60,000 bases of DNA from Mobula hypostoma. Its lineage: Eukaryota. Numbering within the stretch: position 1 is the stretch's first letter; every line of letters starts with the position of its first letter. A program made the position numbers and the translations under genes. The stretch lies in the NCBI RefSeq assembly GCF_963921235.1, contig NC_086097.1:123940001-124000000 (forward strand). The letters run 5' to 3'. The notes beneath the pieces are model-generated. The model was not told the origin of the DNA. It saw only the letters and a program-made list of their open reading frames with translations, and did no database searches. Of the stretch, positions 1 to 60,000 are shown one piece after another.

Positions 1-49
1 CAGTTAAAACTAAAACTTTTTTTTAAAAAATCACTTGCAATAAGGGATG

Positions 50-125
50 ATAATGGCATGACTGAATGGCGGAGCAGACTCAATGGGCCGAATGGCCTAC
101 TTCTGCTCCTATATCATATGGTCGT
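50..125 (+). mobile_element. CR1 LINE 3' end fragment
   Basis: gatgggccgaatggcctacttctgctcctat-type terminus, like 12510-12590. Confidence 0.8.
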
Positions 126-299
126 ATAAACACAGTGTCAGAGTTATTAATAATGGATTCTACTCAATCCACTTTGAATGTTTTTCATTGTTATACTTAC
201 CAGAATAATATCACAGAGACACAAGAGGAAATGCAAATGCTAGAAGCTGCTCGAGCACCTTTGTTCCATCCATCACGGCGACCAGGATTCCCTGGTGGT

Positions 300-746
300 C
301 TGATTCCACAGACAAATGCACTGCAAAAGGCTTGGCAGAAGATGTACTCCCTGCGGCAGCTGGTAAAATTCTATCTTCCCCAGAACATATTAGTGCAATT
401 CTGCACTGCCATCATAGACAGCAATTTAAAATTAAGCCATTACTGTCTGGTTCGGAGCAGCATCCTCTCATAATGTATAAAACCTACAATGAACTGTGAG
501 AACAACTGTCTACCATCACTGCAGGACTTGTATGTGTCCAGGACAAGGAAATGGGCAGGAAAAATCACCCACCTTGCAAACAACCTTTTAAAAAGCTTCC
601 TTCTGAAAAGTGCTATGGGGCTTTTAAAACAAAAACTTTACTCTATCTTAAAAGTTTCTTCCCCCAGGCAGTTAATCTGATCAACCATTCTACTCCCCTC
701 TATCTATTACCTCAGTAACTGCACTGTAAACAGCTTAAATCAACAT
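300..746 (+). mobile_element. Rex1/Babar-like LINE 3' fragment; resumes at about 3393-3575
   Basis: KAWQKMYSLRQLVKFYLPQNILVQFCTAII thumb motif; its 3' UTR is contiguous in the copy at 41240-41540. Confidence 0.7.
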
Positions 747-2520
747 TGAAAGTAAATTTATTATCGAAGTACATATATGTCACCACATACAACACTGAAA
801 GTCATTTTCTTGTGGGCATACCCAATAAATCCATAGAAAAATAACCATAATGAATGATTGCACCAACACGGTGTTTAACCGGTGTGCGAAAGACGATGAA
901 CTGTGCAAATATAAAAAGGAAAATAATAATAATAAATAAATAAGCAATAAATATCAAGAACCTGAGATGAAGAGTCCTTGAAAGAGAGTCCATTGGTTGT
1001 GGTAACATTTCAATGATGGGGCAAGTAAAGTTGAGAGAAGTTATCACCTTTGGCTGAGTAGTAACTGTTCCTGAGCCTGGTGGTGTGAGTCATAAAGCTC
1101 CTGTACATCCTCCCTGATGGCAGCAGTGAGAAGAGAGCAAGTCCTGGTTGGTGAGGATCCCTACTGATGGATGCTGCTTTCCTGTGACAGTATTTCATAA
1201 AGATGTGCTCAGTGATGGGGTGGAGTTACCCGTGATGGACTGGGCCATATCCACTACTTTTTGTAGGATTCTCCATTCAAGGGCATCGGTGTTGTCATAA
1301 CAGGTTGTGATGCAGCCAGTCTATGCACTCTCCAGTACACACCTATGGAAGTCTGTCCAAGTTTTCAATGTCATGCTAAATCTTCACAAACTCCTAAGAA
1401 AGTAGAGGTCCTCCTGTGTTTTCTTTGTAATTGCACTTGCGTGCCTGGGCCCAAGACAGGTCCTCTGAAATTAAAACACCAAGGAATTTAATATTGCTGA
1501 CCCTCTCCATCTCTGATCCTCCAATGAGGACTGGCTCATCGACCGCTGGTTTCCTACTCCTGAAGTCAATAATCAGCTCTTGGTCTTGCTGACACTGAGT
1601 AAGAGGTTGCTGTTGTGACACCACTCAGCCGGATTTTCAACCTCCCTCCTATATGTTGATTCATCACCACCTTTGATTCAGCCTATGACAGGTGGTGTCA
1701 TCGACAAACTTGAATATGGCATTGAAGCTGTGCTTAGCCTCACAACCATAAGTGCAAAGCAAGTAGAGCAGGGGGCTAGGCACACAGCCTTGTGGTACAC
1801 CCAGGCAGAGGGAGATCCTGGAGGAGATGTTGCCAATCTGAACTGACTGGGATCTGCAAGTGAGGCAATCAATGATCCAATTGCACAAGGAAGGATTGAG
1901 GCCAAGATCTAGGAACTTATTGATTAGTTTTAAGGGGATGATGGTATTAAACGCTGAGCTGTAATCGATAAAAAGCATCCTGATGTATGCATCTTTGCTG
2001 TCCAGATATTTCAGGGTGGAGTGAAGAGCCAGTGAGTTGGCATCTGCTGAGGATCTATTTCTCTGGTGAGCAAATTGGAGTCGATCCAAGTCACTTCTTG
2101 GGAAGGAATTGATGTTTCATCACCAACGTCTCGAAACACTTTGTCACTGTGGATGTAAGTGCTACTGATGATAGTCACTGAGGCAGATCACCACGTTTTT
2201 TATTGGGGCTGGTATAATTGAAGCCTTCTTGAAGTAGGTGGGTTCCTCAGACTGCCAAAGTGAGAGGTTAAAGATCTCAGTGAACACAGCAGACATTTGA
2301 ACGGCACAGGTTTTTAATACCTGGCCACGTAGCCCGTCTGGGCCGGCTGCTTTTCATGGGCTCGTCCTCCCGAAGGCTGCTCGCAGACCGAAATCACAGG
2401 ATCCTCTGGGGCTGTGGGCTCGCACGTCAGCCTCGGAGACCGAAATCACAGGATCCTCTGGGGCTGTGGGAGTCCGTGATGGTTCCTCCACGTTTGACAT
2501 CCAAAACGAGCATAGAAGGC
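747..2520 (-). mobile_element. Rex1/Babar LINE, 5' truncated and decayed
   Basis: RT motifs LQFAH...[17 protein letters not shown]...GVPQGCV...FVDDTT (1664-2089) plus family 3' UTR. Confidence 0.9.
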
Positions 2521-2539
2521 AGTGTGCGAACACTTCAGT

Positions 2540-3385
2540 GACAGGCCGAGTGAAGTTCAAGAGCCTGGTGGTTGAAGTGTAACCTGGTGGTATGGGTCCC
2601 GAGGCTCCTGTACCCTATTTCTGATGGCAGCAGCAAGAAGAGAGCATGACCTGGACGGTGGGGGTCTTGATGAATGGATGCCGCTTTCCTGTGACATCAC
2701 TCCAAGTAGATGTACTCAGTGGTGTGGGCAGCTTTACCCATGATGAAATGGGCTGTATCCACTAATTTTTGTAGGCTTTTCCATTCAAGGGCGTTAGTGT
2801 TTCCATTTCAGGCTGTGATGCAACCAGTCAGTATACTCTCTGCACATCTATAGAAGTGTCAAAGCTTTAGATGAGATGCTGAATCTTTGCAAACTTCTAA
2901 GGAAGTAGAAGTGCTGCCGTGCTTTTTTCATGTTGGCACTTACGCGCTGGACCCAAGACAAATCCTCTGAAATGATAACGCCAAGGTAAAGTCACTGACC
3001 CTCTCCACTTCTGATCACCTGATGAGGACTGGATCATCGACCTCCAGTTTCCTCGTCCTTGGTCTTGTTGACATTGAGCAAGAGGTTGTTGCTATGGAAC
3101 CACTCCACCAGATTTTTGATCTCCCTCCTCTATGCTGATTCATCACCAACTTTGATTTGGCCAACGACAGTGGTATCGTCAGCAATCTTCAATATGGCAT
3201 TGGAGCTTAGCCACACAGTCATAAGTGTAAAATGAGCAGAGCAGGGGGCTAAGCACACAGCCTTGTGGTGGATCTGTGTTGATGGAGGTTGTGGAGGAGA
3301 TGCTGTTGCCAATCTGATCTGACTAGGGTCTGCAACTGAGGAAATCGAGGATCCAGTTGCACAAGGAGGTGTTGAGACCATGGTC
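2540..3385 (-). mobile_element. Second Rex1/Babar LINE fragment
   Basis: Parallels 1050-1910; KIADDTTVVG RT motif. Confidence 0.85.
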
Positions 3386-3574
3386 TTGAAGCTTTTTATA
3401 ATGCTGTTTACATTGTAAATACATGCTGGTATTTATGTACTTATGCACATTTTTCCATATCTGTACTTCCAACTTTCATATAATTCTTTATTCTTTATAA
3501 TTATTGCATGTCGCAGCAATATACCCCTCCAATTCCAAATATATGTAAATGTATATGGCAAATAATGTTAATCC

Positions 3575-4370
3575 TTGGTCCTTAATTCCACTTCCCATTA
3601 CCACACTGATGTATCTGTCCATGACCTCCTCTACTGCCAAGTGGAGGAACAACACTTCATATTAGAAACAAAGAAACATAGAAAACATACAGCACAATAC
3701 AGGCCCTTAGGCCCACAAAGCTGTGCCGAACATGTCCCTACCTTAGAACTACCTAGGCTTTACCCATAGCCCTCTATTTTTCTAAGCTCCATGTAGCCAT
3801 CCAGGAGTCTCTTAAAAGACCCTATCGTTTCTGCCACCACCGCCGCCACCAGCAGCCCATTCTGTCTTGGCAGTCTCTAAACTGATGACAACAACTCTGA
3901 TTTCCCTAAGCTCTGGTAAGCATTCTCCTCTGCGCCCCAAAAACTGTTTGTTTCCCCTATCCCTCTGGCTCCTTTACTCTTTCCCCTCCCTTGCCTTCCC
4001 GATCTGCCCTTCATCCACACCTTTCCTCTGGTTCCCCACCACCTTCCGTTCATTAAATGGTCCACTCTCTGCTCCCATCAGATTCCCATCCTGTTCTGCT
4101 CTTTTCCTCTTCTGCCTACCATCTGCCAGCTTCCCACATCATTCCCACGTTCCCCCCTCCCATCTACCTACCTTCCTCCCCTCAGCTGGGTTTACCAATC
4201 ACCTACCAGCTCGCATTCCTCCCCCTTCTCCCAATTCTTTCATTCTGGCTTCTGCTCTCTTTCTTTCCAGTCCTGATAAAGGGTCTTGACCTGAAATATC
4301 AATTGTTAATTTCCCTGCATAGATGCTGCCTGACTTGCTGAGTTCCTCCAGCATTTTGTGTGTGTTGGTT
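3575..4370 (+). mobile_element. Penelope-like element 3' part, with a minus-strand CR1 tail nested at about 3664-3862
   Basis: GIY-YIG C-terminal remnant (SVHDLLYCQVEEQHFI), CT-rich 3' region, degenerate hammerhead at 4268-4305. Confidence 0.8.
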
Positions 4371-4404
4371 CGAATAAGAACAATCAATTTCTTAGCAACT
4401 GATG

Positions 4405-4745
4405 ACTTCAGAATACTGGAGGAACTCAGAAGGTCAAATAGCATCTGTGGCGAGGAATAAACAGTCAACGTTTTGGACCGAGACCCTTCATCAGGACTGG
4501 AAAGGAAGGGGGAAGAAGCCAGAATAAGAAGGTGAGGGGAGGCGAAGGAGTTCAAGCTGGCAGGTGATAGGTGAGAGCAGGTGAAGGGGAAGGTAGCAGC
4601 TGGGAGGCGATAGGTGCAAGAGGTAAAGGACTTGAGAAGAAGGAAACTGATAGGAGAGGAGAGTGAACCATGGGAGAAAGGGAGGGAAGAGGGCAATCAA
4701 AAGGAGGTGATGGATCAATGAGGATAAGAGAAGGGAAGAGCAGAT
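4405..4745 (-). mobile_element. Penelope-like terminal repeat fragment
   Basis: Reverse complement of cagtcctgatgaagggtctcggtccaaaacgttgactg at 4462-4499. Confidence 0.8.
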
Positions 4746-4827
4746 GATGACTTTTGGAGATTTGCATTGCTGTAAATCCAATAAGATGATACTTCATTTG
4801 ACACTATCGGCCTGTCAAAAGTATATT

Positions 4828-7800
4828 ATAGAAACATGGAAAACCTACAACACAATACAGGCCCTACGGCCCACAAAGCTGTGCTGAACATCTCCTTACC
4901 TGAGAAATTACCTTGGGTTACCCAGAGCCCTCTATTTTCTGAGCTCCAAATACCTGTCCAGGAGTCTCTTAAAAGACCCTATTGTATCTGCCTCCACCAC
5001 CGTTGCTAGCAGCCCATTCCACTCACTCACCACTCTCTGCGTAAAAAAACTTACCCCTGACATTTCCTCTGTACTTACTTCCAAGCACCTTAAAACTGTG
5101 TCCACTCATTTCAGCCCTCGGACAAAGCCTCTCACTATCCACACAATCCATGCCTCTCATCATCAATTCTCCCGGGAGGGGGGAGAAGATGGCGGCGTGA
5201 CGACAGCGCGTGCGGCCACTTCAGTGATGAATATCTGTTATCTGTCAAGTAGGGGACCGTGCACAATTCTGATTTGATGGAGACAGACGTGAGAGCACAA
5301 AGGAACATCTGGAAAACTTCTGAAATGCCCGCTTTGCTGCTGCTGCTACTGTGTGGTAACCGGAATCTCCGGAGCTGGAGGCCCTGAAATCCTCGGCTTT
5401 GCGTGTTTCAGCAGCTGGGGGGAGGTCGAAGGCGCTCAGCAGAGGATGGCGCTCGGGAGGCTGTATCGGAAGCTCAAAGTTTTCGGACGGATGGACTCAG
5501 TGTCGGCTGGGGTCGGCTGCTTCCAAGGTATCGGCAAGTTGACGATGCCTGGAGGTTTATGGCAGGGAGTTTCTCCCTTTTGCCGCCTGCTACCGGGGAC
5601 TTGGGACATGGGAGTCAATCAACTCGAGACTCTGAGACTTTTTTTTACCATGCCCATGGTCTGTTCTTTATCAAATTATGGTATTGCTTTGCACTGCTGT
5701 AACTATATGTTATAATTATGTGGTTCTGTCAGTGATAATCTTTGGTCTGTCCTGTTTTCTGTGATATCACTCCAGAGAAACATTGTATCATTTCTTAATG
5801 CATGTATGCATTTCTAAATGACAATAAAAGAGGACCGAGTGTTCTCATAACCTAATCTAATCTTATACACCTCTATCAGGTCACTTTTCATCCTTCGTCG
5901 CTCCAAGGAAAAAAGGCCGAGTTCACTCAACCTATTCTCATATGGCATGCTTCCCAATCCAGGCAACATCCTTGTAAATCTCCCCTGCACCCTTTCTATG
6001 GTTTCCACATCCTTCCTATAGTGAGGTGACCAGAAATTAGCACAGTACTCCAAGTGGGGTCTGACCAGGGTCCTATATAGCTGCAACATTACCTCTCGGC
6101 TCCTAAATTCAATCCCATGATTGATGAAGGCCAATACACCGTACGCCTTCTTAACCACAGAGTCAACCTGCGCAGCAGCTTTGGGTGTCCTATGGACTCA
6201 GACCCTAAGATCCCTCTGATCCTCCACACTGCCAAGAGTCTTACCATTAATACTATATTCTGCCATCATATTTGAACTACCAGAATGAACCACCTCACAC
6301 CTATCTGGATTGAACTCCACCTGCCACTTCTCAGCCCAGTTTTGCATCCTATCAATGTCCCGCTGTAACCTCTGACAGTCCTTCACACTATCCACAACAC
6401 CCCCAACCTTTGTGTTATCAGCAAATTTACTAACCCATCCCTCCACTTCCTCATCCAGGTCATTTATAAAAATCACAGAGAGTAGGGGTCCCAGAACAGA
6501 TCCCTGAGACACACCACTGGTGACTGACCTCCATGCAGAATATGACCCGTCTACAACCACTCTTTGCCTTCTGTGGGCAAGCCAGTTCTGGATTCACAAA
6601 GCAATGTCCCCTCGGATCCCATGCCTCCTTACTTTCTCAATAAGCCTTGCATGGGGTACCTTGTCAAATGCCTTGCTGAAATCCATAAACACTACACCTA
6701 CAGCTCTTCCTTCATCAATATGTTTAGTGACATCCTCAAAAAATTCAATCAGGCTCATAAGGCATGACCTGCCTTTGACAAAGCCATGCTGACTATTCCT
6801 AATCATAATATGCCTCTCCAAATGTTCATAAATCCTGCCTCTCAGGATCTTCTCCATCAACTTACCGACCACTGAAGTAAGACTCACTGGTCTATAATTT
6901 CCTGGGCTATCTCTACTCCCTGTTATTGAATAAGGGAACAATATCCGCAACCCTCCAATCCTCCGGAACTTCTCCCATCCCCATTGATGATGCAAAGATC
7001 ATCGCCAGAGGCTCAGCAATCTCCTCCCTCGCCTCCCAGAGTAGACTGGGGTACACCTCGTCCTGTCCCGGTGACTTATACAACTTGATGCTTTCCTGCA
7101 CATCCTCTTCCTTAATATCTACATGCTTAATCTTTTCAGTCCACTGCAAGTCATCACTACAATCACCAAGATCCTTTTCCATAGTGAATACTGGAGCAAA
7201 GTATTCATTAAGTACCTCTGCTATCTCCTCCGGTTTCATACACACTTTTCCACTGTCACACTTGATTGGTCCTCTTCTCTCACGTCTTATCCTCTTGCTC
7301 TTCACATACTTGTAGAATGCCTTGGGATTTTCCTTAATCCTGACTGCCAAGGCCTTCTCATGGCCCCTTCTGGCTCTCCTTATTTCTTTCTTAAACTCCT
7401 TCCTGCTAACCGTATAATCTTCTAGATCTCCATCATTACCTAGATTTTTGAACCTTTCACAAGCTCTTCTTTTTTTCTTGACTAGATTTACAACAGCCTT
7501 TGTACACTGCCATTCCTGTACTCTACCATCCTTTCCCTGTCTCATTGGAACGTACCAATGTAGAACTCCACGCAAATATCCCCTGACACATTTCTTCCGT
7601 ACATTTCCCTGAGAACATCTTTTCCCAATTTATGCTTCCAAGCTCCTGCCCGATAGCCTCATATTTCCCCTTACTCCAATTAAATGCTTTCCTTACTTGT
7701 CTGTTCCAATCCCTCACCAATGCTATGATAAAGGAGATAGAGCTGTGATCACCATCTCCGAAATGCTCTCCCACTGAGAGATCTGACCCTGACCAGGTTC

Positions 7801-9000
7801 ATTTCCCAATACCAGATCAAGTACAGCCTCTCCTCTTGTAGGCGTATCTACATATTGTGTCAAGAAACCTTCTTGAACACACCTAACAAACTCCACCCCC
7901 TCGTTCTAGGGACATGCCAATCGATATCTGGGAAATTAAAATCTCCCACCAAGACAACCCTGTTATTATTACACCTTTCCAGAATCTGTCTCCCTATCTG
8001 CTCCTCCTGTCCCTGTTACTATTGGATGGTCTATAAAAAATACCCAGTTGAGTTATTGAACCCTTCCTGCTTTAACTTCCACCCACAAAGACTCCGTAGA
8101 CAATCCCTCCATGTCTTCCTCCTTTTCTGCTGCCGTGACACTATCTCAGATCAACAGTACCGCGCCCCCACCCTGTCCTTTCTGAAACATCTAAAGCCTG
8201 GCTCTCGAAGTAACCATTCCTGCCCCTGAGGCATCCAAGTCTCTGTAATGGCCACAACATCATAGCTCCAAGTACTGATCCATGCTCTATGCTCATCTGC
8301 TTTGTTCATAATACTCCTCGCATTAAAATAGACACATCTCAAATCATCGGTCTGAGCGTGTCCCTTCTCTATCACCTGCCTATCCTCCCTGTCACACTGT
8401 CTCCAAGTTTTCTCTATTTGTGAGCCAAGCGCCTCTTCCTCCGTCTCTTCAGTTTGGTTCCCAACCCTCAGCAATCCTAGTTTAAACTCTCCCCAACAGT
8501 CTTAGCAAACCTCTCCACCAGGATATTGGTCACCCCTGGGATTCAAGTGCATCCCATCCTTTTTGTACAGGCCACTCCTGCCCCAAAAGAGGTCCCAATG
8601 ATCCAAAAATCTGAATCCCTACCCCCTGCTCCAAACCCTCAACCACACATTTATCCTCCACCTCATACTATTCCTATACTCACTGTCGCATGGCCCTGCT
8701 GCTCAACTTCCTTCCTAACTCCTTGTAGTCTGCTTTCAGGACCTCCTCCCTTTTCCTACCTATGTCGTTGGTACCAATATGTACCACAACCTCTGGCTGT
8801 TCTCCTTCCCACTTCAGGATATCATGGACGTAATCAGAAACATCCCGGACCCTGGCACCTGGGAGGCAAACTACCATCCGTGCTTCTCTCCTGCGTCCAC
8901 AGAATCACCTGTCTGACCCCCTAACGATAGAGTCCCCTATCACTGCTGCCGTCCTCTACCTTTCCCTGCCCTTCTGAGTCACAGGGCCAGGCCCTGTGCC
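4828..9000 (-). mobile_element. Near full-length decayed CR1 LINE (ORF1 SGNH esterase, APE endonuclease, RT); interrupted at 5166-5857
   Basis: ORF1 CLPGARV...HIGTNDIG (8680-8877); EN YFNARSI...VAITETW; RT YRPVSLTS, DFSKAFDKV, KFADNTK; RPHLEYC. Confidence 0.95.
5166..5860 (+). mobile_element. Non-autonomous ORF-less retroposon with GC-rich 5' end and (AATCT)n tail
   Basis: Splits the CR1 cleanly; aagatggcggc at 5186-5196; AATAAA at 5823; ctaatctaatct tail. Confidence 0.65.
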
Positions 9001-9218
9001 AGAGTTACACAAAGAAAGAAACTGCCCACTAACACTTCTCACAAGGCAACCTGCCACTAGGTCAGTAAACAAACAGAGCAGAACATTAATGGCAAAGTCC
9101 TGGGAGCTGGGAGCAATGGAGTTCATTTGGAATCTTCATGAGACAATGGATGAATATAGGACCAGGAAGTTTTGGGATTTCAGAGCCTGCTGGTTAAAGC
9201 ACAGCAGAGATCTTTCCA

Positions 9219-9305
9219 TAAAAATTGCTGGTGGACGCAGCAGGCCAGGCAGTGCTTTATGTGTGTTGCTTGAAATTCCAACATCTGCAGATTTCCTCGT
9301 GTTTG
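9219..9305. mobile_element. 87-bp Penelope-derived insertion
   Basis: 13-bp TSD agagatctttcca (9206-9218, 9306-9318); both ends match the element at 32737-32935. Confidence 0.8.
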
Positions 9306-9399
9306 AGAGATCTTTCCAACTCCATGAGCAGGAATTTGCCGAGATTCCCCAGAACTTATTCTGGGATTCAGTACAAAATTTAACCTGATGTAGATTAGT

Positions 9400-9675
9400 G
9401 AGGGGGCAGAATTTTAAGATAACTGGAGGAAAGTATTGGGGTGATGTTAGTTTTTTTTTACACAGAGAGTAATGGGTGCGTAGAAGGTCCTGCTAGGGGT
9501 AGTGGTAGAGGAAGATATATTAGGAGCATTTAAGAAACTCTTAGGCACGTGGATGATAGAAAAATGGAGAACTATATAGCAGGGAAGGATTGGACTGATC
9601 TTAAAGGAGGTTAAGAGGTCAGTACAACATCGTGGGGTGGAGGGCCTACACTGTGCTGTAGTGTTCTATGTTCTA
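9400..9675 (+). mobile_element. Old CR1 3' fragment
   Basis: ttttacacagagagt...gggcctacactgtgctgtagtgttctatgttcta terminus. Confidence 0.75.
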
Positions 9676-9837
9676 CAATCTAGCCCATTGATTTGGATGC
9701 AAGTCGTAGGGCAATGGGAATAAGTTATATTTTGTTTTATCATTTGAATTTTGTTTAACTGCTTTAATTCTTTATAATAATGTATTTTTTTAAGTTAAGC
9801 AATATTTATAAGATTGTTTTAATTTTTTAAAAAAATA

Positions 9838-10020
9838 GGGCAGCAGATTACCATTGTAGTTAACTTAATGCTTTAAAGCAAGCCTCCTGCAAGATTGGGA
9901 TTCGATTCTTGCCGCTGACTGCAAGGAGTTTATACATTCTCCTCATGACTGCATGGGTTTATTCCGGGTGCTCCAGTTTCCTCCCAAAGACCTACGGGTG
10001 AGGGTTAGTGAGTTGTGGTT
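9838..10020 (+). mobile_element. V-SINE (HE1-like) fragment
   Basis: V-domain ggagttt...gggttt...ccgggtgctccagtttcctccca. Confidence 0.7.
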
Positions 10021-10639
10021 GAAATCTCTATATCAATCCAAATGGCTTTTATTACTATTAAAATGAGACTAGTTCTAGTTGAATTGCAGCGATACAGAAT
10101 AGAATTGGATCAGAGATTCAACAAAGTTGATTCAAGCTGATAATTAAAACCTAAAGCACCTGCTAATCTAGTCAAAGTTAATGCCTCACACAACATTTAC
10201 AAGACATAATATTTAGGGTTGAAGAATCAGAGCTATAATCACTGACATACGGTGTGTCGTGAAATTTGTTGTTTTGCACCAGCAATACAGTGCAAAACCG
10301 TAAAAAAAGATACTACAAATTACATATATAAAACAGTTACTTGTACATTGTGTTGTTGCTTTTATATTTATATTCATTTTGTTTTATTTTCTTCTGGATC
10401 GGATCTGGAGTAAGAATCATTTTGTTCTCCTTTACTGAAGAGTGACAATAAACAATCCTGAATCTTAATCTTTGAACAGATCAGAAAGAGGCTATAGCAA
10501 TAATGAGTGATGGCTCAGAATAGAGAGGCTGTATGTGGCCCTTTGCTGCTCTGCCTTCTTAAAGAGTCAGAAAATCAAAAGAAATATATGGCTATAAGAA
10601 ATATATAAAAAATAAAAAGAGAGCAAAAAGTGAGGTAGG

Positions 10640-12594
10640 GGTTTTAAAACCTTACAAAAGGAAACCAAGAAGGTCATTAAGAGAGAAAAGATTAACTATG
10701 AAAGGAAGCTAGCAAATAATATCAAAGAGGATACTAAAAGCTTTTTCAAGTATATAAAGAGTAAATGACAGGTAAGAGTAGATATAGGACCGATAGAAAA
10801 TGATGCTGGAGAAATTGTAATGGGAAATAAGGAGATGGCAGAGGAACTGAACGAGTATTTTGCATCAGTCTTCACTGAGGAAGACATCAGCAGTATTCCA
10901 GACACTCAAGGGTGGCAGGGAAGAGAAGTGTGTGCAGTCACAATTACAACAGAGAAAGTACTCAGGAAGCTGAATAGGCTAAAGGTAGATAAATCTCCTG
11001 GACCAGATGGAATGCAGCCTCGTGTTCTGAAGGAAGTAGCTGTGGAGTTTGCGGAGGCATTAGCGATGATCTTTCAAAAATCGATAGATTCTGGCATGGT
11101 TCCGGAAGACTGGAAGATTGCAAATCTCACTCCGCTATTTAAGAAGGGGGCAAGGAAGCAAAAAGGAAATTATAGACCTGTTAGCTTGACATCGGTGGTT
11201 GGGAAGTTGTTAGAGTCGATTGTCAAGGATGAGGTTACAGAGTACCTGGAGGCATATGACAAGATAGGCAGAACTCAGCATGGATTCCTTAAAGGAAAAT
11301 CCTGCCTGACAAACCTATTACAATTTTTTGAGGAAATTACCAGTAGGCTAGACAAGGGAGATGCAGCGGATGTTGTATATTTGGATTTTCAGAAGGCCTT
11401 TGACAAGGTGCCACACATGAGGCTACTTAACAAGATAAGAGCCCATGGAATTACGGGAAAGTTACATACATGGATAGAGCATTGGCTGATTGGCAGGAAA
11501 CAGAGAGTGGGAATAAAGGGATCCTATTCTGGTTGGCTGCCGGTTACCAGTGGTGTTCCACAGGGATCAGTGTTGGGGCTGCTTCTTTTTACATTGTACA
11601 TCAACGATTTGGATTATGGAATAGATGGCTTTGTGGCTAAGTTTGCTGACAATACGAAGGTAGGTAGAGGGGCCGGTAGTGCTGAGGAAATGGAGAGTCT
11701 GCAGAGAGACTTGGATAGATTGGAATAATGGGCAGAGAAGTGGCAAATGAAGTACAATGTTGGAAAGTGTATGGTTATGCACTTCGGCAGAAAAAATAAA
11801 CGGGCAGACTATTATTTAAATGGGGAAAGAATTCAAAGTTCTGAGATGCAACTGGACTTGGGAGTCCTCGTACAGGATACCCTTAAAGTTAACCTCCAGG
11901 TTGAGTCAGTAGTGAAGAAGGCGAATGCAATGTTGGCATTCATTTCTAGAGGAATAGAGTATAGGAGCAGGGATGTGATGTTGAGGCTTTATAAGGCACT
12001 GGTGAGACCTCACTTGGAGTACTGTGGGCAGTTTTGGTCTCCTTATTTAAGAAAGGATGTGCTGACGTTGGAGAGGGTACAGAGAAGATTCACTAGAATG
12101 ATTCCGGGAATGAGAGGGTTAACTTATGAGGAACGTTTGTCCGCTCTTGGACTGTATTCCTTGGAGTTTAGAAGGATGAGGGGAGACCTCATAGAAACAT
12201 TTCGAATGTTAAAAGGCATGGACAGAGTGGATGTGGTAAAGTTGTTTCCCATGATGGGGGAGTCTAGTACGAGAGGGCATGACTTAAGGATTGAAGGGCG
12301 CCCATTCAGAACAGAAATGCAAAGAAATTTTTTTAGTCAGAGGGTGGTGAACCTATGGAATTTGTTACCACGGGCAGCACTGGAGGCCAAGGCATTGGGT
12401 GTATTTAAGGCAGAGATTGATAGGTATCTGAGTAGCCAGGGCATCAAAGGTTATGGTGGGAAGGCGGGGGAGTGGGACTAAATAGGAGAAAATGGATCAG
12501 CTCACAATAAAATGGCGGAGCAGACTCGATGGGCCGAATGGCCTACTTCTGTTCCTTTGTCTTATGGTTTTATGGTCTTATGGTCTTATGGTCC
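10640..12594 (+). mobile_element. Young 5'-truncated CR1 LINE (RT domain nearly intact)
   Basis: ORFs 10820-11728 and 11747-12481 are in one frame, separated by a single stop; (cttatggt)n tail. Confidence 0.97.
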
Positions 12595-12624
12595 ATCCAG
12601 AATTACATCACATGCAATGTACAC

Positions 12625-13100
12625 GCATTAGATACACCAGCTAATTAATGCAAATATCTAATCAGCCAATCACACAGCAGCAACTCAATGGATAAAAGCA
12701 TGCAGACATGGGCAAAAGGTTCAGTTGTTGTTCAGATCAAACATCAGAATGGGGGGAAAATGGGATCTAAGTGACCGTGGAATGACTTGGTGTCAGACGG
12801 GGTGGTGAACTGCTGATCTCCTGGGATTTTCACACACAACAGTCTCTAGAGTTTACAGAGAATGGTGTGAGAAACAAAAAATGTCCAGTGAGTGACAGAA
12901 CTGGGGGCAAAAACAACATGTTAATCAGAGAGGTCAGAGGAGAATGGCCAGACTGGTTCAAGCTGACAGGAAGCTGGCAGCAACAGATGTGCTGAAGAGC
13001 ATCTCTGAAAGCACAACACGTCAACAGAAGCCCACACTGGGTTGCATTCCTGTGTCCACTTCATTAGGTACACTCAACCAAATAAAGTAGCCACTGAGCA
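12625..13100 (+). mobile_element. Tc1-like non-autonomous element
   Basis: Same family as 14335-14885 and 57526-58059; right terminus taaagtagccactgag. Confidence 0.8.
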
Positions 13101-13278
13101 TCTAAAAACAATATCTAAACTGTGTAAAAGGAGAGCAAAAAGTGTTCATGGTCCATTCAGAATTAAATCATATGCAATGTTATTCAGAGTTTTCCAAAGT
13201 AAACAGGAAAATGTTTGTCTCCACTTTCAAGCAAAAAAAACAAAACGATCTCATTAGTGAAATGAATCATGGACAAAC

Positions 13279-14011
13279 CTTTGCTTTCTTTTACCATCCT
13301 TGGTAATATTTAGTCGTTCAATGTCCATCCAGAGCCACCAGTACTTCTCTCCAGCTGTTCCCTGGAGAAAGCTTTTGAATTTTTCAATGTCTCTTCTGCT
13401 CTTGAAATTATAATTGTGATGAGGGGTCACATAACAGAAACTTTTGATATCATTTTCTTCGCTCGAAGAATCAGACTCTGTACTTTCAGCCCCTGTACCT
13501 TCAGTCAAACCATGAGACTTAATATTACTCAATGCAGGCGACTGTTCCACGTTCATTTGCTCAGTTTGAGAAACATTAGGCATCGGAGCTATTTGTGTAT
13601 TCCCATCCGAATGTTGCTTTGCCTCATGGATCACAGGGGATAGGTTGGTCTCAGTACCCTGGGTTGTTTCATCAGCAGCACTGAGATTTTCTTTGGTTGT
13701 TGTTTCACCAGTCCTGATCTGTTCTTTATGATCTGTTATATTGAAATGGGCATCAACTTTTTCTTTGTTCTTTGCTATTATGTCTTGCATTGGTTTAATT
13801 TCACTCTCTGACTTATGTTCAAAGGAAACTATCTCTGATATATCCAAAGCATATTCAGGAATGAATTCAAATAGTGTGTCATCCACAATTCTGGGTTTAG
13901 TGAAGCTGCTGGTGCAGCTTTCTTGTTCCAATTTGACCTTTGTTTTTCCAGATTTATCCAGAATTTTCTGTCTTTGCAGGCTGTGCATAACTTCATCCAA
14001 AATCGAAATAT
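13279..14011 (-). CDS. rgs22: RGS22-like large exon, 733 nt, ending FKSFLQGTAGEKYWWLWMDIERLNITKDGKRKQR
   Basis: ctttag acceptor (phase 1), AG|gtttgt donor (phase 2); C-terminal part matches RGS22 FKKFIKGTLGERYWWLWMDIERLK. Confidence 0.93.
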
Positions 14012-14334
14012 CTAAAGTGATTCAATAAATCAGGGAATCATTAATGAATCGTATCAGATTGATCGCGAGAATGTGATGAGTGTGCATATGGCTGATCATG
14101 TGGTAAACTGAATGGGCCTTCTATGCACAGAGCGCTCTTCATTTAGGCATGGGCTTTCAAGCGCACGTTTTTCGCCTTGGCACCTCTAGTTTGTTGCTCC
14201 TGCACTGTACGCTGCCTAGCATGTACCATTACTAAATGACTCAGACAAAATGTTTAATCATACTACTCCCTTGTCATTCTTGCTCCGCGCATACGTAACA
14301 ATTGAGAAATTTGCCATTTTATTCGGCCTGCTCA

Positions 14335-14885
14335 TTACACCTGTACACCTGCTCAGTAATGCAAATATCTAGTCAGCCAATCATGTGGCTGCAACTCAAT
14401 GCATAAAAGCATGCAGACATGGTCAAGAGGTTCAGCTGTTGTTCAGATCAAACACCAGAACGGGGAAGGAATGTGCTCTAAGTGATTTTGACCATGGAAT
14501 GATTGTTGGTGCCAGACAGGGTGGTTTGAGTATTTCAGAAACTGCTTATGTCCTAAGATTTTCCTACACAGCAGTGTCTAGAGTTTGCAAAGAATGGTGC
14601 AAAAAGCAAAAAAAAAGTCCAGTGTGTGTCAGTTCTGTGGCTGAAAATGCCTTAATATTAATAAGACAAGTCAGAGGAAAATTGGGCAGACTGGTTCAAG
14701 CTGACAGGAAGGTGATAGTAACTCAGATAAACATGCATTACAACAGCGATGTGCAGAAGAGCATCTCTGAATGCACAACATGTCAAACCTTAAAGTGGAT
14801 AGGCTACAACAGCAGAAGACCATGAACATATACTCAGTGGCCACATGATTAGGTACCTCCTCTACCTATAATGTGGCCACTGAGT
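14335..14885 (+). mobile_element. Tc1-like deletion derivative (transposase N-terminal HTH)
   Basis: LSDFDHGMIVGARQGGLSISETA...SRRP; gtggccactgagt terminus. Confidence 0.88.
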
Positions 14886-15637
14886 CTAAATATCATTGTG
14901 TACTGAGATTAATGGAGGATCATTAGTCAAATTGCATTGCTTTTACCCAGCAGGTCCCATCAGCTTTTACAGGTATTCACCCATTTCCCTGTTGAAACAC
15001 ATTATTGAATCTGCTTTCACTGCGTGTTAGGCAATGGATTCCAAATCATTGTATATTTTAAAATGTTCTTCTCCTGACATCAATTAAGTTAAGCCTGAGT
15101 TCTGTGATAACCAACTCTTCTGTCAATGGAAATTACCTCTCCTTATTTGCTCCATTGAGATTTTGAACACTTCTGTCAAACAGATTCTCAATCTTCAGTG
15201 CCCTTAAGATATAAACCACTTCTCGAGTCATTTCAAGTTTCTATTAAAAGGGCAAAGGATGAGCAAAATGTCAGAACAGCTTATCCAAAGCAGTGCAGGC
15301 AACCCCTGCAGGGAGGGATTTGTGTTCCCCATAAAAAGTCCATATCTTGATTTTCTATAACTTGAAGCTACATCATCTGAACATATGTCCTTCAATGCAA
15401 GTTGAAAATAAAATAAAAATTGACACATAACTTCCATGAAAGTGGATTTTTATACTATATCTCAGTTTCTTGGTACTGATGTGTAAATTCAGAAAGAGTA
15501 CATTTCTGTTACGCAAACACTGTAACATAAGGATTACCTATATCAGTGAAAGTGTTTTTGAATGCAAAACACAGGATGAGGTAACAGAACAGGCCGCTGG
15601 TCTCTTGCACAAAATACACACATATCAGTGAGTGCCC

Positions 15638-16370
15638 AGACTCATATTTATTTACACACGTACATTGAAACATACAGTGAAATGTGTTGCTTACATTATC
15701 AACCAACACACCCAAGGACATGATGGGGGAAGCCCGCAAGTGTTGCCACACATTCCGGTACCAACATGGCATTCTAACCATGCCCAGAAGAACAGTGCAG
15801 ACCACATCAAAACAGAACATGCCAAGCAACAAAGCAAGAACAGCAATCAAGCCCCATTCCTTTCTCCCTCCCACCCACTCACACATAACCCAGGACAGGC
15901 TGTCTTTGGCTTTTAGCAGACTCGTGGATTTACAGAAATTGGGTTTTTAACTTCTCCATCAGACTCAGGGCTCCAGCCATCAGTCCTTGACTTCTGGACT
16001 TCCGATTGACCTTTGGGCTTAGATATGGATTTCCAATTGACCTTCAGGCTTCCATCTTTAGGACCGACTCAAACTCGCCTATGATGGTGAATGAGAACCT
16101 GCACTTCATGCTTCGAGTTCTGGACTTGCCATCAGCCCTTATCCTCACAAGTCTGACAGCCCGACATCCAACCACATCCATGTTATTGACCTTCAAATGA
16201 GGATTGGAGGCAGACTCTGGCAAGTCCCCTAATTCCCCCCGCAACCCTGTCCCTTAACTTTAACCAGACACCTAACTCTGTCCCCAAAACTATCTCTAAT
16301 AAAACTAAAAACTCCCTAAAAAAAGGACTGAATCACGACCTTGACGGAGACTGCAGCTCAGGCACCATCT
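15638..16370 (-). mobile_element. Non-autonomous retroposon, same family as 16700-17595
   Basis: Shared 5' end agatgg(t/c)gcc..gctgcagtct..gtcaaggtc and shared 3' region. Confidence 0.65.
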
Positions 16371-16699
16371 AATTTACTCTACTTTCGAAATTTGGTTCCA
16401 TTATCTACAAAGGAAACATATTTCAGAAGCAGATTACACTGTGCAACCACAAGTACACATCTGTCAGCGACAGGAGAAGATAGGTTTCTCCCCAGGGAGT
16501 GGTTTGGAGTCTAAGACTTACTATCCAACAGCGTAGTAGAGGAAAAACCCTTGTCTTATTAAAAAGCACATGGATGTATACTTGAGGAGCAGCAACTTGT
16601 AGGGTTTGAAAAAATAGAAGTTTCGGATGATGGAACTGGGATGGGTTCAGTAGTTCGAATGGTCTACATTGACCATTTTGCATGATAATTTTTTCCCCC

Positions 16700-17595
16700 A
16701 AGATGGCGCCAAGCTGCAGTCTCTGTCAAGGTCACCGCACAGATGGTCAACTTTTTTTTTTCCTTTTTTTTAAGGTTCATGGGGGTGATTCTGGGGACAA
16801 GGAGGTGAGTTAGGGTTTAGGAACAGGGATGTGGAGGGAGTTTGAAGGTCAGGGATGGGAACGTGTTCAGATGTTAATGGACCGGTGAGGAACAAGGGCC
16901 GGTGAGCCCTAGGTACATGGATTGCGAGACTGATTCAGGATTCCATTATTAGAGAGTTTGGAGAACAAGGCCTGGAGATCCGGTCCTCATCCAGGATCCT
17001 CATTCGCTGTCACCGGTGAGTCCTGGGTGGATACCAAAGGTTGATGCCGAAAGTCGATCACGGTAACACCATCATAGGGGTGGCGTGGCAGCCTAGTGGT
17101 TAGCACAAGACTTTACAGTACAGGTGACCCGGTTCAGTTCCTACTACTGGCTGTAAGGAGTTTGTATGTTCTCCCTGTGACCACATGGGTTCCTCCGGGT
17201 GATCCAATTTTCTCCCACAGTCCAAAGACGTACCATTTGGTAGGTTAACTGGTCACTGTAAATTGTCCCCAATTACGCTAGGGTTAAATACGGGGATTGC
17301 TGGGTGGTGGCTGGATACCTAAGACAGCCTGTCTCCTGGGGTTAGGAATCTGTGATTGTGCGTTGTTATGTGGGATGGAGGAATGGGGCTTGATTAGCTG
17401 TTGGTTTGTCACTTGGCATGTTCTGTTTCGTTGTGTTCTGTGTTGTTCTGCTCATAGTGGGCACGATGTTGGTGCTGGAATGTGTGGTGGTGCCCCCAGC
17501 ACATCCTTGGGTGTGTTTAGTTGTTAACGCAAGTGAAGCATTTCACTGTACGTTTCGATATATATGCGATAAATAAATGAATCGCAATCTGAACC
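16700..17595 (+). mobile_element. Non-autonomous retroposon with nested V-SINE (about 17077-17310)
   Basis: aagatggcg start, aataaatgaatc tail; nested V-domain ggagtttgtatgttctccctgtgacc...cccacagtccaaagac. Confidence 0.7.
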
Positions 17596-17994
17596 TGCGG
17601 CCGTGTGTGGGAACTCCAGGTACTCGACCGCAGTAGCAGGAGGTGGCGTCATCTGGAGATGCAGGCCTCAGACATTCAGCAACAGCCGATGTGGTTGCAG
17701 TCTGTCCACAATGCTGAGTGTTTGTGGGCAGCTGATTTCAGCATGCGGTCAGACTGAAACTAAAGAGAATGCGGGTACTGTAGCTACCAGAGAGACGTTG
17801 AGAAGGACCGCATGGGCAGCTGAGGAGACCACTGCCTACACAGGCAATGATACTGAGAACACGAGTTCTAGAAACTAATTCCACAACCTATGGACTCATA
17901 TTCAAGGACTCTATAACTCATGTTCTCATATTATTTATTGACTTATTTTATTTGCATGGTTTGTCCTTTTTTTGCACATTGGTTGCATGTCACT

Positions 17995-20575
17995 AATACG
18001 AGGAATTCTGCAGAATGATGGAAATCCAAAGCGACGCACACCAAGTGCTGGAAGAACTCAGCAGGCCAGGGAGCATCCATGGAAATGAACAGTCGACGTT
18101 TTGGACCAAGACCCTTCCTCGGGATGGGGAAGGACTGGGAAAGACAATAGATTAAAAAGTTGGGGGAAAGGGAAGGACGATAGCTGGAAGTTGATAGGTG
18201 AAGCCATTTGGGTGGGAAAGGTAAAGGGCTGGCAAGGAAGGAATCTGATAGGAGAGGAATGTGGACCATAGGAAAAAGGGAAAGAGGAGGGGATCCAGGA
18301 GGTGGTAACAGGCAGGTGAGAAGATGTAGGAGGCCAGAGTGGGGAATACAAGAAGAGGGTAAGGGGAAGGAATAATTTTTTTTACCAGAAGGAGCCCTTT
18401 CTCCACCACTGATGCTGCCCTCACCCACATGTCCTCCATTTCTTGAACATCTGCACTCATCCAATCTCCTTGCTGCCGTAACGGTGCTAGTTCCTCAACC
18501 GTACTTCTGCCCCATGAGCCGCCAACACATCATTCTCTGTAATGTCCACTACCTCTATCACCAAACATATCTTTACCCCCCACCCTCTGCTTTCTCCAGG
18601 GATCACTCCCCCACCCCTGTGATTCCCTTGTCCGCTCGTCCCTCCCCACTAATCTCCCTCCCGGCACTTATCCCCGTAGGCCAGCGGTCCCCAACCACCG
18701 GACCGCAAAGCATAGGCTACCGGGCCGCGAGGAAACGATATGATTTGGCGATAGGAGTCAGCTGCACCTTTCCTCATTCCCTGTCACGCCCACTGTTGAG
18801 CTTGAACACACGCATCATCCATGTCAGCGCGGGAAGGAGATCAACTCCTCGAGCTTGCAAATGACGGCGGGCTGAAAAGTATGTTTGACATAACATCTCT
18901 GCCGGCATTCTGGATCAAAGTCAAGGCTAAATATCCTGAGATAGCCACGAAAGCACTGAAAACGTTGCTTCCATTTCCAACATATCTCGGCAATGAATGC
19001 AATGAAAACTAAACTGCGGAATAGACCGGACATAAGGAACCCCCTTCGAGTATCGCTGTCTCCCATCACCCCGTTAGGACCGTCTTGCTGCAGGGAAACA
19101 AGCCCAGGGCTCCCACTGATTCAGCGATATTGGTGTGTTGCAATGATTTTATTTGTTCATACGGGGGAAATTATGTGCTGTGTGTTTAATATCCAAACGT
19201 TACTTAAAATGTTATGATGCCATCTAACAATTACAGCACGGAAACAGGCCATCTCGGCCCTTCTAGTCCGTGCCGAACGCTACTCTCATCTAGTCCCACC
19301 GACCTGCACTCAGCCCACAACCCTCCGTTCCTTTCCTGCCCATATACCTATCCAATTTTTCTTTAAATGCCAATATCGAACCTGCCTCTACCACTTCTAC
19401 TGGATGTCTGTTCAATACTTACTTCAAGCTCCCCTGATAATTGACTTATCACTATATTCATGCGAGGAAAATATGCGCTGTGTGTTTAATATTAGATTCG
19501 TTAGATAAACCCTTTTAGAAACGAAGTTGAGTGTATTAGCCACTTATCGCCTGTATTGCGTTTGTGATTAACCCCATCGCACCCCCCGAACAGAATCGCC
19601 AAAAATGATTTGTGGAAGGAAATCGGCACCCACGGACATGCGCAAATCCTGCATGCGCAAGGCTTCATGGTTATTGTAGTCTTTCTCCGGGTAAACCCAA
19701 CGTATATGACTGCTACTCTTGTTCATTGGCAAACCTACCACCACCACCGCCCCCCAACCGGTCGACCGGTCCACAAGAATATTGTCAATATGAAACCGGT
19801 CCGCAGTGCGAACAAGGTTGGGGACCCCTGCTCTAGGCAGCCAAGGTGCTACACCTGCCCATTCCCCTCCTCCCTCACCTTCATTCAGGGCCGCAAACAG
19901 TCCTTCCAGGTGAGGCAACACTTCACCTGCAAATCTGCTGGGGTCGTCTATTATCTCCATTGCTCCTGATACGGCCTCGTCTACGTTGCTGAAACCTATC
20001 GTAAATTTGGGTACTGCTTTGTTGAGCACCTCCACCCCATCCGCCAAAAGCAAAAATTCCCAGCAGCGAAGCACTTTAAGTCCGATTCCCCTTCCCGTTC
20101 CGACACATCAGTCCATGGCCTCCTCTGTGCCGAGATCAGGCCACCCTCAAGGTGGGGAAGCAACACCTTACATTCCACCTGGGTAACCCCCAACCTGATG
20201 GCATGAATATTGACTTCTCCTTCTGGTCAAAAATATTTCTTTCCCCCTCCCCTCTTCTTCTATTCCCTACTCAGTCCTCTTAGCACTTCTAACCAGCCTA
20301 TCTCCTCCCCTTGGGTACCATCCTCCTTTCCCTTTTCCTAGGGTCCATTCTCCTCTCCTTATCAGAATCCTTCTCTCCAGCCCTTTACATTTCCCACCAA
20401 CCTGCCTTCACCTATCACCCTCTGGCTAGCCTCCTTCCCCTCCCCCCACCTTTTTATTCTGGCACCTCCCCACTTCCTTTCCAGTCCTGAGAAAGGGTCT
20501 CGGCCTGAAACGTCGACTGTTTATTCATTTCCATAGATGCTGCCTGGCCTGCTGAGTCCCTCCAGCATTTTATGT
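17995..20575. mobile_element. Penelope-like insertion with inverted 5' part (minus 17995-18390, plus about 18420-20575)
   Basis: RCYTCP...QVRQHFTCKSAGVVYYLHCS GIY-YIG region; hammerhead-like motifs at 18090-18125 (-) and 20482-20519 (+); flanked by two halves of one Rex 3' UTR. Confidence 0.85.
18682..19830 (+). mobile_element. hAT-Charlie/Buster non-autonomous DNA transposon
   Basis: TIRs cagcggtccccaacc / ggttggggacccctg; imperfect 8-bp TSD ccgtaggc/ctctaggc; dimerisation-domain peptide FWIKVKAKYPEIATKALKTLLPFPT; CR1 tail nested at about 19220-19435. Confidence 0.9.
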
Positions 20576-20889
20576 GGTTGTTTGTAACTAGTTTTTCATT
20601 GCTTCTATTGCATTTCTCTCCTCTACTGTGAATGCCTGCAAGAAAATGAATATCAAGGTAGTACATGGTGGCGTATACATATTTTAATAATAAATTTACT
20701 TTGAACTTTGAGGCATATCCAACCATTATTTGGTTCTGAATACTAATGGGGGAAAGGACTTCTTTGGGGAGTGTAGCCATAGGCAAGTCTATAGTTGGTT
20801 CATAAGAGCAGGCAGTGAGAAGTTTCAGGGATTTTATGGTGAGGATGGCAGGCTGCTAATTCTAATGTTACAGATGTAATTCCACAACA

Positions 20890-21188
20890 CGTGGCCAAAT
20901 GGTTAAGGCGTCGGTCTAGTGATCTGAAGGTCGCTAGTTCGAGCCTCAGCTGAGGCAGCATCTTGTGTCCTTGAGCAAGGCACTTAACCACACATTGCTC
21001 TGTGACGACACTGGTGCCAAGCTGTATGGGTCCTAATAACCTTCCCTTGGACAACATTGGTGGCGTGGAGAGGGGAGACTTGCAGCATGGGCAACTGCTG
21101 GTCTTCCATACAACCTTGCCCAGGCCTGCGCCCTGGAAACCTTCCAAGTTGCAAATCCACGGTCTCACGAGACTAACGGATGCCTATT
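20890..21188 (+). mobile_element. tRNA-derived CORE-like SINE
   Basis: A box tggccaaatgg, B box gttcgagcc, core gtgtccttgagcaaggcacttaacc, 13-bp TSD taattccacaaca. Confidence 0.85.
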
Positions 21189-21555
21189 TAATTCCACAAC
21201 AGGGATGTTGTTTCCCTGTGAATTGCTTGTCTGCTCTTGGCTCTATAGACCAGCAGAGAGCAGAGGTTCATGCCAGCTGGCAGCATGTGACAGTATACAC
21301 AGGAACTATGGGACAAAGAATACTACAGTGAATCAGAGCTCTGTGCAATGATGCTAAACATGACACCAAGTAGCCTCATTTCTTTAATCAATATTGCTAA
21401 GTTATTTTTAGCCTATTTTCTCTGAAATGGGTAACTCTGAAATGAGATACTCAGTGACAGTCAGTAATATAATTTTTCCTTATCTATCAGTCTCTTTAAC
21501 TCAGATGCCCTGTTCTCTGCACTAGACATTAGATATCCACTATCAAGCAAAATGA

Positions 21556-22632
21556 TTATAGAACATAGAACATTACAGCCCAATACGGGCCCTTTGGCTC
21601 ACAATGTTGTGCCGACCTTTTAACTATTCTAAGGTCAGTCTACCCTTCCCTTCCACACAGTCCTCTATTTTTCTATCACCCATGTGCCTATCTAAGAGTT
21701 TCTTAGAAGGCCCTGATGTACCTGCCCCTATCATCACCCCTGGCAGGGGATTCCATACACTCACTATTCTGTGGAAAAACTTAACCTCTGATATCCTGTC
21801 CATATTTCTCCAATCACCTTAAAATTATGCCCTTTGGTGTTAGTTACTTCCACTCTAGGAAAATATCCTCTGAATTTATGCCTCTTCAGATCTCTATCTT
21901 ACAGAGGATCCCTCTGTAAGACAACTCTATCAAGTCACCCCTCACCTTCCTTGACTCCAAAGAGAAATGCCCTAGCATTAGATATGCTCTCTAATCCAGG
22001 CAGCATCCAGGTAATTCTCCTCTACAGCTTCTCTTAAGTTTAAACATCCTTCCTATAATGAGGTGACCAGAACTGAAGACAATATCCCAGGTTTTTCCTG
22101 ACCAAGGTTTTACAGATCTGCAACATTACCTCACACCTCTTGGATTCAATTTTCTGACTAATGAAGGCCAACGCTCCATACTCCTTCATAACAACTTTAT
22201 CAACTTTTGCGCCAACTTTGAGGGATCTATTGACGTGAAACCCAAAATCCCTCTGGTCCTCCACACGTCTAAGAATCCGACCATTAAACTTGTATTTTGT
22301 CTTCAAATTCAGTCTTCCAAAATGAATCACGTCCCACTTTTCGGGATTGAAGTCCATCAGCTACATCTCAGCCCAGCTCTGTATCCTATCAATGTATCGT
22401 TGTAACCTGTAACAACCTTCTACATTATCCACAACACCATCAACTTTCATGTCATCTGCAGACTTGCTAACCCACCCTTCCACTTCCTCATCCGTGTCAT
22501 TTATAAAAATCACAGAGAGCATGGGTCTCAGAACAGATCCCTGAAAGATACCACTGGACCCAACCTCCAGGCAGAATCCATAACCATCCTCAGCTTCCTA
22601 TAAGCAAGCTATTTCTGCATCCACACAGCCAG
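21556..22632 (-). mobile_element. CR1 3' fragment
   Basis: LGYCLQFWSPHYRKDV; tagaacatagaac tail. Confidence 0.9.
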
Positions 22633-23014
22633 GTCTCTTCAACTCAGACGCCCTGTTCACTAAACTTGCATTTAGATATTTACTGTCAAGCATAAATGGA
22701 TGCTGCTTTTCTACAATGAACAGCCAATGAAGATTAACCAGACCTGCTTCAGATTGTTACAAAAACTTGTCTTGTTCTCAGCATCAAGAGGTTTAGTTAC
22801 CTAAATCTCAACAAAACTGTTTTTGAACAATGACAAAATGTAATGGATGCATGAATGACAAATTGAACTCATTCTGAATGCACGAGGAAAATCACTTGCA
22901 AGGTAAAATGGTTTAGTAAAATGCTGTTGACTGTCTGATCACTTTGCCATACAACACTGTCACCACTGGCAATTGCTTTTGATTGGGTAAAGTAGTGTTT
23001 GGTCCATTTATAGT

Positions 23015-23430
23015 AACACACAAAATGTTGGAGGAACTCAGCAGGTCAAGCGCACCTATGGAGAGGAATAAACTGTCGATGTTTTGGGCCGAGACCCTTA
23101 ATCAGGACTGAAAAGGAAGGGGGAAGAAACCAGTATAAAAATGTGGGATGGGGGGTGGGGGGAGGGAGTACAAGCTGGAAGGTAATAGGTGAAGCTGGTC
23201 GAAGGGGAAAGTAGGTGAGTGGGAGAGGGAGCGGTGAAGTGAGAAGCTGAGAGATGATGGTAGGTGAAAGAGGTAAAGGGCTGAAGAAGAATGAATCTGT
23301 TAGGATTGAAGAGTGGAACATGGGATTGGAGAGTGGAATCTGCAGGGAGAGAGGAACATTGGAGAAAGGGAAGGAGGTGGGGAACCCAGAGGGAGATGAC
23401 GGGCAAGTGAGAAGAGAAGGGGTAAGAAGG
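23015..23430 (-). mobile_element. Penelope-like terminal repeat fragment
   Basis: Degenerate hammerhead at 23072-23110; purine-rich body. Confidence 0.8.
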
Positions 23431-23656
23431 AATGTTTATGTTTTGAACACATCTGGGACTATTTAGCTAGACTGAAGAATTTCTGCTTTTTAAATTGTGA
23501 TTTTGTTGCTTAAGTTTTTACAACAATCTAGGCATAAAAAATAAATTCATGTTTTTTCTCTAGTTACGTCAGCCAGAATTCTGAACAATATTCAGTAACT
23601 CTGTGGCTCAATTCATTTTCATTAAAAGTAAGGAAGTTCATTGCATCATGTCTTAC

Positions 23657-23801
23657 CGGTAGTCCCCCTCTCTACAGGCCTCACTGTATCTCCAGTGGGA
23701 TGTTGAGTCCCAGCAATAATTTTGCTGTCAAACTTGGTGCTATGCATAGGAAACTCCTCCTCTTCTCCTGTGACCAACACCTCAGACAGGTTGCTGGAAG
23801 C
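23657..23801 (-). CDS. rgs22: RGS22-like candidate coding exon 7 (ASSNLSEVLVTGEEEEFP...RGTT)
   Basis: Non-repeat sequence, tgtgtag acceptor, G|gtaaga donor, open frame; phase 0 to 1 bridges exons 6 and 8; little recognisable homology. Confidence 0.68.
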
Positions 23802-23855
23802 CTACACAGACAAGTAATCATTTAAATCATTCCACTCTATAGCAAGTTTATCAGC

Positions 23856-24095
23856 AGAGACATAAGTGACTGTAGATGCTGAAATCTGGAGCCATACTCA
23901 AGATTATGGAGGAAGTCAACTGGTCAGGCAGTATCTATGGAAATGAATAAACAGCCAACATTCCAGGCCAAGACCCTTCATCAGAACTGAACTGAGTCCT
24001 TCTCCACAGATGCTGCCTGACCTGCTGAGTTCCTCCAGCATTTTGTGTGTGTTGCTTGGATTTCCAGCATCTGCAGACTTTCTCTTTTTTGTGGT
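23856..24095. mobile_element. Foldback Penelope-derived short element
   Basis: Minus and plus copies of the terminal segment joined; ctgatga core on the minus strand near 23978-23984. Confidence 0.7.
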
Positions 24096-24647
24096 TTGTC
24101 TTTTTTATACCTCTTTAACTATTTCCATGAAACTTTGGATAATTAGGGCAGCTCTTTAATTGGGCTAAAACATACCGGTCCCAATTTGTCCCAATTAACG
24201 GGAATCCACACTTGTTGCATCCAAATGAGGGTTGGGTGGTAGGCTGATGGGGGAGTTAGAAGCTCGGACGTGACAAGTGGAAATGTCAAAGGGCTGAAGA
24301 TGATGGAATTTGATTGTAGAAGAAGGTGGAGCATGGACTCGAGGGAGGGAGGAAGGAGAGGTGGGAGGGGGCGCACAGCCAGGTGGGGGTAATACGGGAG
24401 GGGGATGAGTGTGTGAGTGACAGGAAGATGGAGGGGGTGGTTGCATGTTTAGTGCACGGTAAGTACTCATTTTAGGACTATAGTAGGGAGTCAGTGGAGC
24501 AATAAACAACACAATTATATTGTGAGGACCTGTATCTTTACTTTCTGCATGTGAATAATACACTCTGAAATGTGACCTTTACACCAGTTGTCAGGCATCT
24601 CTTTACATCCCTTCTCCACTTTTATCTGTCAACATACTGTACATTTT

Positions 24648-25715
24648 AAGTCAAAGTCAAAGCAAATTTATTATCAAAGTACATATATGTCATCATACAC
24701 TAAGTTGAGATTCATTTTCTTGCAGGCACTTATAGGAAAATAAAAACTGACAAACAACCAAAGTGCAAAAGAAGACAAATTGTACAAAAAAAATTAATAC
24801 TGAGCACATGAGTTGAAGAGACCTTGAAAGTGAGTCTATAGGTTGTGAAATCAGTGCAGAGTTGTGGTGAGTGAAGTTATCCACGTTGGTTCAGGAGCCT
24901 GATGGTTAAAGGGTAATTAACTGCTCCTGAACCTGGTGGTTTGGAACTAAGGCTCCTGTACCTCCTGCCCCATGGTGGTAGTGAGAAGAGAGCATGGCCT
25001 GGAAGGTGGGGGTGGGGGGGGGGCCTGCTTCTTGTGGCACTCTTTGTAAATGTGTTCAAAGGTGGGGAAGAGTGGACTCATTCTACCACTTCTTGTAGAC
25101 AATTCCATTCCTGGGCATTGGTGTTTCCATACCAGGCTGTGTGCAACTGGTTAGGACATGCTCCACTACACATTTCTAGAAGTTTGTCAAAGTTTTAGTG
25201 ACATACTAAATCTTTGCAAACTTCTAAGAAAGTGGAGGTGTTGTCCTGCCTTCTTTGTGGTGGCACTTCCGTAATGGTCCCAGGACAGATCCTCCGATAA
25301 GATAACACCAAGAAATTTAAAGTTACTGACCTCTCCACCTCCAGCACCCCATTGTGGACTGGCTCATGGACCTCCAGCTTTTTCTGCCTGAAGCTGATGA
25401 TCAGCTCTTTAGTTTGGCTGATGTTCAGTGAGAGATTGTTGTAATGACATCAACCAGATTTTCAATCTCTCTCCTATATGCTGATTCATCACCACCTTTG
25501 ATTCGGCCAACAACAGTGGTGCCATCAGCAAAATTAAATATGGCATTGGAGCTGTACTTAGCCACATAATCAAAGGAATAAATTGAGTAGAGCAGGGAAC
25601 TAAGCAGACAGCCTTGTGGTTCACCTGTGCTGATGGTGATTGTGGAAGAGATGTTGTTGCCAACTCGAACTGACTGGGATCTGCAAGTGAGGAAATTGAG
25701 GATCCAGTTGCAACG
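24648..25715 (-). mobile_element. Rex1/Babar LINE 3' fragment
   Basis: Parallels 750-1900. Confidence 0.85.
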
Positions 25716-25844
25716 TTCTCTCTTTGAGCATCTGAAACACCTACTTTTAGTTGGTGGGATCGGGCGGGCATTAGAGGGAATGTTTCTATGTCATTACACT
25801 GGGCCAGATATGAATTGCTTTTTGCAGTAACAATGCTTTAATGT

Positions 25845-26140
25845 AACACTCTTCTCACTACTACCATCGAGGAGGAGGTACAGGAGCCTAAAGACACACA
25901 CTCAACATTTTAGGTACAGCTTCTTCCCTCTGCTATCAGGATTTTGAAAGATCAATGAACCAATGAACCACTAACCTCACTTTCTGCTCTCTTTTACACT
26001 ACTTATTTAATTATTTTACATATAATTTTTATTGTAATTTATCATACGTGTTTATGTATTCCACTGTACTGCTGTGCGAAACATCAAATTTCACGACATG
26101 TCAGTGATAATATTGTAAATCCAATTCTGATTTGAATTTT
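25845..26140 (+). mobile_element. Rex1/Babar-like 3' end
   Basis: ctaccatcgaggaggaggtacaggagcct...cagcttcttccc motif and 3' UTR. Confidence 0.7.
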
Positions 26141-26389
26141 GGTTCTGAAATATACAGGAGATCTCATCTCTTTTGCCAAAATTCCATAGTTTGATAGTGA
26201 GATTCTGTCACCAAAATCCATGAAGGACTCAAATTTGCAGGAACAATGGTGTTTAGGGTGTCTTTCTTGAGAAGAGGGTATGACGATGGTTTTTCAGAAG
26301 AAGGGCACGGTACCCAAGCAGAACAAAGGTCAGCTAGCATGGAGGCCAGGAAGGTCGTCAGAGTGATAAACAATTTAGAAGCAAAGGAT

Positions 26390-26865
26390 CAATTGCACAG
26401 GAAGCAGTTCTTATGGATGACATAAGTTGGATGAGACCAGAACTGGAGATCACGGGTTAAGGATGAAAGGTGAAATATTTAAGGGAGATAAGAGGGTGGT
26501 GAGAGTGTGGAACAATGCTGGCAGTGGAAGTGGTGGGCGTGGGGCCATAGAGTATTAGACCACAGAGACAGACCATTTGGTCCATCTAGTTCACACTGAA
26601 CTCTTACCCTGCCTACCCCATCGACCTACACCTGAGCCATTGCCCTCCATACCCCTCCGAGCCATGTACCTATCCAAATTTCTCTTAAGTGTCACATCGG
26701 CCATGTTTGATCTCAACATTTAAGAAAAGTTTGGGTAAGTACATTGCTCGGAGGGGTATGTAGGGCTATGGTCTAGGTGCAGGTTGATGTAACCAAGCAG
26801 AGTAACCGTTAAGCATGTACTAGATGGGCTGAAGGACCTGTTTCAGTGCTATGTTGCCCTATGAC
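26390..26865 (+). mobile_element. Old CR1 3' fragments; minus-strand piece nested at about 26545-26690
   Basis: CR1 3' terminal motifs on both strands. Confidence 0.65.
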
Positions 26866-27159
26866 GCAAAGACTGAAAAGAAACTAGAGAAAGAAAGAGA
26901 TTTGGAAGAAGCAAAAGAGTTCCAAAATGAGATTCATTTGGTGTCAAGCTGGAGGTGAGGAAGGACCTCAGATAGTTGAATACTAAGGTTCATTCACGTA
27001 CCAGACAAAGGCACTTTGTACATATTTTTAGGGGGTGTGAGTAGAAGTTGAAGAGAAGAGGAATTTAGAAAAATGGTTGGTACTGGAGGGAAAAATAACA
27101 GGATTATGTTTATCTTCCAGGATAATCCTGGAGAAGTGGGTTGTTTTGACAAAGATTCA

Positions 27160-27775
27160 CTTCATTCACCATATATATTTACACGTATTAGGAATTTACT
27201 GTAGTGTGTTAGTTAGAGCACAAAGTGGAACAAAAAGAAATATTCAACAATTATAAAGAATATAGAATTATATAAAAATAAAGTTAGAAGTTAAGTAATG
27301 AATATGGAATAAAATGTGCATAAATACAAAAATATCAACATGTATTAATGATACAAATAGCACTATAAAAAGAGGTTTAAAGTGTTTACAGTGCATGCAG
27401 TGACAAGGGTAATAGAGGGGGTGGGGGTGGCTAACTAGAATTGTTGATCAAATTAACTGCCTGGCGGAGGAAACTTCTAAGATGGTGTAAAGGTTTTGTT
27501 ACAATAGCCCTATAGTGCTTTCCAGAAGGGAGCTTACGGAAAAGGCAGTTTGCTGGGTGGGTAGTGTCCACAATGATTATTCTTTGTCCTGGACACATAC
27601 AAATACTGCAGTGATGGTAGACTGCAGACAGTTAACCTTTTTTGCTGACCTGACAAGTTTGCTGTAATTTTCATACATTGTGGGAGGACGCTGCACCAAA
27701 CCAGACAGTAATGTCTGATGTGAGAATGCTTTCTATGATGGCAGTGTAGAATTGCACCAGTATGTTCTGGAGAAG
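27160..27775 (-). mobile_element. Rex1/Babar-like 3' fragment, family of 300-746
   Basis: Reverse complement of 380-745 and 3393-3575. Confidence 0.75.
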
Positions 27776-28421
27776 ATGGAAAGCAGGTGGTATCATTCAC
27801 CAGATTTAGGTGATGAATTGGTAAAACAATTTTAGGTCATGGATCCAATCCCAGTGAGGCAATAACTTGCTTCTGTCTTACTCCAGTTCAATATTGAGGA
27901 TGCTTTTTCTTAAACTAAAAATTAGGTAAAATTCCAGCTGCCCATTCCACAATATTAACTGAGGAACAATATGGACGAATTCCTTCCACCAGAATTTTTC
28001 ATTCTGAAAGTAAATCACTTGGTCATGGACCTAATGCAGCATTATGTGGTGCACACATTAGCTATACTGTTTGCTGATCATAGAGCATAAGTATTATATA
28101 ACTGCAACATCACAAAGGTCTGATCATGTCAAGACACATACAAGATGGTTTTTGTGCATCAATCAAACAGCTTTCCAGTGACCTTTAGTTCCCTACACAG
28201 AGCGTTCACTAGGTATATCAGTGCTGGTTGTTGCTATTTCAAATCCTAATCGTCATCATAAAATCTAACTGGTCCGACAATTGTCAAAATAAAAATTTCA
28301 GACTTCATTAGTTTTATCCTGCTATGTTATTTCACTAAGATTAATTGTAACTTCAGGATTCGAGCTATTGAGCTATCATTAGCTCTGGGAAAAGTTGAAT
28401 AAAAGAGTAAGGCAAGCGTAC

Positions 28422-28569
28422 TTCTTGGTGCACTGGTATCAGGTCTACTGAAAGGTCTTCAGCCAGGCTTTTCTCTTCCACTTCCGTAGCCCAGGGGCGA
28501 TACGTAGAATCTATATGTGGCATGCCAAATCTAGAGCTGCAGTCTAGTTGGGACAGCAGTTTTGCAATC
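28422..28569 (-). CDS. rgs22: RGS22-like coding exon 6 (IAKLLSQLDCSSRFGMPHIDSTYRPW...VHQE)
   Basis: tttacag acceptor in phase 2; matches RGS22 LAKLVSQ...SPW; donor gtacgc is less certain. Confidence 0.82.
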
Positions 28570-29156
28570 CTGTAAATGGCAACAGAAACAAAACCATAAC
28601 ACTTACAAGACAGAAACATTAATTTTTCCCCTTTTTGTTCAAAGTTCAAAATAAATACATTATCAAAATACATACAGTATACGTCACCATATACTACTCT
28701 GGGATTCACTTTCTTGCAGGCATCCATGGTAAAACAAAGAAATACAATTGATTCACAACAGAAGCCAGACACAAAGACTGACAAGCAAGCAATCTGCAAA
28801 AGATGACAAACTGTGCAAATACCAAACAAAATTGACTATATAAAGGAGATGTTTATAAATCAGAGCCTAATTCATCACATTTCTAACAATTTGACAGAGG
28901 AACTCCAGGGAGCTTTATTTGATGGAGCTCAACACGTTGGACATCGATATTGTGATGAGCAATCCAGCATTGCAATCATGATCCTTATAGTTCTCATGTT
29001 ACTGAAGGAGGTAATTTGGCCCACAGCAAGACCTGACGAAAGGTCTCAGTCCAAAACGTCCACTCTTTATTCCTCTCCACAGATGCTGATTGATCTGTAG
29101 CTTACAGCCTTTGGCAAACATAGCAGGCTGCCACCACTTCCATTCAGAACATTTAC

Positions 29157-29242
29157 CTGTACTCAAAGTAACAGTCACTCCGAATGAATGCTGGAAGCCT
29201 CTCAGATTTTATCCAAGCCATACCTTGTTCGTGATCGAGGCA
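29157..29242 (-). CDS. rgs22: RGS22-like coding exon 5, 86 nt (CLDHEQGMAWIKSERLPAFIRSDCYFEYR)
   Basis: ttttag acceptor, AG|gtaaat donor; matches RGS22 CLSREEGIKWIKKERLPAFLESDCYFEYR; phase 0 to 2. Confidence 0.95.
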
Positions 29243-30644
29243 CTAAAATTAACAACAAAATCTATCAATTTGAAGTTCTTTGAAAAGAGACAAATAACTC
29301 AAGATCTGAAAGAACTATTAATTATTGTCCTGCATCAAATTCCGGTCCTAATGATTATTATCAAATTTTAAAATTTCATCTTTTGGTTTAAATCCATGCA
29401 AGATCATACCACTGTCTACGTCCGAAGCTTCCTTCAATATTAGAGACCCTTCAACATGATGTCCTGAATCATCTCTTATGCATTGTTGTAGAGTCATAGA
29501 GCAAAAAATAGGTCCTTTGGCCCATGCTGAACTATTATTCTGCCTATTCCTATTGATCTGTAGCCTGAACCATAGCCCTCTATATCCCTCCCATCAATGA
29601 ACTTCTCATTGTGCTCTTAATCACTTAGATCATTTAGGATATTGTTATTTTACTTAAGGACCCTAAAACCTTTTTCAAAATGTACTTTCTGTATCTCATG
29701 TTAACATAAAACTTCCTGTAATCCCATGTTTTGCTGGTGACACCTAGTAGATTTTCTGGACTCTATTAGATGTTATTTCTAATAATATTCCAACACCCTT
29801 TTAATTCACTTCTTTTTAGTATTATAATAATTTTTTCCAGTGAACTAGGTTGAAGGAGAGTGCAAGAACCAGGACCCAGTCAGTGGGAAGGAGTGCAGGC
29901 CTGAAGCCCTAGTTCAAAGACTCACAGTACATTTATGATCAAAGTATTTATGCAGTATGTAGCCCTGAGATTTGTGTTCCCCCAGGCAGCCACGAAACAA
30001 AGAAATACCATGGAACCCATTCAAAGAAAACATCAAACACCCAACATGCAAAAAAGAGAACAAATAGCACGAATGGCAAAAAAAATGAGTGAAAACCCCA
30101 CCATATATAAAACATCAAACCATAGAGTCATTGAAGCAATGTAGAAATGTTCCGTTTAGTTCAGTTCAATTTGGTGCTGTGTCGTTCATTGCCTGCAGGC
30201 CTCAGAGCCAGTCTGCCCTGATCACCTTCGCACAAAATAGCAATTTTAAAAAAGTAACCGGAAACACATACAGTGTCTAATAAAAAGTATTGAATGACCT
30301 ACCCGATCCACAATATGTTTTCTCCCCCAGTCACTTTGATGGAAGGGAAACTCCATAGAACTAACAATAAACGGCCAATGAGCTCCTCATAGCTTTAAGC
30401 TTTCACAGACACTAGGTTTGATTGTATATAACTGCAAACTGATTCCAATTTCCAGTGAAGGTTTCACCCAAGTTGTGTGCCTTTTTTTCTTTAAGAGGTT
30501 ACATTTACAGCAATTTCAAATTTCACATGGAAATTTTTGATATATGTTATCTTAATTATATATTTGATATTATTTTTCTTAATCTTAAGTATAACAAAAT
30601 TGAACATACAGTAAATATAATGAAACTATGTATTATATACCTAC

Positions 30645-30866
30645 CATTACAACGTATGTATCATCAAATTTGACATCCAGATTGGTCTCATTTTGTTTGG
30701 GCTGAGAATATTTTCTTTTAGACTTGATCGTCACATTATAGATGGGGTCCACAGGCAAAAGAGCTTGCACCAGACTCTTTAAATGTTTCCGAAGCTTTTC
30801 CTTGGCATTGTCAACAATCTCAAATGTCCCAGTAGCCTTATTAAACCAAATTGGCATCGGAAAATT
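30645..30866 (-). CDS. rgs22: RGS22-like coding exon 4, 222 nt (NFPMPIWFNKATGTFEIV...DDTYVVM)
   Basis: ttcacag acceptor, gtaggt donor; aligns to RGS22 TFSEAIRFNADYGVFEV...NPIYDV...YNIM; phase 0 to 0. Confidence 0.93.
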
Positions 30867-30984
30867 CTGTGAAGCAAATAAGTGGTTTCAGGTTTTATGC
30901 ACAGGAAGAAATTATCTTTCGCCAGCAGGGTTGCCAACTCAGCAGAATTGACCTGGAATCTTCTAGAAATGAACAACGTTTCAC

Positions 30985-31312
30985 TTCAAAGTTCAAAGTT
31001 TATAGTTTAAAGTAGATTTAGTATCCATGTAAGTATATGTCACCATATACTACCTTGAGATTCATTTGCATGCAGGCATTCACAGTAGAACAAAAAATAG
31101 AATAAAATCTCTGCAAAAATACACACTATCAAACACAACTGATGTGTAAAGGACAAACTGCAAATAATATAAATAAATACATAAATAGATAAGCAAACAT
31201 AAATAAATCGATAGACAGACAATGCTGAGAACATGAGTTGAGGGGTGTTTGAAAGTCAGCCCATAGGTTGTGGAATCAGTTCAGAGTTGAGGTGAGTGAA
31301 GTTATACATGCT
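30985..31312 (-). mobile_element. Rex1/Babar 3' UTR fragment; similar pieces at 28640-28830, 29910-30270, 31540-31780 (+), 36690-37210 (+), 41230-41540 (+)
   Basis: Family terminus tcaaagttcaaag...gtcaccatatactaccttgagattc. Confidence 0.7.
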
Positions 31313-31922
31313 GTATTGGATCATTTCACTCACTTCAATTATAGATTCCTTCTCACGCTGGATTTTCTTCTGGACACGCTTCAGGCCTTGGGAATCAACA
31401 TTGGTTAGCAGAGGAAAGTGGTGCTGGGACAAAATATCCTTTATTTAATGGCCCAGCAGATCTAAGGGGCTGAATGGCCTACTCCTGCTTCTATTTCTTA
31501 TGCATTTGCCATGCCATCTTTTTGCTTAAGACAACTGCACTGCTCCAAAGAGCGCTATATGAGGTCTTTCTTATCCTTGGCCATTAGGCTCTATAATGAG
31601 TCAACCCATAGCTAGGGAAGTGATGACCCCCCCCCCCTCCTGTTTGACTGTTTGAGCTAACTTATTTTTTATTCTTTCTTACTTCTCTTCTAATATTTCT
31701 ATATCTGTGCACTTGTAATGCTACTGTGACATGGTAATTTCCTTGGGGATCAATAAAGTATCAATCAATCTATCTATATATCTTTTCTATGAACAGATTT
31801 AGGGAATTAAAGCCTCCATATCAGCCTATGACGCAACCAGTCAAAATCCTGTTCACCGTATCTCTACAGTAATTTGCAAAAGGTTTTTTGGTGACATACC
31901 AAATCTCCTCAAACTCCTTTTC

Positions 31923-34298
31923 CAGGGGTGGTGCTAAGGTGGTGCTAGCTGGTGCTATAGCCCCAGCAGAAATTGCAATAGCACCAGTGTAGCACCACCA
32001 AGAAATTAACTGAAATTTCACATACAAATTGCAGCTGCTTTGCTTTCTCTGTATAGTTTTGAATACAGCTTGTTTCTCCAGTTGATCTAGTGAAACAGTG
32101 CCCCCAATTACCATAGCACCCACGCAGCAATAATGTTATAAACTCTCTCAGATCCACTCTACACTTCTGCTTAGTCATTCATTGTCGATGTCTTGCCGTT
32201 GCTGTCCTCAGATCAGTTAAGCTGATCTAAGATCACTTAATGTCACTCACTCTCACTCACACAAGAGATTGGTAGTATACATCCAGGCGTAGATCCATGG
32301 TCTCGCGAGACTAATGGATGGCACACACACACACACACACATTGTGCTTTTACAAGCTAGCACGTGCCTGGCACATGCATTATTTTGGCCGGCGTAAAAA
32401 ATGGATCGATTTTTAGTGAGAAAATGACCTCATCCAGAGGAATCAGTGGTGTCTCAGCCTGAGCATGTCTTAATTGAAAGAGACATGCAGAAAGAAGTAA
32501 GTGGGGATGAGGACGACAGCAGTTCATCGAAGAGTGTGAGGGCGAAGTAAGGGAACAAGAGATGGAGCGGGATTCGGAAGAGAATGTGGATGAAGCTGCT
32601 CTTAGTACTAGTGGGAATACTGTTAGCAATGTTAGCCAGCAGCCTGAGGAAGGACCCTGTCGGCCAGCATTGAAAAAGTACCCTTCGCTGCTCGCGACAA
32701 GTTTGGCAATCAGCAAAGGAGTTTTATTCGTGGCTGCACGCATAAAAGTTGCTGGTGGACGCAGCAGGCCAGGCAGCATCTCTAGGAAGAGGTACAGTCG
32801 ATGTTTCAGGCCATCTCGGCCCGAAACGTCGACTGTACCTCTTCCTAGAGATGCTGCCTGGCCTGCTGCGTTCACCAGCAACTTTTATGTGTGTTGCTTG
32901 AAATTCCAGCATCTGCAGATTTCCTTATGTTTGCATTTATTTGTGGCTGTTTTGACTGACTGGAATATTCGATCATGAAAGATGCTACATTCTGCTTCGC
33001 ATGCAGGCATTTCCTGTGTGGAGGACATGGGTTCCATTCTGAGTCTACCTTTACTGTCACCGATTACCGCAACTGGTGGAAAGCTACAACAGCTTTCAAA
33101 ACCCACCATGTAAGTGCAGCTCATAAGTTTGCTATGTCGGCATGGGCCGAATTCAGATTGAGAAAACAAGACAGTTCAAGATTGGGAAATATGCTTGATA
33201 AAGGACATGCAAAGATTGTCCAAGAACATCGTGAGTATATGAGAGCTGTGGTGAAGTCTCTAGCAAGGACAGACAGTGAATGACACAGTGGAATTTCTAG
33301 CTCAAATGAGACCCTACCGCGATGCATTTATAGATTTATACAAACTAATCTGCATATCACTGACTCTGCCTGTTACATCTGCCTCAGGCAAATGGAGTTT
33401 CCCTTGCCTCAGATGCCTCAAAAACTACTTAAGGAATAGCAGCGGTGATGCTCGGAACAGCAACTTTACCCTGTTGGCCATAAACAGCCGGAGGACCAAA
33501 GCGCTTGACATCCAGAAAATCATTGATGCTTTCACCACCAATCACAACAACAGACGGATTGTGCTTCTCTGAAAACATTAATGGTGAGTGCAGTTGATTT
33601 TTTTTAAATTTGGGCCAAGACTAATGCTGATTATTATTATTATTTTGTGGTGGATACCCCATAGTCCTTATGTTTCCTGCAAATCCTAAACTATTACATT
33701 TACTGCTATTAAGCCTACTGGTTTTGCTTAAACTTCCAAGCGGTGATTTTGTTGATTTTTGTTTTAAATTCAGTAGCCGAATTAATTGAGGTATTGCATG
33801 GTCAGAGGACGATTTGTCCAACTCCTGGTAAAGCCTTGCATCTGTTGTTTGCCTTATTTGACTTTAATAATAGTGTATCTTTTGGCATTGTCTGTCTATG
33901 TAATGTGAATAGCAGTGGACATTGTGGGTTAATGTTTTGTTTTTCAGCTGAAAAGCACACATTTGACGCTGATTGCAGGATTGGTGCGTGTTTCACGTTG
34001 TGCGCTGTGGGTCGGATGCTCTGTTGGTTTGTTTGTTTATGCTCTGTGTAGCCCAGGTTGTCTCCGATGCTGTTGACACTGTCACAGTTCACTTCTATAT
34101 TAGATCTGTCAATTGCTGTTGCTTGTGAATCAACAGAGGCATTTATAGTAGGCACATAATGTTTGAAACTGACTTTTGAACGCCATGCATCTGGCCTTGC
34201 GAATACATATTACCATAGGGTACATCCCTCAATACCATCACTGAATAATTCAGCCCCACTGTAGCACCAGCAAGAAAAAATCTCTGGCACCGCCACTG
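31923..34298 (+). mobile_element. hAT-Tip100-type transposon, internally deleted (ZMYM1-like transposase remnants)
   Basis: TIRs caggggtggtgcta / tggcaccgccactg; perfect 8-bp TSD tccttttc; TTF zinc finger KDATFCFACRHF...H; C-terminal LTLPVTSAS..SF..L..LKNYLR. Confidence 0.92.
32737..32935. mobile_element. Foldback Penelope-derived element (about 76-bp inverted arms)
   Basis: Arms 32737-32812 and 32818-32893; 14-bp TSD tttatt(c/t)gtggctg. Confidence 0.88.
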
Positions 34299-34299
34299 T

Positions 34300-34800
34300 C
34301 CTTTTCCCAGGGTAGAAATAGCCAGTAAAAGAAGGCGTAATTTCAAAGTGTTTGGAAGAAAGTATAGGGGGATGTCAAAGATAGTTTTGTTTTACACAGA
34401 GAGTGATGGGTCTGTGGAATGAACTGCCAGGACTGCAGTAGAGGCAGATACATTAGGGATATTTAAGAGACTTAACAGGGTATTTAAGAAAAGAATGAGG
34501 AGAATCCAGTGAAATGATTAGGCCTCCTACCGGCAGAGGGCTCTCTCTGTTTTGAGTGTGCAAGTTTTAGTCTTGGCGGGCCTGCTTTGTAGCTCCCACA
34601 CTGTAAACTGCCGAGATGTACTCAGTAAAAACATTTAATAATACTACTCTGTTGTCATTCTTGCTCTGGGCATATCTAACAGGCACATGGATGAAAGAAA
34701 AATGGAGGACAATGTAGGAGAGAAGGGTTAGAATGATCTTGAAGTAGGTTAAAAGGTTAGCACAACATTATGGGCTGAAGGGATCACACTGTTCTATGAA
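34300..34800 (+). mobile_element. Old CR1 3' fragment with a 197-bp insertion at 34480-34676
   Basis: CR1 3' motifs; taacagg duplicated around the insertion. Confidence 0.7.
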
Positions 34801-35043
34801 ACTTAAACTATACCAAGTGTAATTAAAATACCAAATTCATCTAACTTCAATTTCTACAGTTTAGATCACAAAGATCAGCCTTTCAGAGAATAGTTTTTAT
34901 CCCCACAGTAGATATACAACAGAATTGGAATCCTTCTATTGAGAAAAAAAACTTTTAGTTAAATTAAATAATATTCTGTAGTACTGTTGTCATCACAATG
35001 TGGCATTTATCTAAATTTGTTGGCACCATTTGAGTAATAATTA

Positions 35044-36505
35044 CACTCTGTGACCACTTTATTAGGTACAGTTTCACACCTGCTCGTTAATGCAAATAAT
35101 CTAATCAGCCAATCGTGTGGCAGCAGCTCAATGCATAAAAGCATGCAGACATGGTCAAGAGGTTCAGTTGTTGATTAGGGTAGATTGGGAACAGGAATTG
35201 GGGTTTACCATTTCCGTGGATGACTGGGGGCAGATTTTACAATTAGTCAATACTTCCTCTATCTGTGCTAAACATTCCCTAATTTAATTTAAAGTTGTTC
35301 ATAGAGCTCATATGTCCAAAGATAAGTTAGCGCGCTTTTATTCTCATATTAATCCTTTTTGTGATAGATGTCCGGGGTAGATAGCCTCATTAACTCATAT
35401 GTTTTGGTCTTGCCCTACTTTGGAAACTTTTTGGAGAGACATTTTTAATATTATCTCCAAGGTATTGATTATAGATATCTCTCCTCACCCTATTACTGCT
35501 ATCTTTGGACTACCTAAAATTTCCAGTAATCTTTCCCCTTTAGCCCGTAGAATGATTGCATTTCTTACTTTAATGGCGAAAAGATGTATCTTACAACATT
35601 GGAAAGAGCTTAATGCTCCAACTACCTTTTTTTGGTTTTCTCAGACCATATTATGTTTGAATCTGGAGAAAATTAGAAGCAATCTTTATGACTCCTCATT
35701 TAAATTTGAACAGATTTGGAGATCTTTTATTCAATATTTTCATTTAATGTAATATATACCCTTCTTGTTTTTTTTTACTGTTTTTAATGGAGGTCGGGAT
35801 TGAGGACGTGATTTTAAGTTTAACTCTGTCTGGTTTCTAGTTAGCCCATTGCTTTGCTTTGCTTTTAGTTAGTTGCACGGTGGGTTTTTTTTTGGGGGGG
35901 GGTGTTTCCTTTTCTCTATTGATATATATATAAAATTAGTATACTATTATGTTACCTTGGTATGTTATGTTTAAATTACATTGTTTGTAGTTTTTTTTTT
36001 GCATTACTATCTTCTGTAATTTTATTATATTCTAACAGTGTATTAGTGTCTATATGGCTTACCTTTTTGTATACTTATTCAATAAAAAGATTTAAAAAGA
36101 AAAGAGGTTCAGTTGTTGTTCAGACCAAACATCAGAATGGGGAAGAAATGTGATCTAAGTGACTTGGACCATGGAATGATTGTTGGTGCCAGATTGGGTG
36201 GTTTGAGTCTCTCCGGGGATTTTCATGCACAGAAGTCTCTTGAGTTTACAGACAATGGTGCGATAAACAGAAAACATCCAGGGAACAGCAGTTCTGTGAG
36301 CAAGAACGCTCTGTTAATGAGAAGTCAGAGAAGAATTGCCAGACAGGTTTAAGGTGACAGGAAGGCGACAGAAGCTCAAATAACCGTGTGTTACAATGTG
36401 GTGTGCAGAACAGCCTCTCTGAAGGCACAACAATTTGAACCTTGCAGTGAATGGGCTGCAGCAGAAAAAGGCCACTCCTGTATCTAATAAAGCAGCCACT
36501 GAGTG
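35044..36505 (+). mobile_element. Tc1-like element interrupted by L1
   Basis: Left TIR cactctgtgaccactttattaggtaca; right end aataaagcagccactgagtg. Confidence 0.85.
35174..36101 (+). mobile_element. L1/Tx1-clade 3' fragment
   Basis: CDRC...HMFWSC zinc-binding motif; AATAAA at 36081; 17-bp TSD aagaggttcagttgttg. Confidence 0.92.
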
Positions 36506-37900
36506 CATCAAATAACCATAAGATAATATACTGTTTAAAGTAATTTGCAGATGTTACTTAAGAAAAAGGAACCAGCTGTGCAAGCTTCAATATTGTCTGT
36601 GATCATGCCTGTGATGATCACGTCACAGGCCTGTGATGTTCTGAGCTGTATCACAATTTTTTGTAGGCTTTTCCGTTCTTGAACACCAATGCCCAGGCAT
36701 GGAAAAGCCTACAAAAAGTGGTGGACACAGCCCAGTCCATCACATGAAAGCCTTCTCCACCACTGAGCTCATCTGCACATCTACAAGGAGCGCTGGCACA
36801 GGAAAACAGCATCCATTACCAAGGACCTGCACCATCCATGCCATGCTCTCTTCTCACTTCTACCACTGGGCAGGAGGTACAGGAGCCATAGGTAACACAG
36901 CACCAGGTCTAGGAAGTTCCAAACATCAGGCTCCTGGACCAGCACCAATAACCTCAATTCTGAACTGATTCCACAATCTATGGACTCACTTTCAAGGACT
37001 CTACAGCTTATATTCTCAATATTGTTTATTTATTTATTTGCACAGATTGCTTTCTTTTACACATTGGTTGCCTGCCCTTTGTTGTGTGTAGTTTTTCATG
37101 GATTCTATTCTATTTTTTCCTACAGTGAATGCCAGTAAGAAAATGAATCTCAGGGTTGTATATAGTGACATATGTGTACTTTGATAATACATTTACTTTA
37201 AACTTTCATTTTTGAATATCACAACAAAAGCAGCACTTTAAAAGTACTTTGCAACAACCTGGCAGGAATGTGGAAGATGCTAGTCATCTATGTGAGTCCA
37301 GTGTTACCTGGTGTGGTTGACTTTTGGCTATCTTTTGAAGTGGTCCAACAAGCCAACTGTAGCAAATTGATTCCAGTGGAAAGGACTAGAAAATTAATAC
37401 TGCCCTCATTGACAATGATTCATATCCCTAAGCTAAATTTGAAAAGCTATCCTTATTTTAAGTATTTAAATCTATTTGAATATTTATTTTCAGGTGTCTG
37501 ATAAATTCTAAAGCTTTTCACATCAAGGTATCTCAGGTTGAGTTTCAGAGATAGACCAACAGAGGCTTAAACCAACCACTTATGTACCTTGCTGGAGCAT
37601 CTCAGGTACAGAGAGTCCGTTTGCTTGCTTCTCCACTTTCGGAAAAGGCAGGTGAATACCATGGATATATGGGCAATATCAACCCATCCACATTAGACAA
37701 AAACTACTTCACTCCAAGAACAGAGATGCTCATTTTCAGTCCTATATTCACTATAAGCACTTGGCAAAGAGCTCCTCTTCTACAAAAGCTCTTTCTAAGC
37801 CTGCCAATAATTTGAAGACCTTTTTGTGTTTATTTGTGGAATGCCACTCACCATAGTTTCAGAATGCCTGTGGCACTGTTATAACTAATAAACCACTTAC

Positions 37901-37963
37901 CAGCAAAGCAAGAAATACATTGAAATAATCCACCAGTAGGTCATCAGTTAGTAAAAAGTCTTC
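37901..37963 (-). CDS. rgs22: RGS22-like coding exon 3, 63 nt (EDFLLTDDLLVDYFNVFLALL)
   Basis: polypyrimidine plus cag acceptor, gtaagt donor; matches RGS22 EDSLATDDFLVDYFNEFLSLP. Confidence 0.95.
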
Positions 37964-38559
37964 CTGAAAGAAGAAAGAAAACAGGAATAGTAAACACAAA
38001 AGATTCTGCAGATGCTGGAAATCTTAAGCAACACTCACAAAATGCTAGAGGAACTCAGTAGGTCGGGCAGTATCTACGGAGAGGAATAAGCAGTCAGAGT
38101 TATTTTTTTTTAACTCTCTTCATCCCCTTTCTTGTTTTCTTTAGTTATGGAAAATAGTGGTTTTGCAGTTTTAAAAAGGACATCTATCTCATGCTAAATG
38201 TTCCTAACCCAAATTCAAAAGAATTGGGTCAATGTGCCATTTTCATTGACAATTCTGCACATCTCATTACCATCATAAGTCAGGGCAATATTCAAAATTA
38301 AATCTAAGTCCTTTCAGGAAGGTACATTGTTTTTAATCAGTAATATTTCTTTGGATTTAAAGCAAGCATATGATCATAGATTCTTATCAAACACAGAAGA
38401 CAGCAGTTTAGTTCACCGTCCTATACTAGCTCCTTTAATCACCCATTCAATTAGTTCCACATTCCTAATTTTAACCAGTTGCTCTGTAAACATGTTTTTT
38501 ACTTTTAGAATCTCAGCTAATGAATGTAATATGTAATTTAATATGTAATGTAGGGGCCA

Positions 38560-38940
38560 TTGAAGGATCCTATCCCAGAATGCCCTTTCTTGTCTCTTTA
38601 CAACTCACATCCTGCCTATCCTCCAGAATCAACATCCTATGCAACCCAAATTCTCTACCTTCTTCTCCTTCTTTAAGGCCAGCATGATTTTTTCCATCAT
38701 CCATGTGCATCTCTAAGAGTATCTTAAATGATGTCGCTACCTCACCCCCACCCCGGGCAGGGCGTTTTATGCACTCACCATTCTCTGTGTAAAATACTTT
38801 CAACTGACATCCACCCCTTCCCCCTTATATCTTCCTCCAATCTCCGTAAATTGTGCCCCCTCATATTAGCCATTTCCACCCTGGGAAAGTCTCTGGCTGT
38901 CTACTCAATCTATGGCTCTTGTCATCTTGTACACCTCTAG
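38560..38940 (-). mobile_element. Old CR1 3' fragment
   Basis: gcactcaccattctctgtgtaaaa...gccatttccaccctgggaaa. Confidence 0.7.
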
Positions 38941-38944
38941 CAAG

Positions 38945-39195
38945 TTGGCATGGTAACGTAGTGGTTAGCACAGCACTTTACAGTTCAGACGACCTGGGTA
39001 CAGATTACTTTGTTGCCTTTAAGCAGTTTTTATGTTTTTCCCATGACCTCCAGGTGCTCCTGTTTCCTCTCACAGTCCAAAGACCAGATGGTAGATTAAT
39101 TGATCATTGTAAATTGATTAGGCTAGGTTAAATCAGGGGATTGCTGGGCACCATGGCTCGAAGTGCCACAGAGCCTATACTGTGCTGTATCTCAA
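38945..39195 (+). mobile_element. V-SINE (HE1-like)
   Basis: tggcatggtaacgtagtggttagcac head; ctcacagtccaaagac; CR1-like tail ctgtgctgtatctc. Confidence 0.75.
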
Positions 39196-39404
39196 TTTTT
39201 TTTAAAGTCACCTTTTTTGTCCTTTTTTCTAAACATCATTTGCCTTGGGTGGCCTATCTATTTTTTCACTGCACTTCTACAATGTTTGGAATGCTCTATA
39301 AATGTAAGCAAGCAACTTCGAAATTGATTAAACCATTTATCGTGTATATCTTCATCTTTGTCTTGACAAGCATTTTCATGCCGTGTAAGAGTTTTATTTT
39401 ACAC

Positions 39405-40660
39405 ATTTTACAATTGGTATAGAAAGGGTATTAGGCGCTTTGAAGATCTTTTCATTGATAATCGTTTTGCAACTTTTCAACAACTGTCTGTAAAGTTTAA
39501 TCTACCTAATACTCATTTCTTTAGATATCTTCAAATTAGACATTTCATTAACCCTTTGATACCAAACTTTCCTGAGATGCCTGAGAAAAATGTTTTGGAC
39601 TTGCTTCTTTGTATCAATTCATTGGGTAAAGGTTTAATATCTGCTATTCAGGATAAGTTAGTGATTTTGAGGCGTGCCCCCTTCGATAAAATTAGAACTG
39701 CCTGGGAACATGAACTAAATATCTCCTTATCTGATGCGATTTGGGATTCAATTCTTAAGTCAGTCAACTCAACCTCTCTATGTGCTCATCACTGCCTTTT
39801 GCAGTTTAAGGTTGTACACAGGACTCACATGTCTAAAACTGAATTATCCCGGTTTTACCCCGACATTAGTCCTGCTTGTGATAAGTGTAGAGGGGCTGAG
39901 GCTTCACTTATTCATATGTACTGGGCCTGTCCTAGTTTAGAGAAATTTTGGAGAGAAGTTTTTTCAACCCTATCTCATATTCTTAATTGCCATTTAGAAC
40001 CTAACCCTCTGGTTGCTCTTTTTGGCACCTTGGGTGAAGTAGATATGCACTTGAGTCCGACTAAATGCCGAACATTATCTTTTGCCTCTCTCTTGGCGAG
40101 ATGGTTGGTTCTTCTTAGGTGGAAAGATGCTGCCCCACCCACTCATGCTCAATGGCTCAGTGATATTATGGCCTGTTTAGACCTCAAAGATTAATTATTC
40201 ACTTCTCAATTCGGACATAAAGTTTCATAAGGTGTGGGGACCCTTTCTTGAATATTTTCAAAACTCTTCTTTAGGTTAAGTTTATCCTTTTTTAGTATGC
40301 TACAATCCCTTACTTTCAGCTTTTTTTTTGTAATAGTATACGGTTTTTTGTTGTGAATTACATTATACTTCTGGTAGTCGGCATTATACTTTCTTTTTGC
40401 CTATATATATTTACAGTTCTCTGGGGTTGAATGCTCCGATTATTTTTTTTTCTTTTACACACAGAAATGGTTGGCCTTAGTTTTTTTTTCATGGGAGGTT
40501 GGGGTGGATACTAATTTTACATAATTCTATTTTGGGTGCTTTTTTATTGTTATGAATTATATATTGGACTTGCTTGTTTCGCACTATATAAATCTCCATT
40601 TTGTTGTTGGGTTTTTCCCCGTAGTTTTACTGTAGAAATGCATAAAAAATCAGTTTAAAA
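39405..40660 (+). mobile_element. L1/Tx1-clade 3' fragment
   Basis: ORF 39556-40194 with CDKC...HMYWAC; 15-bp TSD agttttattttacac. Confidence 0.92.
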
Positions 40661-40815
40661 AGTTTTATTTTACACTGAATAGTATAAAACTTACACAAAG
40701 TACTTAAGAGGAAAGGAATGAGTTGCACAGTGAAAGTATTTTGCTACAGTAATTCTAGTGGAAAGAAACAAATTATTTTGATGGCCTCCTTATGGGTCCA
40801 GAGGTTCCTCTCGGG

Positions 40816-40895
40816 CAGGGGTTCTCACCCTGAGGTCCATGGACCCTTCGGTTAATAGCAGGGGTCCATGGCATAAGGAAGGTTGGGAACCCTTG
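40816..40895. mobile_element. 80-bp hAT-type MITE
   Basis: TIRs caggggttctcacc / ggttgggaacccttg. Confidence 0.55.
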
Positions 40896-41611
40896 CCCGA
40901 GGAACAAATACAAAGCATGTACAATTCTATACTGCCATTATATTAGTTTAATATATTAGTATTATTTTTATGTAGTAGTTTTGCGATATGTTAGTTTTTT
41001 GTGTGGGGGGGTTGGGGATTTGGGATCTGATGTTCTTGTTGGTGTTTTTCTGGATGGGTGATCAGTTAGTTTTTTGTGGGCAAGAGAGGGGGCTGGAGGT
41101 TTGATGTCATCTTTGCTGTTTTTTTTCTTGTGGGCTATATGTTAGATTTTATTGTGAGGGAGAGGGTTGGGGGTTTGCAGTTTGATGTTCTGGCTGCCGT
41201 TTTCATACCATCTTAAAGGATTTTGGCTGTAGATGGTTAATCTGATTAACCATTCTAGTTAGCCCCCCCCCCCCACCCCCTCTATTATCCCCATCACTAA
41301 ATTGCACTGTAAACACTTTAAACCACCTATTTATAATGCTGTTTACATTGTAAATACATATTGTCGTTTAAGTACTTATGCACATTTTATTCCACGTCCG
41401 TACTTTTGCTTCTAGATATATTTTCATATAATTCTTTATAATCGTTGAATGTATTTGTTTTTTTTTGTTACATGCCAAAATACCACAGCAAATTCCTATG
41501 ACATGTAAATCTATATGGTGAATAAAGATGATTCTTGATCCTTGCTTGGAGACATTCCTTCGAAGCAGAAAACACCCTTACTCATAATTCACCCCTTTTT
41601 GATATACTTAC

Positions 41612-41640
41612 AAAGTCATCCAGTGTTACATTAGGTGGCT
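41612..41640 (-). CDS. rgs22: RGS22-like coding exon 2, 29 nt (EPPNVTLDDF)
   Basis: tttttcag acceptor, gtaagt donor; matches RGS22 EPPTITEEEF; phase 1 to 0. Confidence 0.88.
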
Positions 41641-42644
41641 CTGAAAAACAAAACATTCCAAAGTCAGGGGAACATAAACCATCTAGATAACTTAAAATCG
41701 ATTAGATTAAATTTAATTTATAAACTTCTCTTGATAGAAAAGGGGACAAGGAGATGGCAGATGAACTAAATGAGTATTTGCATCAGTCTTCACTGTGGAA
41801 GACACTAGCAGTATGCCTGATGTTCTGGTGTGTGAAGGAAGGGAAGTGGGTGTGGTTGCTGTTACAAGGGAGAAGGTGCTCAGAAAGCTGAAAGAACTAA
41901 AGGTACACAAGTCACTTGAACCAGATGAACTGCACCCTAGGGTTCTGAAGGAGGTAGCAGTAGAGATTGTGGAGGCATTAATAATGATCTTTCAAAAAAT
42001 CATTGGATTCTGGCATGGTGCCAGAGGACTGGAAAATTGCTAATATCACTCCACTCTTTAAGAAATGAGGAAGGCAGCAGAAAGGAAGTTATCAATCAGT
42101 TAGCCTGACCTCAGAGGTTGGGAAGATGTTAGAGTCAATTGTTAGGGATAAGGTTATGGAGTGCTTGGTGACACAGGACAAGATGGGACAACGTCAGCAT
42201 GGTTTCCTTTAGGGAAAATCTTGCCTGACAAACCTTTTGAAATTCATTGAGGAGATTACAAATAGAATAAACAAAAGGAAATGCCGTGGATGTTATATAT
42301 TTGGATTTTCAGAAGGCCTTTGACAAGGTGCCACACATGAGGCTGCTTACCAAGTTCTGAGCCCATGGTATTACAGGAAAGTTACTAACATGGTTAGAGC
42401 ATTGGTTGATTGGTAGGAGACAACGAGTGGGAATAAAAGAATTCTTTTCTGATTGGCTGCCAGTGACTAGTGGTGTTCCGCAGGGGTCGGTGTTGGGACC
42501 GCTCCTTTTTATGCTGTATATGAATAATTTAGATGATGGAATAGATGACTTTGTTGCCAAGTTTGCAGATGATACAAAGATTGGTGGAGGGACGGGTAGT
42601 GTTGCGGAAACAGGAAAGCTGCAGAAGGACTTAGACATATTAGG

Positions 42645-43345
42645 CAGACATCTCACCTCTCCCAGAAGTTCCGGGAGTCTCCCGCAAATTAATAGTGGTT
42701 CCCTGATGCCTGCAAATTATATACAATGTCCCAGAAATTGATTTTTTTGAGAGCAAGCGTGAGAGAAAGTGAGAGAGTAGGCGCAAGAGCAAGAAAGCAA
42801 GCGCGTGAGAGCAACCACGAGAGAGAGCGAGAGAGCGCACGCGCGCGAGAGAGAGAGCGAGACCGAGAAAGTAAGCGCGAGAGAGAGTGAGAGTGAGAAA
42901 GCAAGCGTGGGAGAGCAAGAGCAAGAGCAAGAAAGCGAGCGCGAGTGAGGGCGTCCACGAGCGACAGCGTGCGCGCGATAGAGAGAGAGCAAGAGTGAGA
43001 GACTTCCAAAAAACGAAAATATAAAATGAACGTCACCCCAGACTACACTAAAGTGTACCCCTGCCTAATAGGGGTCAAAAATAATGACAGTGTTGCTCGC
43101 TGCACTGTTTGCAACAGTGACTTTTCTATTGCCCATGGTGGGTTAAGACTGTAAAAGACATGTTGAGGTGAGTTTAACAGGTGTCATTTGTTCATTAGCA
43201 TAGCTAACGTTATTTAAACTAGCTGGCCAGCTGCTAAGGAGCTACTCTATTGCAGACATCCCACCTCTCCCGGAAGTTCCGGGAGTCTCCCGCAAATTGA
43301 TGGTGCTACCTCTCTGAAATGAGTTTTTGCAGGGTGGGATATCTG
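42645..43345 (+). mobile_element. Non-autonomous hAT-like DNA transposon with GA-rich core
   Basis: TIRs cagacatctcacc / ggtgggatatctg; tattagg duplicated; zinc-finger remnant CTVCNSDFSIAHGG...CKRH (about 43095-43167); (GA/GC)n at 42748-43003. Confidence 0.8.
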
Positions 43346-43590
43346 TATTAGGAGAATAGGCAAGAGAGTGGCAAGTGAAATACAATGTTGAAATTGCATG
43401 GTCATGCACTTTGGTAGAACAAACGTGCAGATTATTTTCTAAACAGAGAGAAAATCTATAAGTCTGAGATGCAAAGGGACTTGGGAGTCCTTGTGCAGAA
43501 CACTCTGAAGGTTAATTTGCAGGTCGAGTCAGTGGTGAGGAAGGCAAATGCAATGTTAGCATTCATTTCAAGAGGTCTAGAATATAGGGG

Positions 43591-43710
43591 CAGGGATGTT
43601 ATGCTGAGGCTTTGTAAGGACAGGGATGTGATGCTGAGCCTTTATAAGGACAGGGATGTGATACTGAGGCTTTATAAGGACAGGGATGTGATACTGAGGC
43701 TTTGTAAGGC
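43591..43710 (+). repeat. 4 x 30-bp tandem repeat inside CR1 ORF2
   Basis: cagggatgtgatgctgaggctttataagga-type unit, four copies. Confidence 0.95.
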
Positions 43711-44320
43711 ACTGGTGAGGCCTCACCATGAGTATGTGAACAATTTTGGGCTCCTCATTTAAGAAAAGCTGTGCTGGCATTGGAAAGGATTCAGAGGAGG
43801 TTCACAAGGATAATTCCTGGAATGAAAGGGTTATCATATGAGGAATGTCTGATGGACTCTGCACTCACTGGAATTTAGAAGGATGGGGGGAGTATCTCAT
43901 TGAAACCTTTCGAATGTTGAAAGACCTAGACAGAGTAGATGTGGAAAGGATGTTTCCCATGGTGGTGGAATCTAGGACAAGAGGGCATAGCTTCAGAATA
44001 AAGGGCATCCATTTAAAATAAGATACAGAGAAATTTCTTTAGCCAGAGGTAGTCTCTCTGGGAGATGACTGGTCTTGTCCAGAGGGTGGAGAATTTGTGG
44101 AATTTATTACCCAAAACAGCCATGGAGGCCAGGTCATTGGGTGTATTTAAGGCAGAGCTTGATAGGTTCTTGATTGGACATGGCATCAAAGTTTACAGGG
44201 AGAAGGCCAGGGAAAGGGGTTGAGGAGGGGGGAAAAAGGATCAGCCATGATTGAATGGTGGAGCAGACTCGATGGGCCAAATGGCCTAATTCTGCTCCTA
44301 TGTCATATGGCCTTATGGTC

Positions 44321-47270
44321 TATACAGGGGAATTTACCACTTTGGTACCAGGACACCAGCACATGCAGATATATTTTAATCGAACTGAAATAATGGCACC
44401 TCAATGGTGCTTCAATGAGACTGTTATTTACTCATCGTCTTGGGAGACATCTAAGCAGAAGTGAGTTTGAACCATCAAAAATCGAAGGAAGAGAGGAGTT
44501 CTGCCTTAGGGGTAGCCACGGTAAATACCTCAGATACATAGTAGAATTAGAAAACCAGATACAGTCCCTTCAGCAAAAACATGTAGGATATTACTGGAGA
44601 AAATTATCAGGATCAGATACAGACTAATGAAATTGGTCAGTGTGCATCCAGGTAACTCGGGATGCACTTAAATTTCTGAATCTGATAGCATGGACCTCAC
44701 TTCTTTCTTTTTTTTTCTTTTTCCAACATTTTTATTGATATTGTATAAATTACATGAATACAAATACAAAATTCATAAGGATACAAGTAAATAATACAAA
44801 TTACATTACATTTAAATCACAGTAATATGATCACAGTATCCCATATTCCAAAACAATCATGTATAAAAAAAGATTGAATTATGAAATGAAATAGAATAAA
44901 ATAATTGTATTTTATTAAAAAAAATCTACGCCCACTACCAAAATGAGCTGGTTGGTAAAAAAAAAGAAAAAAGAAAAATACATTACCATATGATATTATA
45001 ATAATAATGGCTCAGATCCATACTTTAATAACAGTTCAAAGATTGTGAAAATAATTCAGAAAGGGTCCTCATAACATTAGAAAATCATGTTTAGAATCAG
45101 AAATCGTACAACAAATCTTCTCTAGATCAAGGTACAACATAACATCAAATAGCCATTGAACATGAGTGGGTCCTTCCACTTGAGCAAAATCGCTCTCCTG
45201 GCCATAAGAGACATAAAGGCCAATACCCGTAAATTAGATGGCTTCAATTTTGTAACACTATCCTCAACAATACCAAACAAGGCAGACAAATGGTTGGGCT
45301 TAAAGCTGACATTGAAAAGTGCAGAAAAATTTTGAAATACATCTTTCCAGAATTTTTCAAGGCTCGGACAAGTCCAAAACATATGAATTAGTGTGGCCAC
45401 TCCATTAGTACATCTATCACAGTAAGGGGAAATATCTGCATAGAAACGGGAAAGCTTATCTTTAGACACGTGACATCTATGTACCACTTTGAATTGTAAT
45501 AAAGAATGACGAGCACATAATGATGAAGAATTAATCAATTTTAAAATAGTCTTCCAGCTCTCATCAGATATGAAAATCTGTAAATCCTTTCCCCAGTCTC
45601 CATTAATTTTATCCATAGAGGCTATTTTCAGTCTCAACAGTAGACCATAAATGTAAGATATTGAACTGTTATCAAAGGGTTTCAGATTAAAAATTGTATC
45701 TATTATATTCTTATCTGGACTTGTAGGAAATGTAAGTAATTGAGATCTTAAAAAATCTCTAATCTGTAAGTATCGAAAAAAGTGAGTGTTGGAAAGGTTA
45801 AATTTCGTTGAAAGTTGCACAAAAGAGTGATTCCCTCCATCAAACAAATCCTGAAATCATTTAATACCCAATCTATCCCATTCTTTAAAAGATGAGTCAA
45901 TTAAAGATTTGCCTTACCCAATTTTAGGTTATATTATTGGGCGGTTAATATACGTAATATTACGTTCTAGATATATTACATTAACCATGAGAATTGCCCT
46001 ATATGGGTTTCTTTGGAAGTCAACTCTGTATTAAAATTTTCCATTATTTCTTTACTTGGATCCTCGCTTCCTTTATCTTTAAATAAACTAATTGACAATG
46101 TGGTGGTTAAACATACATTGAGGACTTGGTTACAGTTTAGAAAACGTTTTGGTTTATTGAGATTCTCCCTCTCAAGTCCCATACCTTCTAATTGATTTTT
46201 CAAACCATCTTTAATGGACCTCACTTCTAAAGAAACACATAAGAGTGAGATCTGTGCTACATATACTAGTTGAATGCTTGCCATGATTGGCACAAATTCG
46301 TTACAACTTTATGTACATCAAGTACCAAATTGGGTATCAAACGAGTAGCTAAAAGAATGGGTTGGAGAAAAGGGACCCTCGTGTCACTTTCAAAGTCTTA
46401 TACTAACCAATAGATTACTGGGTACCTGTGATGATGGTAAATGAAGGTTTTATGTTGGTGCAGTTAACCTACCCTTTGAAAAGGATTCACAATGTGGACA
46501 AATATCATGAGAAGACTTTGATATCCTTCAGTAACCCACCAACACTTTCTATTGTTATGAATGGTACTGGGAAATGGATAGATCTTTAGCCAGATGTAGT
46601 CTCTCTGGGAGACCACTGGTCTTGACCAGAGAGAGGGTGGTGAATTTGTGGATTTTTTTACCCCAGGCAGCTGTGGAGGCCAGGTCATTGGGTGTATTTA
46701 AGGCAGAGCGTGAAAGGTTCTTGATTGGACATGGCATCAAAGTTTATGGGGAGAAGGCCAGGGAGTCATCAAGGGGGAGACCACTGGTCTTGTCCAGAAG
46801 AAATGACAAGGCATAAATTTACAAATTGTGGTTTTAGTACTTAAGAAAATTATTCATTCTCTATTTTGCAAGTGAATAATCAATCAGTCTTTCATGCAAT
46901 ATGCACTGGTGGGATAGATATATAACAACAGTAGCTACAAGTTATACCAAGAGATGGAAACCGTGCCCTTTGGAAAGTTATAATGTCACCATTGGGAATG
47001 TAACTTTAAATCTGACTATTGGAGGACAAACTTTGCCTCAGTTAACAGTGGACGTGGTAACGAAGGAGAACCTCACAATCCAACACAGTGATATGGATCA
47101 ATATGTTGTTACCGACTTACCACTAATCCCTCACTTGACTGCAGACTGGACATGAGTAGTAGAGGAGGCAAGGCAGATAATCCATCAATGGACTAAGCGT
47201 ACACAAGTTATTAAGACACACGCTGATAAGGAAAATGAAGTATTAAGTGACGCAGACTCTTGGGATTCAA
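44321..47270 (+). pseudogene. Decayed viral class I fusion glycoprotein (env-like), split by L1
   Basis: RRKR at 44483-44494, ALGVATVNTSD at 44503-44535, heptad-like IVELENQIQSLQQK, Cys-containing segments, at least 7 N-x-S/T sequons; many stops and frameshifts. Confidence 0.6.
44705..46213 (-). mobile_element. L1/Tx1-clade insertion with 5' inversion
   Basis: T-rich tail at 44705; minus ORF 45122-45847; plus-oriented ALPNFRLYYWA segment 45909-46213; 15-bp TSD atggacctcacttct. Confidence 0.92.
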
Positions 47271-47714
47271 AGTAGTTACTGGTTTGGTAACTGATTTAGA
47301 ACAAAGAGCCATAAATTACTGGTTGTTACTTGCGGAAGAGGGTAATAAATGGATGCTGGATTGGACTAGAGCCAATAGGAAGGTGACATAGGTCAGATGA
47401 CCTCGAGCCATCAAGCCTGAAATGCACCATATGAACTGATAAGGGAAGGAGAGGCTTCGAATGCAAGCCAGCCACAACTCTCCAGAGACCAACGATCGGG
47501 GATGCAGAGGACCCCACATTGCAGCATAGACCCCTTTCCTGGATATAACCTTTCCTATTCTTTGACTGTTCATGGAAAGTTAGGGAAACTTACAAGGTGT
47601 GCACATATTTGGTTGTGTAACTTCATGCAGTTTTTTGTTGAGATAATAAGGGTCATTCTCAGAGAATACAGATTCTCTCTGTGCCTAACTGATCATTATC
47701 ACTAAGGAGTAATC

Positions 47715-49220
47715 CTTATAATGCCAGAGAACTGGAAAATTGCAAATGTTACTCCACTCATTAAGAAGTGGGGGGATGCAGAAGAAGGGAAATTACAGGC
47801 CAGTTAGCCTGACTTCAGTGATTGGGAAGATGTTGGAGTCCGTTATTAAGGACGAGGTTTTGGTGTACTCGGAAGCACATGATAAAGTAGACCTTAAGGG
47901 GAAATCTTGTCTGACAAATCTGTTGGAATTATTTGAGAAAAAAACAGGCATAATAGACGAAGTCCATAACAATCAGTAGATGTTGTTTACTTGGATTTTT
48001 AGAAAGCCTTTGATAAGTTGCCCCACTTGAGGCTGCTTAACAAGATAGGAACCCATGGTATTACAGGAAAAATACTAGCGTGGGCAGAAGGTTGGCTGAT
48101 GGGCAGGATATAAAGAGTCACAATAAAGGGGGCCTATTCTGGCTGGCTGCCGGTGATAACTGGTGTTTTGCAGGGGTCGGTATTGGGACCACTCATTTTC
48201 ACATTGTACGTCAACTATTTGGTTGATGGAATTGATGGCTTTGTAGCTAAGTTTGCAAACAATACGAAGATAGGTGGAGGGGCAGGTAGTGTTGAGGAAG
48301 CAGAGAGACTGTAGAAGGACTTGGATGAATTGGGAAAATGGGCAAAGAAGTGGCAGATGGAATATTACGTAGGGAAGTGTATGGTCATGCACTTTGGTAG
48401 AAGGAGTAATGGTGTAGACTATTTTTTAAATGGGGAGAAATTTCAAAAATCACAGGTGCAACGAGACTTGGGAGTGCTTGTGCGGGATTCCCTAAAGGTT
48501 AACTTGTAGGTTGAGTCCATTTCGAGCGGACTAGAATATAACAGCAAGGATGTGATGCTGAGGCTTTATAAGGCATTGGTCAGACTGCACTAAATTATTG
48601 TGAGCAGTTTTAGGCCCCTTAACTAAGAAAAGAATTGCTGATGTTAGAGAGGGTCCTGAGCAGCTTCACGAGATTGACTCCCAGAATAAATGGGTTAATG
48701 TATAAGAAAGACACACAAAATGCTGGAGGAACTCAGCAGGCCAGGCAGCAACTATGGAAAAGAGTACTGTTGATTTTTCAGGCCAAGGCCCTTCGGCAGA
48801 AAGGTCTCGGCCTGAAACGTTGACAGTACTCTTTTCCATAGATGCTGCCTGGCCTGCTGAGTTTCTCCAGCAGTTTGTGTGTGTTGCTTGGATTTCCAGC
48901 ATCTGCAGATTTTCTCTTGTTTGTGATTGGGTTAACATATGAGGAGTGTTTGATGGCTCTGGGCCTGCACTCATTGGAGTTTGGAAGAATGGGGGGATCT
49001 CATTGAAACCTCTTGAATATACAGAGTGGATGTGGAGAGGATGTTTCCTGTAGTGGGTGAGTCTAGGACCAGAGGGCACAGCCTCAGAATAGAGGGACAT
49101 ACATTTAGATCAGAGATGAGAAGGAATTTCTTTAGCCAGACGGTGGTGAATCTTTGGAATTCATTGCCACGGACAGCAGTGGAGGCCATGTCATTGAGTA
49201 TATTTAAAGCAGAGGTTGAT
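47715..49220 (+). mobile_element. Decayed CR1; 3' end resumes at about 51480-51605
   Basis: GNYRPVSLTS and RT motifs; interrupted by a Penelope foldback and a younger CR1. Confidence 0.9.
48710..48926. mobile_element. Foldback Penelope-derived element
   Basis: Inverted arms of about 80 bp around ggcaga; flanking tgggttaa..tat.ag.ag duplication. Confidence 0.82.
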
Positions 49221-51478
49221 ATAGAAACATAGAAACATAGAAAATAGGTGCAGGAGTAGGCCATTCGGCCTTCGAGCCTGCACCGCCATTTATTATGATC
49301 ATGGCTGATCATCCAACTCAGAACCCCGCCCCAGCCTTCCCTCCATACCCAATGACCCCTGTAGCCACAAGGGCCATATCTAACTCCCTCTTAAATATAG
49401 CCAATGAACCGGCCTCAACTGTTTCCTGTTGGCAGAGAATTCCACAGATTCACCACTCTCTGTGTGAAGAAGTTTTTCCCAATCTCAGTCCTAAAAGGCT
49501 TCCCCTCTATCCTCAAACTGTGACCCCTCGTTCTGGACTTCCCCAACATCGGGAACAATCTTCCTGCATCTAGCCTGTCCAATCCCTTTAGGATTTTATA
49601 CGTTTCAATCAGATCCCCCCTCAATCTTCTAAATTCCAACAAGTACAAGCCCAGTTCATCCAGTCTTTCTTCATATGAAAGTCCTGCCATCCCAGGAATC
49701 AATCTGGTGAACCTTCTTTGTACTCCCTCTATGGCAAGGATGTCTTTCCTCAAATTAGGGGACCAAAACTGCACACAATACTCCAGGTGTGGTCTTACCA
49801 AGGCCTTGTACAACTGCAGTAGTACCTCCCTGCTCCTGTACTCGAATCCTCTCGCTATAAATGCCAGCATACCATTTGCCTTTTTCACCGCCTGCTGTAC
49901 CTGCATGCCCACTTTCAATGACTGGTGTATAATGACACCCAGGTCTCGTTGCACCTCCCCTTTTCCCAATTGGCCACCATTCAGATAATAATCTGTTTTC
50001 CTATTTTTGCCACCAAAGTGGATAACTTCACATTTATCCACATTAAATTGCATCTGCCATGAATTTGCCCACTCACCCAACCTATCCAAGTCACCCTGCA
50101 TCCTCTTAGCATCCTCCTCACAGCTAACACTGCCACCCAGCTTTGTGTCATCCGCAAACTTGGAGATGCTGCATTTAATTCCCTCATCCAAGTCATTAAT
50201 ATATATTGTAAACAACTGGGGTCCCAGCACTGAGCCTTGCGGTACCCCACTAGTCACCGCCTGCCATTCTGAAAAGGTCCCGTCTATTCCCACTCTTTGC
50301 TTCCTGTCTGCTAACCAATTCTCCATCGACATCAATACCTTACCCCCAATACCGTGTGCTTTAAGTTTGCACACTAATCTCATGTGTGGGACCTTGTCAA
50401 AGCCTTTTGAAAATCCAAATATACCACATCCACTGGTTCTCCCCTATCCACTCTACTAGTTACATCCTCAAAAAATTCTATGAGATTCGTCAGACATGAT
50501 TTTCCTTTCACAAATCCATGCTGACTTTTTCCGATGATTTCACCGCTTTCCAAATGTGCTGTTATCACATCCTTGATAACTGACTCCAGCAGTTTCCCCA
50601 CCACCAACGTTAGGCTAACCGGTCTATAATTCCCCGGTTTCTCTCCCCCTCCTTTTTTAAAAAGTGGGGTTACAGTAGCCACCCTCCAATCCTCAGGAAC
50701 CAGTCCAGAATCTAACGAGTTTTGAAAAATTATCACTAATGCATCCACTATTTCTTGGGCTACTTCCTTAAGCACTCTAGGATGCAGACCATCTGGCCCT
50801 GGGGATTTATCTGCCTTCAATCCCTTCAATTTACCTAACACCACTTCCCTACTAACATGTATTTCACTCAGTTCCTCCATCTCACTGGACCCTCTGTCCC
50901 CTACTATTTCTGGAGGATTATTTATGTCCTCCTTAGTGAAGACAGAACCAAAGTAATTATTCAGTTGGTCTGCCATGTCCTTGCTCCCCATAATCAATCC
51001 ACCTGTTTCTGTCTGTAGGGGACCTCATTTGTCTTTACCAGTCTTTTCCTTTTTACATATCTATAAAAGCTTTTACAGTCAGTTTTTATGTTCCCTGCCA
51101 GTTTTCTCTCATAATCTTTTTTCCCCTTCCTAATTAAGCCCTTTGTCCTCCTCTGCTGAACTCTGAATTTCTCCCAGTCCTCAGGTGAGCCACTTTCTCT
51201 GGCTAATTTGTATGCTTCTTCTTTGGAATTGATACTATCCCTAATTTCTCTTGTCAGCCACGGGTGCACTACCTTCCTTGATTTATTCTTTTGCCAAACT
51301 GGGATGAACAATTGTTGTAGTTCATCCATGCAACCTTTAAATGCTTGCCATTGCATATCCACCGTCAATCCTTTAAGTGTCATTTGCCAGTCTATCTTAG
51401 CTAATTCACGTCTCATACCTTCAAAGTTACCCCTCTTTAAGTTCAGAACCTTTGTTTCTGAATTAACTATGTCACTCT
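49221..51478 (-). mobile_element. Young CR1 LINE, 5' truncated
   Basis: ORFs 50994-51416, 50380-50997 and 49415-50383 joined by frameshifts; SKFADDTK; (atagaaac)n tail. Confidence 0.97.
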
Positions 51479-51889
51479 CTATGATTTTGATTAGTTAGGG
51501 TGTCAAAGGGATTGAGAGGGATAATAAATCAGCCATGGTGGAATGGCAGAGCAGATACATTGGGCCAAGTGGCCGAATTCTGCTCTTATGTCTGTTGGTC
51601 TTATTCAACCTTTCCGTGTAACTCGGTTCATCAAGTCCTACCAACATCTTGTACATTTTCTCTGTATTCTTTCAATCTTATTGATCCCTTTCCCGTAGAT
51701 AGATGACCAGAATTACACATAATACACTGAAATTGGCATCACCACTGTAACATCCCAATTCCTGTACTCAGTACTTCGATTTATGAAGGCCAATGTGCCA
51801 AAAGCTTCCTTTATGACCCCATCTACCTGTGATGCCACTTTCAAGGAATTATGCATCTGTATTCTCAGATCCCTCTGTTCCACCACACC

Positions 51890-52095
51890 ACCAGCAACTC
51901 CAGATTTAAACTTAGCCTAGTCACAGAACAATTTATAATGACCAATTAACCCATTAGCTGTTGTGTCTTTGGACTGTGGGAGGAAACCAGAGCACCTGGA
52001 TAAAATACACACAGGGGAGGACATATGGCCTCGTAACAGAGGATGTCGGGATTGTACAACAAATTCCAACACCCTGAGCTGTAATAGCATCATTC
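51890..52095 (-). mobile_element. V-SINE (HE1-like)
   Basis: gtctttggactgtgggaggaaaccagagcacctgga is the V-domain reverse complement. Confidence 0.78.
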
Positions 52096-52096
52096 T

Positions 52097-52775
52097 ACAC
52101 ACAAAATACTCTGCAGATGCTGGGGTCAAAGCAACACTCACAACACGCTGGAGGAAATCAGCAGGTTGGGCAGCATCCGTGGAAATGATCAGTGAACGTT
52201 TCGGGCCGGAAACCTTCGTCAGGACTGAAGAGGGAAGGGGCAGAGGCCCTATAAAGAAGGTGGGGGGAGGATGGGAAGGAGAAGGCTGGTAGGTTCCAGG
52301 TGAAAAACCAGTAAGGGGAAAGATAAACGGGTGGGGGAGGGAAAGCAGGGAGGGGATAGGCAGGAAAGGTGAAGAAGGAATAGGGGAAAACACAATGGGT
52401 AGTAGAAGGAGGCAGAACCATGAGGGAGGTGATAGGCATCTGGCGATAGGGGTAGAGTGAAATAGGGATAGGGGAAGGGAGGGGAGGGAATTACCGCAAG
52501 TTGGAGAATTCTATGTTCAAACCAAGGGGCTGGAGACTACCTAGATGGTATATGAGGTGTTGCTCCTCCAACCTGAGTTTATCCTCATCATGGTAGTAGA
52601 GGATGCCACGTATGGACATATCCGAATGGGAATGGGAAGCAGGGTTGAAGTGGGTGGCAACCGAGAGATCCTGTCTGTTGTGGCGGACGGAGCGGAGGTG
52701 CTCGATGAGGTGGTCCCCCAATCTGCGTCGGGTTTCACCGATGTAGAGGAGGCCGCACCGGGAGCACTGGATCAT
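52097..52775 (-). mobile_element. Penelope-like element: GIY-YIG endonuclease C-terminus plus terminal repeat
   Basis: CSRCGLLYIGETRRRLGDHLIEH...VATHFN...LEEQHLIY.LGSLQP.GLN. Confidence 0.93.
52190..52227 (-). ncRNA. Minimal type I hammerhead ribozyme motif (Penelope-associated)
   Basis: CAGUC CUGACGA AGGUUUCCGGCCC GAAA CG UU CACUG: both core boxes intact, with mismatches in the stems. Confidence 0.6.
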
Positions 52776-53179
52776 TGTAACTGCATCCACCCCAAAGAGC
52801 CAAACTTAAAAGCATAAATTTAAAATCACTTGAAGTTGATATTTGAACTTGAAATCATAGGCATGCAAAGTATTGGTGACTTTGGATTTGATGAAATGTG
52901 TTGTGAGCTATGACAGTCAACCATTACAGCTACTGATGGGCAGAGTTGATTTATTTGGAGTTGGCAGGAGTCAACACTGATAAGACTTTATCTATGAAAT
53001 GCATTTGTTCATCTGTACGTGGATGGCAATAACAGTTCTCACTTGTGTGTTGAGGGCTTTATGAAATACAATACTAAGCACACATTTAGTTTATCACAGA
53101 GATCAGTGAGACTTGTCAATGCACTGACGAAAGGAATATTGCGAAAGTGTTCAAGACTAACACAAAGAAATCAAATCAT

Positions 53180-53410
53180 AAACACAAGAGATCCTGCAAA
53201 TGCTGGAAATGTCGAGTAACACACACAAAATGTCAGAGGAACTTAACAGGTCCGGCAGCAACTATGGAGGAGAATAAACACGGTGTTTTGCGCCGAGGCC
53301 CTTCATTAGGGCTGGAAAGGAAGAGGGAAGAAGGTGGAGGGAAGGGACAGGGTACAAGCTGGCAGGTGATAAGTGAAACCATGTGATGGGGAAGGTAGAG
53401 GGTTGGGGGA
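53180..53410 (-). mobile_element. Penelope-like terminal repeat fragment
   Basis: Same terminus as 52097-52300, degenerate. Confidence 0.7.
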
Positions 53411-53854
53411 AAAAGGCATTGTGTTAAATTACCGAACATAGCTACGTTCCACAGTTGGCTTTGAAGAAGCAGAAGGCTCTGAACATGATTATAATTTGAC
53501 TGAATGAAGCTCATAGAAGTGAGCAAAAAGGAAAAGAAAATCTATGACTCAAGTCAAGGGGAGAAAAGATTCTAACTGCAGTACACAGCAGAGTTTTAGT
53601 CACACAGCTAATGACACTTGTAAATGGGAGGCATAGGCATTAGTGGAAGAATGCAGACAGAGTTGACAAAATGGACTGGGAATATACTTAAGATTAAAGA
53701 CTATGGGTCAGCAGGGATACTCGTTTAAGAAGATACTTCATTCGTCTCACCAGAGGTATATTCCAGTGAGAAAGGCCCCACTGAAGACTGAAAGAAGACA
53801 TACAATGTTGCAAGGATTAATGGCAGTCACGTACATTTAGATTTTATTTAGAAC

Positions 53855-56493
53855 TGGGGCAGGACACATTGTTCCAGACATGATAGAGTGGGAGGGATTA
53901 AAGGGGGAGGGGTGGCATTACTTGTCAGGCAAAATGCCATGTCAGTGCACAGTTAGGACAGACTGGAGAGCTCGTCTAGTGAGGCTTTATGGGTAGAACT
54001 AAGGAATAAGAAAGGTATGACCATATTAATGGGATTATATCATAGACCACCCATCAGTCAGCGGGATTTAGAGCAGTAAATTTGTAGAGAGATCAGTGAC
54101 GGTTGAAAGAAACATAAGGCTGTGATAATAGGCAAATTTAACTTTCCATATATTGACTGGGACTCCCATATGTAAAAGGTCTGGATGGGAAAGCAGTTGT
54201 CAAATGTGTTCAAGAAAGTTTCCCAACTAGAGAGTTGATACAAGATCTTTTATTAGGGAATGAGACAGGGCAGGTGACAGAAGCTTGTGCAGGGGAACAT
54301 TTTGCATCTAATGACATAATGCCATTAGTTTCAAGGTAATTATGGAAAAGGATAGGCCTGGTCCTCAGATTGAGATTCTAAATTAGAGAAAGGCCAACTT
54401 TGATGGTATCAGAGAGGATCTGGCAATTGTGGATTAGGACAGGTTGTTTTCTGGCAAAGGTGTACTTGGTAAGGGGGAGGCCTTTAAAAGTGACATTTTG
54501 AGAGTACAGATTTTGTATGTACAGGATAAAAAGCAAGGATAACATGGAACCTTTGCTTTTGAGAAATATTGAGGCTCTGGTTGAGAAAAAGAAGGGAGGT
54601 ACCTAGCTGGTATAGGCAGGCAGGAACAAATGAAGTACATGAGAAGTATAAGAAATGCAAGAGAACACTTAAGAAAGAAATCAGGAGAGCTAAAAGATAA
54701 TAATGAGATTGCTGTAGCAGGTAAGGTGAAGGAGAATTCTAAGGGCTTCTGCAGATATATTAAGAGCAAAAGGATAGCAAGGGACAAAACTGGTTCTCTG
54801 GAAGATCAGACTGGTAACTTATGCTGAGAGCCGAAGAGATGGGGGAGATTTTAAATGAAATGTTTGCATCTGTATTTACTCAGGAGACGGGCACAGAATC
54901 GAAAGATGTGAGGTCATGATCTTATACAGATTACAGAGAAGGAGGTGTTTGCTGTCTTGAAGCAAATTAAGGTGGATAATTCCCAGGGCCTGACAAAGTG
55001 TTCGCTTGAACCCTGAGGGAGGCAGAAATTGCAGGGGCCCTAGCAGAAATATTTAAAGCATCCTTAGCTACAGGTGAAGTGCTGGAGGATAAGAGAAAAG
55101 ATAATGGTGTTCCATTGTTTAAGAAAGGAAATTAAAGACCAGTGAGCCTGATGTGAGTAGTGGGAAAGTTATTGGAAAGTATTCTAAGGAACCAGATACA
55201 GTATATAAGTGTTTGAACAGACAGAGACTGGTTAGGGACAGTCATGGCTTTCTGTGTGGTAACTCATGTCCAGCCTATCTTATACTGTTTTTCGAGGAAG
55301 TTATCAAGAAAGTTAATGAAGGTAAGGCAGTAGAAGTCATATACAAAGACTTTCACAAGGCCTTCAACAAGGCCCCACATGGGAGTTTGGTCTTGGCATT
55401 CACGATGAGGTAGAAAATTGGATTAGACATTGGCTTCGAGGAAGAAGTCAGAGAGTGGTTGTAGATGGCTGCCTCCCTGACTGGAGGCCTGTGACTAGTG
55501 CAGAGTCGCAGGAATCGGTGCTGGGTCTGTTGTTGTTTATCATCTCTATCAACAATCTGGATGATAATGTAGTAAACTGGATCAGCTAATTTGCGGATGA
55601 CACCAAGATTGAGGATGTAGTTGACAGCGAAGAAGATTAGCAAAGCCTGCAGTGGGAACTAGACTAGTTGGAAAAATGGGCTGAAAAATGGCAGATGGAA
55701 TTTAATTCAGACAAACATGAGGTGTTGCACTTTGGGAAGACTGACCTGGGTAGGTCACTCAATACGTGACCAGTACGACACTCAGGAGTGCAATAGAACA
55801 GAGGGATCTGGAAATAGAGATCCATAACTCCTAGAAAATGGTGTCACAGGTAGATAGGGTCATAAGGGAAGCTTTTGGCAGATTGACCTTCATAAATCAA
55901 TGTATTGAGTACAGGAGTTGGAATGTTAAGTTGAAATTTTACAGGACATTGATGACGTCTAAGCATAGTGTGCCGTTTTGGTCACCTACATAGAGGAAAG
56001 ATGTAAATAAGATTGAAAGAGTGCAGAGAATATCTACAAGGATGTTGCCAGGACTTTAGGACCTGAGTTATAGGGAAAGGTTGAACAAGTTTGGACTTTA
56101 TTCCCTGGAGCGTAGAAGATTGAGGGGAGATTTGATAGAGGTAAACAAATTATGAGGGGTATAGATAGGGTAAATACAAGCAGGCTTTTTCTACTGTTGC
56201 TCTACTACAAATGGAGGTCATGGGTTAAGGGTGAAAAGTGAAATATTTGAGGGGAACATGAGGGGGATTTTTTTCACTCAGGGAGTTACGAGTGTAAAAC
56301 AAGCTGCCAGTGGAAACAGTAGATGCGGAGTCGATTTCAAAATGTAAGAGAAATTTAGATATGTTCATGGACGAAAGGGTATGTGGCCGCTATGGTCCAG
56401 GTGCAGGTCGATAGGACTAGGCAGATTAATGGTTTGGCGCAGACTAGATGGACCATAGGGCCTGTTTCTGTGCTGTCGTGTTCTATGACTCTG
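53855..56493 (+). mobile_element. Decayed CR1 LINE (EN-RT)
   Basis: GGGVALLV, VIIGKFNFP, KVKENSKGFCRYIKSKR and FADDTK remnants; CR1 3' terminus. Confidence 0.9.
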
Positions 56494-56612
56494 CCCAGGC
56501 AAAGAATGCAAACTAAACAAGAAAATAGAATATGGCTTTAAACTGGTAATTAATAAATAGTAGCAAGTAATACATGGTAAAAGTTGTTTCTACAGTTCTA
56601 TAGAAAGGAGGA

Positions 56613-57120
56613 GTTCAAAGTTCAGAGCAAGGTTATCATCAAAGTATATATACGTCACCAAATACTACCCTGAGATTCATTTTCTTGTGGACATTCACAG
56701 TAAAACAAGAAAGTACAATAGAATCAATGGAAAACTAAAGACTGACAAACAACCAATGTGCAAAAGAAGACAAAGAGTGCAAATACAAAAAAATTTATTA
56801 AGTAAGTAGTAATGAGAACTTGAAAGTGAATCCATAGGTTGTGGAATTTAATTGAATATTCAGTTGACTGAAGTTATCCACTCTGGTTCAGCAGCCTGAT
56901 GGTCATAGGGTTGTAGGCTTCCTGAACCTGGTGGTGTGGGACCTAGTGCCTGTACCCCTTGCCTAGTGGTAGATGAGAGAAGAGAGCATGGCCTGGATTA
57001 TGGGGGCCCTTGATGATGGATACTGCTTTCTTGTAGCAGCATTCCTTGTACATGTGCTCAATGATGGGGAGGGCTTTTCTTGTGATGGACTGGGGCATAT
57101 CCACCACTGTTTTTAGACGT
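56613..57120 (-). mobile_element. Rex1/Babar 3' fragment
   Basis: KKAVSIIKGPHNPGHALFSHLPLGKGYR plus family 3' UTR. Confidence 0.85.
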
Positions 57121-57525
57121 ACAATACAATGTTGCAAGGATTAATGGCAGGCAAGAAGATTTGGAATATTTTTTAGAAACACGCAAAGAATGATGAAGAA
57201 AACAGAATATGGCTATGAACTAGCAAAGAATAAAAAGTAGCAAATAATACAAAATGATTTATAGTAAAAGTTTCTAAAGTTCCATTGAAAGGGAGAGAGT
57301 AGCTAAATTCATTGCTCGTCACTTAGAGGGTGGGATTGGGGAATCAGTAATTGGAAATAATTAAATTACAGCGATTCTAAATATATCGTCAAATCTTTGA
57401 CTTTCTAAAATGTATCTAACCTGTACAAATGAATAAAAGAGCTTGTGATAAATCTCAAACAGCATTAAAAACACGCCATTGAAATTAATGATATTTCCCA
57501 TTTTAAAGTTACACACCAGTAATTA

Positions 57526-58059
57526 CACTCAGTGGCCACTTTACTAGGTACACCTGTACACCAGCTTGTAAATGCAAATATCTAACCAGCCAATCATGTG
57601 GCAGCAACTCAGTGCATAAAAGCCCATGTAGACATAGTCAAGAAGTTCAGATGTTTTTTCAGACCAAACATCAGAATGGGGATGAAAGTGACTTTAAACT
57701 TGTTGGTGCCTGACAGGAGGTTTGAGTTTGGTAGAAGCTACTATCTCCTGGGATTTTCAGGCACAATAGTCTCTAGAGTTTAGAGAATGGTGAGAAAAAC
57801 AAAACAAAAATCCAGTGACTGGCAGTTCTGTGGGCGAAAACACCTGGTTAATGAGAGGTCAGAGGAGAATGGCCCGATTGGTTCAAGCTGGCTGGAAGAG
57901 GACAGTAACTCAAATAACCAGGCATTACAGTAGTGGTGTGGAGAACAGCATCTCTGAATGCACAACATGTCGAACCTTGGCGTGGATGGACTACAGCAGC
58001 AGAAGATCACGGACATACGCTCAATGGCAACTTTATTAGGTACCAGAGGCCACTGAGTG
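57526..58059 (+). mobile_element. Tc1-like non-autonomous element
   Basis: TA plus cactcagtggccactttactaggtacacc left TIR; ggccactgagtg right end; RGQRRMARLVQA transposase remnant. Confidence 0.88.
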
Positions 58060-58189
58060 GAAACTTGCTGAACATTCATTTGGCACATCAGACTCTTCGC
58101 TGAAGTTCAAGTGAAAAGGGACGGGTGAACAAACGGTGGGACTGAGAAGTCTAATTCCCAAAGAGTGTTGTTCCCTGCCATCACCTTAC

Positions 58190-58226
58190 CTGTGCTCAAT
58201 TTGCCTGACACGTTTTCTTGCTCCAT
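58190..58226 (-). CDS. rgs22: RGS22-like, first coding exon (MEQENVSGKLST-E)
   Basis: ATG at 58226; strong phase-1 donor CAG|gtaagg; phase matches the next exon; KLSTEPP resembles RGS22 RLTAEPP; lies in a CpG-enriched region. Confidence 0.75.
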
Positions 58227-58800
58227 CGGCAACGTCTGGGTTCCGTGCAAACTCGATTACCGCAATTTCGGCACCGATTGTAAATGTTCCCGGGGGGGGG
58301 GGGGAAGCGCAATTAGAAAAGGAAGAATTTCAGCTTTCAGTTCTGCTTGTGGAATATCGCGCGTTGCAATTAATTTCTTTTGTAATTTTCAGCAGGAAAT
58401 GGGCACATGGGGATGTTGAGCCCGCCCAATGAGAGCAGCAGTTTTGTGTCGAATTGTGTTGCTATGGAGGTAGACGGAGAAACTTTAATCGCGACCTAAA
58501 CAAACAAATGCTCTCGCAATCTTCGTCCTTCAACTGGGATACCAAAATTCTCTAACCTGTCTGCTCAGTTGACAATTTTAACATCTATATGACCAGGCAA
58601 ATTTCAATGTCTGCGACCGCCAGCGAGATCTGTGTCTGCCCCGTAACCTAAACTGTAGTCCAGACCTGCTAAACATATGTTGCTCCCTTGGCCCTCACCG
58701 CTGATCTTTCCAACACTGCTTTCGCTTTGTTTGAGAACACCAGCAAGTAATCAAACGTCACAAAGCAGCAAATCACAACCCCAATTCGTGAGCTAAGGAA
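58227..58800 (-). promoter_or_regulatory. Putative rgs22 promoter/5' UTR
   Basis: Locally CpG-enriched and TE-free; GC box and CCAAT (cccgcccaat, 58421-58430); X-box-like gttgctatgg (58458-58467). Confidence 0.55.
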
Positions 58801-58861
58801 GGCCGTTGCAGTTTAAAGAGTGAGGGGAAAGGGAAAGAAATTTTATACAGTATCATTTACA

Positions 58862-58985
58862 TAATCATCACTGAATCAGATTTAGACCTGATACATCTTG
58901 TTTTAGCAGTAATGCTATCATCCATTTCCTTAATTAATCCTCACTGAATCAGATTTGGACTTGATACATACTGTTTTAGCAGTAA
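58862..58985 (+). repeat. 51-bp direct repeat with a 73-bp period
   Basis: 58862-58912 versus 58935-58985, 5 mismatches. Confidence 0.9.
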
Positions 58986-59743
58986 CTTTATTAATTCTGA
59001 AACATTAATAAAACTTTGACATAAAAGCAGAATTAGGCCATCCAGCCCATCAAGTGTTCTCCACCATCCCATCATAGTTGATTTATTATCCCTCTCAACC
59101 CCATTCTTTTTCCTTCTCCCCATAAGCCAATCCCTAAAGGCAATCTACAATCTCATTTCATCTGCTTTACCAGTCAAGCTATGTGTATTGAAATAGATGT
59201 AATTTAAGGTCCTGTCTGACCCTTCATTGTAAACATGGCTATCCTGATTGCTAGCTCTACACACTTTGGTTCCTGTCTTCTCAGTGACTTCATTTGAGTG
59301 ACACTGCTCTGCCAATCTAATCTAAACCTTCCTTAGTGTTGTCAATACTCCAGCAGTATTTGAATAGCATTGTAAATGTATTGTTTGATTAAGCATTCTT
59401 GTTTGTTTGAATAATTCATTCCAAGTTTTTTGCAAAAATAAGTGAATTGCATATGTCATGATGCTAACACGTGATATGTGTACAACTTGCTTAAAGTATA
59501 TTTGAAGTTAGATATATTATTCCTGACTCCCTTGTCAGTGAAACATTTGAGTTAAAGAAAAGTTCAGTGAGAAATGGTAGGGGTTTTAAAAAGCACAGCG
59601 CATTTTTTTTTCTTCAGAGCAGCATGTTTTCTTTGCAAAAGGAAAGACAATCGAGTTCTTAAAAAGGCAGAAAACGGTAGAATTGACAGGTTCCTAAACA
59701 GTGAGTACCAGATGATAATAATAATAAACAAAAACAAACAGAA

Positions 59744-60000
59744 ATGACCAGCTATATCGGAAAGATTGGCACATTCCATTGCACAACAGATAACTGGTTC
59801 ATGTATTCTGAGTGTATAGAGCAGTATTTTTGAAGCAAATGAAATAGCTAATGAGAATTGAATGCCAATTTTGCTGAGTGCATTGGATTTAAAAGCATAC
59901 AGTTTGATTAGATATTTGACTGCTGCAACCAAACCAGCTGAAATGAGCTTTGCTGATATTGTGAAAGTAACGCTGAAAATTTTAAAACCAAAACCATTGT
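59744..60000 (+). mobile_element. Gypsy LTR retrotransposon gag N-terminus, decayed; runs off the window
   Basis: MTSYIGKI...DNW.MY.E.IEQYF/EANEI...LLSAL..KAYSLIR.LTA.TKPAEMSFADIVK...KPKPL, with one frameshift and one stop. Confidence 0.8.

Follow-up and report, generated by a model that had tools for sequence, protein, structure and literature searches.

Within the 60-kb stretch of Mobula hypostoma DNA analyzed here (hereafter the window) lie a broken envelope gene and a partial 3' long terminal repeat (LTR), which belong to a multicopy family of ray endogenous retroviruses (ERVs). Taken alone, the window copy is a dead fragment of an ordinary kind. Its family likely has a snakehead retrovirus (SnRV)-like pol and an envelope protein (Env) predicted to be of the paramyxovirus F type, and a sister-subfamily env on another contig, C2, was likely co-opted by the host. 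We assign a probability of roughly 0.78 to this reading as a whole.

The three pieces of the window env (Table 1) align to the env of fuller sibling copies at about 75% nucleotide identity, and the resemblance is therefore not due to chance. The peptides quoted in the initial annotation of this DNA are all found on the plus strand, spread over three shifting frames, and the furin site, NRRKR, lies at about 44480 to 44494 within piece 1. Its reading of ALGVAT as a conserved motif has to be given up, as siblings read RK(K/R)R followed directly by GLLEL(L/V)GAGY.S..AT.NT and the fusion peptide of the window copy is damaged. Piece 1 has one stop and six frame-breaking indels in 114 codons, piece 2 has three stops and three to four such indels, and piece 3, compared with sibling L010, has three stops and two, making about 7 stops and 11 to 12 frame-breaking indels relative to open-frame siblings. 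Behind 47269, about 650 bp are absent relative to the copy on contig C21, with the match jumping from position 2250 to position 2899 of sibling L029. This deletion takes out the transmembrane (TM) segment, the tail, the polypurine tract (PPT), and the start of the LTR, and it accounts for the lack of a clear TM anchor that had been remarked on earlier. The LTR remnant, which had been overlooked, is without its first ~310 bp, deleted along with the end of env. A tblastn search of the 60-kb window found neither gag nor pol, in agreement with their reported absence next to env. In the course of its decay, this copy lost its 5' part and, by deletion, the TM end, accumulated stops and frameshifts, and took in both an L1 and a local CR1-like copy.

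The two elements inside env deserve separate comment. The L1, first placed at 44705 to 46228, is real, with a 15-bp target-site duplication at 44690 and 46214 and a minus-strand frame that matches Pfam zf-RVT at an E value of 1.5e-5, just under the cut-off; env piece 2 opens with the right copy of the duplication, and the L1 is now bounded at 46213. The smaller insert had been called a CR1 piece at 46631 to 46792, and it is CR1-like, with bounds that now differ. It is closer to its neighbor at 44036 to 44213 than to three further CR1-like stretches of the window (78 to 81% identity), which suggests that it is probably a local copy of that neighbor, not a fresh CR1 jump. A 24-nt env-like repeat occurs at 46607 and 46775. 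The LINE that precedes env piece 1 is one that we take, from its translation, to be of the CR1/L2 class, and a Pfam search of its 114-aa frame gave no match. As for the host context, the remnant had been assigned to an intron of rgs22. Exon-like frames are indeed present on the minus strand, at about 30636 to 30887 and 13257 to 14021 in addition to the one in Table 1, and presumably resemble RGS22, while a Pfam search of the window gave no RGS domain match. The remnant is farther upstream than any of these exons and would thus sit, in antisense orientation, either within intron 1 of the probable host gene or in its upstream flank.

Table 1. Coordinates of the env remnant, its surroundings in the window, and the intact sister env
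Feature	Position	Strand	Evidence or remark
Most 5' recognizable exon, probable host gene rgs22	~37900..37963	-	Acceptor-like polypyrimidine run plus peptide
LINE 3' end, presumably CR1/L2 type, in the place expected for the 5' part of the provirus	43418..44316	+	Repeat common to other window copies
Env piece 1, from the F2-like strand region through the furin site and damaged fusion peptide into heptad repeat 1 (HR1)	44322..44680	+	75% nt to C21 copy L029
Target-site duplication, left copy, 15 bp	44690..44704	+	Exact repeat, confined within the window to 44690 and 46214
5'-truncated L1-type retrotransposon within env	44705..46213	-	Poly(T) at left end; 244-aa frame
Env piece 2: end of HR1 plus beta core	46214..46587	+	76% nt to L029
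Small CR1-like insert	~46588..46764	+	89% over 182 nt to 44036-44213
Env piece 3: Cys-rich domain to start of heptad repeat 2 (HR2)	46765..47269	+	76% nt to L029, L033, and L010
3' LTR remnant	47290..47696	+	71-76% to both LTRs of the C21 provirus
Intact sister-subfamily env	G000:C2:126459313-126461511		741-aa stop-free frame, 733 aa from ATG

The family from which the remnant derives is well represented in the genome of M. hypostoma, with at least 46 matches in a DNA search (best 40 scored of 2,359 candidates) and at least 158 in a protein search (best 150 scored of 489 candidates). Fuller copies have the structure LTR-gag-pol-env-LTR, and upstream of env the copies on contigs C21, C12, and C1 match zf-CCHC, RVT_1, RT_RNaseH, RNase_H, Integrase_H2C2, and rve. 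The initial annotation had proposed searching the host genome for copies tied to gag-pol and LTRs, and with these in hand its view of the remnant as the env of an LTR element is supported. The family order upstream of env is a coiled-coil region, a CCHC gag (zf-CCHC E value of 5.5e-6, over the cut-off), protease, reverse transcriptase (RT) with the motif QYIDD, an RT_RNaseH tether, RNase_H, and integrase, so that pol contains two RNase H domains. The coiled-coil region gave weak Pfam matches of that type and no SMC match. Primer use is indicated by a site in the C21 copy complementary to tRNA-Asn, with 15 of the 20 fetched pattern loci called tRNA-Asn, and the two LTRs of this copy differ by a K2P distance of 0.073. 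The anatomy is that of Retroviridae (LTR-PBS-gag-pro-pol-env-PPT-LTR), and the RT falls within the retroviral radiation. Among the sibling env copies, a ratio of nonsynonymous to synonymous change (dN/dS) below 1 gives a weak hint that part of the spread of the family used a working Env.

The case for an F-type Env comes from distant homology and structure prediction. Sequence searches of Pfam and PDB with single Env pieces or with the A2 and A4 profiles gave no F match for the ray Env. Searched against 1.84 billion proteins, a profile of 11 natural Env stretches yielded 42 relatives, and the 18 that were looked up and named all come from sharks, a skate, and frogs, with full-length relatives that include proteins of 739 aa (Chiloscyllium) and 723 aa (Pelodytes). 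One profile match, P0190 (E value of 1.3e-4), matches Pfam Fusion_gly at 4.7e-6 and resembles, by eye, the published Loki-Bsp Env, and HHalign of 22 non-loki rows against the P0190 cluster scored 98.5% (E value of 3.7e-15, 367 columns). These alignments make the ray Env a homologue of lokiretrovirus Env. An AF2 model of residues 205 to 733 of the C2 Env, built from a 40-row alignment with 3 loki-type rows (pLDDT of 68), found RSV F as its best Foldseek match in the PDB (E value of 6.3e-12), followed by the F proteins of henipavirus and hPIV3; of the 500 matches counted, 234 had E values of 0.001 or below, with TM-scores to F of only 0.23 to 0.38 and sequence identities to the listed F structures of only 9 to 14%. 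An earlier model from 11 rows had a pLDDT of 33 and a best E value of 0.018. In BFVD, the C2 model matched lispivirus glycoproteins, baculovirus F, the Env proteins of WEHV1 and WDSV, and, at rank 30, feline foamy Env, and the ESM Atlas gave leads for the Hypanus homologue, with feature scores up to 0.86 and structural TM-scores up to 0.44 to Baculo_F and Fusion_gly clusters.

Similarity to PF00523 is thus reached through HHalign to loki-type Env and Foldseek to RSV F. On these two grounds we predict the ray Env to be a class Ib (F-type) fusion protein with an added N-terminal beta-rich domain. It shares with this class a predicted F-fold core of beta sheet and helical bundle, for which the TM-scores are low, together with the furin site, the fusion peptide, HR1 and HR2, and the TM segment. 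The suggestion of a paramyxovirus F-type class I fusogen has therefore fared well, and the comparison with viral fusion proteins advised at the time is answered by the model, in its matches to the RSV, henipavirus, and hPIV3 proteins. In such a protein, a signal peptide would be followed by the N-terminal domain of ~190 aa, which would bind the receptor; furin would cut the F-type core into F2- and F1-like parts; and the F1-like part, which holds the fusion peptide, both heptad repeats, and the single TM helix, would fuse membranes by refolding into a trimer of hairpins.

While the window copy is dead, the C2 env has kept its whole frame as its own pol and LTRs decayed. It was chosen for being intact, one of only two stop-free frames of more than 400 aa among the 150 matches listed, the other being a truncated frame of 548 aa on C21. 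Its subfamily is 45 to 49% identical to that of the window in the core, and its Env has a hydrophobic N terminus, an RRRR site at 279 to 282, 15 cysteines, and a TM segment at 678 to 714. Host selection is the best explanation for an intact env in a decayed provirus, and comparison of sequences indicates that the C2 env is probably under such selection and co-opted. Relative to XP_059838750 of Hypanus sabinus and XP_072911529 of Hemitrygon akajei, its protein shows 93% identity, and all 15 cysteines are kept. Contigs from four further organisms are 2 to 5% diverged and mostly gap free in the C2 frame. In-frame differences that could be classed, drawn from 40 listed of 371 and possibly including paralogue contigs, were 18 synonymous and 18 nonsynonymous (n = 36, P = 0.007 against 29% expected), which points to no more than modest selection between species. 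By sequence comparison, the C2 env has remained intact, is conserved between species, and bears signs of purifying selection, a single such gene in a decayed provirus, as are the syncytins and other co-opted env genes described in an excerpt of PMC8003504.

What the C2 Env might do for its host is a more tentative matter. A syncytin-like cell-cell fusogen, to which we give close to even odds, is favored over a receptor blocker because the C2 Env retains its furin site, its fusion peptide, every cysteine, and its TM helix and because the core is more conserved than the N-terminal domain, with 22 changes in 470 core residues versus 23 in 187 relative to Hypanus (Fisher P = 0.001; for Hemitrygon, P = 0.009). 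This contrast is weakened by the faster divergence of the N-terminal domain even relative to dead siblings (0.19 versus 0.15 at the nucleotide level). Receptor interference by endogenous Env proteins is well known, and an antiviral blocker, or some other surface role apart from fusion, would fit both a faster-changing N-terminal domain, as suits host-virus conflict, and the truncated 319-aa paralogue that Hypanus carries. We nonetheless consider such a role unlikely, for a blocker would mainly need its binding domain, whereas it is the fusion core, furin site, cysteines, and TM helix that are best kept.

Less likely again is that the C2 env was never domesticated and owes its open frame to luck, to a younger insertion, or to gene conversion from a virus active at the time. 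Elasmobranch DNA is slow to change (excerpt of PMC4422223), and the species compared differ by only a few percent in the contigs noted above, and both points speak for this reading. However, the LTRs of this provirus are themselves 22% diverged (K2P of 0.223) and its pol is ruined, the RT stretch giving no matches and the RNase H and integrase parts surviving as frameshifted pieces with a stop in each. The seven best siblings carry 72 stops and 78 frame-breaking indels in 3,581 codons, from which 30.7 breaks are expected in the 733 codons of the C2 frame and 0 are seen; the chance of this is about 5e-14, or about 2e-11 allowing for 500 copies. Pairwise dN/dS is 0.42 for the 7 pairs of C2 with a sibling (dS of 0.33, dN of 0.135) compared to 0.77 for the 21 sibling-sibling pairs (dS of 0.25, dN of 0.19). 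As dS from C2 to its siblings is not below that among siblings and dN is lower, the C2 copy is not younger, and its protein has changed less. Conversion would call for a donor, and no other copy above 88% nucleotide identity occurs among the best 40 scored of 150 candidates. Together, these observations make an undomesticated C2 env improbable and favor its co-option. Ages here are relative only, since a rate of 2.2e-10 per site per year (excerpt of PMC4422223) would date C2 to near 500 My, which is implausible.

To our knowledge, the known co-opted cases involve gamma- or beta-type Env proteins, and percomORF of spiny-rayed fishes is likewise a co-opted env gene. Our literature search, which left some relevant papers and bioRxiv supplements outside its scope, found no report of this ray ERV family, of a co-opted ray env, or of any co-opted env in cartilaginous fishes, and the family is not mentioned in the excerpts covered of PMC11521997, PMC8227577, PMC12583693, PMC13709493, PMC12386078, and bioRxiv 2023.10.17.562709. 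With its intact frame, the C2 gene provides a concrete candidate for an env that rays have co-opted. In its boldest form, which we hold as possible and somewhat short of an even chance, the proposal would be that live-bearing stingrays and their relatives domesticated an F-type retroviral Env as a syncytin-like fusion gene. It would then be the first case of env co-option from cartilaginous fishes, with a fold that sets it apart, as a class, from known syncytins, and its source would be a class III lineage whose envelope differs from that of its chimaera relatives. The uterus of rays forms feeding villi (excerpt of PMC8003504), and the C2 gene lets one ask whether elasmobranch viviparity made use of captured viral fusogens.

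The question of which retrovirus carried this Env was addressed through its RT, which is 47 to 52% identical to the six nearest Pols (frog, coelacanth, and other) versus 32 to 34% to three loki-motif Pols (P0045, P0046, and P0086, labeled by motif match to the supplement of PMC7947760). In two quick trees with SH-aLRT support, of 46 and 27 rows, the loki rows group in a clade by themselves, and a split of loki and gypsy from the rest is supported at 99 and 98. The ray RT groups with frog, coelacanth, ostrich, and gamma/epsilon-type rows and with rows bearing an MLV-type integrase C terminus, apart from gypsy and loki. An IMG/VR scan with the ray RT gave no match, and ray-type RT peptides are absent from the supplements of PMC7947760 and PMC5512871. 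RT and integrase motifs of the ray family match by eye those of the one published sequence of CmiERV lineage I, from the elephant shark, which clusters with SnRV (excerpt of PMC4422223), and likenesses to SnRV-like ERVs (clade Huo, class III; excerpts of PMC4422223 and PMC6001957), again by eye, are HKHDCG, found in the nearest frog Pols, LPQGFHNSP, and KA.P.VY. As labeled snakehead, foamy, and ERV-L RTs were not among the tree rows, the SnRV-like placement rests on these motif matches, by which the family is likely a class III, SnRV-like pol lineage that carries an F-type Env. CmiERV lineage I also shares with the ray family a cartilaginous host and a CCHC gag with a coiled-coil N terminus, and yet it ends in a gamma-type Env (LQNRMALD...CC, by eye; excerpt of PMC4422223). 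Envelopes would therefore differ within one pol lineage, which suggests that an envelope exchange took place within it.

An alternative placement, which we judge quite improbable, is among the foamy-like ERVs of the frog and chimaera FLERV clade, known from pol only. Frogs and coelacanth do supply the nearest Pols, no env was detected in the clade of XtrFLERV and CmiFLERV (PMC5512871), foamy Env has the F fold (excerpt of PMC11468914), and the tRNA-Asn primer is also used by some foamy-like ERVs. The ray Gag, however, has a CCHC knuckle, and the Gags of foamy viruses and fish foamy-like elements are without it (PMC5210030). In PDB searches the ray RT scores 146 bits to MLV RT versus 109 to foamy RT, the Pfam foamy protease and Env models have no match in the family, feline foamy Env comes only at rank 30 in BFVD, and the RT motifs are those of the SnRV-like CmiERV lineage I.

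The initial annotation saw in the remnant a lokiretrovirus-like element. Of this, the homology of Env stands and the identity of the element as a whole does not, the RT phylogeny of fuller copies having put the ray RT on the retrovirus side of the tree. A lokiretrovirus would be the first in cartilaginous fishes, none of the 6 chondrichthyan genomes in the screen of Wang and Han having been positive (excerpt of PMC7947760). As described in the same excerpt, lokiretroviruses share with the ray family an LTR-gag-pol-env-LTR layout, a pre-gag N-terminal coiled coil, a tether plus RNase H, and an F-type Env with signal peptide, RxKR site, fusion peptide, coiled coil, and TM segment; some also have an smc-like gene. 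The pair of RNase H domains is not diagnostic, because RT_RNaseH tether and RNase_H are found in all retroviruses. Set against these likenesses, the ray RT reads LPQGFHNSPSIF and QYIDD, where the published excerpts of Loki Pol have RCPFGY.NSPA.FNIF, or a close variant, and IYVDD; the ray RT lies outside the loki clade, with a grouping of the two rejected by the AU test (P = 0.00044); and Loki Env is without the long domain, of ~190 aa in the ray, that precedes the F core. We consider a lokiretrovirus very improbable. A direct insertion of paramyxovirus F mRNA, or the remnant of a cellular gene, might be read into the missing gag and pol of the window and the F-type fold, but the many siblings, several of them linked to gag-pol and LTRs, rule out the former, and with the LTR remnant adjoining the window env and the low identity to F structures noted above they leave either a negligible chance.

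F-type Env proteins on retroviruses are already known, from foamy viruses and lokiretroviruses, and the Env of walleye viruses is predicted to be F type as well; given foamy Env and the matches of the C2 model to WEHV1 and WDSV Env, a retrovirus bearing an F-type Env is in itself no novelty. Foamy Env, of class Ib (Fernandez et al., PMC11468914, excerpt), is likewise that of a true retrovirus with a paramyxovirus/pneumovirus F core. Its receptor domain, in contrast, lies between the F2- and F1-like parts, whereas the extra domain of the ray Env is N-terminal, an arrangement found in the coronavirus spike (excerpt of PMC11468914). What the ray family contributes is a further type of retrovirus, with a probable SnRV-like pol and an F-type Env bearing an N-terminal domain, which would point to envelope exchange deep in Retroviridae, and it links the envelopes of lokiretroviruses, foamy viruses, and walleye viruses. 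Beyond these, F-type env genes are also present in gypsy elements of invertebrates (excerpt of bioRxiv 2023.10.26.564294).

The env frame of the sister subfamily, which lies outside the window on contig C2 of the same genome, is unbroken over 733 aa within an otherwise decayed provirus, and the 733-aa env, the principal finding of the analysis, is conserved in stingrays. With this locus (L031:200-2700) as query, contigs that matched it closely in read runs X15 and X17 of other organisms were covered about 10 times as deeply as the remaining contigs of the family (61-81 versus 5-7 and 200-254 versus 25-29), a depth that does not give copy number. Hypanus carries a second, truncated paralogue of 319 aa, on an equally long contig. 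Contig depth and this paralogue together hint weakly at amplification in some rays.

Full-length F-type Env proteins with a furin site and a TM are also found in Chiloscyllium (P0159, 739 aa), in Pelodytes (P0164, 723 aa) and in 874-aa chordate clusters of the Atlas, all of which share only 22-25% identity with the ray Env. Possible explanations are that these are independent captures or young proviruses. The F-type fold was further matched in BFVD by the Env models of walleye epidermal hyperplasia and dermal sarcoma viruses (Q9WHI8, E = 6.5e-10; A4GTG3, E = 2.1e-8), suggesting that class Ib Env may occur in epsilonretroviruses as well.

Within the window, a CR1-like stretch upstream of env recurs inside it, a pair that apparently reflects local templated rearrangement.

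Features in the window, on L067 and at the intact env locus
Feature	Position	Remarks
Intact env frame	G000:C2:126459313-126461511	L031:314-2512
CR1-like stretch upstream of env	window 44036-44213	contains 24-nt env-like piece
Copy inside env	window 46583-46798	89% identity
Transposase-like remnants and short element with direct repeats	window 32960-33569, 42640-43310	remnants resemble hAT/ZMYM-type
IBR-type zinc domain	L067:5564-5830	minus strand, adjoins the window on its right
Degraded reading	L067:955-1413	presumably RBM25-like

The IBR-type zinc domain adjoining the window resembles the C terminus of FBXO43/Emi2, which in humans is a neighbor of RGS22; it supports rgs22 as the probable host gene.

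Among other repeats, the window holds remnants resembling a DNA transposase of the hAT/ZMYM type, and a short element in which 59-nt direct repeats flank a GA-rich tract.
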